Assembly (NCBI GenBank): GCA_003971905.1
Contig: RSEE01000091.1
Span: 124,001 to 188,000, forward strand
Direction of reading: 5' to 3'
From: Moniliella sp. 'wahieum'
Lineage: Eukaryota
Length of the DNA: 64,000 nt
This document shows positions 1-64,000 of the stretch, piece after piece. The translations under genes and the position numbers were made by a program. Each line of letters opens with the position of its first letter. Position 1 is the stretch's first letter. The notes under the pieces were generated by a model. That model was given only the letters and a program-made list of their open reading frames with translations. It made no database searches and was not told where the DNA came from.

Positions 1-3000
1 CAACTAGTTGTGTTATGTGGCCCTGCATGTGTTTCTCGTTCTTAGGCTACACTACCACCGCAAGGGCGACTGCATCTTTCTAATGATACTGGGTTCAATA
101 TGAGGTCTCGTTTTGTCGTCCACTAATCCATAGTTCATTCTTCCGTCGCATATGTTACCGTGCAAGCAGGTGATATTACTTCAAAATGGTCACTCCTCTG
201 GGGCAACAGCTTTGTTTTCTGGATTCACGACGACAGAACTCCTAATCGCAAGGGAAATGCAGAAGTTGTTGTCCTTCACGATCATCATGCTATCCTCTTC
301 CGAACTCCGATTTATGCCTTTGTACAAGATTTGTCGCTGATGAGAGCGTAATGTAGCGAAGCTATATGGAAACACTAGAGTCCCAACATTTCATCGCATG
401 GCACAGGGTTGGACTACATTACACTGCACGATTCCAATGCAGCCCATTACAAGGTGTGAGTCATTGACTAGAAGAGGAATCCCAGACGTGAACGACTGCT
501 ATATGATTGGAAGTGGGCATTGAACCCTTTTTTGACATTGGGTTCATATGACGGGCCTTGGTCACCTGATTAGTTACAATGGGGTGGGAGGGGGCATATT
601 ATCGGTCAAGGCATGAAGAACAAGCGTCTATCCCATTTCTGTGGCTATTCTTTGGGTCATGCCGTACAGTTTGTGCATAGATCTTTAGACCACTAGCAGT
701 TGACAATTAGGCGGGTGTTCGCTGACACTAGCATCCAGATGATTTCTTAACGCACCGCTGCTGGTATTATATCCCCCGGTGTACACATCACGCTCACGGA
801 AACAAGCCCAGTTCTATCAGGACTGTAGTCGAGGCAAAGAATGAAAGGAAACGGGGAAATGTGGATCGATGTTGGTAGTCACAGCAATTTCCCAGGATCA
901 TAAAACTGGTCCACTTGTACATCACGCTGTGAAATCTCCCGCGCCTGCTAAAATAGTAGCCACAGTTTCACGATTGAACGTAAAAGTACATAACTCACCA
1001 TATGTATTCCATCAACCACAGGATGCGGCCTTACTCATTCACCTAAGGGGGCGCCCCACCCATCCTACGTTGTTCTTGCATTTCCCCTCCGGTTACATTT
1101 ATCTTTCGCTTGTCTACTACCTCCGCTACTTCATACTCTCCTTGCTCTAGTTTGAACGCGAATATTCAACGATTGATTTTCAACCAACAAGGCGAACGAA
1201 AGTGAATGACTAATGTGCCGGACACCTAGTGGTGGACCATCTCGATACAAACACGCCGTTCCTTTTCTGCGCCGCGCTCGGGCATATCACAATCTCCACC
1301 GGTGTAACCACTGATGATAACCAATTTTGGCATATTTTAAGAGTGTCTCTCAGGATATGGTCTGGTAATCTTCCCAATGATCTTAGGTCTGTTAATCCAT
1401 AATCCATGCCACTACCCCTTGTCAGATGCTTTCTCTTCATGACATGTATGTCAGATCGTACGTGTTATAGATGGAGTGCACAAGCTGACGTCGGTTCTAC
1501 CACTCCCCTGACGACGGCCAAAACTGGGATTGAGTGCCATGCTTGTATTAATGGTCCAAAGACGATATCAATCCCCGTCTGTCCTAAACAGAAGTTAAGT
1601 GAGGTGCTCGAAAACCAATCTAGATCTCCTTGATGAGTATTTGGTCGTCAGGGACATCCAAGCGTATTTGGACGCTCGCAGCTGTATTCAACCACATCGC
1701 TATGATCAACCCTTGTATAAACCGTGGTAGGCCAACTATAGCAGCATGATGAGTGGCTAACAGGATCTGCAAAAGAGGATGAGACGATTCGAAAAAGTCG
1801 AATAAGCGACACACCAATGAATGTGGCTGAGAAAGCCTTGGAAATGAAGGTGGGGGTAGAGAGGTATGGAGCGAGTTAGACTAGGAGTCGAGATAGCACA
1901 AAGACGGGTAGTGAGTCAGGAGGCTTTTGAAGCCATGAAAACGTGGGAGAACCTCCGGAGACAAGCCGCCACAGTCGCGGTTGAGCTCTTTACATCTCAT
2001 CCCCGCCCGCCGCGGATTGGTAACCCCGGTGACAACATCCCGCTAACGAGCGAGAACGGGATGACAGATAAAAGAGTGAGATGCAAACTCACAAATTCCC
2101 AGTATTCATACAGAGAGAAAAGGTGTTAAGAAAGCCATGAACGCGGTCGCGACGAGATGGGTGGTCACTATCGGGCTCATCTTCTCGGCGGCAGCGTAAC
2201 TTCGGGTTATGGCCCGTAGCCACCGCAGAAAGGGTGTAAAGAGATGGTGGGGTCACAGCGGGTGGGACCTGGAACGGCCGACGGCATGGACCCGTAATGC
2301 GCGAACATTGCCCGTGAGTGAACAGGTCGTTCAAGTGGGTGGCCATTCAACTGAGCCAGGCGGTAATTGGCCTTACTGAGCCAGACCACCATCTGGTATG
2401 GGTCGCAGACGGTCAAGAGGTTCTTGCCAGCAGAGTCGAGCTTGGGCGCCACTACTCGAACCAATGTGTGGGGGAAAGACCGGGGAACGCGATGATTCAT
2501 CAAAAAGGCTGCACCTCGGGGCCAGGTTCACCATTCCCGCCTCGAGTCCTACCCATGCGAGGCGCCATAGTATGAGTTGTAGAGAGGGTCGGCAACGCGT
2601 ACAAGACAATGGCCGAAAAAGATCTCTTCCGAAACCATGTGGGCATGACCGGAGAAAGTGCTGTTCCATGAGAAGCAAACGCCATCAAGAAGCAACCCTG
2701 GTGGCGCGGGGAGGAAGATAAGTCCAACATGTGGAACAAGAGCGCGGCGCGCATGCCGTAGTCCTTCACCTTATTCACTGCAATATCATCCGTATTAACG
2801 CTAGAATTGTATGGCGTGGAATAGACTCTGTGGGGTAATGCTGCCAGACTAAAAGAACTGTGCAGTTCCGGAGAGGTGAAGAACTTAACTGTGCTGGTGG
2901 CATTGGCCATGCATAGCTAGTCGAAATTTTTGTGCACAATCTTGTGGGCCTTGCCCACCTTGCATTTGTACGTAGTCCTCACATATCTATCCGGAACCTT

Positions 3001-3706
3001 GTTACCAGCGTTTTCGATTAGCTATGTGGTGATGTTCCTAGGTGGGCGAAACGCTTGATGATCAGAGGCGTAATACAGAGCCTCTCGATAACCGATCCAG
3101 ATTCCACGTTCGGTACCAAAGCAGTTGCAATAAATTCAGAAGATTCATCCCGGATATCCCGGCTCCATTCTATCTCCGAACGAGGAGCGTACTAGTCTGC
3201 AGGATATATCGTTCGTCTGGCCATGATGAGAATTTGAACTATGGTTACTCGTTTAGGCGGGATTGGACAATATGGGGAGCATCTTGAATTGGATGAGGAC
3301 AGTTGGTCCCACTTTCTGGTAGACCGCTGCAACAAAAGTCGGTGCCATGGACATATATGCATTGACTGCTGTTAGAGATGCATACTTGTCGCAGCCTCTG
3401 GCACGGCATTTTCCTGTGGAATGAGAGGGATGTGGACTTAGGATTAAACGGAACTCTGGAGAGAAAACGAGGGAAGCAGAGCAGCGGGCGGGTCGTTCAG
3501 CAGAGATTGGTCGAGCGTGGGGAAGAGCAGTCCTCCAGGGTGATGGAAGGGTTGGGGTGGGGGTAAAGGTACTGACACCAGTGAAGGCGACATACATGAT
3601 GTGTACGTGGTGATGGGGGCGTGCATGGGGAAAAAAAGTAGGGTGCAGACTTGCGAGGCCGCTAGCGTTGACCTTTGGAATAAGATAACTTGCTTTTAAC
3701 GTCGTC

Positions 3707-4771
3707 TCACGATTGATCCAAAGGTGCCGAAACGAGCAGTACTCCTTCTTCCCGTCCTCCCAGACAATCCAACAGTACCGGCCGGCCCTGGCGCGGATCC
3801 ATTGTGAACACGCTGGAACTACCTGCGAACGTGGTGCCCTTTTCGTGTCCCACTCGATCACATGCGACGACAATGGTGCTGCGATCCGAGGTGGGATCCG
3901 GGTGCGGGTCCGGGTCTGTGCTCCAGAGAGGCGTGCAGCGCCAAGCCCAGTAGTTGATCGTAGACGTGCTGGGCATGGAGCGGGAGGGTGGATCGTGCTT
4001 GTCTGCAGTGTCGTGGTGGTGGGGCCAACATCGAGAGGATGGACTTCGTCTTGGGGCATGGCCCAGGCCATGGGGACAGCCAGGATATGAGCGTGCGTGC
4101 ACACTAGCGGCATAGCGCGCCAGCTCAAAAGATTCGAACGGCGCGGTAAACTCATAGGGATTCATGTCCATGCAAATGCCGACGGCAAGACGGCCAATGT
4201 CCAAGTCGATGCACTGAAACCCAGGGCCACGGCTGGACCAGTGCTTGTCATCGTCGTAGAGAAAGTGCTTGGTGAACACATGCAGTACCTTCCCTTTCCG
4301 ATCAACCAACAGCGCGGCATTGTACAGCCACTCGGTCGGCACAGGGTCAGGGGTAGGTGGTGGTGGATCTGATCCACAGGGCGAGAATCAGAGGGGCGCT
4401 GACGCCGACGCTCGGGGACCAACTCTGTGTTGCAGAGCGACACGCAAAACCAATGAACATACGAGTGGAGACGCGTGGCGAGCGTCCGGGCAAGAGACAA
4501 GGTGGGTTGATTGGAAGACGCAGCCGCATCGGTAGGCATCGGTTCGAGGACAGACTCGATATCTGCCCGACCCGAGAACTTGTAGCCGCCCAATGCCATC
4601 TCTGGAAGGACGAGCAAGTCGACCTGCCCAGGCCGGGAGATGTCAGCGTCCTGAAGCAGCTGCTGGACGCGTGCTGCGCTTTGATGAGGGGAGGCAAACG
4701 TGGGCGCGAGCTGGACAGCTGCGATGCGTGCCTGGGGGGGTGGGGCGCGGTGGTGGGGGCAAGCGAGGCAT
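3707..4771 (-). CDS. NTA1: Carbon-nitrogen hydrolase (nitrilase superfamily), protein N-terminal amidase NTA1-like; frameshifted
   Basis: Stitched frames give RIAAVQLAP..., LVLPEMALGGYKF (catalytic Glu), LYNAALLVD...VFTKHFLYDDDKHW (Lys) and GICMDMNPYEFTAPFESFELA (Cys; ICMDxNPY is the Nta1-type motif). C-terminus FAGSS...EEGVLLV, stop at 3707. Start approximate. Confidence 0.85.
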
Positions 4772-5350
4772 GGCGCGGGGGGGGCAGGAAACAGCGTGTG
4801 GCCGGAGAGCGGAGGGGAGGGAACGAGGAGCGCAGACAGAGCGAGTGCAAACGAGTGCGCCGGGGACCATAGGCAGCTGGCCGGGACTCGAATGAGTTTG
4901 GTGGTGATGGGTACAAGCCACGCCGCCGGGTGCTAAATTACATCAGGTTCGACCAGTGGCGGCCGGCACCGGATCCAAACCCTAGCACCGCGCACCAAAT
5001 GGGTTTAAACGTGCTAAACCAGCGCGTTCTTGGTGCGAGACGCTGCCGCCCAGACCTACGCAGGTAGAACGTGAGCTGATGATATACTACAGTTGTAGTG
5101 CAGCAAGCACAGCACATACCAGTTCGTTACGTGACCCATGGTCCCATGGAATGCTACCCTCCTCAAGCACAAGAGGGTCCAAGACGCAATCCATGTGGGT
5201 GCGCACGTCCCTGTCCCACTGCATGAACCCTTGCCTGACGGAGCTAGTAGGTCTACGCGTACGCGTGACGCGGGCTGAGCTGGTTTGTCTGAGATCGGAG
5301 CGTATACCCATCATACAATCCATATGGACTCCAAGCTCCATTATCGAAAC

Positions 5351-5450
5351 GGAGCCCGGAGCCCGGAGCCCGGAGCCGGGAGCCCTTTACATGTAAGACC
5401 TGGAACGTGACAACCTGGAAACCTGACAACCTGGACAACTGACAACCTGA
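5351..5450. repeat. Short tandem repeats (GGAGCCC)n followed by (GACAACCT)-like units
   Basis: ggagcccggagcccggagcccggagccgggagccc, then gacaacctggaaacctgacaacctggacaactgacaacctg, read directly. Confidence 0.8.
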
Positions 5451-5723
5451 CCGCGGGGGGGCAAGAGAGTGGAGGTTGGACTTGTGCAAAAGGGGGAACC
5501 GGGTATGATAGGCTTGAGGGGGGGGGGCGGTACCCGTGTATAGTAGCGAGAAGCAAAGTTACCCTACCCTTGAAGCTTGACCGTGAGCTGTGCCGGTGAG
5601 GACTGAGGCCGGGAGAGGGGTACGGGGACTACAAGTGGCCAGAAAAGCAAAATGAAACGGCCCAAAAAGAAAGAGAAAGAGAAAGAAAAAAGAACTGGTA
5701 CAGTTACAGGTACAGTTAAAGAG

Positions 5724-8340
5724 TTACATGACGAGGCACTGGTTATCGTTAAGTCCCAACTCTTTCCGTTCCTCTTGTTTTCGATCACGTTCGTTCTCGC
5801 GATCTTTGGCGCGGACTTCGCGTGGGAACCAAACTTGGAGTAAGTTGGTCATGGCCGTATCGAGATTGCGTTCGCCTGCTGAACCAACGGCGTCGGGGCG
5901 CGGCAGAGCGGGCAGGCGGTCGACCTTGTTTTTGAACTTGACCAAACACCGAAGAACAAAACAAGTGCTGGCAGCCAGTCGGATCGGGCGCCAGGCCACA
6001 TCGAGACAAATCGACACAGGAATAGTCGTCGAGCGAAGGTAAGATAGGCATCAGTTGATCAGTCATCACGAAAATAAAAGTGAGCCAACGATTCGCTTTC
6101 TTTGCCAGTCGCACTCAACATGCCTCCTGGCCCTGTGAGCGGAAGGAGAGCTTCGAGCGACGGGACGCACGTCGCAATGGGCGCTAGCGCTCGTGCTCGC
6201 CCGCCCGCCCATTCAGCCCCAGTGGGCACGATACCTCCGCCCCCGTCGAGCGCGGGCATGTGCGCCGTCAGCCCAGGCGCTTTTTTCCCCTTTCGCCGTA
6301 ACAGACGAGGGAGCTTTTGAACGTCCAGCTGGGACTGGGACTCGCATCGAGGTGAGGGGTTGGCGGTTGCCAGAAGCGAGTCTGGGGGCAATGACGCAGA
6401 TACAACACCTGCCTCTCCCTCCTGCTCCGGCTCCACCTGGAAAACCGTACGGTCATGTTCGTGTTGCGCCATGAAAGCGCGCAGCCCCGTGCCGGCAGTC
6501 AAGGCGGTACGTTTGTCGTGTTTCTTGAGAATCTTGCGTGCTGCCTCGAGGTTGAGTCGCTGGTACTTTTTCACATCGAGCAACGCCACGTTGAGGGTCA
6601 AAAAGTCGGTCAAGGCCTGTGCCGAGCGGGGGGACAACTTTTCTTCCTGCCGCACCTCGGTGAAGGTAGTCGTACTCCCGACGTCAGGTAGGCCATGCAA
6701 GCTGGATGCGACCTGAGCGGTACCGGCCTCTGCACCCGAGGGCGGTGGTAACACATCCTTCGTCGCTACGCGGGAGGGCGTGATGGGACCCTGGAGCCAG
6801 CCACGACGGTAGAGTTGGTTGGCAAACCCAATCAGCCGACGCTCCGATTCGTCCGCATCCAGTTCCCCGATCCTTCTCGCGTGTTGATTCAAACACTTGC
6901 AAGTCGGTGTACAGCTGGAAGATGGCGCGCCAAGTGTAGAGGTCCGATTGGGCTCCGTAGGGGGAGCTGGCTTGCGCAATGGCTTTGGTCAAGCGTTCGG
7001 TGGCGGTGACAAACTCGGTGCGTTGCAGTGCCTGTACACTCTGCACTGCCACCAGGGCCGAAGTGAATAGGGTCAGGAACAGTTCGTCTGCTACGAGAGG
7101 GATCGTCATCTCCCTCACGCGCACGCGCCGGTCGTGCGGACCAGTTGCTGTTCTTCTCGAATTCGTACCGGGGTGAGGAGATGGGGAGCTGCTGGAATGC
7201 CAGCGGGGGTGGTGTGAAATTGGGAGGGGGTCGAGGAGAACTTCTCATCACTTGTACTGGATGGCAGGCGAGACTGTGGATACTGTGGAGGGGGAGAGGG
7301 GACGACGTTGTGTAAAGCAGGGAGTCGGCACAACCCGTCTGGCGCATGGTCCATCTCCGAATCGCCTTCCCAGTCGGCCTCAGCGCCGGGCTCGCAATAC
7401 GCCTGGTGTGTTGCCATAGCGAGGTGGTAGCGACACGCCGCGTGGACCGGCCACGTCGGCCCTCCTCGTCCGTGGCAGGCAACTCGCGCACCAAAGCACG
7501 TGGAGAAGCGGTGGAAGGTACGGCCTCCATCGTTTCGTTGTCCATCCCTTCGTCTTCGTCCGACGAAGTGACAGGCGACTCGATTGTAATGCGAATACGA
7601 GGGATGGGATGTTCGGTAGTACCGCCCAACTCGTAGGCGGCATGGGCTCGGCGTCCCTCACTGCCCTCGACCCAATCGGTCTGGTCCATCACCACTTCCT
7701 CCACCTCCTCCCTCCTCCTCGTCGCAATCCCGCCGCTCGCGGCGGCAGCCGAGCGGTACGGATGAGGGTCAGGCGCATCGCATACGCTGGTTTGGACGCG
7801 GGACCAAGAGCAAGAAGTTGGTCGTGTGCTGGCCCAGCTGCTGTGAAGCTGCGACGAGGAGGCAGAGTAGTGGGTGGGAGGGGGCGAAGCGCCGCTGTCG
7901 GTAGCGGAGAAGCGTGAGGATCGGTCTTCGGGTCGAAGGGAGCGGTCGCGATGGTGGGCGGAATGGGAAGGGACTCGAGCCAGTCTTTGGCGCTGCTGCG
8001 TGCGGGGTGTGGGGCACCGGCGGGGAGCGCGGCGTGCTGGTGAGCATCCGCAAGTGGCGCAGATGCCGAGGCAGGAGACACATGGGAAGGGGCAGGGGCA
8101 GAGGCAGGCGCAGGCGCAGGCGAAGACGCAGGCGGAGTGGATGTGTTGGGCGTCCTTGATGCGCTGCTGCTCCACCAGCAGCTCGCGCAGCACGGCGGCC
8201 GACAGCCCCAGGGACTCGAGCTCGGCCACGACGCCGTTGATGAGTTTTTTGAGCTGCTTGTACTCGATGGCGCCGCGGCGCCAGCGCTCGGGGAAGGAGG
8301 GGGAGGCAATGGTCTCCTGGTAGGACTTGCCGAACTTCAT
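5724..8340 (-). CDS. SPX-RING E3 ubiquitin ligase (NLA/Pqr1-like); frameshifted
   Basis: N-terminal SPX signature MKFGKSY...IEYKQLKKLI and distal SPX motif LNLEAARKILKKHDKRT. C-terminal RING pieces DDYSC.ICLDVAWRPIRL.CQHLFC.RCLVK. Ends ...NDNQCLVM* at 5724. Confidence 0.88.
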
Positions 8341-9341
8341 CGCGGCATGAGGCGGTGGTGGGGAGGGGGTGGGTGGATGCGGGAGGGAAAGGGGGTTGCA
8401 AGGCGAGCAAGGGGTTACGGGTTAAGCCACATGGCCTGGGGGCGACCGAGTGGTAATGCCGCCTGCCGCCTGCCCTGCACTGCGCCGGCTGTGCTGAGAA
8501 ACAGCGCTCTGGTCTGAGTTCTGAGTCGGCAGTACTCCGCAGCGGGTTTGGATGGCGGGGTAGGGTTGGGCGGCTGCGGCTGCCGCGGCCCATCACCGCG
8601 TGGGTGCGGGCTCATGCATCCGACTGCCCACACTGCTGCGGTGCAGTGGCGTGTCACACGACCTGCATGCAGCCCCTGCGCTGGATGCAGGGGCTGCTAG
8701 CATGCACGCAACATGCTGCGTGCCTGGCCGGTAGGAACAATAATTAATAACCGCTGCCCTGCGCCACACCCCCGGCTCTCGCCCCGTGCCTGTGCCTGCC
8801 CGCCGCCCTGGGCCGCGGGAGGCGCCACGCGGCGCACCCATGCACTTCTGTCGTCGTCATTGACATTGGCCCCTTTGACGTCATATACGTTGTGACATGT
8901 GACAGCGCCTGCAACGGTATGGGAAAGGAGACGGAAAGCGACACAGCGGGTCAGGAAGCGAGGCGAAGAAGAGCAATAAGTACGTTTGCTACTACTACTA
9001 GTAGTCTATAGTCTGCCCTTGGTCATCCGTTCAACGTTCATGCACACTGTAGGCCGATCAATCCTACAACCTCTCACTGATTATAGCAACAAAGACGGGA
9101 TGCTAAAAGGAATGCATGAGAATGTGTAAGCAGTCTTCATGGTGGCGGCACAATAAAAGTCAAAGGGTAAGGGTAGCATTCTCAGCGCCTTCTTCATAGA
9201 CCAGAAGACACACATCAGTGTTCGCCAGAGGATCAAAAACACATGAAAACCCGCGAGAGTCCAATAGTAAAAGGTCCATCACATCATGTAGAAACTTGAA
9301 AGCCCCACATATGGGCCACAGAACAAGGAGGAAACTCAAAA

Positions 9342-12300
9342 CTAGGCTTCCTGTACCTCGGTGTGCGGGGGGCGTGCGCGCTCAAGGATCCCCAAGGGCT
9401 GGGTCGAAGCATCACCAAGTGGAGGGACGGCGGGCAAATTCTTCCCGGGACTCATTTGATCTTGAGCAGCCGTTGCGACCTCACCATCAGAGGGGGCCAG
9501 AGGAGCCATATTGGGTAGGGGACCAGCAGGCGGACCAGCAGGCGGACCCAGGCGGACCAGCAGGTGGACCAGGAGGAAGTCCGCCTGGCCCCACACCCGC
9601 GCGAGCGGCTTTACGCATCTGGATAGCATTCTTTGTTCGCGCCAAACGAGCAAAGGAAAGAGGGCGAGGAGAAGGATGAGCCAAGAGACCAAGATGATCC
9701 AGCTGATGAAAATATCGATGCCTTTCCCCTGGGAGTAGAGCAAGACGAGAAACGCTTTGCGCAAGTTATAAAAGGGCATGGCGTATGAGATGCGGTAAAA
9801 GTGTTGAGCATCGGGATTGGGTACCCGGCTCCCGAAACGTTGAGGATGACAAGGAAGAGCAGTCCAAACGCCACGAATTTAGGTCCGAGGACCTGCAGGG
9901 CCACCTCGGTGCACAGACCGAGGACCATCATGCCCGTGTACATGATGGCAAAAAAGGCAAAGAACCCACCCGCACCGTATCCCCGGAAAGAAACGTGGAA
10001 CGGGAGGTTGACCAAACTAAAGAGAAACGCTACCAAGAAGTTGGTGGCAAGAGGGATGAGCAAGCGCAGCAAGAGCAAGTGCTTGAACTTGAGAAAGGGA
10101 AGAATCGGTTGCCGAGCACCAAAGAGGGCCATGGTAATGTTGAATGCCAAAAGCAAAAGATAGATCAACCCGACAAATGTGGTGGCAACCGTGACGGATT
10201 GATCAAACGGATTGACGTCAATCTCGGAAAAGTCAACTGCGTGACCAATCGTCTGAGGCGAAGCGAGGGCCAAGTTGATATTGTTCCGTAATGTCGCATT
10301 GTCATTGTCGGCTACCCTGTTGCTGAGCCAAGTGGCAGTGATGTTCAAGTTGAGCGCATTCATACTCTCGACCAAAATCTTTTTGGTGGGGCTACACAAC
10401 ATTTCCTTGGACGGCTTGGTAGTTGCGTGCAGTGGCGTACCAGATGGTCACTACATCTTGGGGTTCCCATGTGCCATTGCCAGTTGTTTGAGCATCAAGC
10501 AGAGCGGTGTTGTTGCATTGTCCATAATTTGAACGATGATCCAAGCCTTTGGTCGGTCTTGAGGGCTTTAATGATACTGTCGTTGTCGGGGAGCACGCAC
10601 CGTGAACACGGCTCCCAATGGAGACGTTCGGTTTTGGACTTGTTATCACTATTCAGAAAAGCGTTTTCGAATGTAGAACCAATCTGGTAGTGGGGGGGAT
10701 CGCCGTTGATCACGAATCCGACCAGCTCGCGACTGGTGAGCTTGTACAACGATCCCCACTGTTGCGTGTACATGGGAGTGTCAGCTTTCACATTTCCCAC
10801 AAGAGATAATAAACAACAGTACCAAGACGAAGCGTATGCCCACTGAAAAGGAGATGATACTTACAAAGATGGGCACGATGCCCCAAACGACAACGATGGA
10901 AAGAACAGCAATGAATGGTAGGTAGCCATTGAAGATAGGGCGGAAAAGAGGGCGTAACTTGGGTCGAACAAGTCATGACTACCAAATTCAAGAGGTGGTT
11001 TCCCTCCAGGTGGGCCGCGGGGGGGAGGGCCTATCAAGGGACCTCCTGAAGGCCAACAGGCTTGCTATCCGACATCGACCTCTTGTGCCCTGCGGGGCTA
11101 CCAGGGTGGCCATACTAGACCGATGGGCTGACATGAACGACTTGGTATTGGTGCCCGGGTCCAGGAGAGAGGCGAGAGATTTGCGGTGAGAATCGACCAG
11201 GGTGGCCGTTGAGGCCCGAGCATGAATGACGGAAGAACGGAGCAACCCTCTGGACTCGGTTGGCGTTGACACACCAGACCCGGAACGGGAAGTGAGTCCA
11301 ATAAGAGGAAGATTGGTTGGATCTCCCTCACTTTGTTGGGGAGGGGGAGTTCCCGCCTCTTGCGGGAGAAAGTAGGAGACGCGCCTTGATGAACGCGGTG
11401 TTGCATTGGAAGTTGACGAAGTTATTTAGCAAGCGCAGACGCTTGCTGTGCCTGAGTATTCACCAACGCATCACGCAGGGCATCAGCGGCGTGACTGTTG
11501 ATCGCCGTAGCACTCGGTACTTCTGGCACGGTTGAAGGATGGAGGCCTATAGGTGAATCGAGATTGTTTACCGCCCAAACATTGCTGGTCGAGTCCGTTG
11601 TGGCGGAAGGCGATCGTTCAAAGGTGACGGAAGCTGGTGTTGGTTCGAAAAGACTCCTTCGGATCCTTCCATGAGGTGCGGCTTAGATTGTTCATAGTGA
11701 ATCCGAGAAAGAGCAGCGCTTTCTTCGGTAGGCCGCTCAGACGGTGGTAGATCGTAGTACTTCCCAGTCTGTGTCCATGTGTGTGGGCCAGCATGCGAGG
11801 TGGGCCAAGTCGCCAAAAAGCCAGACGATCTGGTCCTAGGAGAAGAGCTCCCTGACGGTACGAGTGGTACATTTCCCACACCGATGTGAGAAATGCGTTG
11901 GGCAATTGGCTCGCTGTACTCAAATCCCACCTCGGCAGTTTCTTGCTGGGCGTCCGAGGATGACGATTGCACCGTCTTCAATTGAGGAAGGATGGACCAT
12001 ATCGGCATGGCAGTCGCAGGAGACGGATGAGTCACTGCTGATTCAAGTGACAAGTCCTCAATCGCCGAGGTGGGCGCTAGAGAAAAGCGTCGTGGAGAGA
12101 GGGGTTCTGGTCCATGGACATAATCGACATGGAGATCGGCCGTCTGGATGGCCAGCAGACGAGCTGGATCTTGTTGCGACTGCCGCAGGGTTCCGGATCA
12201 GGCGTTTCAGGGAAAGAGGCGGGCACAAGCTGATCTCTTATCTCATTGACCGCCGAGCGCGATGACGAAGCAGAAGGGTGGGAAGACAGTGCTGTGAGCG

Positions 12301-12344
12301 GCACCCCACGGCACCGGGGGTGCGAGGTCAGGTTCCTCCGCCAT
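9342..12344 (-). CDS. SNG1/DUF3533-family membrane protein with a long low-complexity N-terminus; frameshifted
   Basis: Segments QWGSLY, TIWYATARNY, VNPFDQSVTVATTFVGLIYLLLLAF, GAGGFFAFF, LFLVILNVSGAGYPIPML and MPFYNL match the DUF3533 topology. Start at 12344 (MAEEPDL) is inferred, and the 11.3-12.3 kb part could be a separate ORF. Confidence 0.72.
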
Positions 12345-13455
12345 AGCAGTGGAGTGGACCGGGCGGGGAGTGTTGGTCGTGCTGCTGGTGACGGTGGTAG
12401 TGGAGGAGGAGGATGAGTGCTGGTGACCATGGGCCCGCTGGACCGCTGCGGACAGACTGGCAAGCGGTGACGACGCAGAATCAGAGGGAAGGGGTGCTGG
12501 ACGGGACATGACGGCGCGCAAAGACCAGGTGGCGGTGGTGTCGTCGGAGAGGCAGACTGTCCGGTATTTTAAGCGTGAAGAAGCTTCAACATCCAACCAG
12601 CGCAATAGCGCAGGATGAGTGGGAGGTGGGTGCCAGTCAAGCCACCAGCCGTGGGTCTCCGGCGACAGCAGCCGGCCAGCGCTGCTCAAATGGTCCAAAC
12701 GCCAAACGCCAAAAGCTAAACACCAAACGCAAGGCATGGTGCGCAGCTCGGCTCGCTTATGTTCTCTTCGGCGTGCTCGTGTCGTATAAGGCTGCTCTCG
12801 GCGATCGGGGGTTCGCGGTTACCGGGGATGCGTGCTACGCGCTAATAGCCATCGCCCTCTTCTCTTTCTCTTCCCCTGGGCCCTTGCCATCGAGTATTGC
12901 GCTACCAGTGTTCTCCATCCATGTTCGGTATATGTCGGGCATGCGAATGCGGGAGGAAGCAGGACAACAACTCCGAATGGTAGGCCTCAAGTCATTGGTG
13001 GTGCACTATTATACTAGTACGCAGATCCCACTCTCTCTTCTGCTCTGCGTTATATACGAGCCACGCTGACCGCGTCAACTGGCCAGAAAATGTATGAGGA
13101 TGCCGAGGATGCCAATTATACCGATGGTGACCATAATGCTCTCTGCGTCCATAGAAGCGACAGCAGGGTCCCCAAAGAAAAAAATGTGCACCACAAAGCC
13201 AAATGATAGAAGAAAACGAACCTCTTTTGTCCGGCAAGCAGACCCAAGGGCGAAGCAAAGGAGTGAGGGGAGAATACGTTGGACATGCATGAAATATTGC
13301 CTGACGGAGCAGGTCCAGTCCAGCCGATCGTAGCCCATTGCATTAGTAGCCAGGCGGGAAGGGAGAGATGTACTAGTTGAATAAATAAGGGACAAAAAAA
13401 TGAATGAGAGTGAATAAACAAGCCAAAGCGACCAACAATAACCGGTAACCGACGA

Positions 13456-16400
13456 TTAAAACGAGAAGACGCCTTTGGACCGGGTGCGCGACCCGCCAAA
13501 CACAATAAAGTTGACTGCTGAAGCGCCAAACAAGCCGACGCTCAATCCCATCGCGGTCGAGATGAGCGTTTGAGCGACCTGGAATCCGTTCTGGAACGTA
13601 GTGGCCGTTGTGGTGGATGAGTTGCTCTGGGCAAAGAGGAGTAGACCACCACCGTTGCCCAACCCCGAAGGCAGCTGGTACAACATCCCTGGCACACTCA
13701 CCACGAACACGCGTCCATCAAAGAAGCGGCCATAGAGGGATGCCAGCACACCCACTGCCAAGCTACTCAGCATGGCCAAAAAGTCCGAACGGTTGGACAA
13801 GGCGGGTCGTTTGCCAGCAAAGTGACTTACCACCCACCCGATCGCTGCGATGGCTACCATCACGGGGAACTCTTTGCGCGTCGGCTTGGCTTGGTTGCGC
13901 AGCGAAACACAGATGCTGTACGCCGGCACCACGAGGAAGGCCCAGTACAGACTCACCGTGTCCCGCCACGGCTGACCCGGGTGGTTCTGCATGGCCTTAC
14001 AGGTGGCCGTGTTGGAGGATAAGTTCATTTCCTGGGACGAAACCAAGGTCCACAGTGCCGATCCAATCGAGAGCCCAAACCCTAGATTCGAGGTGGGGTT
14101 AGCACGTTTGTCCACCCTACAGAAACAAAAGCACAACGACGGGTACGCACCAAGAAGCATACTGTAGATGCATGCCCAGACCAAATGGACACTACCGGCC
14201 ATAACAGATTTGCTCTGCAGCTCCAACGCCGCCGTCAAAAATAGGAAACCAGGCAGGATGAGCACAACCGCACCACCGGCCACGGCGCCATAACACCAGT
14301 ACCCATTGCCACCGTTGAACGCGGCTGCCGCCACAAAGGAGGCGAGACAGGCCATCATGATTTCCACTCCGCTGGACAACACGTCCGAGGTGAGGAACTG
14401 TTGGGCGATGATGACCAGCGCTCCAAGGGGCGCGGCAAGCAAGCCGTCAATCAGTGAACCGTGGAAGCCCATGTCACCCAGCCATCAAGCCGGAGCACAA
14501 GAAACCAAGGATGATCTGAGGGATGCGTCCAATCAAGGGTGGCTTGTGCATGAGTGCATCCAACTGTTTGCTTGCTTCTTCCACGCCAATCTTGTCGTGA
14601 ATCACGTTCCAATAGATGGTGTGCATGTCGGTCAGCTTGGCTATAAGCAAGAGGGTCAGCACCATTCGATAAGGAGAAGAAGTAGCCACGTACAGATATC
14701 CAGCGCTCCCCCCTGCTTGATGAAGCGAGTGTCGGACGTGTGGGTCATCTCATCCGTGAAGGAGAAGAGCATGACCGAAGGGAGGTAGATGCAGTGGCAG
14801 CTGACGTCCAGCACCTTGGCAGTGGATTGGATGTGCGATTCAATGCGATGCGTCGGCGCGCCAAACATCATCAACGCGCGAGCCAGTTTCAGGAGAAATC
14901 TTGCCGCTCCAGAATGGCGGCAACGTGCAACGTGATCTGTTCGTAGTCAATAAGTGAGTGGCCTGAACTGTCTACCGAGCGATGCGCCCAGAGGGATACT
15001 GGATACTCACATAAATCTTTTCTCTCTTCCTGTGCTTGCGCTTCTTGAGCTTCTTGACCCAGGCCCGGCGGGAGTCGGAGGTATCCTTAGCCTGCTCCGC
15101 AAACGAGACACCCAAATCGGAGCCATCGACGGCATAGGATCCCGTGGTCGTTGGTGCACCTCCGCGATGAGGTTGGATCTGGAAATAATCACCAAACTCG
15201 CCTGCCTCCTTGGCGTCTCCCCCCTCTTGCAGCAAAGTAGCCGAAGATCCCGTCTTCCACTGAACCGACGAGTTGAGAGGCACAGGCGTGAGTTGTCCTG
15301 GGGTAGAAATAAGGCTACCGCTTCCCATACGCTGATGAGGCGAGAAAGGCGCACTGGCATTGGCCAAAATGTTACGGTTTTGCTTGAGCGTTTTGGCATT
15401 GATCTCTGGAAGGAGATAACGTTGCAATTTGAACCCGGGTCGGCACGGGTTAGGACCCAAAGTAGCATGGTTTGGACTCACAGCGCCGATCAAGTTGCCC
15501 GTGCTAGCCACTAAGGCACCAAACACACCTGCGCCATTACGAGCGGCCTCGGACGGTCAAACGCATCGAACCCATCATGGCCCATGATGGTGCTCGCCTT
15601 GCCTCCGAGGAAGGAGAAACTGCTCTTTTTTTCGCTGGGGAAATGAAAATCACGCATCTCGGACGGATTCGTTAGCGGGCGGCGGACGACCCTTGGCGCC
15701 ATGGAGCGAGGCGTCTCCTCCTCTTCACTACTCTCTTCATACAGAGGGGAGGACGCGTCCTGTCCCGGACGCTGGTGGTGGGACCTAGCGTCCCTCTGCT
15801 GCTGCTCATAGAGAAGTAACAAGGACCCCAACACGCCTCCGGGCAACTTGGCACGAGGTTCGCCTTTCCCCTCTCGCCGGTGGTCGAGGTTATGAGCCTC
15901 TAGCAAGGCGGCAGCACGACGTTGATACTTGCTTGGGCGGTAGGTGGTGGGCACCTTCCGAGCTACCCTCTGCTCGACATCGGTAGGCTGCTTGACACCA
16001 AACGCATCCCGGACCTTGGCCCAGCTTTTCTGTGCGGACTGAGGGGCAGCAGCCTGGGCAGCAGACGGATCATCGAGAACCTGAGCCGACTCGGAAGTGT
16101 CGTGGAGGTTGACATATTCTTTAGGAGGGGATTGGAAGGCACGGTACAGGAACAAGTCTTCTTCCCTGCACCGGCTGCATCTCCATCGCCTCGGGCGGGT
16201 CAAAGTGCAAGGGGCCAGGCTTGTTGGGCCGCTGCAGGCTGGCATATGGGGTGGGTGGGGGCCAAGGTGCAGCGTCGAGAGGCGCCGGGCGAAGGCGGAC
16301 CGAGGGGCCGGGGCCCAGCTGGGGAGAGGGCGTGCGTGACACCTCCTTTCCCTTGTCAGAGGAGGCGGGGAGGCGAGCGTGGCGGGCACGAGCTCGGGGA

Positions 16401-16476
16401 TGGCGGGAGCCAACGCGGGCTGGTGGGGGGCTGAGTCCACCTGGGGAAGCTGATCGGGATCGGGGGACGCACTCAT
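13456..16476 (-). CDS. PRM10: PRM10 / DUF1212 (ThrE threonine-serine exporter family) membrane protein; introns and frameshifts
   Basis: ITLHVAAILERQDFLLKLARALMMFGAPTHRIESHI...IYLPSVMLFSF, KLTDMHTIYWNVIHDKIGVEEAS, VLILPGF...AALELQSKSVMAGSV and VPGMLYQLPSGL. C-terminus GVFSF*. Confidence 0.88.
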
Positions 16477-17221
16477 GCTGGCGGTGGTGGGGGCGATGGG
16501 GAGAGGGAGGGGGCGAGCGCCCAACACAAAAGACGGACGGGTGTTGGGGCTGGGGGGTGCGCTGGACGCCAGAGTGGAGCCGAGCGGGAGGGTGGGATGG
16601 CCGGGTGTGGGATGGCGCGAGCAACGACGAAGGCCAGTGGGTCTGTGCGGGAGAAGGAAGCAGGCCTGGCGAATATATGAGGCCTCCGTATCCTATCCTA
16701 TCCATATCAACGTCAGTGCGGCCAATAACCCTCGGCTGTCTCCCGCATGGGACCAGCCACCGTGGAGGGGTGGGGCCTGGGGCGGCACGGCGCTCATTAA
16801 TCATTTTCTCTCGGGGTCCCTGGCGCTGCGGTGGGCACAGGGCAAGTGTGCGGCCCATCAGTGTCTCCAGTGTCGTCAGTGCTGGTGCTCACTTTGGCTT
16901 GGCACATTTCCCTCACTCGTGTTGTGCTGCCCCCTTGCCACCCGCGTGCTGGCTGTATCATATACCATCGCCACCGACCAGTCGATCAGCTTGCCCCTGC
17001 CCGATTGGGCGTGGATCTGGGTCTTGGTGCCACCTGCACGCAACCATGAACCACCCCGCTCCCCACTACCCGCGCAGAGTGGGGGCGCCTGCGCAAAGGG
17101 CCTGCGCTGCGCGCTGTTACCTGTCTGCTACATACCCATGGCGCTACTACCCCAGCCCCACCGCATCCACACAATCCACACACGCCAAACATGAGTCCGA
17201 GCCAGTCACGCTACGCAAAGA

Positions 17222-18178
17222 TCAAGTGTCGGGGGTACAGTAAGTAAAGAGGAAAGAAAGTGACCATAGAGAGCAACGAATGCGAGCGCACCGATATACG
17301 CTAAGCTTGGTCCCATGCACCTCCGACTCTTCGGGCAGGAACCCAGATGAGCCAAAGCCAAAGTGGATCGGGGTGGGGGTGGCGGTAACTACAGGAATGG
17401 ATGCAGGGGCAGCCGCACCAAAGCCCTTGCCCAAGAGCGGTTCCGGTTCTGGCTCTGGCTCTGGCTCGGGTTCAGGTGCGAGTGCAGGGGCAGGGGTGGG
17501 CTCAGCTGAAGCATGCGATCCTGACGAAACGACATCCCATGATCCTTGCGAGTCAGCCGACTGAGCCAATTGCTCGTTCTCGTCAGAACTGTCCTCTACG
17601 TCGGACTTCGGAGCGGGCTTGCCCTCGATAGCGTCCAGCTCAGTGTCCACCTCGATAAACTTGAGCACCAGGTCGTGCACCGCTTCCGGCACTGCTTCCG
17701 ACAGGGCTAGCAAGAGCTGAAACGGGTTGGGATGGACGCGCACGATGCGGAAGAAAGCTGCTGCTGCAGGAAGGTAGGACGCCTCACCTTCCTTTAGCAA
17801 CGTCTCTCCCTGCTGGGACTGAGACAGGAGGTAACTCTCCAAGTCGGCCGGAGGAGGGGGCAAGAGACCCTGTTCGATGTCCCGTCGCACCGCCTTGACC
17901 TGAGTCAGAACGGCGTCCTTGAGGAGCTTTTCAGATTGGGCCTTTGCTTCGGCTTGGGAGCGGGCCTGGGCGCGCTGCTGTTTTTTTACTCTGCTGGTCT
18001 AGTTTGTCGGCGGAAGGAGGTGGAATGGCGACGGCGGTAGTCAAAGAATCTGTGGCAGCAGGTCCCCGTCAGCGCACGGCTCCCGGCCTTACGAGAGAGA
18101 TCCGACGTACAGCGCGTAGCCCGCCACAACCGTGGCGAGCGTCACGCCGGCAACGACGGCAAAGCTGGATGGTTTCAT
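17222..18178 (-). CDS. TOM20: Mitochondrial import receptor Tom20 (MAS20) with Pro/Glu-rich tail
   Basis: MKPSSFAVVAGVTLATVVAGYAL, an intron, then FFDYRRRHSTSFRR (Tom20 signature after the TM anchor). TPR-like core QGETLL...AAAAFFRIVRVHPNPFQLL. 3' end approximate. Confidence 0.85.
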
Positions 18179-18653
18179 GCCCACAGGGCCATGCGAGGGA
18201 AGCGAGGCGAACGCGGTGGGTCGGACGAGGCAGCGGAGTCAGAACCTCGGCCGGGCTTGTGCGGCGTGAATTGGGTGGCGGGCTGAGGCGCTGAGGCGCT
18301 GAGGACATGACGCGTCCTAGCGGCGACGCCCATGACATTTCCGCGGCGGAATCTTAATTGTTTAGCTCGAGCTTTTGGTTAGGATTGCTTTTTTCCACAG
18401 GTTATAGCGCCCTTTAACAGTGGGCTCTCCGGATGCCCGACGCGCCATTTGGTCCACAAAACTCGTGTAACCCGATCATACGATTGCAGTGGGCGAATAA
18501 TACGTGAGGCCACATCTAACTATCACAGTCGTCAAGAGTGTACGAGTCCACCTAGGAAGGGATGGGATGGATGCAAGTGTGCATATATGAATGCGCCAAG
18601 CTACAGGCAAAGAAAGAAGATGATCGATGAGGTGATGAGAGAGAGATCAGCGC

Positions 18654-20287
18654 TCAGCCAAAGAGGCGGAACCCCTCATCATTCGGTCGTCGTCCTTTTC
18701 TGGTTCCGAGGCGACGAGTCGGCCTCGTTGTCCAAGTGGAGACCCTGAGCGGCCCCGGCCAGCTGAGAAAAAGGCGGTCGGTTTGGCCCTGACCCCAGGT
18801 GGTACGAGGGATGGGGGGCATAAAGTGCAAGATTTTCTCGTGGGTTTCGTACCGCAACTTGCGGCCCTTGGAAGCCTTTTGGTCGCGTGGCGCCTTGGGG
18901 GCTTTATCCCTCCCCAGGCCAGCCGAGGGGAGGGTGACTCCTGCCTCGCCTCCCATCCATTAGCCGCGGCTGCCCCCCAGCTGCACGCGACTCGATCAAT
19001 TCCCGCAAGAGCGAGTGATAAAAGTCGGTATCGTCAAACGCATCCTGGCCTGAAGAAGACGTCTCCTCCTCTCCAGGCAAACGAACCCGCGCAGGTCCAC
19101 GCCACGTATGTGCGCGTTCGCGTAGTCGCTCAATGGCCTGCGGGTGCAACGCACGCTCAATCTGCGCTGTGGCCGATTGGTTGATGGCTTTGAATCCGCC
19201 CGACGGCGCAAATTTGTCGGCTGTCCCACCGAGCGCAGGGTCCGCACGAGCACGGGACGACCATTTGTCGAGGACTTTACCGTTATGTGCCCAGGCTGCT
19301 GACGCTAGCGGTGCCGCATCCGCCAAGTGATCCTCGAGAGCGTCTCTTGCGTCCGACAACGAGCCGAACTTGCGTTTCTTACCGCGATACTTGTCGGCAA
19401 CGTCGGCCATGTTTGGGGGCAAAGACCCATTCTTCGACATGAGCTCGGTGCGCAACTGGAATAGCTCGGCGGATACGTTGAGCAATGAGCTAGCCACCTC
19501 GACCAATTTCCCTTGGAGGGCGTCGCCGGACCCAGAGGCGGTCAGCAAGGAGAGTACCTTGCTCTGTATCCTAGGTCAGCAAGTCAAGCCTTCACCAGCA
19601 AGCCACTTCTTCCACTGGAATCAAAGGAGAGGGGCAGAGAAAATGAAAGGAGGAAGGAGCACGTACATCTACACCCTGTAATGGGGCTGTGACCTTTTGG
19701 GATCGGATACGCAGGTCAAGCGCCAGCTCGTACGCAGCCCGTTGTTTCTCCACGCTTTTTCCCCGCTTGGCGTCCTGCTCTCGTTGATGCGCCAGGTTTT
19801 TGGCCAACTTGTCCTCATCGGCTTGTTGAGCAGCCAGGGTAGGGCCCTCATCCGCATCCGTATTCGCATCTTCGCCTTCGTCCTCATCCGCATCCTCCTC
19901 CTCCTCTTCGTCCTCATCATCCTCATCCTCATCTTGCCTCTCTTCATCGGACTCTGACTCTTGTGAACTCGCATCCTCTGATACGCTGACGTCATCCTCA
20001 TCCTCGTCCTCGTCCTCGTCCGACTCATCCTCATCCTCGTCCGAGGCATGCCCAAACATCTGGGCCGACGTGGTGGGCACGCCCGCATAGCTCGTCTGCG
20101 GTCCCGACCTACGCAATTTGGACGACCGAGCGGAGGCGTCGCCGTAGGTCGCACGGACGGAGCGCAAGTCCTGCGCCCGCTGCTCTTTGCGGCTCGGCTG
20201 CTGCGCCGCTTGGGGCGACTGGAGCACCGACTCGTACTCAGATTCGCTCTCGGACGAAGATCCGGAATCAGCCTCGAGGCGCGGCAT
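18654..20287 (-). CDS. BFR2: Bfr2/AATF ribosome-biogenesis factor
   Basis: Acidic N-terminus; AATF domain DAKRGKSVEKQRAAYELALDLRIR; TRAUB domain FDDTDFYHSLLRELIE and KASKGRKLRYETHEKILHFMPP; ends GFRLFG*. Confidence 0.92.
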
Positions 20288-20678
20288 GGTCAAGAGTGGC
20301 AGTGGTGGTTGGGGTGGCTGAGATGGTTGTTGGGATGTTGGGGATGCTGGGGGATGCTGGGGGGTGCTGGGGTGGCTGGAGTGATGCAGTTGGGTTAATC
20401 AGAGGTTTTGAGGAGGGGCGGGAAAAAAAAGTGGGAGCGTATGTAGCGAGCAGCGGGGCGGAAGGATCGGTGCAAAGGGCGGATTGAATATTGAATTGAG
20501 TGCACGAGCTCTGGTGGTTTTTATTAGGGCCTGCGCTGTTGCACCCCTGCATTGGGTTGGAGACGCTGGTTTGGGTTTGTGTCCAGGATTTGGGGGACAA
20601 GCAACCACCTGCCGACCTGCCCGCTGGACACACACAGGACACGGGACGCTTGCAGCGCAAGGGCAGACGAACTCGACC

Positions 20679-22079
20679 ATGGCCACCAGCACGACGGGGA
20701 CGTTTAGGATACATCTTTCGGCGCCCGACGATGTATCCCTCGCGTCGTACAACTACCTTTCGGGCCAGGCCCTGCCGGACGAAGAGGCCGACATGGACGT
20801 CGACCGGGACGAGCTGTTGGACGAGGCGGAGGATGGAGAAGGCGAGGCCAAGGCCGACGAGCGCGTGGCGATGATGCATGCCAAAGTGGCCACGGCTGGT
20901 GAACATGTAGCGTCATCAGCAACCTATATGCGGGGACATGGGACGTACTTGGCACCTCCCCCCGGTGCTCGTGCATCGGGCCAACAAGATGCTCATGCGG
21001 AGGCTATGGCGGTTGACGTGGACGATGGCGCGGACCCTTCGCGCCCTGAAGACGAAGAGGGCGAAGAGGTGGTGAACCTAATTTACTCTTCCCTTGCTGG
21101 TCCAGTGATTCGGACACAACAAATTAGTGTCGGTCCGGGCGCTCAGGGCACGCTATGCGCCCGAGGTGGGCGATTTGGTTGTTGGTCGTGTGGTGGAAGT
21201 GCAACCTGGAAGCAAACGGTGGAAGGTGGATATCAACGGCCGGTCTGAAGCCTCTCTCTTGCTCAGCAGCATCAATTTGCCCGGGGGCGTGCAACGCAAG
21301 AAACTCGAGTCGGATGAACTGCAAATGCGTGCGTTCTTCAAGGAAGGCGACCTGCTCGTGGCCGAAGTCCAGGCGGTGAACCACGGCAGTGTGATCCTCC
21401 ACACCCGTAGTCTTCGGTACGGCAAGCTACGGAACGGACTTCTGGTGGCAGTTCAACCGCAGCTGATCCAACGGCTCAAGTCGCATTTTGTCACCCTCTC
21501 CAAGGCCCAGGTCGACCTAGTAGTCGGCATGAACGGATACACTTGGGTCGCGAAGCACATTGCGTTCGATATGGATCAAGCCGAAGCTGAGGGAAAGCCT
21601 ACGGAAGAACCCCCTGGTCATGTACAGGAGGCTGAAGGCCTCGGGGGGCGTGGGATCGGGTTTGACATTGATGCCGGAGACGGCGTGTACGGCGACCAAA
21701 ACGAGGTGAGTACTAGCCAACATCTTCTCATCCCCCAATGGAGGTACTGACGTTTTTTATTGTGTAGTATACCCCCCCTGAGCAAAGGGTGGCGATCGCT
21801 CAGGTGGCTCAACTCCTCGTCTTGCTCTCCGATCGCCACATTCCTATTTCAGAAACGATCGTTGAGCGAGCCTATGAACTGTGGACAAACCAATTTGCTT
21901 CGCGCAAGTCCACGGGGGCAGTAGGACAAGCCGCATTTTACGACCCTGCAACCAATGCGGCATCCCAGCGGAGGGATACGCTTTTGGCTGCCGCACGGGA
22001 AGCCGAAGCGTTGGCTTCTGGTCCAAAGGGCGATGAGTTGGTCCAAGGTCTGTATCGGTCTGGCGTGCTGCGTGCATAA
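20679..22079 (+). CDS. RRP4: Exosome complex component Rrp4 (EXOSC2)
   Basis: YMRGHGTY; SVRALRARYAPEVGDLVVGRVVEV...RWKVDIN...LLLSSINLPGGVQRKKLESDELQMRAFFKEGDLLVAEVQ...LHTRSLRYGKLRNG...GMNGYTWV. Intron near 21706-21768. Confidence 0.95.
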
Positions 22080-22199
22080 AAACCCATCTACTGTGACATG
22101 AAAACCACGAGTGAGCTGCATTGGAGACATAGACATAAGACGGACGAGAAAGGAAACATAATGAGAAGGCAAATGTAGGAGTCCACATGGACACTTACT

Positions 22200-24267
22200 T
22201 CATGGCTCTGTCCGTACTGTTCGCCGGGCCGTTGCGGTGCCAATCTGAGTCGCATTGACCTTGGTAGCAAAGCGAAGCGAACAGAGTGTTTCGTTCTGGT
22301 GCTCGGCCAAGGGGGAGAGGTTGAGCAGCATGAGGCTTCAGGGAGAAGAAAGGGAAATTGTTAGCTGCCGTCTTCTTCAAGCGGACACATGGGGAAGAGA
22401 AACGCACGTCTTTGAGTTACCTCCAAGTGAGTTCTTAAGCAGCCAAGTGAGCGTCGAATTGCGGTACGGCACATGCTGCTCGGCCTTGGCGGAGCGAGAA
22501 CCTGCTTTACCCAGCTGCAATCACGTCACCTAAGGCCGACAGAGACTTGTTGATGCTCTGGGCTTCGCGTAGGCGCGCTGGATCGTCAGCCGAGCCCGAG
22601 TTGGACAGACGCTCTGAGCCTGCCAGGTCAACCAGGTTCAGTACCGCTTCCGTCTTTTCTCCCGTAGCCTCATTGTGGCCTACCACGGCCAAGGTAAATA
22701 CACTGTGGGAGCGCGAAGAGCGGGCGTTCATGGCGGTAGCGCGCGACTTGCCGCTTAGCCTGGGCTCTTGCCAAAAGGGTCATCACCTGGTCTGGGTTAT
22801 GCAGTGCCACCTCTTCGGCCCCACGACAATTGTACGCCCGCCCTGGCTGTCGTGGCGGATTTCATGTCGCCCCATAGCCGAAGCTGGGTCGTCGGAGGTT
22901 GAGGAAAGAAGATCAATAATGCCATCAAGATAGATCTCGACCATCTGGCCCGAAAATGTGTACTGCCATCCTCGGGCTTTGAGCTGATCGGCCACCGACC
23001 ACAGCATCTGCACCGTTCGGGGAATAAGACCAGCTGATGGATCGGAGAGAGTAGCACTCGTAGGCGAGCCAGAGCGAGGTGGACCTTCGAGTGTGTACGT
23101 CTTACCACTGCCCGTCTGGCCATAAGCAAAGATGCAAGTATTGTACCCGTCCAACACGCTCTGGGCCAGGTGTTCTACCTCGCCGAAAACATCGGTCTGG
23201 GAGGCATGCGGGGGCAGGACCCGATCAAAGGCGAAGGAATGGAGGACATTGGTGGGCGTACCGCTCGCACTTCCCCCACGATGGCCACCTGCAACTCCCG
23301 TGCTTCCCGTGGGAAAGGTTCCGGATAGCGTATGTCCGCCATGGTGCGGTCCCCCGCGCCATTCTGGCTGCCGGCATTAACCGCTGGTCGAACGCGAGCG
23401 ACAACTCGAATGTTGCCTCGGAGCTCTTGGACTTGATTGTGAAGCTTGCGACGCAATCGCTCAGCTGCTCTCAGCTCCTCCTCTTTAGCCTGGACCAGGC
23501 ACTCTACCTCAGAAACTGCGAGCGGAGGGAGGAGACCAACTGACGCTCATGGTCCACTTCGTCCCGCAGAGCATCTGCCTGGGCGTAGCACACCCACTTG
23601 GGTCTCAAGTGCCAAGTGGCCTGCGGTTTGCTCAGCCAACGCAGATTGGAGAGTAGAAATCGTCTGCCGCTCTCGCTCCAGCGCAGAGGCAGAGTCGGAA
23701 CGAACACGGTCCAACTGGGCAGACCAATCGTCTCGGTCGCGCCGATGAGTGTCACGAAGTGCATCAAGCTGTGCCTGTAGCTGGATCTCACTGACGCTTG
23801 GCCCCGATACCGAAGGGACGCGGATCCCCATTGGGCTTTGAGCTGGGCAAGCTCCTCCTCATGCCGTTGTCGGTCCTCCTCAAACCGGGCAATGAGGCCT
23901 TGCACTTGCCCCTCGAGGGCATCAACGCGATTTCCTCCTCGAGCACTGGGAGGTGGCGCAGCAGTGCTAGCAGCCCTCAGGCTGGTGGCGGCCGAAGCCG
24001 AGACTGAGCGGGAAGTAGCGGTGGGGCGTTTGGTGGGGCGGCTGGAAGAATGGGTGGCTAAAGGCTCTCGCCGGGGCCAGACCGCGGCTGGCCTGAGTGC
24101 TGCTGCTGACGGCGGGTGGATTTCGTTTTGGGCTGCGGCTGAGCCTTGGTGGACGCGGCGGGTCGGACGGGGTTGGTACGGCGCGGGGTGCGGGCAGGGG
24201 CGGGAGCGGGAATGCCCGTGGCAGCGCTGGATGCGATGGCACGGGGACGCGAGCCGCCAGACATCAT
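22200..24267 (-). CDS. KAR3: Kinesin-14 C-terminal motor protein (Kar3/KlpA-like)
   Basis: Neck [24 protein letters not shown]-loop [20 protein letters not shown]; switch [12 protein letters not shown]; switch [36 protein letters not shown]. Start approximate. Confidence 0.92.
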
Positions 24268-25049
24268 CCTCGACTTGCTTGACTTGCTCGACTCGACGCG
24301 CTCAAGCAGGCTGCGTTGATCGACTTGATGGCCGTGATGGCCTTGTGGGGGTTGGCCTGGACGATGCGCACGAGAAGCAACACGATGTGGGGGCACTTTC
24401 TCGCGCACAGCCCTTGTTGCTTGCCTCGACGCGGAAAGTGCAGGGCGCGCAGCAGGTCACGTGCCGGGTGTCACCTCCTCGCTGGTTACGTCATCTGGCT
24501 GCTCCTGGCGGGTCGACGCAGAGGAATTAAGCAGAGCGTTCCGTTGATCAGTTGAGCAGAGCGATAAATGACACCACCTCCCCCCCATGCATCCCTCGCA
24601 CGCGCCTCGCCCCTCGCCACCCCACCAGCGCCCCCGCCCAACGCACCTCTTCCCGACGCTTCTTCACGCATTCCCTGCCCTCTCTCCCCCATCCCCCCAT
24701 ACCGGATGCGGTACCCGGCCATGTGGCTGCTCCCCGGCGCGGTACTTTCGACTTGACCAGTCAGAACCGTCCTAGCCTTTCACCTCCTTTCGCCCCCCCC
24801 CTCCATTCCCAGCAAACCACGTCCCCGTCCCCGTCCAGCACGTCCAGGTCCGCCGCGCGAAATATCCCAGAGTGCTACACCCTCGGCTCCCAATCTCGTG
24901 CCAGCCGCCTCGGCTCTCCCTCCGCCCACGCTTCCCCACCATCCCTCCCCATCCACAACAGCTGCCCCCCTTCCATCCCTTCCCCTCGTATCCCCCACCC
25001 AACTCCAAACTTTGCAGCCCCCATCTTTATCCCCTAGGCCCAGCAACAA

Positions 25050-26286
25050 GATGGCGCCCATCCCCAGCTCTGACTTATCAGATGAACCGTCTGAGTCGCA
25101 ACACGTCCAGCCAGCTCTCCCAGGCCTCCTTCGCGTCCTTTACGGAAGCGTCCGATGTAGCCGAATCGGAGGAAGACGAGTACCAGCCCGGTCCTTCCAG
25201 GCCCGGCCGAGGCACGAAACGCGAATCTCGTCGGAGGATGTAGCTGCGATCCAGGCGGCTCTGGGGCCCCAGAAACGTCAAACCCGGTCTGCGCGTCAAC
25301 GCGCGGCTCGCATATCATCATGACGAGGTGCCGGCATCCGATGAGGAACAAGTCTTGCCCAAATCATCGTCCACTCGCTCAAGGCCCAAACGCAGGACAC
25401 CTTCCCCTACCAAACGGGCACGCAAACCCGTTCACGTAGTCGAATCGGACGATGAGAGAGCGGGAAGGAGGATGCGGGAGTGCCAACATCCAATTTCGAA
25501 CAGGTACCACCCTCGGATGATGAGCAGATTGGATGGATTCTCCCAGCCCCCCGCCTGCCAAACGCGGACGCAAAGAAGCTACTACCAGTAAGGGTACGCG
25601 TAAAAGACGACCGCCAAAAATTCACCAACCAAGAAACCGCCTTCCAAGAACAAGGCAAGATCTTCCCGTCCATCTTTGGCTGTCCATTCCGACCGTGACG
25701 AACTTTCTCCCCCCTCCAACTTCGGAAACCAAAGATCCCATGCCTTCGGTCGGGAGACGTCGCCTCCAGCCGTCGAGGATACAACGATCCTACCCGTCAC
25801 CCCTGCTCCGGCTGGTGATGGGGCTCATTCTTCTTCAGGGACCGTGCCCGCATCTACGGGCGATGTATCATTCGATACGTCCCATGGCAACATCAGCATC
25901 ACCTCCACCGGCTCTGTATCACAAAAGGGCAGGCGATCCTTCTATGGAAAGCGTGCGTATTTTCCTCTGCTTCGCCTATCGATCTTATCATTCTGTGCTG
26001 ACTCCTGCGCTCAGCCCTCACTTCCGTCCTCTCTCTCCTGGCATGTCTCCTCGAGTTGGTCTGACCCGACGCATGCACATCCCTTCCCTCCACCCGTTTC
26101 CACTCGTAAACCCGCTCGCCCCCCCCTCGCGCCGGTAGACCTTACCGCCAAGCAACGGTCAAAAAAGGCGGGTCAAGCTTAGGCGCGCATCGAGTCTACT
26201 CAGATTGTGATACAGAGGAGGAAGAGGAACGGTTGGCCGAACAGCGACGCAAGCAGTTTGACGAGGTCGACGAGGGCTACCTCTAG
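25050..26286 (+). CDS. Hypothetical low-complexity, charged Ser/Pro/Arg-rich protein; frameshifted
   Basis: ATG at 25050 (MAPIPSSDLSD), then coding-like overlapping ORFs (SDVAESEEDEYQPGPS, RPKRRTPSPTKRARK, DSPSPPPAKRGRK) ending ...EEEEERLAEQRRKQFDEVDEGYL*. Confidence 0.5.
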
Positions 26287-26508
26287 GTTGCCCACCCCCC
26301 CCCAAACTTACATTTGGTCCCAGGACCCTGTTATCGCATGGACTTCATCTTTCTTTCATCAGTACTACCAGAGGGTTCGTGGGGCACGTTGGATGCTGCC
26401 TTCAATGGATACAATGAAAACGAGCAACATGTACGAATGGCAATGTGGGAAATCGGATCTGTGAGAGCAGTGCAGGGGAAAGGTACTGTCTGTCTGGTGC
26501 TAAGTTTT

Positions 26509-27460
26509 TTACAATTCGTCAAAGGGACCACCCAGCTCAGCGACAATCTCAGCCGCCGAGGAAATGTGGTGGATGCCCCGGCCGAGGAGGAGACGGTGAT
26601 GTAACCAGCCACCAAATCACCCTCGTACAGAGCCGCCTGATAAGGGCTGCGTGTCTTGTCTAAGCTCTCCACGCCCTTGAGAGGGGGGATGATGCGTGAG
26701 GACTTGTGCCCGTTGCTAACCTCAATCAGCTCTTCGGACTTTACCTGTAAGATGGCCTGTTTGGCCACCATACAGGTACGGCACTCCTCTGCGACCATAA
26801 ACCTCGTTCCGGCAAACACGCCCGCTGCACCAAGGGCTCGAGCGGCAGCCGCGGTGCGGTGGTTGTACACACCTCCAGCAGCCAAGACGGGGATGTGGAG
26901 GGCATCAACAATTTGTGGTACAATAACCATCGTCGACACATCGTTTCCACTCAGTAGCCCGCCTGATTCGTGCCCTGTTGCAACGTAAATGTGCACCCCA
27001 GCCTGCTCAGCAGCCAGGGCTTTGCTAACGGTAGGAGTGATGTCCCGATAAACGATGGTTACACCACCGCACGGAATCGGTCCAGGTAAGGAGCTGCCTC
27101 AGAGAGCGGGTGGTGGTTGACAAATGACGACTGGCACGTTCTCCTCCACAATCACATCGGCCGCAATGGTAGGCCAGATCGCCATGTAATCCACTGCCCC
27201 CTTCGCGGGGGGACGATGAAGTTGACGCCGAAAGGGTGGGTGGTGAGGGTACGAAGTTTGCGCACCTCGGCACGTAGCTGCTCGCGCGCCTCGCCCAGGT
27301 CGCGCATCGGGGTGGTGCGACCGGCGCTGGGGCCAAGGGTGCCCAGTCCACCGGCATTGCTCACTGCCGCAGCTAGCTCAGCGAGGTGATCCAGGAGCAA
27401 GGTGCTTGCACAACGGGGTGTCGAATGCCGAGCAGGTCCTGCACACGCTTTCTCGGTCAT
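26509..27460 (-). CDS. Nitronate monooxygenase / 2-nitropropane dioxygenase (FabK-like FMN TIM barrel), bacterial-type, apparently intronless
   Basis: Frame-corrected: MTEKRVQDLLGIRHPVVQAPCSWITSAELAAAVSNAGGLGTLGPSAG...HPFGVN...YRDITPTV...VATGHESGG...VIVPQIVDALHIPVLAAGGV...ALGAAGVFAGTRF...GDLVAGYITVS...AEIVAEL. Confidence 0.9.
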
Positions 27461-28713
27461 CGTGCTCGGTGGGAGAGGGGGGGAGATGGTCGGGGGGTTA
27501 CAGCGGGGTGCCTGCTTCAAGTCCCGCCGGGAGAGGGGGGCTGCTTAAATCTACTTGAGCCCACAGCTAAAAGGTCCGGGCCGAACTGGGACTGACCAAT
27601 CAACGTAGTCAATATGTCCGGGCCGAGAAATCCGACGCATCGGACATGTGATCGTCGCGAGTGGCTGCCAGTGGTCCCGACCTGTCCCGACCGCCCCCCG
27701 GGGCCGGAACAGGCCGGAACAGCCGGAACGGGAAGGTGTGATCCTGGTGATCAGTGATCGATCGGTCATCCTTTTTCAAGGGTGTTAATTACTCCCAGCG
27801 CTCCCCACGCTATATGATGCGTGGCAGCGCAGCATATTTTTGCCACCTTCTTGCCACCATCGACTCCACTGCCCCTGCCCCCTTCTAGCTAACCCACGAG
27901 CCACTGATGGGCGTGCTCCCCTGTGTCTGTGTTGTGGCTTTGCTTTTACGTCCGCACCCCACACGTTTTCGCCCTCCCCCCTCTCCCCTTAATTCTCCCT
28001 ACATTTTCCTGTCTCCTCTCTCCATCCACATGCGTCCCTTTGATATATACGGGACCACACAGGCAGCCGGTTATGTGGAGGTTATCTCTCCAGTGCCCTG
28101 CACTCGTAGATCTCGTCGAAGCACACACCGGTCGCGCGATAGTCTCGTAACGCGTATAACACGACAAAGGACAACGATCCACACTGCGGATATCCTCCGC
28201 AGCCACAGCCACTGTGCGTGCCATACGTCACCGGTGGCCCGAAATATTAAGCTCAGCCTCTGTAGTGGCCCACACCGCGACGGCGCCAACATGTGTCAGG
28301 GTATTGCCTCATAAACGGTATCGGTAAGTCTTGGGGAGGGGACTTTGGGAGGGGACTGTTGTTCACGACGTTCACGGGATATCGAGGGGGTCTTGGGGAG
28401 GTGGTACGCGCGGCGGGAGGCCGCCTGAGGCCTGAGGCCAGAGGATGGAAAGGGGGCTCCTTTAATTGTGGGTCGCAAAGGAGGATACGATAAAAACTTT
28501 CTCATGCAGGCTGATGCAACTGGTGTGCCTGATGTGTCTGGTGTGCCTGATGCAGGAGACAATGATTAATGATGGGTTAAACCACAGGCACAGGAGAAGC
28601 CCAGGTTGGATTGAACGTTGATTAGACTGCTGATATATAATCTCCGCGATCCCCCCGCAAACACCGCTGATCGCGCGCCCTATTCCCCCCCCTCTTCGCT
28701 ACCATCAACTTCG

Positions 28714-31090
28714 ATGCTCAACCGCTTTCCCTTTGAGATCCTTCTGCAAATCGCCATCAGCGGCCACCTCGCACCTCGTGAACTCATCCACCTGTCGTGG
28801 ACGTGTCAAGGTACTCACACCCCTCCTGCATGTGCAGCCCCAAGCATCACCCTATATGCTAGGAAACGGCATCTGTAGTATCCAGGCCTCCATGTCGGAT
28901 CCGCTAACTCTCTGTGCTCTTTCCAGGTCTACATGCCACTTTGCAAGACGAAACGCTGTGGCACCATGTCGCTTTAATTCTTCTTCGTCTTCCATCTATG
29001 GCCACCACTCTCCCCAGGCCGCCGAGTGTGCCGGGTTTAAGGTCGCACCGCGCACGTGGCAGGGACTGCTCGTTGCTTGTGAGATGCTGGAGGAAGTGTT
29101 TGGGTGGACCATGACGGGAACCTCTCTGCGTCCTAAGCGTTCCACCTCTCACCGGATTGGTCATCCATTTATGCGACGACGCACTCGGCATAAAAAAGAA
29201 TCCGATTCATCTCTATGCCCGCACGTCGCCTCTGCTCTTCTCCCTCGTGTTCGGTGCGACGCGGCTGTGGGCCTGTGTGAGCGAGCAGAGTCGCCCCTGC
29301 CCACGTTTGCCCCTCCGGCACGGGCTATGGACCGGCGCCGAGTCAAAGGATTTGACGATCCCCGATGTTATGTGTTGACTGACGTGGTTGTGATGGAAGA
29401 TGTGTGCGAGTCCTCTCAATCCGGCCACATCTGGTCATGTCCGGCACCGGAAGAAGATACTTTTGGTGGGGCGGCGGTACTGGAAAGAAGGCTGGCTTTT
29501 GCTCAAATGGAGAACCAAAATGCCCAAGACGATGTCGGTAGACGACCCCCGGTACCACCGCTCTCGCGTGTCAGTATATCGAACAAGGGAAGACGGCCTT
29601 GGGGATTGCAAACCCATGAAAGAGCGAACTGGGACAAAGCCTATGACGTGCTGTACTCAGAATATCAATTTGCTGCAATCGTGCAGTACCCTTATCTGTT
29701 TACCTTGTAAGTGTATCGTCATCCTAAAATGAGAAGCGTGTGAACACGTTGTGCCTGACTTCTATGTACGATCACGGTGATTTTCATCAGGGGTTCCGTA
29801 CCCGGCCCATCCAACGCCCAGTCTGAACTCACCACTTACAACCTTCTCACCCAAAAGAGGGGTTGTGACACTAAACCTCGATTTTAGAGAAGGGTATTAT
29901 GGTCGTATCTGCTTGCATATCCATGGGAAATGGGCCTACCTTTGGAACGAACGTGCTTGGAGCGTGTTCGATCGTGAGACCGGCACCCGCCTCTCCAATT
30001 TTGCTCAGCTCATGTCTCCCAAAGCTGGAATGAATATGCGCCGGTCCTATTTTACTCTCCATGGCCTAGCCACACCTCATGGTCACTCGTACCTACGACG
30101 CGCGACTACGCTACCAGATTTGGACGACCCTGAACCTTTGTGGTGGTTTTCAGCCTGGCCCTTAACAGACACATGGGTCTTTCTGCTCCCCCAGCGAACG
30201 GCGGGCCAGATACGTTTAGTGTTGGTCAAGAACTACTCTTCCTTATTAACCCCAAACTCCCCAAACCCTGATCCCTGGATGGCGGCCATCGATATCGGTC
30301 CCTCACAACCCCCGGAAACATACCGACGTACTGGGAGTGGAAGCCAGCCACAGAGGCCAAGTGCGATCTCCTTATTGATGACGGTCGAGGCCTTCTCCCT
30401 GTCATGGTTTCCAACTGGCACGTTCAAGTGTCCCATGACCAATTAACTGACCGCGTTATTGGCCAATACAAATCGTTCGATGGCAAACCTTCCCTCCTGA
30501 AGAAACCTCGGCCTACAACTCAAGTTGTTGGCTCGATGCGGATGGTTTTGATCGATTGGAAGTATGCTTCGCGGGCGGACGAGATTCGCATCACTGACCT
30601 CCCCCTGCCTGCGGTGAGGATGGACGCGTCGAAGCCTGAGCCAATAGTGTTGGGTACGAACTTTTCCCTTCCGGGCCCATGCGCGGAGGGGACCAAATGG
30701 CTGGGCATTATGCACAGTCCCCGACAACTCCTACCCACCTCCAGCGTGCTCACATCAGCCGGTGCCACCGTCGCATGCACCTCTTTTAGGGCCTCCTTGG
30801 AAATGGTTATCGCGCAAGTACGTACTCCTTTCCAATCGGCATACAGTGCAATATGGTTAACCCCAGGGTGTCTAGTGTGTGACGAAGGAGAAAGCACGGC
30901 TGAACGCCATCCTCCAAAAGGTCACCCCTCAGGACACCGACGGGCCAATAAGCGATGGACTGGGAAAGGAGGCCGACCTGCCCTATGTGGTGCACTGGGA
31001 CTGGGGCACGCAGGCACACGACTGGCTGAGGACCCATTAAGTTTCTGGAGTTGCGGTGGCCATATTGCTGGGGTGCGGCAAGTGCCCTGA
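28714..31090 (+). CDS. F-box protein, lineage-specific family, copy 1
   Basis: Splicing out intron 28811-28926 (GT...CTAAC...CCAG) gives MLNRFPFEILLQIAISGHLAPRELIHLSWTCQGLHATLQDETLWHHVAL, an F-box-type pattern. The downstream region is homologous to copy 2. End approximate. Confidence 0.75.
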
Positions 31091-31783
31091 ACTACCTTGG
31101 TCTAGTCGTAGTACCCTGTTGATACATAATCCGCAATACCTTCGTCCCTTCATCGATTGCTAATCTGGCGAAAGCACCTTCTCAACTATGTGGAGGGCGC
31201 CACCAGAGATATCCTTTTGGACGGTTACGCGTTACGCCCCTCGCAGGCGTGCGTCACCGATCAACTTGGGGCCGTTGTGCAGGGGACCTAGCACTGCCCT
31301 CTAGCAACCGGGCCCAGGATTTCTATTGACGCTGACAGCCCAACTGGAGGGCAGCCAAATCACTGCCCAGGATGCTTGAGCGAACCTGTTTGGCATAGCA
31401 TTGCTGTTATTTCTGCCGATGCAATCAGTTGCGTACAGGGGTCTCGCGACGCGTTTCATACTTTAGCGTGCTTCTCGTAATAAAAGGGGTAAGAGCACGC
31501 GGCTGGACGAGAAGTGGAGTCGACAAATAGAAACATTGCGCATCAAATGTTCATTTCAAATTTAAGTTTAGGGTTGGTCGGCGATTTGTCGACGGCGCAA
31601 TAAAATGCTGGCGCATGGGGAGCCAGTACCATGCCGATTCCTTGCTGCGGCTGTGAAGGCCAATGGGACAGGGACAGTGCCTTGCTCTGAGCGCAGTACT
31701 GCGCTCGCTTTGCCGGATGTCGGTTGTCTGCTTTCGCAAGCCCGACTTCGCGGTTTGCTGTCCACCACACCAAGCGATCTGAG

Positions 31784-32013
31784 GTGAGTCCCGACTTGAG
31801 TCGACTCTGGGGCAAGTGAGAGGGGATTGCGTCTCTGGCTACATGGATTCAGGGGTGTGCCGCTACGCTTGTCCTGACCTTGTCCTGATCCCCCTACCGC
31901 GGTGGTCCAGGAGTTGTCCCAGCCAAGGACGGCGATGCCCCTCTCGCCACATCTTCTGGCCACTTGTTGGGATCTTGACGTACTAACGCGCTGTCATCTC
32001 CTTTTCATTCCAG
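31784..32013 (+). other. 5'-UTR intron of the Ubl-eL40 gene
   Basis: GTGAGT donor at 31784, TACTAAC branch site at 31981, pyrimidine tract and CAG at 32011-32013, 10 nt upstream of the ATG. Confidence 0.7.
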
Positions 32014-32023
32014 GTCTTTCGAG

Positions 32024-32489
32024 ATGCAGATCTTCGTCAACTCTGTCCGGGGCAATACCCTGACCCTGGCTGTGGCCCCCGAGGCTACCGTCGAGTCGGT
32101 CAAGGCTCTCAACTTTGCGCGTGACGGCATCCCCGCCGCGGAGCAGCGCCTGCTCTACGGTGGCAAGCAGCTCGCCGATGGCCGCACCCTTGCCGACTAC
32201 GGCATCCAGAAGGACTCGACGCTGCACATGTCGCTGAGGTATGTTTGATCCCAACCTACAAGGAACGTGGCGATGGCGTCTGGGGTGTACTAACGGAAGT
32301 TGGCGTTGTATCTCTTAGCCTTCTGGGTGGTATCATTGAGCCCTCGCTCAAGGTGCTCGCCTCGAAGACCAACGTTGAAAAGCAGATCTGCCGCAAGTGC
32401 TACGCTCGTCTTCCTCCCGTGCGACCAACTGCCGGAAGCGCAAGTGCGGCCACTCGTCGCAGCTGCGCAAGAAGAAGGTCCTTAAGTAA
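32024..32489 (+). CDS. RPL40: Divergent ubiquitin-like domain fused to 60S ribosomal protein eL40
   Basis: Exon 32024-32238, intron 32239-32318 (GTATGT...TACTAAC...TTAG), exon to TAA 32489. Protein [15 protein letters not shown]...[14 protein letters not shown] | [52 protein letters not shown], restoring one C missing from a C-run near 32418. Confidence 0.95.
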
Positions 32490-32799
32490 ATGCGACCCCG
32501 CTTAGATCTGTCTGGTCTCTGCCTTTGTCCATCCCTGGATATTGGTGGAGGCCGACGCCAAAAGATAGGGCCATTGGGGGAGGGTTTTCCTACCCCATTT
32601 TGACGTGCTAGGCTTGGGCACTGTCAAGGACAGTCAGCGCTTGCTCTGGCGTTGATCATTTTGCTCCCTGGCCTTGTTGTCAAGCCGCCTTTTCATGTCC
32701 CTATGCATGCGCTCCCCTAGCGTGTCTTCATGCATGCTGCTTAACTAATCGGCAAAGACTTGCATAGCGTTGCCCGACAGTTTATGGGACAATCAAACT

Positions 32800-33110
32800 G
32801 GTGCTTTGTTGGTGCGCACCGCATGGATGCAAGACGGAGAATACGTAAAGCGGCGCGATACCACAGAGGCTCCTCTTGCCAAGTAGCATGGAGACCTGGG
32901 ACGAGCACAGAGAGGTAGCGATTTGGGAACTGAGGTCTGGGTAACAATATACTACAGATGTCTCGCTTCTAACCCCCCCCCACAGGGCGATGCTTAGGGG
33001 AGCAAGAGGGAGCTGCGAGCGCCTTGTCACATCCATGAGGTCACGAGGTGCGATGTGGGCGCTGGTGGCGATATGCAGTACGATGTCAAAGAGAAGGCAG
33101 TCGAGCACCA
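32800..33110 (-). pseudogene. Truncated, degenerate F-box family fragment (copy 4)
   Basis: VLDCLLFDIVLHIATSAHIAPRDLM, intron remnant (...ctctctgtgctcgtcccag), then GLHATWQEEPLWYRAALRILRLASM. No ATG at the homologous position and homology stops after the F-box. Confidence 0.8.
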
Positions 33111-33379
33111 CTTGATGATGTGAAAGAGGACGACCAGTGGCGTTTGCGGGGCTGAGATGAATATGCACCCGTTGAGATCCCAACCCGGCCCAGAACTCAG
33201 CCGGGTTTCACTATCACTGCACCTGTCTGCAACATCACGCATGCATCACGCACCTCAGCAGGTACCTGTGGTCATAGAAATAGCAGAGCCAACCCCGCAA
33301 CAAGAGGCTTGAAAACGCTTGCCCCCACCAGGCCCCACCCCCTCTGTTCTTGGACACACGGGGACCCACCATCGCCAGC

Positions 33380-34777
33380 ATGCAAATCAAGCTGGCCCCC
33401 GGCGCTCGCACTCACGTCCTTATTGCCCCCGAGCCCGTGCACACGCGTCCCCTCTCCCTCCTTGGCAACCAGTATACCATCCAGGCGAGCTCTTCCGCCC
33501 GTCCGCCAGTTCGCTGCGTGCCCTCCTTGTTCTCGCCAATGCGACCGGCGTGACCGCGAGTTTTTACCGCTTGTTTGCGCTCTGGTTTGCCTCCCAGGGC
33601 GTTGGGGTGGCAACATTTGACTACCGATGGACTGGACGCTCTATCCCCCCCGGCTACAGTGGCGATGATGGGGTGCGCGCGTGTCCAGACAATGTGAGCT
33701 TGACGGGGACATGGGCACGAGAAGACTTGCGGCTGGTTATCAGTGCGCTACGGGACGAAGCATTTGCCCTTTTGGGTGCGGCGGCGGACGAATTGGAGTT
33801 GACAGTGTTGGGTCATTCGTTGGGAGGGCATTTGGCCGCTGTCCAAGACGCTGCCTTTACTCTCAGGCCGAATCATGGTGGTCGTGGCCAGACCGTCTCT
33901 CGCATCCTCACTGTGGGCGGGGCGAACCCGCACTGGCGTATGCACACCCACACCTCCCCTGAGGCAGTGAAGCACTTTTGGCAACACATGATTGCCCGCG
34001 GATGATGACCGAGGGTGTCTTCCGTTCCTCTGCCGCTGGGCTGGGAGTAGATTATCCTGCCAGCCCTGGGTGGGAGTGGTATGAGTGGTAGGTGTCTCTT
34101 ACCACACATTTGAGGAACCGACGCCAAATACTGACCCGTAATGTTACCAGGATGATGCACCCGCTCTTTAGCCTGGCACGAGAGGAGAATGAGAACCACA
34201 TGCGTGCCAACTTGGCTGCCATCCCGTTGACCATACTCCAGTTCCAAGATGACAATATGATTCCCCTGGAGTACGTGTCGTTTCTCTATGGCTGGCGAGT
34301 TAGAATGTGTACTTATCATCATCTCTGTGGATTTGTGGACCCAGTGCCATGTTTGAAAAGATGGCAAGCCAATATGCGGCGGCACAGCCTCTCCCACTCA
34401 AGCTCGATCCGGCACTGCCGTATGACGAGGGTGTACTGCCCTATGGAGGGCATGTGCATCTCTTCCGTCCCGGCACTAACGGTGGCCCGTCCATCACCAC
34501 CGACAGCGTTGTTCTCCGGCGAGAAGATGTCTACTGGCCGTTCGTGCTCGCCTACGTCTTGCACGGGGAGGTGGACACAGACCTGCTGAGTCAAGTGCGA
34601 CTGTGCCACCGTACCATCGACTTTGCCCGTGCCAGGATGGAGGAGAAGGAAGCGCGCCGGGAGGAATGCGAGGCAGCACGAGTGGCAGGAGAGCCGATTC
34701 CGATATTTGAGCGGGCGGATGTAGAAGAAGCAGGGCCTGCCACGAGGCTGCAGGAACATCCCACTGCCCGGCTTTGA
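33380..34777 (+). CDS. Alpha/beta hydrolase (resembles the COG4757-type predicted hydrolases)
   Basis: ANATGVTASFYRLFALWFASQGVGVATFDYR...TWAREDL...LTVLGHSLGGHL (nucleophile elbow), acidic FQDDNMIP and histidine GGHVHLFRP. Introns near 34088-34150 and about 34271. Confidence 0.82.
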
Positions 34778-34989
34778 TGGCCTACCAACTACTGCAATAG
34801 GCTGTCTATTGTTACGGGCCGCGTCTCGGATCTAAGATGGTCTGATTCGAACTAAGGTCCTTCTGCTCTACCCACACCCAGTAGAGCGCGCTCCCAACTC
34901 CAACCAAGTTTGACCGTTGCTGGTCAAACCTTGTGCGGTGGCCCCGATGGTCACGCATCCGGTCGCACCTTGCTCAAGTTGAAGTCGGT

Positions 34990-35560
34990 GGCCATAATGA
35001 GGCCACCGCCAAGTTGTCGGTATCATTAATACAACAATACAACAATTTTCGCCGCGTTCCCGTTTCTCTCTTTCCATTGTGCCTGTGGCATCCAACCTCC
35101 CGTTTCTATGTCCCCCTTTGCACCCCTTCATTGTATGGTTTTCCTTTTAGATCTAGCCTGGACCCCTAGTTGGTGGGGATCTTTGCCCCTTTCATTTGCG
35201 CTGCCTTCAGCCTTTCCTGTTCACCACATCTGCCTTTTCTCCAGGCAATTGTCCACAACCTCGTCTCCACTTAGTTTCCTCCTTGCCATTCGATCTCGCC
35301 TTTGAACTCCCGTCTCCCCGCTCTCAGCGTTTCCAACAGTCAAGCCGGGCGAGCCCTCCTCTAGCCACGTCGAGTTCAGTACCAGTCTTGTCGCGTCGGT
35401 TTCTATTCGAGCCCCGCGAATCCGGCCCCTGCCAAGTCCTAGCTCTAACAGTGTTTGTCCTCTGCTTCCATTTCCCGTCCCTGAGCCTCGAAGGCTTCAG
35501 ACACGTCAGGACTGCCAAAGCAGGTGCATACCCATCCTTGTCACACACCTGCAGACATCC
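34990..35560 (+). repeat. Degenerate dispersed repeat, copy A (homologous to about 50050-50600)
   Basis: Colinear matching blocks, e.g. ttcccgtccctgagcctcgaaggcttcagacacgtc vs ttcccatccctaagcccggggcttcagacacgtt, and cccctagttggtggggatctttgcccc vs ccccttgttgatggggatcctttcccc. Confidence 0.7.
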
Positions 35561-36635
35561 CTGTGCTCTACACCCAGATGCCACTCTCCTTGTCCCTAAT
35601 ATAGCTCTGATGCTCGGATCCCCCAACCAGCTAGTCAAGCACTAAATTCTTTCTTACTGCTGGAGTAATCATCTCTGCCACTGGTCTTCTCTTCGTCGCT
35701 CTTCGCGCCCTACCTTGATTATATATATCCGACTTAGTTTGGGTGGCTGCCTGCGTGCGAAGGCCGCAGCTCACAGACCCTCCGAGGTAGGAGCCGCGTA
35801 CATAGGTCGTTAGACCAGTTGAAGGGGTCCAGGAGCTCCCAAGTTACTCTGTTCCTCATCGCAGCGTTACCACACTCGGAACGCTGTAGTAGGCGGGAAC
35901 AGACAGAGCTATAAAGACTCAAGAGCAAGCGCTTCTGATGAGGGCAACCACGGCTTGCAGCGTACTCGACGGAATAAGTCGTAAATTCGTAAGCGTAAGG
36001 GTGGTAGAAGGTGTAAGTATTGTGCAGCTAAGTGGGGATGGAGGTGGTAAAGTCATAAGATTTACTGCATAGCTCCCACAGGAGCAATGCTCCCATTCGC
36101 AAAGAGTAAAAACAAGAAAGATAAGAAAACTACTGCTGCAGTGCCACTGGTCGCATGTCACCAGTATAGCACGCAATTCATCCACACAACAGTAAGAGCG
36201 AGAGAGGAACGGGTAGTCGGGGAGACCAAAACAGGAGACAATATGGTCGACAAGGATCACAGCTAGCAAGCCTTAGTAGACATGGCTGCTTAGTATATAC
36301 AACAGAAGGAATCAGGTCTCAAGTGCCTCATCACAGAAGGGATAAACAGAATGCGGGGCACTTTCTAGAGAGTTAAAGACTAATGCACAGCCATGCTCTC
36401 AAAGGCGCTGACGCTGCGTAGTCGGGCGCAGTAGGAAGGATTCTGCCACGGCTGGACGCGATGGGTACACAGTATCGTACCGATGAACCCATGCGTCCTT
36501 GGCGGCGACCGGGATGATATCCATCATGGATAAGGCGTCGACTGACTCTTTCGCGATAGTCAACAAGGCTGACGCGTGTCCGGCTGAGATGTCTACGACA
36601 TGTGGGGCTCAACGTCCGGAGATAACAGGAGCGCC

Positions 36636-39017
36636 CTAACAAAACCGCAGTTTCAGTACACTCAATGGGTCCTCAGCCAATCGCGTGCCCGCGTGCCCCA
36701 GTCCCAGTGCACCTGCACCACATAAGGCTGATGGATGGCTTCCTTGCCCAGTCCATCGCGTCCGTCGCTGCCCTGAGGTTTGACCTTTCGGCGGATGGTG
36801 TTCAGCCGTGTCTCCTGCATCGATCATCCAATACGGGGGTTAACCACAGTTGCGCTGGCAATGGAAAGAGAGTACGTACTTGCGGTGGATGTATTTCCTG
36901 CAATAATGGAAGAAAAGCGCTGAATGCGACGGTGGCACTGGCCGGTGTGAGCAGGCAGGCGGACGGCGTCCATTGAGAACTGTAGTGCACGGTGCTCAAC
37001 ACTTGGTCCCCTCCGCACATGGGCCCAAGGGAAAAGTTCGTGCCCAACACTATTGGTTCAGGCTCCGAAGCATCCACCATTATGGCAGGCAGGGGGAGGT
37101 CGGTCACGCGAATCTCGTCTGGCCGTGACGCATGCTTCCAATCCACCAAACCATTCGCATCGATCCAACAACAAGATCGGCTTCAAGAGAGGCCTGGGCC
37201 TAAAGGGAGAATCTGCCGACGATTTGTACTGGCCAATCGCCGCGATGACTTTGTGCCTTCGTCACTTTCACATGCCAGTCGGGAACCAAGACAGGCAAAG
37301 AGCTCGGCCATCGTCGATAAGAGATCGCATTTGACGCGGCTTAAGATCTGCTTCCGTTCAAACAGGCTCCACAGCCGCACCTTGGAGCGCTGTGGTGGGC
37401 TGATATCAATAAAACACCATCCACGGATCAGAGCTCAGCGAGTGCGGGGCTAATATGGCAAGATAATGTTTGACCAGCACTAGACGCACCATCAAGCGCC
37501 TCGTGCTCTCGAGGAATAGAAAGACCCAGGTATCCGATGAGGGCCAGAAAGTAAACCCCCACATAGGTTGATGTGTTACGTCCAAATCTGGAAATGTAGG
37601 CGCGATTTTCAGGAACGAGTGACCTTGAGGGGTGGCTGGGCCTTGGAGCGTAAAATAGGACCGGGACATCTTCACTCCGGCTTGGGCCGACATGAGCTGG
37701 GTAACATTGAAGATGCATGTGCCAGTCGCACGTTCGAGAACGATCCACGTACGTTCGTTCCAAACATAGGCCCAATTCCGATCGATGCTAAGATGATGAG
37801 CGCCAACGATCCATGTCCTAGGATCGACTATATCGACGCGTTTCAGAAGTGCCACTTCATCCCTCCTCTCTCTGGAAAGGAGATTGTAAGTGTTGAGTTC
37901 AGCCTGGTCGTCGTCATTCGGTGAGTAGCTCCTGATGAGATTGATCCAGTCACCCACAGGTCAGGTACAAATTTTGTGCGCACGATTCTCATTTTAGGAT
38001 GAAGATCCACGCACAACGTAAACAAGTAAGGGTATTGAACGACAGCTGCGTAAATCTCATTTTGAAGTACAGCACGTCATAGGCTTCGTCCAATTCGTGG
38101 CATTCATCGGATCGAAACCCTCCAGAGGTGCATGCATTTGTCCGATACACCACCACACGTTGCTGGTGGTACTGGGACCCACCCTTGCTCGATAACGCCG
38201 TGGCCGTGGGCATTTCGACGAGCCACCGCAGCAAGACCCAGCCTTCTTCCTGCACCATCCCCCGTAAAGGGTTTCCCTTCCGGCCCCCGGAAACGCCAGA
38301 AGACGCGGGATTGTGAGTAGTCATATAATCCTTCATGACAGCTATGTCCTCAATTTGGTGGAATCGGGGATCGTCAAACTCTTTAATTTTCCGGCGCTGG
38401 TGCATAACGGTTGCCGGGGCAAACGTGGGTATGGGCAATTTAGCCTGCCCACACAGGCCAGCCATTGTATCGCACTGGGCACGAGGGAGAACCGTAGTAA
38501 GATGCGGGGCTGGAGATGGATCGGGGTTTGTTTGCCGAGGGCGTCGTCCCCAAAATAATGGATCCCTAGTCATCTGCTGGGGAGGGGGGATGGTTTGCTG
38601 GTGAGCAGAGAGGTTCCGGTCATGGTCCACCCAAACTCTTCCTCCAGCATCTCACAAGCAACAAGCAGTCCCTGCCACGTGCGCGTGCAACCTCAAAACC
38701 GGCACACTGATGGGGCCTGAGGGAGAGTGGTGGCCATGGATGGAAGATGGAGAAGAAGTAAAGCGACATGATGCCACAGCGTTTCGTCTTGCAAGATAGC
38801 ATGGAGGCCTGGGATGAGCACAGAGAGTTAGCGCATCCGACACTGAGTCCTGGATACTACAGATGTCGTTCCCCCCTGCAAGGCGATGCGTGGGGGGACA
38901 GGAGGGAACTGTGCGCGCACCAAGACACGTCCACGACAGGTGGATGAGTTCACGAGGTGCAAGGTGGCCGCTGGTGGCGATTTGCAGAAGGATCTCAAAT
39001 GGAAAGCGGTCGAGCAT
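36636..39017 (-). CDS. F-box protein, lineage-specific family, copy 2
   Basis: MLDRFPFEILLQIATSGHLAPRELIHLSWTC, the same intron as copy 1, then ...LQDETLWHH. Internal blocks WAYVWNERTW, DWKHASRPDEIRVTDLPLPA, EPIVLGTNFSL and LGLGHAGTRLAEDPLS are shared with copy 1. Confidence 0.78.
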
Positions 39018-39851
39018 TGCAGTTGATGGTGATATAATGAAGAGGGTCCGAGGTGTGTTGCAGGGATTGCAGGGGTTGGGGGATTCTCCAAAGCATCGAG
39101 GACACTGTGACCGTCCTATTATATACCGCGAGTGTGGCGCACAGAACAGCTATATGCATTCCCGGATTTCAACGCATATTCAGTTGTGAATTGAATAAGA
39201 GAGTCAGCGTGTCTGTGCGATATATATACGTAAATCACGTTCCCCTCATGTTGAGCCATCGGGTGGCTCGTGCTTTGGCCAACGCCGCATCAGTTCCTCC
39301 TCAGGCCTAGGAGTTCCGGTTTTCTCTCTCCTGTTTTTCCTTGTTCGGCAGCCTTGCCCCTGGGGGCAACTCGCTGCTCGATGATCCGCTAGGCGTGTCC
39401 TCGAGTTTAACCACCGCCACCACCAGTGCGATTGCGATTGCATTATCATCGAGGGCCATCGGGACTCCAGGTCTCATCACCGGCATCCCCTCAATCTGTA
39501 ATTAGGGGATAGGAGGAACCACCGCCACAGCTCGAGGTTCCCCCTTCGCTCTGGCCCTTTGGTGTGAATGAGGCGATCGGGTTATTTTCGAATATAAAGC
39601 ACCACATTTCGCAACCCTCTCATCGATGAAGCACAGATGTTAACTCTGCCCCGTAATATAGTGTACTACGATTTGACATTAGTGATAATTGAGGATGCTT
39701 TCAAAGCTACGGTCATCCATCGCAGCCGCACATGGAAGGGGCCCCAAACGCCACAATTATCCGTACCCACATTGCGCCCATCTTGCCGAACCTCGTAATT
39801 GGTCCGTCTGCGCACCGTTTTCGCAGCGGTTTAGTTTTCTGGAAAAAGGAT
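39018..39851 (-). repeat. Duplicated upstream region of F-box copy 2 (inverted relative to 62612-63434)
   Basis: Reverse complement aligns with 62612-63434, e.g. gtacggataattg(t/c)ggcgtttggggccccttccatgt, tcgtagtacactatattac and ggaactcctaggcctgaggaggaactga. Confidence 0.9.
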
Positions 39852-40881
39852 TTATACACGTTTCATATAACCTGTGATAGCCCTTCTGGTTGATACCTGC
39901 GCCGATGGATCAGGGACCTGACCAACAGGACTTGAGGACATATATGGACCCGTACGGGAAGTTGGTGCCTCCAATACCTAACCAAAACAGGGAGAAGGGC
40001 TCGGCCGTCGTCAATCACACAGTTTGGCCTCTCCGACATATGGATCTATAGGCATACAGAAGTGGACCGGGCGGGCACAAGAAAGCAAAGAGGGCGCGTC
40101 AGTTGGGGTCAGAAGAGGCTCAGCGGAGTCGACAACATTCAGGACAGGGCCCCCTGGCTCTTCCGCTCTTCGATCACTTCCAAAAATCGGATGTGGCGCG
40201 AGTGGATACGAATTATTAGCATGATAGAAATGTGAGCGTTGAACGTCTGCAACGTACGTGACTCTTCATGATATTCTTCAGTCTATTCTTCCTGTCCTCT
40301 ATTAACATCTTTCTTGCCTCGATCCTCCTCAGTGGTGACATATATAGTACCCGCGCGTCTCTCTTCGTCATAAGTCTAGCTGTTGAGCACACAGATGTGA
40401 CATGTGAGCAGGTTTTGAGAAGAAAGAGCGCATGAGCTCGCTGATTAGCTCTTCCTTTATGGCAAAGCTTTTTCGTTATATCGTGTGCTTCTCCGACAAT
40501 CAGCTTTTTGGCGGTGCCATTCTTTCACGACGGTAGCCAGGAGACCCATGTGGAGAATACATATGCATAGCAAGTTCCCACACGGACGCTTGTGGATCCC
40601 AGTCGATAAGTGTGGGTCGAAAACGACCGTTATTTCGACGCGACCCGCAAAAACCTGTCTTGCGGCGGCCCACACATGCGGCGCATCAGATCCATCAGAC
40701 ATCCGATCTCCGATCTCGAAGAGAGGCCCACGCAGCCGCCATCATGCATCAGGCATTGAATAATGATGCGGACTAGTGACTGGCTGACTGACAAGGCCGC
40801 TCTGTAAGCACCAAATAAACTGGGGCCTACTGGGGCACTGTGGGGCCCGCCGACCAGCCGAAACATGCAGCGCCACGTGCT

Positions 40882-40956
40882 GTGTCACATGCCACATCAC
40901 ATGTCACATGGATACGTCAAACGCCACGCGTCACGCGTCACACGTCACACGTCACC
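40882..40956. repeat. 7-bp periodic GTCAC/TCACATG array
   Basis: gtgtcacatgccacatcacatgtcacatg...cgcgtcacgcgtcacacgtcacacgtcacc. Confidence 0.7.
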
Positions 40957-42478
40957 GTTCGCACCTGCGATACATCAGCCTCAGAAGAGGAAAGACCACG
41001 CCAGGCCCCCCTGTGGGGTGAACCAATCTTACGGGGGGGATCATATATCAGGAAGCTGGGAGAGGGCACGTTCATTACTCTGGTGCTAGCTACTGCTGCG
41101 CCAGCGGTGCATATGCTTTCAACCATTTGGCATATGCAAAATGCATGGCATATATATACTTCCTGACATGTGGCATCACCTCCTTCGTCTGCACCACACG
41201 CTGATGGCTATCACGTGGAGAAGAGCACGTGCGTGCAGACCGCGAAAAACAGGGGGGCAGCCATGCCAGTCACGGATAATTCATAATGCATTTTATGGCA
41301 GACACGAGGTGTTCATCCCCAACAGCCAAGACACTCCTGGATAACTCGATAACCGCATACCGCGGGAGACATCTCGCAGCACAGCGCATTCCACATCCCA
41401 CCCACCTCCTCTTTCTCTCTTCCTTATTTGTTTTGGGGTTCATGGAAGCGGCACCATGTTCCGTTCACATTCTCTCCTTGCCGAACTGAACATGCTAATA
41501 GACGCCCACAGGATGCCGCACTTCCCTGGTAAGTATAGGTGGCTTTTCGATGTCCACATACGTATCAAAAAATACCCGGCTATGTGGCTTGATTTCTGTG
41601 TACACACACATCAATTTTCGTACAGGGTTGTCGATAAAATGTAACAAAATTCATGCCTATCGCATTGCACATCATCTAACGTCGTTTGTTGTTGATGCCT
41701 TTTTCACGCGTTGCCTTTCATATGCTAAGTTATCAGACCACACACCATTTCGCCTATCCGTTTCTTTTGTGGGGTGCGCTAGAATACGGCGTGTTATTCT
41801 CATCTGTGTTCTCCATCGAACCACAAATCGCATACTCCACACGCCAGTGTATAACCGGTGCATGCGGCCCGCGAATCAATATCAAGAGTGCCCAAACACT
41901 ATAGTTAATCATAGAATACAATGCGTATTAGCTTCATTACCAAAACCATGCCACCATGCTTGGGCATCTGTGGTATATAATTCAGTTAGAAATGCAAGGG
42001 ACCGCATGCGGCGATGTATATGTGGTAAAAGTTGAGGGGCAGACAGCATGCCTTTGGAGTATGTTACGGACACGATTGCTGCTATAGTACGCTTTGAGCA
42101 GAAACCAACTCTGAGAGCATCCACCGCATGTATAGCGATCATATGATGTGGTTGTCGTTCACACACACCTTCTTCAAAATGAGCGCTAAGTCCTAAGCCT
42201 AAGCGCTGAACCGAAAAGCCACTGTTATTTCTATCTTGGACACAGCCCACGTTCCCCCCGTGCAGATGGTCCTAATCGATCTATACGATGATACAAGCTT
42301 TAGGGGGAGTAGGGGCTACGTACGAAAGAGCCTCGCACCACAATAATGACAAAAACGGACATCCACACCATCGGCAAACGATATAAAGTGCACTCTTGTG
42401 TGTTGATGACCTTTCCATCTTCATCAGTAGCACACGGATTCTCTTCCTACTTTCATCTGCCCCACTGTCCGCACCCCC

Positions 42479-43810
42479 ATGCAGCTCACCATCTCTTCGC
42501 TCTTGGCTCTTGCCACCCTGGCGAGTGCGGCTCCCCTACAGCCGCGCGGCATGCCACACCAAGTCTCCCGCCCCGAGTCCTGGGGGGCACGGATCACTTG
42601 ACCGACGTGAGCGGCCAAGTGTCTACCACTACAGTCGCACGCAAGTCGACCGACCCTGGCGTACCTGACCTCCCCTTCCCGGTTGCATGGTACACCCAAG
42701 CGGCTGCTTTGGCCCAAGGGTGCTACTGCACTGGTTCTCTTTGAATGCCGGGACGAAAATCGGGGATGCAACCTTGCTTTCTCATGTTGGTGACGGAATG
42801 GACGAGCAGCAAAGTCTGGTGTACGTTTCTGATTCGCTTGGAATCGTCGTTGCCATCCAGGGCACCAACAGCAGTGCCCTCGAAAGCCTGTGGCACGATG
42901 TGGACTTCTTGTGGACGGAGCCCGATCCCGTTTTGGGTACTCAGGGGGTCGCAGATGGCGCCCTGGTTGATGGAGGGTTCCAAAATGCGTTCCTTGATAT
43001 TTGGGACTCGGTCCAGTCGATGGTTTCTCAAGCGCAACAACAGTACCCCGGGCGCAACTTGACGATTGTTGGCCATTCCCTCGGCGCGTCCATTGCACAA
43101 CTGGTAGCTGTTGCGTTTGGCAACAAGGCCAACACGGTTATCACTTGTACGTTTTCTCTTTTCATCATTCTTTCCGCCTTTGCTCTAGATTTCATTGCAA
43201 AGAGCAACAAGCGAGAAGAATGGAAGTCCCACCATTGACCTGATACTGACCACTGCCTAATCCATATACACACACATCAGTCGGTCAGCCGCGGGTGGGG
43301 AACCAAGCCTGGGCCGATTACGTTGACTCTCTCTTTGGGCCCAGCAAGTTCAACCACGTTACCAACGGTCAGGATTGGGTCCCGCATGTGGTGCCCTATG
43401 CCTTTGGCGCGCGTCACCCCCAAGGGGAAGTATGGATCAACCCTGCCAACTCGACCAGCGTACGTGTCCCGGCTTCCCTATCTCCCTCCCCCTACCGTTT
43501 CCCCCTCACATGCGCTCGCACCGTCATCCTGGGCTGCCCAGGTGAGAAACCGGGTGGTCAAAAACAGGGGGGGGGGAGTATAAACTCGCGTGTGGAAGAG
43601 CTCTTTTCTGACTGAAAATCCTTATGCACTCTTGCATTTTTGCTCTATTTGTTGCAGTGGATGTTCTACCCTGGCCAAGAAAACGTGAACGGTGCTGATT
43701 CTGTCGCATACGACTTATCCTTGCAATGGGGAGACCATGAGGGGTACTATATGCACACCTGGATGGCTGCTAGGGGTGGCAATTGCCCCACCCAGTTGGG
43801 GGGTTACTAA
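42479..43810 (+). CDS. Secreted class 3 lipase, SMG1-like mono/diacylglycerol lipase
   Basis: Signal peptide MQLTISSLLALATLASAAP; SLGIVVAIQGTN; GHSLG; ITFGQPRVGN across intron 43147-43280; NGQDWVPHV; EVWINPANST, intron 43460-43657, FYPGQENVNG...DHEGYYMHT...GNCP. Motif order follows Malassezia globosa SMG1. Confidence 0.9.
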
Positions 43811-44235
43811 TATCGAGACTTTCCATATGTCTTGTATGAGGCACTGCTTCATTGGGCCAGGAAACTGTGCCCCTTCCACACTCTCTGCCTGGGACTTGTC
43901 TCCTTTTGTCACAAAACACGGGGGCGATGCGATATCAGTACTACGTACTTTTGTATATTTTGTTCTCAGTCCATCACAGTCTCTCTCTCACATGCACTTC
44001 ACAACAGTAGGATAGTGTCTATGCATTTTGGAGTGTATAAAGCGGACGAGAAGAAAAGAAGAAAAACGGTACACGGTAGTAGTGTTCGCGAACACGGACA
44101 AGCGACCAGGGGCCAACATCAGCGCCATCAGCATATAGCAAGGCATGGCGCCATGATGGTATATATCACTGGGGCTTGCCCAAAAGGAGGATAGAGTCGG
44201 ACAAAAGAGAGGAGAGGTGGATTTTAGACAAAAAA

Positions 44236-44323
44236 CGAATCCTGCCGGGGTCGAACCGACGACCATTACCATAACTCTCGGGCTTAACCGGAAAGTAACA
44301 CTCTGCCACTGAGCTAAGGATCC
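44236..44323 (-). tRNA. tRNA-Arg(CCG) with about 16-nt intron
   Basis: GGATCCT/AGGATTC acceptor stem, TAGCTCAGTGGCAGAGT D-arm, TTACT-TTCCGG[intron]T-GGTAA anticodon arm, GTCGG-TTCGACC-CCGGC T-arm, then a TTTTTT Pol III terminator. Confidence 0.88.
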
Positions 44324-44468
44324 TTACCTGTTTTGGTTGGGCAAACGAAGTGCGGAGGAGCAGTACTGATGTGTGGTGCCTGCTCTACGTACTCGGCGTA
44401 ACTCTAGCATGGGCCCTCCCTAGCACAGCCAAGCACAGCCAAACACAGCCCCTAAGCGCAGCCCCTGA

Positions 44469-44590
44469 CGACATGTGACATGTGACATGTGACCGGTGAC
44501 CGGTGACTGACACAGCATGATGCACATGATGCATGATGCATGACGTGCATGACGTCAGATTGCCGCCCCTGGGACATGTGATGCATGATG
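44469..44590. repeat. 7-bp periodic GTGAC/ATGATGC array
   Basis: gacatgtgacatgtgacatgtgaccggtgaccggtgactga...catgatgcacatgatgcatgatgcatgacgtgcatgacgtca. Confidence 0.75.
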
Positions 44591-44680
44591 CCCGGTTAAA
44601 TAAAACCCCCCAATAGCTCAAGTTGTGCTGCAGCGTTTCTGCGCTTTGATAGTGCCACCATCTCCATCATCGCCTTTTGA

Positions 44681-45380
44681 ATGTCCTCATCGCCAACCTC
44701 ACCGCCGTCCAGGTCCTCCGGGGGCCTGCTTGAACCAGGCCATCGCTATCCACTCGGTGCGATATTGGGCGTCTTCATCTTCGGTTACTTCGAGCAGTTC
44801 ATGGCCAAAGCCCTCTTATCGGGCTTGACACAGTTTCTTGATACTCCTCACACGCAGGGCAAACGGTGATTGCGTACCTTGTGGCGGGCAGGGGGCTCGT
44901 TTTCCTCTCTTTGGTACCCTGGGTTGGATGGGTCCGCGCCGCAGCCATGGACTTTGTTGCTTACGGTATCTTGGTGGTTGGGGCTGCGTTAATGTCCCAC
45001 GGGCATGGCACAGCGGTCGCAACGCTATGCTTTGGTGTTTTATCCTCTCCATGGCAGGTCTTTCTGGTACGTCAAATGTTCTCCCTTTCTCCTGCTCGAC
45101 TCGTTAGCACTGTCCTTGCACGTCCTAGGCCAAGGGTTGAGTACGGTCGAGCCAATCATTCTCTGTAGCAATGTTTCCCCCTGCTAACGACATTCCTTGC
45201 CAGGGATGGAATGTGGCCTTGGACATAGGACGGGGGCTGTGCGCAATGCTCAAATCGCATTTGGGTGTGGGCCAGGCCGTGGCGAGACTGCCGCCTTCCC
45301 CTATTCTAAGACATACCTCCTATCTTGATTATGTCGCGCCATGCCATGGATACCTCTCCGCGCCGAAGCAAAAAGGTTGA
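44681..45380 (+). CDS. Hypothetical small multi-pass membrane protein
   Basis: AT-rich TATA-like ttaaataaaa at about 44596. Two abutting ORFs with hydrophobic segments (LGAILGVFIFGYF; IAYLVAGRGLVFLSLVPW; FVAYGILVVGAAL) join by one frameshift. Plausible intron GTACGT 45067...CTAAC...CCAG 45203. Confidence 0.4.
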
Positions 45381-47602
45381 GCACGTCTTTCCTCGGTCGT
45401 ACGACCCATGCTGGTGTTGAGGGTACTGCTAGGGTTCTCCTGCGCGACCCTCAATGGATCGGTGACGCTCGCCTAGCCGAGCGGAAGCGTTCCGCTCGCA
45501 GGCTGCGCACGCCTGCTCGCTCCATCTCCCTTCTCTCTCTCCTTTCTCCTTCCCTTCAGACGTTGCTTGAAGACTTGTGGCTCACCACTTGCCTTCACGC
45601 CTTGTCTGAAGGCTGCTTTGCAGCTGATCCATAGGATCGCGAGTGCTCCCAAGTCGCCCTCTAGCACCTGGAAGTTTGCCTTTCTATTGTGTCTTACTGG
45701 TGCTTTTAACGTGACCTAACGTAGGGAAGAGAGCGCTCAATTCCTTGTGCGTTTGTTTTCAAAATGCTCGTCGAAATATATAACCCCAATTGCTCAGTCT
45801 GTTGCTTCACTTCATCGCTTTGGGGTGTTATGCAATCCGGCTCGCGACTAATGTAGTGACTATAGACGGGTTGGTGGCAGCGACTAGTGCAGTTTCTGCC
45901 TCAGCTGTAACATAATCTTGTGTGTGATCCTCCCTCGTCAACGAGAAGCACTTAGGCACTAAAGAGGAAGAGCCAGTCGGGACACTCCACCTGGTCTCCT
46001 TGGCGCGCAAGGGAAGACGCCAAGGCATAGCCAACGCCAGCGCCAGCGCATGCTCTGCCCCGGTTGAGCAGATGCACCTTTGCCCGATGTCCAGAGCTTC
46101 TTTTTCCCCAAATCCGAGGTGATCAGGAGGCGCATACACTTGACCCCAGCCCAGGGCAGCTTGATACAGTGGATTTGTGGGTTGTTCCGCAGAACGGACT
46201 GGATGATGTTAATATGGGTGGGAAGGTAATCGACCCAGACAATGGTGGTCGTCTTGCTGTCAATCTGTGGTCCGACACAACCGGACCGCCTTCTGAAACG
46301 TGGAAATCCGGTCGGCCATCTGGGGCTCTGGCGGGTAGACGAAGAGGGTGCCGTTGGAGCTGGGACGGAGCTCTGGTGAGTCGATAACTTCTCAATTATT
46401 TGGTGTCTCTGGTCTTGGACGCAAGAAGCGCGCTAGTAAGCCCTCAGTTGAGCCTCCGCGGTGGATCTGGACGTCAGTTTCCTGATCTAAGCGTCTCTCG
46501 TTTTCGGTGTAAGATTCCCCCTCAAGCTCGCAAGCCTTATTTTGCGTTTTTAGCTGAGGGCGGAGAACCTCTATCCTGGACCTTGGGCATTTTGCAGAAG
46601 ACCAACACTGCAGGGAGCAGGCGGTTGATGGTGTTTTGCATTGCACATGAGGAACCGTAAGGTTCCAGGCTCTCAGGCTAATAAGTTTCCGTTCCTGGCG
46701 GAGTGTGGGAATGGTCTGTGCTGATTCTTGGGGGAGCCACTGATCTCGATTGGTTTCCCCTTTCTTCGTTGTGTTGCCTATGCCTTATTGATCCAGCCTA
46801 TGGAAGTGCCCACGGTGTCTTTGCCTATACGGAGTACCAACTGGTGGTCAAAACAATGGTGGCGGCTTCTTCAGCCTGTGTTCACATGTTCACACCCCGG
46901 CGGCAATTCGAAGGACGATGTCGGTGTGCCTGAGGGCGGGCTGTGGGCGACCAGATCCACGTTGACTTGGATGATAAAAGGCAAAGACTTATTAGTGTTG
47001 GTTCCCATTGTGTCGTCCATAGGAGAGGAGTCGTGTCACATGTCAGGGTCAGGCCTCAGGAGGAACACGACTATATCTGCTTTGGATGCTTGTGTAAACA
47101 ATAAACTAAGGCTGAGGCGGCGGGGCGTGGGCGACGTCCGCGTGAAAGAAGGGATAACCGATGACCGATGATCGATGAGACCGCCGCTGGTGGGCGGTGG
47201 GCGCTGGGCGCTGAGCTGCAGTGGCTGCTTGGATCCCGCAGGGCCGGTGGCGGACACTTGCCGGATGCGTGGCGGGCGGGACGCTGGGGCTGGCATTTTT
47301 AGGTTCTGACCTGGCTAGTCTGAGATCTGCGGAGGGCCTGACTGGCGGACTAGTGGAGTGGCCAGTGCTAGTGCCAGTGCTAGTGCTCGTGACTAGCACT
47401 TGCGACTGCGTCACCAGCGACTAGCTGATTGTTGACAACGTTCACACTAATCCCGCTGGCTGGCTGCTGGCCCGGCGGGGGCGCATGAAAAAGCCACCGC
47501 CCGCGTCGTCCCTTGCTTCGCCCAGTGGATAAAGAGGGCGCAGGTCCTCACCTCCCCCCTCTCCCCATCCATCCTGCGCCCCCTCCTCCCCAACCCACGG
47601 CC

Positions 47603-49302
47603 ATGCCACCTCAGACCCTGCGATCCAGCTTCTTCCCTACCCCCGTGTTGCCCCGTGGCAATCTGGTCGCCACGCTGCACAGCAACCCCAACGGCGCCCC
47701 AGACTCGGCCCCGGCCTTTATCCGCGCCTCGGATGGCAAGGTGCTTACGCGCGGCGAGGTAATCCACACCACCTCTTACCGCTTTGCCCATGCATTGGTG
47801 CACAAGCTCAACCTCGCTCCCGGGGATACTGTCGCGCTTGTTGCGGGCAACTCGACGTTGTACCCGGTGATTGTGCATGCCTGCCTCGCTGCGGGCGTGG
47901 TGGTGGTGCCGCTCAATGCAGCGTATACCTCTGACGAGCTTTCCCACCCCTTTGCCGATGCTGCGGTCAAGTACGTCTTGGTCCAGCCGCAGGATGCATC
48001 GGTCGTAGCTGTGCGTACAGCCCTGGAGAAGATCGGCCACCCACGCGCCAATGCGCCGGACACGGTCTGGCTCCTGTCCGACGATGATGTGTTGGCTCAG
48101 GGGGCAGGCGGTGAAAAGGATCTACGCACCCTATTGGATCAACAGGAGCTTGCACCCATTCCCATTCGCGATCCGGAAAACACGCCTGCCTTCATCGCCT
48201 ATTCGTCGGGAACGACGGGCCGGTCCAAAGGCGCAATCCTGAGCCATACCAATATGACCTCATGCTGTGTTTACATGACGGAGATCACCAAGCTTTTCCT
48301 CTCGGCTGGCACGATGACCATGGCGGTTCTTCCGATGCAACATGTGTTTTGCCTCACATTCCATGTGCATCACACCTTTTACATTGGTGCGCCGTGTGTC
48401 GTGCTCGATTCGTTTTCGCTGGCCAAGTTTTGTTCGGCCATTCAGCAGTTCAAGGTGGAGTGGACCTCGGTTGCTCCTCCCATCCTACTCCTCCTGGCCA
48501 AAGTCCGATGTGGAGAAGTACGACCTTCGCTCCCTTGTTGCAGTGCAATCGGGTGCGGCGCCACTCTCGTCGGCGCTTGTGTCCGAGGTCGAAAAGCGCT
48601 TTCCCATCTCAAGATTGCCAATGGTTACGGGTTGACCGAAGCCAGTCCCTTGGTCTGCATGGACGACCCCAAAGTTAGTGCAGCGCATGGGAACCGAGGT
48701 AGCGCCAACCGTTTGATCCCTGGGCTGGAAGTGCGCCTGGTGAATGACGAAGGGAAGGATGTGGGACTGACCGAGGGCGAAGGTCCTGATGGAGCGACGT
48801 TATCGGGCGAAGTATGGTTGCGTGGACCCACAATCTTCCGAGGGTACCTGAACAATGACCAGGCCAATGCCGAATCGTTCGCTCCCGAAGGGTGGTACCG
48901 CACCGGCGACCTCGGTTCCTTCCGCCAAGGTCGGCTGACAATCGAGGAACGGCTCAAGCAAGTAATCAAAGTGGGCGGAAGGCAAGTGGCCCCGTCGGAG
49001 CTAGAGGCGATCTGCTCACGCATCCCAAGGTCGCAGATGCAGCGGTGGTGCCCTTGTACGTGGAGGAAAAGTCGGACGAGTACCCATTGGCGTACATTGT
49101 GGTCAAGCCCGAGTTCAAGGGAGACAAGAGCGTGCCGGAGGATGTACGCGCATACGTGGATGGCAAGGTGGTGTACTACAAGCGCCTTAGGGGAGGCGTG
49201 CGCATCATCGATGCCATCCCCAAGTCCCCGTCGGGCAAGATTCTGCATCGCATCCTCCGGGACCAGCTCAAGGCAGAGCAGGCTCCCAAGGCTAAACTTT
49301 AG
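47603..49302 (+). CDS. 4-coumarate-CoA-ligase-like AMP-dependent acyl-CoA ligase with C-terminal PTS1 (AKL)
   Basis: AFIAYSSGTTGRSKG, GYGLTEASP, GEVWLRGPTIFRGYLNN, GWYRTGDLG, RLKQVIKVGGRQVAPSELE, IPKSPSGKILHR; ends QAPKAKL*. Confidence 0.93.
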
Positions 49303-50049
49303 CAACCTCCTCCCCTGAGCCGTCGTTGCGGCGTCACCACTCCGAATGCGCAATTACGGCTGACCGGTACAATGGCGATTCCCCTTTCCCTTTCGGGGAA
49401 AGAAAGAGACTAGGCTCAACAAGTTGAATCGATAAGAATGAGCTGAACTATCCTGCTTTGTCCATGTTATTGTCAGCAGCCAAGAACTAGAGATGCTGAG
49501 GCCTAGCAGCCAGGAGGTGTGTGGGTATGGGGTAGAGAGAATTGGTCCACACGTGGGAGTGAACCTTGGGAGGTCAGATAGTATTATGGAATGGTGGCAT
49601 CGTGGTCACTGTGGTCTTCAAACCCGGAGGGCGAGCTCGGTAAAGACATCAAGGGATGGAGAAGCAGATGACAGAATGGTGTGAGTGACCCGCCACTACA
49701 CCAGTGTGGCACCGCACTGATCATCTCGACCATCGCTCAAGTGCATTGGGGGGGGGGGGGGGATTGCGAGCCCCCCGACAGATGAAGAGATCATCAATAT
49801 AACACGGGTTGTGGATAGTATCCAATGAGGTCAGTTTTCATAGCCACAGATGGATGTTTTTACGGGCTGCGTTGGACCCGAGATTGTCCGATCCAAGCTA
49901 AGGCCCTTGTTCCGCACATGTCCACTGGTGGAGCGTGCTTCGCAGTTCAACCAAAAGAGTGATGACGGTTGGTTAAATTAGGTACGGTGGCCCCGAGGGA
50001 CCATGCATCAGTCCGCGCGACAATAGTCCCCCCGCCCAAGTCCAAGTCG

Positions 50050-50600
50050 GCTGGCCTAAATAAGGCCACCGAGCTTCTAGTATCTTTGCTACGACTGTCA
50101 CTCTGTCCCCGCTTCCTTTTCCTTTTTCTCGGTCACGCTCGCGGCGACCAACGACTCGTTTGAAGTGTCTTCCTCTCTACGCCCCCTCTTGTATCCGTTT
50201 TCCCTTTTATATTGCCTGTACCCCTTGTTGATGGGGATCCTTTCCCCCACCTTCCATTCTCGTCTTCACTCTAGTCCATCCTCTCGTCCTGTCCCGCCTA
50301 TTCTGGCTAACTCCTGCCGTTTTCCAGCCAATTGATTCAGTACAGGCAGCCTCATCTTTTGTCAGCTCCTGACTCCTCTTCCGACCTTGCCCACCGGCTC
50401 TCCATCAGTCCAGTCGTGCGAACCCTCCTTCAGCCGCGTCGATTTCCTGTCTTTATCCGGTCTCAGTCTCAGTTAAGGCAGTATTTTGACCGCCACTGCC
50501 TCTTCCCATCCCTAAGCCCGGGGCTTCAGACACGTTACTACAGCCCAAGCCGGTGCAGACGCAGCCTTGCTACACGTGCAGCGGCCCCCAAACGCCTCTC
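50050..50600 (+). repeat. Degenerate dispersed repeat, copy B (homologous to about 34990-35560)
   Basis: As for copy A; also cagtcgtgcgaaccctccttcagccgcgtcgatttc vs caagccgggcgagccctcctctagccacgtcgagttc. Confidence 0.7.
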
Positions 50601-51375
50601 ATCGTCCGTATCCACTAACTAGACCAAGCCGGAAACTGCCGAGTCGACCTATCGTCTCTAAGGGATTGTACCCCAACCCCCCACCGGGAGAGCCCCCTGT
50701 GGCGCGGCCCCTCGTGACAGTGGATCAGGACATCGCTACGCTGAGGCCCTGAGGCCTGAAGGTACTGTTGAGGTGAGTATGCTGAGCGGCTAATTAGGAG
50801 TGTACGCGAGCGCCTAAGGAGCGCTTATGTTGCCGCCACCGGTTCATTGCTATACTAATAGCAATAGCGAGTGGCTTATGCGAGATTCAAAGAGGTGCTT
50901 ACGCCGCCTGCTGGAGGCGGCGTCGGAGGATGGCGGAGGGAGGCAGCTGGGCAGTGTGCGGCATTGGGCGGGCCTAAGCAAGACAGAAATTGAAACGGCC
51001 GCCGCTTGAACAGTTTGATTTCTCGGACAGGGTCGGGGGTGCGGATTAGGTAACACCCTGCATCGACCTCCTTCGATCATTGATACCACCATCGGCGGCG
51101 GCAGGAGCGGTGAGCAGTCGATGACTATCTCACCCTCTGGCGATCGTTGGTGTGCTGACCGTGTTCTGAGCCTTGGATCCATCTGCTGACAGAACCTACT
51201 TGGTCTTCGATGCTCCCACCAGTGCCCGCCACACTCATTCAAACTCCCGCCCGCTCCGCACCTCCACAATCAGATTGCTGAACAGATGTCAAACCGAACT
51301 TTAATACTCGCCGCGTGGCATCTTTCCATCATCCCTAGTGTTAGCGATATCGGTGCGCGTGATGTGCGGCAGCAC

Positions 51376-51387
51376 TATATATATATG
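51376..51387 (+). promoter_or_regulatory. TATA-like (TA)n element upstream of the acyltransferase
   Basis: tatatatatat about 70 nt before ATG 51453, followed by a CT-rich leader. Confidence 0.5.
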
Positions 51388-51452
51388 TGACCTGTCTCCC
51401 TCCTCGCTCGACTTGTATCCTTCTTTCCTTACCACCCATCCGTCTTCCAACC

Positions 51453-53214
51453 ATGGCTCTTCAGCGCAGCACTCGTCTGGCCCTCCGTACGCTCCAAGCC
51501 AAACCTGTTGCCCCGTTATTGGCGCAGCCGTTGGTGCGGATGGTGTCCACCTCCAGTGCCGGTCGTCGTCCTGTCATCGCCCCACGAAGAATTGGTTCGG
51601 TGCAGCCCCCTCCCACGCCTCTGGTGATGAACCAAGTCCCTGCCAACAGCTGCGACCCCACCCCATTTGGGTGGCCGATCCTACTGCGGGAGGCTGGCTG
51701 CGCTCCCCGTCTCCAGCGGAAAAGACCCAGTTCATGCAAAGTGAAGTGGAGGATGGCTGTCTAGACTTTGGCGTCCGCTTCGAGTTTGCGGTCAACCAGT
51801 CTGTTTCGCCCAAAGCGCTGTCAGCGGCTTGGACGGACACTCTATTCCGTCATCCCATCATCGGTGTAGAGAAAATGTATGTCCCTCCTACTGTCCTTTT
51901 TATTCGCCCGCGGTCATACCAAATCCGAGAATCATACGATAACTGACACGTTTTCCAACAGGGCAATTATGAGGATGGCATTTGGTTCTACCCGGATTAC
52001 AGTTATCATCGAACCAAACCGAATGGCTGAAGGATACATTTGTCTACCTCCCCAGTGGTGGGACCGAAGCGGTTCAAGAGGCGCTTGATGTGCAGCTGAG
52101 TGAGCGGTACAGCCACAAGTACTCTGCGCATTTCACCATTGCTCCCAAAGAGGACGGTGGGTTCTCAGTTGGGATCCACTGCCGCCACGCTGCGTACGAT
52201 ATCCAGGGTATCTGCATGGTGTTCCGAGGGTTCCAGCAAGCACTTTCGGATGCGCTTCAGAACAAGCTGCCAAGCCGCCAATGGGGGCAAGAAGTGCGGC
52301 GTCTCCCCATCCCTACGGAGCAAGCGGTGCACGACGATATGGGTGCCTTCACCCCGGATCAGGTGGCCGATGCCAACGCTGAGGTTACGGCGCACATGGC
52401 CAAGGTGGACGAGCCCCATTTCAACCTCCCGTACGCCACGGTCCCTAATTGGGCCGCTGTATCGAGTGGTCCGAGCAAGAAGGCCAACGTCCGTCTGACC
52501 CAGCCTGAAACCAAGAATCTAATCCAGGCTGTCAAGAAGGCGGGATTGAGCGTCACACCGTTCATCATTGCATGTGCGATGCACACCCTCAAGACGTTCT
52601 CCCCTCCCTCGGAGGAAGAGCGGCGCCACGTGTTCCTCAATGTCGTCAACCGACGCCGCTGGCTTTCTGAGCACCGTATCGCGGACCCTGAGGCCCATTC
52701 CCTTCTTTGGCAACTCGGTCCAGATTCTCCATGCTCCCAACCATGGCACCGACGTGCTGCAATTGGCCCGGGAGGTGTATAAACGTCAATGGGCCGACTT
52801 GGCCCCCCACCGTCCCGTTCCGCTGTGGGGGTTGAACCTGGCTCAGAAAATGTACGAAGACGCTTTGGTCCCCTTCAACCCGGCCCAAGCGCCAGAATAT
52901 GGGTCGGGCGCGATTTATGTCTCTTCCCCGGGGCCACTGGACAAGGGCAAAGCTGCACCCTTCCCCTCTGAGTTGGAAGATGGTGCGGTGCGGATGACCA
53001 CCAACGATTTTGGTGTAACATCCGCATGACCTCGGGTCACTCTCTCTTGCACATCTGGACATTCCGCGACCAACTTGAACTTCAACTTACCATTCCCAAG
53101 TGGTATGAACAGCGTCACGCACAGGAATGGATGGACGCGACCAAAGACTTGCTCATCGCTTTGAGTCAGGACATTGTCACTGGCAATAACTCAACTCCGA
53201 CCGCCAAGTTGTGA
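51453..53214 (+). CDS. CoA-dependent acyltransferase (HxxxD, Tri3/Mac2-like) with mitochondrial-type presequence and PTS1 (AKL)
   Basis: N-terminus MALQRSTRLALRTLQAKPVAPLLAQPLVRMVSTSS (Arg-rich, no acidic residues); AAWTDTLFRHPIIG; catalytic CRHAAYDIQG; LIQAVKKAGLSVT; VSSPG; LLHIWTFRDQLELQL; ends TPTAKL*. One intron near 51877-51961. Confidence 0.8.
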
Positions 53215-53751
53215 TCGTTTTGTTGTTGTTGAGGCTCAATTCTCTCACCTTTTTCGCTCTCTTGTCACTCCCTCTATACACATTCACTCACTGCCTGCGA
53301 CCACTCTCGTATGTCTCCTTTGGATAATCAACATGCTTCTCACCCCATCGTTTCTTTTTCATCACCATATCGACATGGCAGAAACGCCTGTTGAAATGCT
53401 CCTCTCCTCCCACAATAAGATGTTCTACTTTTCGCCATCATCAACTTTGGCACGTTGTATCAGAGGTACAACAAGGGCTTTTGTTAACGATGGCTGTTAC
53501 GCCCTCCCTTGTTAGTGTGGGGCACGGCCTTTTCGACCAACCTGAGGCATCGCTGTTCCGTCGTATTGCAATGTGAGGAAGAGGTGTGACACGTGACATG
53601 CGAAGTATGATAAGCACACCGGGTGGGGGTGAGGGCGATTACATAAGAATGCGGGCGCGGTGGGCTGGATGCTCCACGTTGGTGTCGAGGCCCAGGGCAG
53701 CCCACCAGCGTGCGCGCCAACCCCATCGCTGCGGACGGGACTGACTGGACG

Positions 53752-56700
53752 ATGGACGCGCCGCCGCTCAGTGACTTGACGGGGGATGTGTCGTTTGCGG
53801 CGCCGGCCAAGCTGCGGGTGCTGCTGACACCGGTGGGGCGCGGCGGGGCTGCGGACCGGCAGTTTGAGCACTGGGCCTCGCTTGTGCGTCGCTTTGGCAC
53901 GCTGCGCCTGGCGGACCTACCACGGAGTGCGCGCCACGCGCCAGCGTCGCCCCCGGCAGTGCGCTGGCGCGCAAGGGCGAGGTGCACATCAGCTTTGCCA
54001 CCTCCTACGACCCTGCCCATGCCTTCCTCGCCCCCTTTGCCCTCTCCCGCACTGTGCTCGCCGTCGTGGGCCTCGCCACCGCTACACCGGCGCCCCTGGC
54101 CGACGACCACCACGCCTCCGCCGACGAGGACAACTCTGCTGGATCACTCGCGGGCGCCGTCGAAGAGCTCAAGCGCGCCCATCCCGGAGCTCTGATGCAT
54201 CGTGTTCTAGCCTTCGATGCTGCCCAGCCCGTCGCTGCGCCCTCTGACCCGCAGGCGACTTGGGTGCCGTCGAGGGCGCGGATGGATCGGGGGAGGGCGA
54301 GGCCAATGGCCATGGCGGTGATGCTGACGATAAAAGCGACTCCGAGAATCCATGGAAAGCCTCCTCCACCACCGGCGCCTGGCGCAGCCAGACGAAGACC
54401 ACCAAGGGCGATTACGATCCCAATTCCTCTGCCGAGCGAGCTAAACTGCAGGCTCTCCATGCCCAGCTCTTGGGTGCTGGCATGGCCGAGAGCGGGATGG
54501 GCGAAGGCGGTGGAGAAGATGGCGACAACGACAAGCACGCCAGGACGAACTGCTCGTCATCCCTGCCCACCGTGCTGACGGTAAGGACGTTCGTCACCAC
54601 GTCAAGACCGCATTGGCCGATGTCATCTCGGCCCTGCTAGATCAGCTAGAGGAGATGGTGGACACACTCAAGGGTGTCCCGCTCGAAACGCCACGCGACA
54701 CGCTCGATGGTGGCTGTCGTCGCTGCTGACTACTTCCCAGCACCCAACTGCCTCACCGCCCCAGACGCCCGAAGAAGTGGGGGAAACTGTTTGGCATTGC
54801 GCCTGATACACGCAATTCGGGTGGCAGTGGGACGTGGGACCGCGCTTCGTCCCTTTTCTCATTTTCCGGAAAACCTGAGCCATCGTCCGGCACCCCCATC
54901 AAGGCCATGGGTGGTGGCCAACAGCCGGAATCGCTTCAGTTTGCCCGGTCCATCTCTGTCTCCAGCTCCTCGACTAACCTTTCCCGTCCCCCGAGCATTG
55001 CGCCCAAACGCATCAGCTCCGCCTGGCGTAAAACCACTACCGGCAGCTCCGGTCCGCAGGGTGAAGGACGTCACACCAAGATCGTGGCCGAGTGTATCTC
55101 CTCTCAGGCGACCTGTGGAACGCCATGGCGCACTACGATTTGGCTATGAAGTGGATGGGGAAAGAACGTTCCTTAGCTGGTGGCCGCGATGCAGTCTGGT
55201 TTGCTTCAGCCCTCGAAGGCTGGGCTGTGACACGCGCTCTGATGGCCCGCTTGGGCAAGGGTGTGGAGGAAAGGGTAAGTATCCTATATTTTCTTCCTAT
55301 CTTGAATGCGTCTTGCTCACCTCAACTTCCAGGCTACCCCGCTTACCGTCGCTGTCGGCAAGGACAAGGACAAAGAGCAAGCCAAGCGCGAAAAGGAGAA
55401 GGATGGTACGGCCGACTTGCCTTATGAAGGTTTGCCATGGGAAAGCATTGCCAAGGCTACACGGTGGCCATCAGCATCTATGCCAAATGTCTTTCTCCGC
55501 TGTCTGTCTTCTAGCGCCAGCCAAAGCTGTTTCTTCTAATTCGCCCACCGACTTTCCCACCCACTCATCCATGCCACTGCCTGTGTCCAGTACTCACGGT
55601 TCCTTTTGGCCATCTGGAGCTGCCGTGGATGGAACGGCGAGTGCTTTGACCAGCTTCTCTATGGAGGTACCCCTCTTCTCCTTAGAGGCGACGGCCCAGC
55701 TCCAGATGAGGCCAGCCTCATCCAATGGTCCCTCGATGCTGGTGTGCGGCGGGACGAGATAGCGGCGGCTGCGCGCCAAGCGCTGACGCTTTCTGTACCG
55801 GCGCTCAAGGCGCGGGACCAAGTGGATGTGCTTTCCTCAATGGCGAGCCTGTTTGGCTGGATTGGTTTCGTGCGAAGAGAAACGTACCTCCTGCGCCGTC
55901 TTCTGGCCAGCGTGATGGATTGGCTTCACGCTGCCGCTCACGCTGGGGTGGATATCCTGCGCATCCGTCTAGGTGAGGTGGCGCCTGGCTTGCATGTGAT
56001 CTACTCCCCGCACCGGGGCAAGGCGGACTACGATGCTCTTCTCGTTCTTGCCGCCCAGGTATGCGATACATATGGGATCCAGCTGGATGAGATGTTGGTT
56101 CACGTGCCTGACGACCATGCGTTGGCGCGTACTCGCGATGTCCGCCGTCTGACCTCCTTGGGTACCTTACGGCCCGAGGCGGCACGCCAGCTTTGGGCAC
56201 GCGAGCGATATCGTCCCCTCGACGGCGAGGAGGAAGGGTTGAACGATGCATTGTCGGAAATGCACGCCGAAGCCTTTGGCTGGGACGAGGTCCAGGCGCT
56301 GGTTGTGAAAGATGCACTTGCCATTTCCGAAACGGTGGGCGACCCCATTGCGATGGCTGTTTTGCCTCGGTCTTGTTGCGCGACTTCGCTCCCCTTTTGC
56401 CTAAGGCGAACAGGCGCAGCTCGTTGCCGGACTGAACCAGTTGGTGCGGAACGAGCGGGATGTGTTTGTTTCGCCTGATGACAACGAACCAGGCAAGCGC
56501 AACGGAAAGACCGTGGTGCAGTACTGGGGCCCGCGCCAGCTCGTGTGCCGCATGGACCTGCTGACTCCGAGCGAGACCAAGAAGGTGACTGAACGCTCTC
56601 GGGCACTCGATGCGCGGGCAAGTAAGAAGCCCAGCTCCATGCTGGTCGTAAGCGACGATGAGGTGACCACATCGGTGGTTCTGTACAACCCGTTGGATGT

Positions 56701-58663
56701 TCCGTTGCCCCTGACAGACCTGCGTTTGCTTGTCACAGGTGTCCGTTTTGACCCAACGCCCAGCACAGCTACTGTGCCCGCCAAATCGTTTTTGCGTCTT
56801 CGTCTGACTGGCACTCCTAGGGAGACGGGTACCCTTTACCTGGTCGGGGTACGGGTTACCCTCCAAGGCTGTGGACCTGAGGAGGTACGGCTGACTCCAC
56901 TCGACGCGACTACCGAACTGGCCTGGACCAACGCCGAGGCGGACCTCATGATCGTCGGTTGCGGACCAAGTTTACTGGCTTGGCCTCACGCTTCACCCGT
57001 GTACCCCCGCGGCCATCGGAGGGGTTCGACACGCACACGAGCGTGCGCGTCGTGTTGCCCCAGCCGCTGCTGGAGCTGGAAAGCATGTCTCTTCCTGACG
57101 GGAGGCTGGTCTTGTATGAGGGCGAAACTCGTGTGGTACGCCTGCACTTACGCAACGTAGTGCCTCCGCACGCACCTCGGCTTGAAGTCAACTACATCTC
57201 TCTGGGGTTGGAAGACAACTTGTCGTCCTTGGCGCGCAGCACGCTCGCAGAGGGTGGATTAACCCCGGCAGCCACACATGCACTGGAATACCGCCTTATT
57301 GCCCGTCCTGTTCTCCAGCGCGAAGGCAGTGATACTGCCATCACCATCCCGCCAATGAGTCACGCAGTGTTGCGGTGAACGTGTTTGGTCGCGCAGGCGT
57401 GATGGCGGCCACAATCTCGGTTGAATATGGCTACCTCCCTCCGGATGGCGATACCTTTTATACGCGCCAGCTGCGCCTGTCGTTCCCTGTCGAGGTGGTA
57501 CGGGTGATCCAGCCGCTGGCCTGGGCACTGCGGCCACTGATGGTAAATGATCTGACGGGGCTTATGGCTGCCAACGGATCTCTTACTCCCTTTGATGCGG
57601 AGGAGAACGAGGCAATGGGAGCTGCGCTGGTCCAGGCGGCAGACGAGGCCGAAGGGGACGATATGGCACTGATCAGCTTGGATGTAAAGAACGTGCACCC
57701 GGTTCGAGACTTACGGTGGGTTGGCGTATGCCCCTGCTTCCGCTACAGTCACCGAAGACGGTACCGTGGAGGTGCATCCACCTACTACGGAGGGGGTCAC
57801 GTTCCAGCGCCTTGTGCCCCCGGGGCAGCGGTGTCGTCTCGTGTTACCCTTCCCGCGCTTGGCCCTGCTACCGGAGGTGGAACAGGCCCCGATTCCCTCT
57901 CTGTCTGAACGACAATTCACTGTGACCCGGGGCGGGATGACACCAACGGAAGACCGTCTGATGCGGCGGAAGTTCTGGTACACCCATCTGCTCTATGCTG
58001 GGCTACGGTGTTTCTGGCACTTGCCACCGGCCCAAGGGGGCGGGGAAAGTTTTGCCCATGGCCCCCACGAAGGAACACTTTTGCTACGGGAAGTGCAGGA
58101 CTGGAGCGATGCACAAATCGACCTCCTTCGCGCGTTGCCATTGAGCATCGTCCTTTCCTCCCCTACGCCCAAGCGGGGGAGTTCACCCCCATCACTGCCC
58201 GCATCACCAACTCACTCCCGCGCCCGGTCAAGCTACTTTACCGCCTTACCCCTTTACCGGCAGCCGCGTTGGACCCTAACGGTGCCCCCCTGCCCCCGGC
58301 GCGCCACAAATTGACACGCCCACTCACCCCACCGATCCGATCTTGCGTCACCTGCTCCCTGCCGCTGGATCGCTCACTGCGCGGGTGTTGCCGTGGCCCT
58401 TGCCAGCTGGGGCAAGTACCGAGGTAAGCAAGTCGCTTGCTTTCCTTGCCCGGGGCAGCTATGCTTTTGTGGCGGCAGTAGAGGAAGTGGCGCCTGTTGC
58501 GGCGGAGGAGGGAGGGTCGCAAGCCGATGGTGCCAGTGACCGGACTGCCTCTGCTGGACCCCCGGCTGTGCCGGAGAAGAGGGCGGTGGTGGTGGATGAC
58601 GGTGGGCTGCACACGCGCGTGGTGGCGGTGAGTCGCAATCGGTTGGAGGTCGCAGTGGCGTAG
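53752..58663 (+). CDS. TRS120: TRAPPII complex subunit Trs120 (TRAPPC9); frameshifted
   Basis: SFAAPAKLRVLLTPVG...LRLADL; GRHTKI...YLLSGDLWNA...DAVWFASALEG; GWIGFVRRETYLLR; VVLYNPLDVPL; RLVLYEGETR; YTRQL. Length (about 4.9 kb) fits. Confidence 0.87.
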
Positions 58664-58808
58664 CGTGGCGTCTGAGTACCTGGTGCAAGGCAGAACAAAA
58701 TCCAATTGCGACGGAAGACGTAGTGCAAGGCGAGCGGGACCGTAGGCGTACAAGTCTCTGGTGGCGGAGGGGATGGGGGAGGGTGGCCTGAGTTGGGCAA
58801 AAAAATTA

Positions 58809-58893
58809 CGCCCCACGTGGGACTCGAACCCACAACCGTGAGATGGACCTCCGAAGTAAGAGTCTCAAATTCTACCGATTGAAATAGCGAGGC
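58809..58893 (-). tRNA. tRNA-Lys(CTT) with 12-nt intron (58845-58856); atypical D-stem
   Basis: GCCTCGC/GTGGGGC acceptor stem, TGAGA-CTCTTA[intron]A-TCTCA anticodon arm, GTGGG-TTCGAGT-CCCAC T-arm, downstream T-run terminator. Confidence 0.88.
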
Positions 58894-59020
58894 TGTATGT
58901 ACACGCTGCTGTTGCCCACGTGACTGCGAGATGAGATCCCCCACGTCATGCTCCTTGCATCGCAACAGACAGATTTACTGATCCGATCGCGGCTCCACCA
59001 CCCCCACCACCACCACCGCG

Positions 59021-59776
59021 ATGGCCGAGGGTCTCTACTCGCTTGCCTCGGCTGTCCCCCTCGTCCAGTCGCCTGCGCTGCGTGCGCCTCCCTACCCCGC
59101 CCTCCCGCAGGAGAACTACATGCGCTGCCTGCGTCCGTCTCCGAGTACTTTGTGTACGACTTTTCGCTCGAGTCCTTTGTCCTCGCCCCGCCCCTCCCCC
59201 CCCACCCCCGCCCACCACCCGCCCCGCCCCTCTCACCGCCGCGCTGCTCCAGCCGGCGCTGGGACCACGTGCGCGCAATGCCCAGATTCGGGAACTTCTC
59301 CAACGCGCTCAACAAACGGTGGCCCAACAGACGAACAGAAAGCTCTGCGTCGCCGCACGTTTCTCCTCCATGCTGCCCCAGGCTGGCAGCCCGAATCTGT
59401 ACTGGTGCCCCAACCCAAAATCAGTTCACCTCCCCACCAGCCGGCTCTGCCCGTCCAGCCGACCCTTCCGCCGCCGACAGAGTCTGAGTCAAGTGACCTC
59501 AACCAGCTGAGCGACCCAAGCCAGCTGAGCGACCCAAGCAACACCCACGACCCAAGGGACCAGCCATCCGACGATAGCTTGTTTGCCCTTCTCTCCTCGC
59601 CTGCACCTGCACCTCCTACACCTGCACCTGCACCTGTAACTGCGCCTGCATCTGTACCTGTAACTGCGCCTGCATCTGTACCTGCATCGCAGCCGCTCCG
59701 GGCCACCCCCAGCTCCGCTACGCCCAAGGAAGAGGACGAGCTGGCGCAGCTCGCCGCTGAGCTCGGTGGGCTGTGA
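59021..59776 (+). CDS. Hypothetical protein with Pro/Ala-rich repeats
   Basis: 251-aa ORF plus alternate-frame block ELHALPASVSEYFVYDFSLESFVL. Contains APGWQPESVLVP and coding tandem repeats (QLSDPS x2, APASVPVT-like x2); ends DELAQLAAELGGL*. Confidence 0.6.
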   Translation: MAEGLYSLASAVPLVQSPALRAPPYPALPQENYMRCLRPSPSTLCTTFRSSPLSSPRPSPPTPAHHPPRPSHRRAAPAGAGTTCAQCPDSGTSPTRSTNGGPTDEQKALRRRTFLLHAAPGWQPESVLVPQPKISSPPHQPALPVQPTLPPPTESESSDLNQLSDPSQLSDPSNTHDPRDQPSDDSLFALLSSPAPAPPTPAPAPVTAPASVPVTAPASVPASQPLRATPSSATPKEEDELAQLAAELGGL

Positions 59777-59870
59777 CATGTGATGGGTGATGTGTAACAT
59801 GTAACTAGCTACTCGGATCTCTATCTATGAGGCCTAAGGCCAACGGTACAACCTCATTAGTAGGATGCAT

Positions 59871-62428
59871 TCACAGCGCCGGGTCGTGGTATCCGGCCAC
59901 GAGACAGAGGTTCCTTGGAGTAAACCGTACATCGACCATGGCAGTTTGTTTGGTGAACCAGGTGGCAAGACAGTCGGCCGACGACGTCTTGACCCACATC
60001 TTGGCGGGTGCACTTTCGCCCGCGCCAAGCGCTTCGGCAAGCGCACCCGGTCGTCCTCCTTCCTCTGCCACTGTGCTCCGTTTCCCCCCAGCGGACAACA
60101 CATCCCAACACCGTACCGTCCCATCCCCAGCGGCCGAGACGAGGAGCGCACCATCGCGACTAAAGTCCATCGCATGTACACTTGCCGTATGGCCCCACAT
60201 GGTCTTGATCCTCCGTCCAGACCCCAAATCCCAAATCGAGATGGCGGTATCTTCCCCGGCCACGGCGTCGCCGCCCGCTGCTCGCCAGAACCCATCGCCC
60301 CAGCCAGCCGAGGCCAAGAACCGGCCGTCAGGCGAAATTTTAACGCAGGCCACGCCGCTTGTGTGGCCAACAAATAGTCGCACCCCCGTGCCCCTCTGCA
60401 CATCCCACAGTCGACAAGTCCGATCCGACGATCCCGTTGCCAAGTACAACGAGTTGGGATGAAAATCGAGACAGTCCACATCGCTCCCATGGCCAGCGTA
60501 GATGCGCAATGGGTTGATCCGTTCCGTCGACCCAGCCGCGCTGTCCGGTCGGCCGAGGCAGTAGCAAGTACATGCCCAACGGACCCCACTTGGCCTGCCA
60601 AACGGGTAACTCGTGCCCGCGGTACACTACTGTGGCCGAGTACGTGTCCAAGTTCCACAATCGGGCTGTACCGTCGGCCGAGCCCGAGAGGAGATAGTGA
60701 GGAGCACTGGCCGAACCCGACAGGGGATCAAAGTCCACACTGTACACAGGTCCGGAATGACCAATCAACTTACGCGTTGCCCGTCCCGGCGCACGGTGAG
60801 CTCGCAGCGACTTGCTGTCTCGTACTTGGCTCAACTCAAAGTCGGACTGCAACGGGCGCAACGCTTCCCCCTTGAGCGACCACAGTTGCACGTAACTCTC
60901 CTCAAACCCGGCCGCCATCACGTAGCGTCATAGGAAAATGTCGAGCACGTTAGACCGTCGTCCGCGTCAAAGTAAGTGTACACACACGCTCGGGAGCGCC
61001 ACGCTTCCCATTGGACCTTCCTCTGACTCTGGCTGTGCGGACGGGGTGAACCGCAGTGCTTTCCGCGCATCCAGCACCTTGGCCACTTCGCGGTTCACAT
61101 CTGCTACCCTGTACCCTGTGGCAGCGGCAGCAGGTCCGCCACACTCGCACCTTCCACCCCTGACTCGTAGCGGGGGCCGTGTTGAGGGATACCTCGCTCG
61201 GTTCGGTTGGCGGCACGGGTTCTTTCTTTTCGTCTGTGACCGTCTCGTCGGTGGGAGGGAAGCTTGTTGTTCCTTGCCATCCAGTCGGAGATCAGCAATT
61301 CTTTTGGACTTCTTCCTTGAGCCGATCGGGCAAAGGCACGAGCGGATGCAATTTCAAACGCGGTCGCGCATTCACGTCCTTCACCACGTCGCGCTCTGTC
61401 GAAGCAAGTGGCGCCTTGCCCAAGCTCGCAGCCGGCACTGGGAACCCCATCAGCCCCGTTCCTTCGAGTAGCTGCGACGGCGCTACCTCCCACGGTTCCT
61501 GGTCGAGCAACTCGATCCGTGTGCGGTCATTGAGCGTGCGCAGTACTTGCGCACGAGCACGGTGCTGCACGTCGGGGGCGAGTTCAGCCTGGGCCGGTCC
61601 GAGGTCCAGGTAGCAGGCTGCATTGACGCGGCAATCGGACCCATGCCATCGGTCAACCAAGATAGGAGGAGAGAAAACGTGCTGCGGGTCAACTTGAGCA
61701 CATAACGTTCGCTTGGAACTGCAGTGCCACCTGGCCATTGGACGCGGTGCTCGTCGAGGAGAACGTGGCATCAGGCGGAAGCAGGTGCTGGGGCAGCGTA
61801 GCTGCCCGGAGGGGCGGGAGCAACGCGCTAGCCGCCCCGCCAGTTGCGATCAATGACGCAGCATGTCGATCGTAAAAGGCGCGTGCGGCATCGGATTGGG
61901 CGCGACGGACCAGGTCGAGGTAGGCATGAGCAAACACAGGGACCAAAACCGGGCGCAGCTCGGGCTGGTACACGTCCAGACTACCTTGCACCCAGCGCAG
62001 CAGCTCAGAAAACCCACGAGCAGAATCGGTTGGGTCTCGCGCCAGAGCTTCCGCCGCGCGCTTCTCGGCCGGGTGAGGATGCTGGAGGGGGGACCGGCCT
62101 GCGACGCGGGGGCACGCGGCGCGTTGTTGCTGGCAAGGGTGGGGGCCGGCACGGGGGCAGGCGCAGTGACAGGCGCAGGGGCCGGTACAGGCGCAGATGC
62201 GCGTCCTGCCCGCTGGTTCAGCTCGGAGGAGAAGGCGGAAATGACCTTGTCAAAGCCCTTGCGGCGGAGGTAGGAGATGATGGCGCTGTTCGCCTCGTCT
62301 TCGCTCATGTCTGGCCGCGCTTGGTGGGGCTGGGGCTGAGGCTGGGAAGGGGGTTGGGAAGAAGAAGGCGGCTGGGCCTTGGGCAGGTGGGAAGCGGCGG
62401 CGGCGGGGACGCCATTGCCTTCGCCCAT
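59871..62428 (-). CDS. TAF5: TFIID/SAGA subunit Taf5 (LisH-like, NTD2, WD40)
   Basis: AIISYLRRKGF; SLDVYQPELRPVLVPVFAHAYLDLV; AAGFEESYVQLWSLKG; KLIGHSGPVYSVDF; LLSGSADGTARLWNLDT; RIYAGHGSDVDCLDFHPNSLYLATGSSDRTCRLWDVQRG; FTPRNLCLVAG. Confidence 0.93.
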
Positions 62429-62611
62429 CGTGCGCGACACGTCGATGGTGGAGGATGGCCAATGGCGGTTATAGCACCACCAGGCGCGAAGGCGGCCGAC
62501 TGCCATCTCAGATCTCACTCTTCAAATTCAACCCGCGACGAAGCGGGGGCACCAATTCCGCATCCATTCCGCCCGCGGGATGGAAACTTGAAAATAAGAG
62601 AGACCGGCGCC

Positions 62612-63434
62612 ATCCTTTCAAGCTAACTATAAACCGCTGCGCCGACGCACAGACGGACCAATTAGGAGGTTAGGAAAGATGAGCACGATGTGCGTACGGA
62701 TAATTGCGGCGTTTGGGGCCCCTTCCATGTTCGGCTGCAATGGATGACCGTATCTTTGAAAATATCCTTGATTCTCACACTAATATATCGTAGTACACTA
62801 TATTACTGGGGATAGAGTTGGCATCTGTGCTTCGATGAGAGGGCTGCGAAATGTAGTGCTTTATATTCGGAAATAACCAGATCGCCGCGTTCACAAAGGG
62901 GGCGGAGCGACGGGAGAACCTCGAGCTGTGGCGGTGGTTCCTTCTACCCTCTATTTACAGATTGAAGTGATGAGACCTGTAGAATCCCGATGGCCGTCGA
63001 TGGTGATGCGCAATCGCACTGATGGTGGAGGTGGTTAGATTAAATTTCAAAGGCAACCAGCAACGCCTAGAACATCAAGCAGTGAGTCGCCACCAGGGGC
63101 TAAGCTGCGGAACAAGGAAACCAGAGAGAGAAAACAACGGAACTCCTAGGCCTGAGGAGGAACTGAAGCGACGTTGGCCAAAGCACGAGCCACCTGACGG
63201 CTCAAAATGAGGGACACCTGGCTTCAGTATATATCGCAACAGACGTGCGGACTCTCTTATACAATCCACAACTAAATATGAGTTGAAACCCGCGGGAATG
63301 CATATAGCTGTTGTGTGCGCCACACTCGCGGTATATATATCGGGACGGCCGCAGTGTCCTCGATGCTTTGGAGAATCCCCCCAATCCCTGCAAACACACC
63401 TCCGACCCTCTCGGCTATACCACCATCAACTTCG
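62612..63434 (+). repeat. Duplicated upstream region of F-box copy 3 (inverted relative to 39018-39851)
   Basis: Colinear high similarity to the reverse complement of 39018-39851. Confidence 0.9.
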
Positions 63435-64000
63435 ATGCTCGACCGCTTTCCCTTTGAGATCCTTCTGCAAATCGCCACCAGCGGCCACCTTGCACCTCGT
63501 GAACTCATCCACCTGTCGTGGACTTGCCAAGGTACTCATACCTCCCTCCTGCATGTGCAACCCCAAGCATCGCCCTATGCTAGGAACCGGCGTCTGTAGT
63601 CTCCAACAGGCCTCGATGTTGGATCCGCTAACTCGCTGTGCTCATCCCAGGCCTCCATGCTATTTTGCAAGACGAAACGCTGTGGCACCATGTCGCTTTA
63701 CTTCTTCTCCATCTTCCATCCATGGCCACCCTCTCCCTCAGGCCGCCTATCAGTGGGGCGGTTTGAGGTTGCACCGCGCACGTGGCAGGGACTGCTTGTT
63801 GCTTGTGAGATGCTGGAGGAAGAGTTTGGGTGGACCATGACCGGAACCTCTCTGCTCACCAAGCAGACCATCCCCCTCCCCAGCCGAAGACTAGGGATTC
63901 ATTGTTTTGGCGACGACGCCCTCGGGAAACAAACCCCGATCCTTCTCCACCCCCGCATCTTACTACGGTTCTCCCTCATGCCCAGTGCGATACAATGGTT
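63435..64000 (+). CDS. F-box protein, lineage-specific family, copy 3 (runs off the window end)
   Basis: MLDRFPFEILLQIATSGHLAPRELIHLSWTCQ, conserved intron, GLHAILQDETLWHHVALLLLHLP; near-identical to copy 2 downstream. Confidence 0.8.

Follow-up and report, generated by a model that had tools for sequence, protein, structure and literature searches.

A Ubl-eL40 precursor gene in the window

The locus lies within the window, the whole stretch of 64 kb of DNA analysed here, and consists of a two-exon gene in which a ubiquitin-like domain (Ubl) is fused to the ribosomal protein eL40. Its features are collected in Table 1. The last residues of the Ubl, counted from residue 70, read SLSLLGG, and the terminal GG runs directly into the IIEPSL of eL40 in a single frame, a junction which is matched by a contig (record 6) of the sludge metagenome run X1. 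No second ubiquitin or eL40 match was found by tblastn within the 64-kb window.

The intron inside codon 72 carries the branch-type motif TACTAAC, as announced in an earlier note on this DNA. Its position and phase are those observed in read-through ORFs of canonical basidiomycete Ub-eL40 genes. In the latter, codon 72 is split as CG|N and specifies arginine, whereas in the window a change of the first base gives AG|C and hence serine. A second, putative intron is predicted in the 5′ UTR and would end 10 nt upstream of the ATG.

The eL40 residues KVLASK, KQIC and GHSSQLR are of basidiomycete type. In tblastn comparisons with the Parajaminaea protein P0168, identity reached 85.7% for the N-terminal piece and 80% for the C-terminal piece; on these figures the eL40 half is itself somewhat diverged.

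Table 1. Features of the Ubl-eL40 gene, in positions of the window
Feature	Position	Strand	Basis
Putative 5′-UTR intron	31784..32013	+	GTGAGT at 31784, TACTAAC at 31981-31987, CAG at 32011-32013; predicted from the sequence
Exon 1, Ubl residues 1-71 and AG of codon 72	32024..32238 (215 nt)	+	Pfam PF00240, E 2.5e-21; X1 contigs identical over 32024-32134 and 32186-32238
Phase-2 intron inside codon 72	32239..32318 (80 nt)	+	GTATGT, TACTAAC at 32288-32294, TAG at 32316-32318
Start of exon 2: last base of the S72 codon, followed by L73, L74, G75, G76	32319..32331	+	X1 record 6 identical through 32335
eL40 N-terminal half, 29 residues, in the Ubl frame	32332..32418	+	Pfam PF01020, profile positions 1-28, E 3.2e-14
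C run short by one base, almost certainly an assembly frameshift	32416..32418	+	Frame split in Pfam and tblastn; contigs of relatives
eL40 C-terminal half, 23 residues, in another frame as assembled	32418..32489	+	PF01020, profile positions 27-48, E 5.4e-10; TAA stop at 32487-32489
Downstream conserved stretch, probable 3′ UTR	32540..32689	+	X3 record 17, with 5 other letters and 2 gaps in 150 nt

The Ubl keeps the ubiquitin fold in a strongly altered sequence

Few known proteins are as strongly conserved as ubiquitin. With five fungal ubiquitins, the Ubl of the window shares only 41-43 of its 76 residues, about 56%. Compared with human polyubiquitin, 40 of the first 70 residues were identical in a hand count on the alignment, and addition of L71, L73, G75 and G76 gives the 44/76 that the earlier note had obtained. 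The individual substitutions it had listed were all recovered. Four lysines are replaced (K6N, K11N, K29L and K33R) while K27, K48 and K63 are kept; the hydrophobic patch L8/I44/V70 has become V/L/S (L8V, I44L and V70S); and the spliced sequence carries both R72S, from the AG|C junction, and R74L. The domain displays no indel relative to ubiquitin, again as described, and also retains GG, L73, H68, R42 and R54. The near-invariant sequence, Arg72, the full set of seven lysines and the L8/I44/V70 patch, which are features of ubiquitin proper, are absent from the Ubl.

An AlphaFold2 model of the domain has a pLDDT of 94.6 and matches solved ubiquitin with a TM-score of 0.95 at 58% identity. Among the PDB matches, the best 60 of 326 were all ubiquitin, ubiquitin fusions or engineered ubiquitin variants, and the names NEDD8 and Rub1 were absent from these 60. 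As judged by the PF00240 match and this TM-score, the precursor begins with a ubiquitin-family domain, as a Ub-eL40 precursor does. It also has the properties of a drifted ribosomal ubiquitin, namely a ribosomal-fusion leader in which the fold and the GG are kept and the sequence has diverged.

Two 151-nt contigs of X1 match 31984-32134 and 32186-32335 of the window letter for letter, with one exception in the pyrimidine tract of the intron, where record 6 has TTT and the window TT (32315-32316). Since these contigs are identical and three orthologues (P0005-P0007, see below) share the unusual residues, the substitutions of the Ubl are not read errors, in agreement with the earlier note.

The eL40 half is frameshifted by one base, almost certainly through an error of assembly

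The zinc cysteines of eL40 had been taken to be intact. As assembled they are not: one C is absent from the run at 32416-32418, and the last two cysteines are therefore out of frame. Read literally, the spliced frame loses eL40 after ...CYARLPP and stops at 32505. The eL40 profile is accordingly divided by Pfam between one frame (positions 1-28) and another (positions 27-48), and tblastn agrees. The gene end at 32489 given previously thus does not apply to the sequence as assembled, and is correct once the frame has been restored by the missing C.

The frameshift site is covered by contigs of relatives, the near-identical X1 contigs reaching only 31984-32134 and 32186-32335. In the four contigs which cover it, the four-cysteine eL40 that is split in the window reads in a single frame. 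Two of these, of the variant type found in the window, carry an extra C at 32416-32418 (X2 record 8, with 1 other letter in 180 nt, and X5 record 21, with 4 other letters), a third variant-type contig (X3 record 16) reads in frame across the same positions, and a canonical-type contig (X2 record 10) has an extra G there. Elsewhere around the gene, positions 31600-31968 are absent from the contigs of all four runs, and the intron from those of X2, X3 and X5.

At least 7 further one-base frame breaks occur in other conserved genes of the window. In an AMP-ligase gene (47636-49299, + strand), one lies within 48960-49060, between ...VAPSELEAI and LLTHPKVADAAV. Four homologues follow one frame to about 49015-49153 and the other frame from 48967-49012, with query residues that abut or overlap, and a C is absent from a CC run. 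A Trs120/TRAPPC9 gene (53752-58648, + strand) falls into seven pieces in alternating frames, compared with an uninterrupted homologue of 1086 residues and 85% identity. Query and genome coordinates are contiguous and leave no room for introns, which implies at least 6 indels in about 3.3 kb; one extra break, near 53928-53931, appears in comparison with the Tilletiaria protein. Indels are frequent in the assembly behind the window, roughly one for every 0.5-1 kb that is coding, and apparent pseudogenes in this assembly therefore need checking.

Two other parts of the window were observed in this connection. An SPX-domain gene (6062-8421, - strand) matches its profile in three different frames (positions 1-103, 104-218 and 280-332), which are separated either by introns or by indels. 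In the approximately 9 kb directly downstream of the Ubl-eL40 gene (33000-42300), no Pfam match at E 1e-5 was obtained among ORFs of at least 110 residues, and genes may be hidden there because of the indel rate.

Since four contigs of relatives carry the base or read in frame, and since frame breaks recur elsewhere in the window, the break in eL40 almost certainly arose during assembly; the TTT of X1, where the window has TT, points in the same direction. Programmed -1 frameshifting at CCT CCC G was considered and rejected, because the relatives have one more base and similar breaks affect unrelated genes. A hidden third intron at the change of frame was also rejected, as the eL40 pieces abut at profile positions 27/28 and the genomic pieces overlap.

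Conservation and codon usage

Sixteen candidate relatives were obtained, 14 of them significant. Among these, identity to the window was 84-89% in the search for the orthologues P0005-P0007, and 86-89% when compared over exon 1. All three orthologue ORFs (3/3) end at the same AG|GT, and exon 1 is open in 4/4 sequences when the window is included. In the exon 1 translations of these four, 53 of 71 positions are invariant, and by hand count all of them share one residue at 21 of the 33 positions where fungal ubiquitin is different. A scan of metagenome contigs with the orthologue alignment gave 483 pattern matches, reduced to 3 loci of 37-38% identity which are not orthologues.

Differences among relatives were also inspected at the exon junction and beyond. 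In X3 record 15, where exon 1 and exon 2 are joined, ten letters differ at the junction, and the codons of S70, L71, S72 and L73 have all changed synonymously, S72 being AGT. For the four variant-type contigs, 13 of 45 differences were itemised, 9 of these 13 being synonymous. All 9 are located in the tail and eL40, together with 2 non-synonymous differences (the same E-to-D twice), and both differences itemised in the Ubl part, D34E and A39S, are non-synonymous. In two contigs of X3 precisely the 80 nt of the intron are missing, with GT..AG ends in one case; these contigs represent either transcripts or a copy of the gene in the relative's DNA that has no intron.

The gene displays the C/G-ending codon bias that had been reported for it, with a GC3 of 0.83, third-position A at 0.01 and an Nc of 31. 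The corresponding values for ten other coding segments of the window are a GC3 of 0.58-0.71, third-position A at 0.10-0.17 and an Nc of 49.5-57.8. A strong bias was also seen in the Ubl half alone. Codon usage of this kind is characteristic of highly expressed genes. Taken together, the conserved orthologues, the synonymous junction changes and the codon bias uphold the proposal of an expressed gene as opposed to decay, and the gene looks active. No sequencing run has at least half of the words of the stretch, and no RNA run is listed among them. Contig depths (about 3 for the variant, 6-135 for the canonical type) were not taken to reflect expression or copy number, since several organisms may be mixed in the runs.

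Host lineage and a probable canonical copy

The best named relatives of the Trs120 segment are Tilletiaria anomala (57%), Tilletia horrida (45%), Acaromyces ingoldii (43%), Jaminaea pallidilutea (42%) and Thecaphora frezii (42%), another database relative standing at 85%. For the AMP-ligase ORF, the best named match is Pseudozyma flocculosa, at 39% identity. On the strength of the Trs120 relatives, the host, a yeast related to the smuts, is placed in Ustilaginomycotina, nearest Tilletiaria, and probably belongs to Exobasidiomycetes near Georgefischeriales; the basidiomycete-type eL40 residues and the codon-72 intron fit this placement.

Variant and canonical-type sequences occur together in two runs. 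X2 contains a variant exon 2 (record 8, depth 3.0) alongside record 9 (depth 3.9) and record 10 (depth 8.1), which represent a gene of canonical type. In that gene a TACTAAC intron ends at the same site, the tail is LRGG, YNCDKQIC is present and ...KLK precedes the stop; its exon 2 is 86% identical to that of the window at the DNA level. In X5, record 21 (depth 3.65) is of the variant type and record 18 (depth 6.1) of the YNCE type. The canonical-type sequences of the two runs, YNCD in X2 and YNCE in X5, belong to different genes. Because X2, X5 and perhaps X3 are mixtures, this co-occurrence is only suggestive. We consider it probable, from these contigs, that the gene is a second RPL40 copy which exists beside a canonical Ub-eL40.

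In a search with the exon 2 protein, the TNVEKQIC variant was not found among the matches, the top ones being canonical basidiomycete eL40. The protein P0215 of Mixia osmundae (GAA98827.1) combines canonical ubiquitin with an eL40 carrying the TNVEK motif and LSVRATQC. The motif is thus not by itself a marker of a spare copy, since Mixia osmundae has ASKTNVEK beside canonical ubiquitin.

A cleavable leader outside the ubiquitin pool

With a probability of about 70%, we read the locus as a working eL40 gene whose ubiquitin-derived leader would be cleavable and remain outside the ubiquitin pool, probably beside a canonical copy. The N-terminal ubiquitin would have escaped the homogenisation that keeps ubiquitin genes identical, and would now evolve as a leader. 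The precursor would be translated at ribosomal-protein levels, its beta-grasp leader assisting the synthesis and folding of eL40 as a cis-chaperone, as in yeast Ubi1. A deubiquitinase-type protease would then cleave after G76 and release an eL40 beginning with IIEPSL, the freed leader being kept out of ubiquitin conjugation by S72 in place of the arginine required by E1.

In yeast, as reported in PMC6721733, productive expression of eL40 depends on the ubiquitin part of Ubi1, which acts as a cis-chaperone and for which SUMO can partly substitute. Since SUMO partly replaces it, a drifted leader with its core, L73 and GG should still serve eL40 and be cut. The chaperone reading is the default one. 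As to conjugation, phage display results in PMC3731359 indicate that the ubiquitin E1 strictly requires R72, an arginine having been present at this position in every clone selected from a library randomised at residues 71-75. The freed leader should therefore not enter the ubiquitin pool. The earlier proposal that it has left this pool agrees with the data, as a domain with 35/76 residues changed and R72 absent would not be expected to act as ordinary ubiquitin.

The reading just given differs in paralogy alone from one in which the gene is the organism's only eL40 gene, with a ubiquitin part which alone has drifted, as in Plasmodium's Vivax and Ovale lineages. A sole RPL40 would suit the ribosomal-grade codon bias. 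It would also suit the dermatophyte entries described below, which resemble ordinary eL40 with a drifted leader, and the ASKTNVEK of the canonical-ubiquitin precursor of Mixia osmundae, which makes the motif compatible with a normal eL40. However, the variant in X2 and X5 is accompanied, at a similar depth, by canonical-type contigs of exon 2 whose intron site is the same, and other Ustilaginomycotina have canonical Ub-eL40, so that we hold a sole copy to be possible at well below even odds. The chances of a decaying duplicate, that is a pseudogene or a dying RPL40 paralogue whose frameshift is real, appear minimal. The assembled sequence is indeed frameshifted, its ubiquitin half is 46% changed and its eL40 half has drifted too. 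Against this, one-base frame breaks occur throughout the window in genes which are not expected to be pseudogenes, 4/4 contigs over the site have the additional base or are in frame, an open exon 1 is seen in 4/4 orthologous sequences, the junction changes are synonymous and the codon bias is the strongest in the window.

Two further readings concern the fate of the leader once released. It could enter the ordinary ubiquitin pool after all, as its closest solved relative is ubiquitin and K48, K63, GG and H68 are kept; we regard this as most unlikely, since R72 has become serine whereas the ubiquitin E1 kept Arg72 in all selected clones (PMC3731359), the patch now reads V/L/S and four lysines are lost. 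Alternatively, the leader could be a lineage-specific modifier, conjugated via the NEDD8 E1 or via a private E1. Conjugation may be compatible with a sequence in which GG, L73, K27, K48, K63, H68, R42 and R54 are kept. Moreover, S70 and S72 are fixed in the relatives, the tail is held by selection, and Ser72 is within the tolerance of the NEDD8 E1. In phage display (PMC3731359), this enzyme accepted ubiquitin bodies with an uncharged residue 72, serine included, and was relaxed at positions 71, 73 and 74. A modifier nevertheless seems very unlikely. Lysine retention is expected from descent alone, no E1, E2 or protease gene adjoins the locus in a Pfam survey of 201 ORFs of the window, and drifted ribosomal ubiquitins elsewhere are read as chaperone-only in PMC10457151. 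If true, it would be a new Ubl present in ribosomal amounts, which could form its own marks or chains.

The preferred reading, a working eL40 gene with a cleavable leader, corresponds to an event of a type that is rare but was known before, and implies no new system. Considered with the dermatophyte and Pleurostoma entries presented in the next section, it suggests repeated escapes in ordinary fungi that have been overlooked in annotation, and that such escapes are less rare than is stated in the literature (PMC10457151). Natural variants of this kind reveal which features of ubiquitin are sufficient for an eL40 leader (the fold, GG, L73 and the core, all of which are kept), the leader of the window having dispensed with R72 and R74, with four lysines and with the I44 patch. 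Labelled as a source of ubiquitin, the gene would be misannotated.

Comparison with known ubiquitin fusions

For divergent ubiquitins encoded by UbL40 genes, PMC10457151 cites Catic and Ploegh (2005). According to PMC10457151, UbL40 drift is extremely rare and known only from Giardia and from two occurrences in Plasmodium (the Vivax and Ovale lineages), the statement on Giardia being qualified in the supplementary text; the authors discuss a chaperone-only role for divergent UbL40. The changes in Plasmodium UbL40 affect at least 15% of sites, (PMC10457151), versus 46% in the window. In Plasmodium, the drifted gene is the organism's own UbL40 locus, whereas in the window a canonical copy probably coexists and the host is a fungus of Dikarya.

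Canonical Ub-eL40 (yeast Ubi1/Ubi2, human UBA52) shares with the gene of the window a 76-residue domain ending in GG, an eL40 beginning with IIEPSL and, with the frame restored, its CxxC...CxxxxC cysteines, the intron site and phase (in basidiomycete genes) and, as expected from PMC6721733, the role of a cis-chaperone that is cleaved off. The gene of the window differs by its lack of R72, R74 and four lysines, by its altered patch, by an identity of 41-43/76 and by an eL40 that is 80-86% identical to a canonical protein from Ustilaginomycotina.

Drift of UbS27a is known in Caenorhabditis and many protists (PMC10457151), and FUBI-eS30 is the animal analogue (PMC8122580). Like the leader proposed here, those of UbS27a/UBL-1-eS31 and FUBI-eS30 end in GG and are removed before assembly, no conjugates being known (PMC8122580 and PMC10457151). 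Their partners are eS31 or eS30, in contrast to the eL40 (PF01020) of the window, which is therefore not a FUBI fusion. FUBI is devoid of the chain-forming lysines of ubiquitin, whereas the window keeps K27, K48 and K63. NEDD8/Rub1 shares an uncharged residue 72, which bars the ubiquitin E1 (PMC3731359). It differs by Ala72, Arg74 and the tail LALRGG, compared with Ser72, Leu74, LSLLGG and fusion to eL40 in the window.

The earlier note knew of no fungal eL40 case, a statement that does not hold for the databases. Among the 120 matches listed, 66 have at least 74 residues before eL40. In 26 of them this leader is at least 72/76 identical to ubiquitin, 33 are intron read-throughs or wrong starts as judged by eye, and 7 are truly drifted leaders, made up of 3 JGI proteins and 4 annotated fungal entries. 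The JGI metagenome proteins (P0135, P0153 and P0197) are drifted Ubl-eL40 precursors; P0153 has VESVKAL and an LSLRLLGG tail as in the leader region of the window, but with a two-residue deletion. The annotated entries, equally divergent, come from the dermatophytes Microsporum canis (XP_002847964.1), Trichophyton interdigitale/equinum (EGE02146.1) and T. benhamiae (XP_003009881.1), database proteins P0213, P0226 and P0238, and from Pleurostoma richardsiae (KAJ9134344.1, P0182). A literature search found no published account of drifted UbL40 in fungi, these entries included. As in the window, the dermatophyte and Pleurostoma precursors belong to Dikarya and keep the GG; their leaders of 76 or 74 residues are identical to ubiquitin at approximately 40/76 positions (ungapped) and are followed by an intact eL40. 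Their tails (LVLDLPGG and LVFSLRGG) and other substitutions are unlike those of the window, and because of these differences the dermatophyte and Pleurostoma cases look like independent events.
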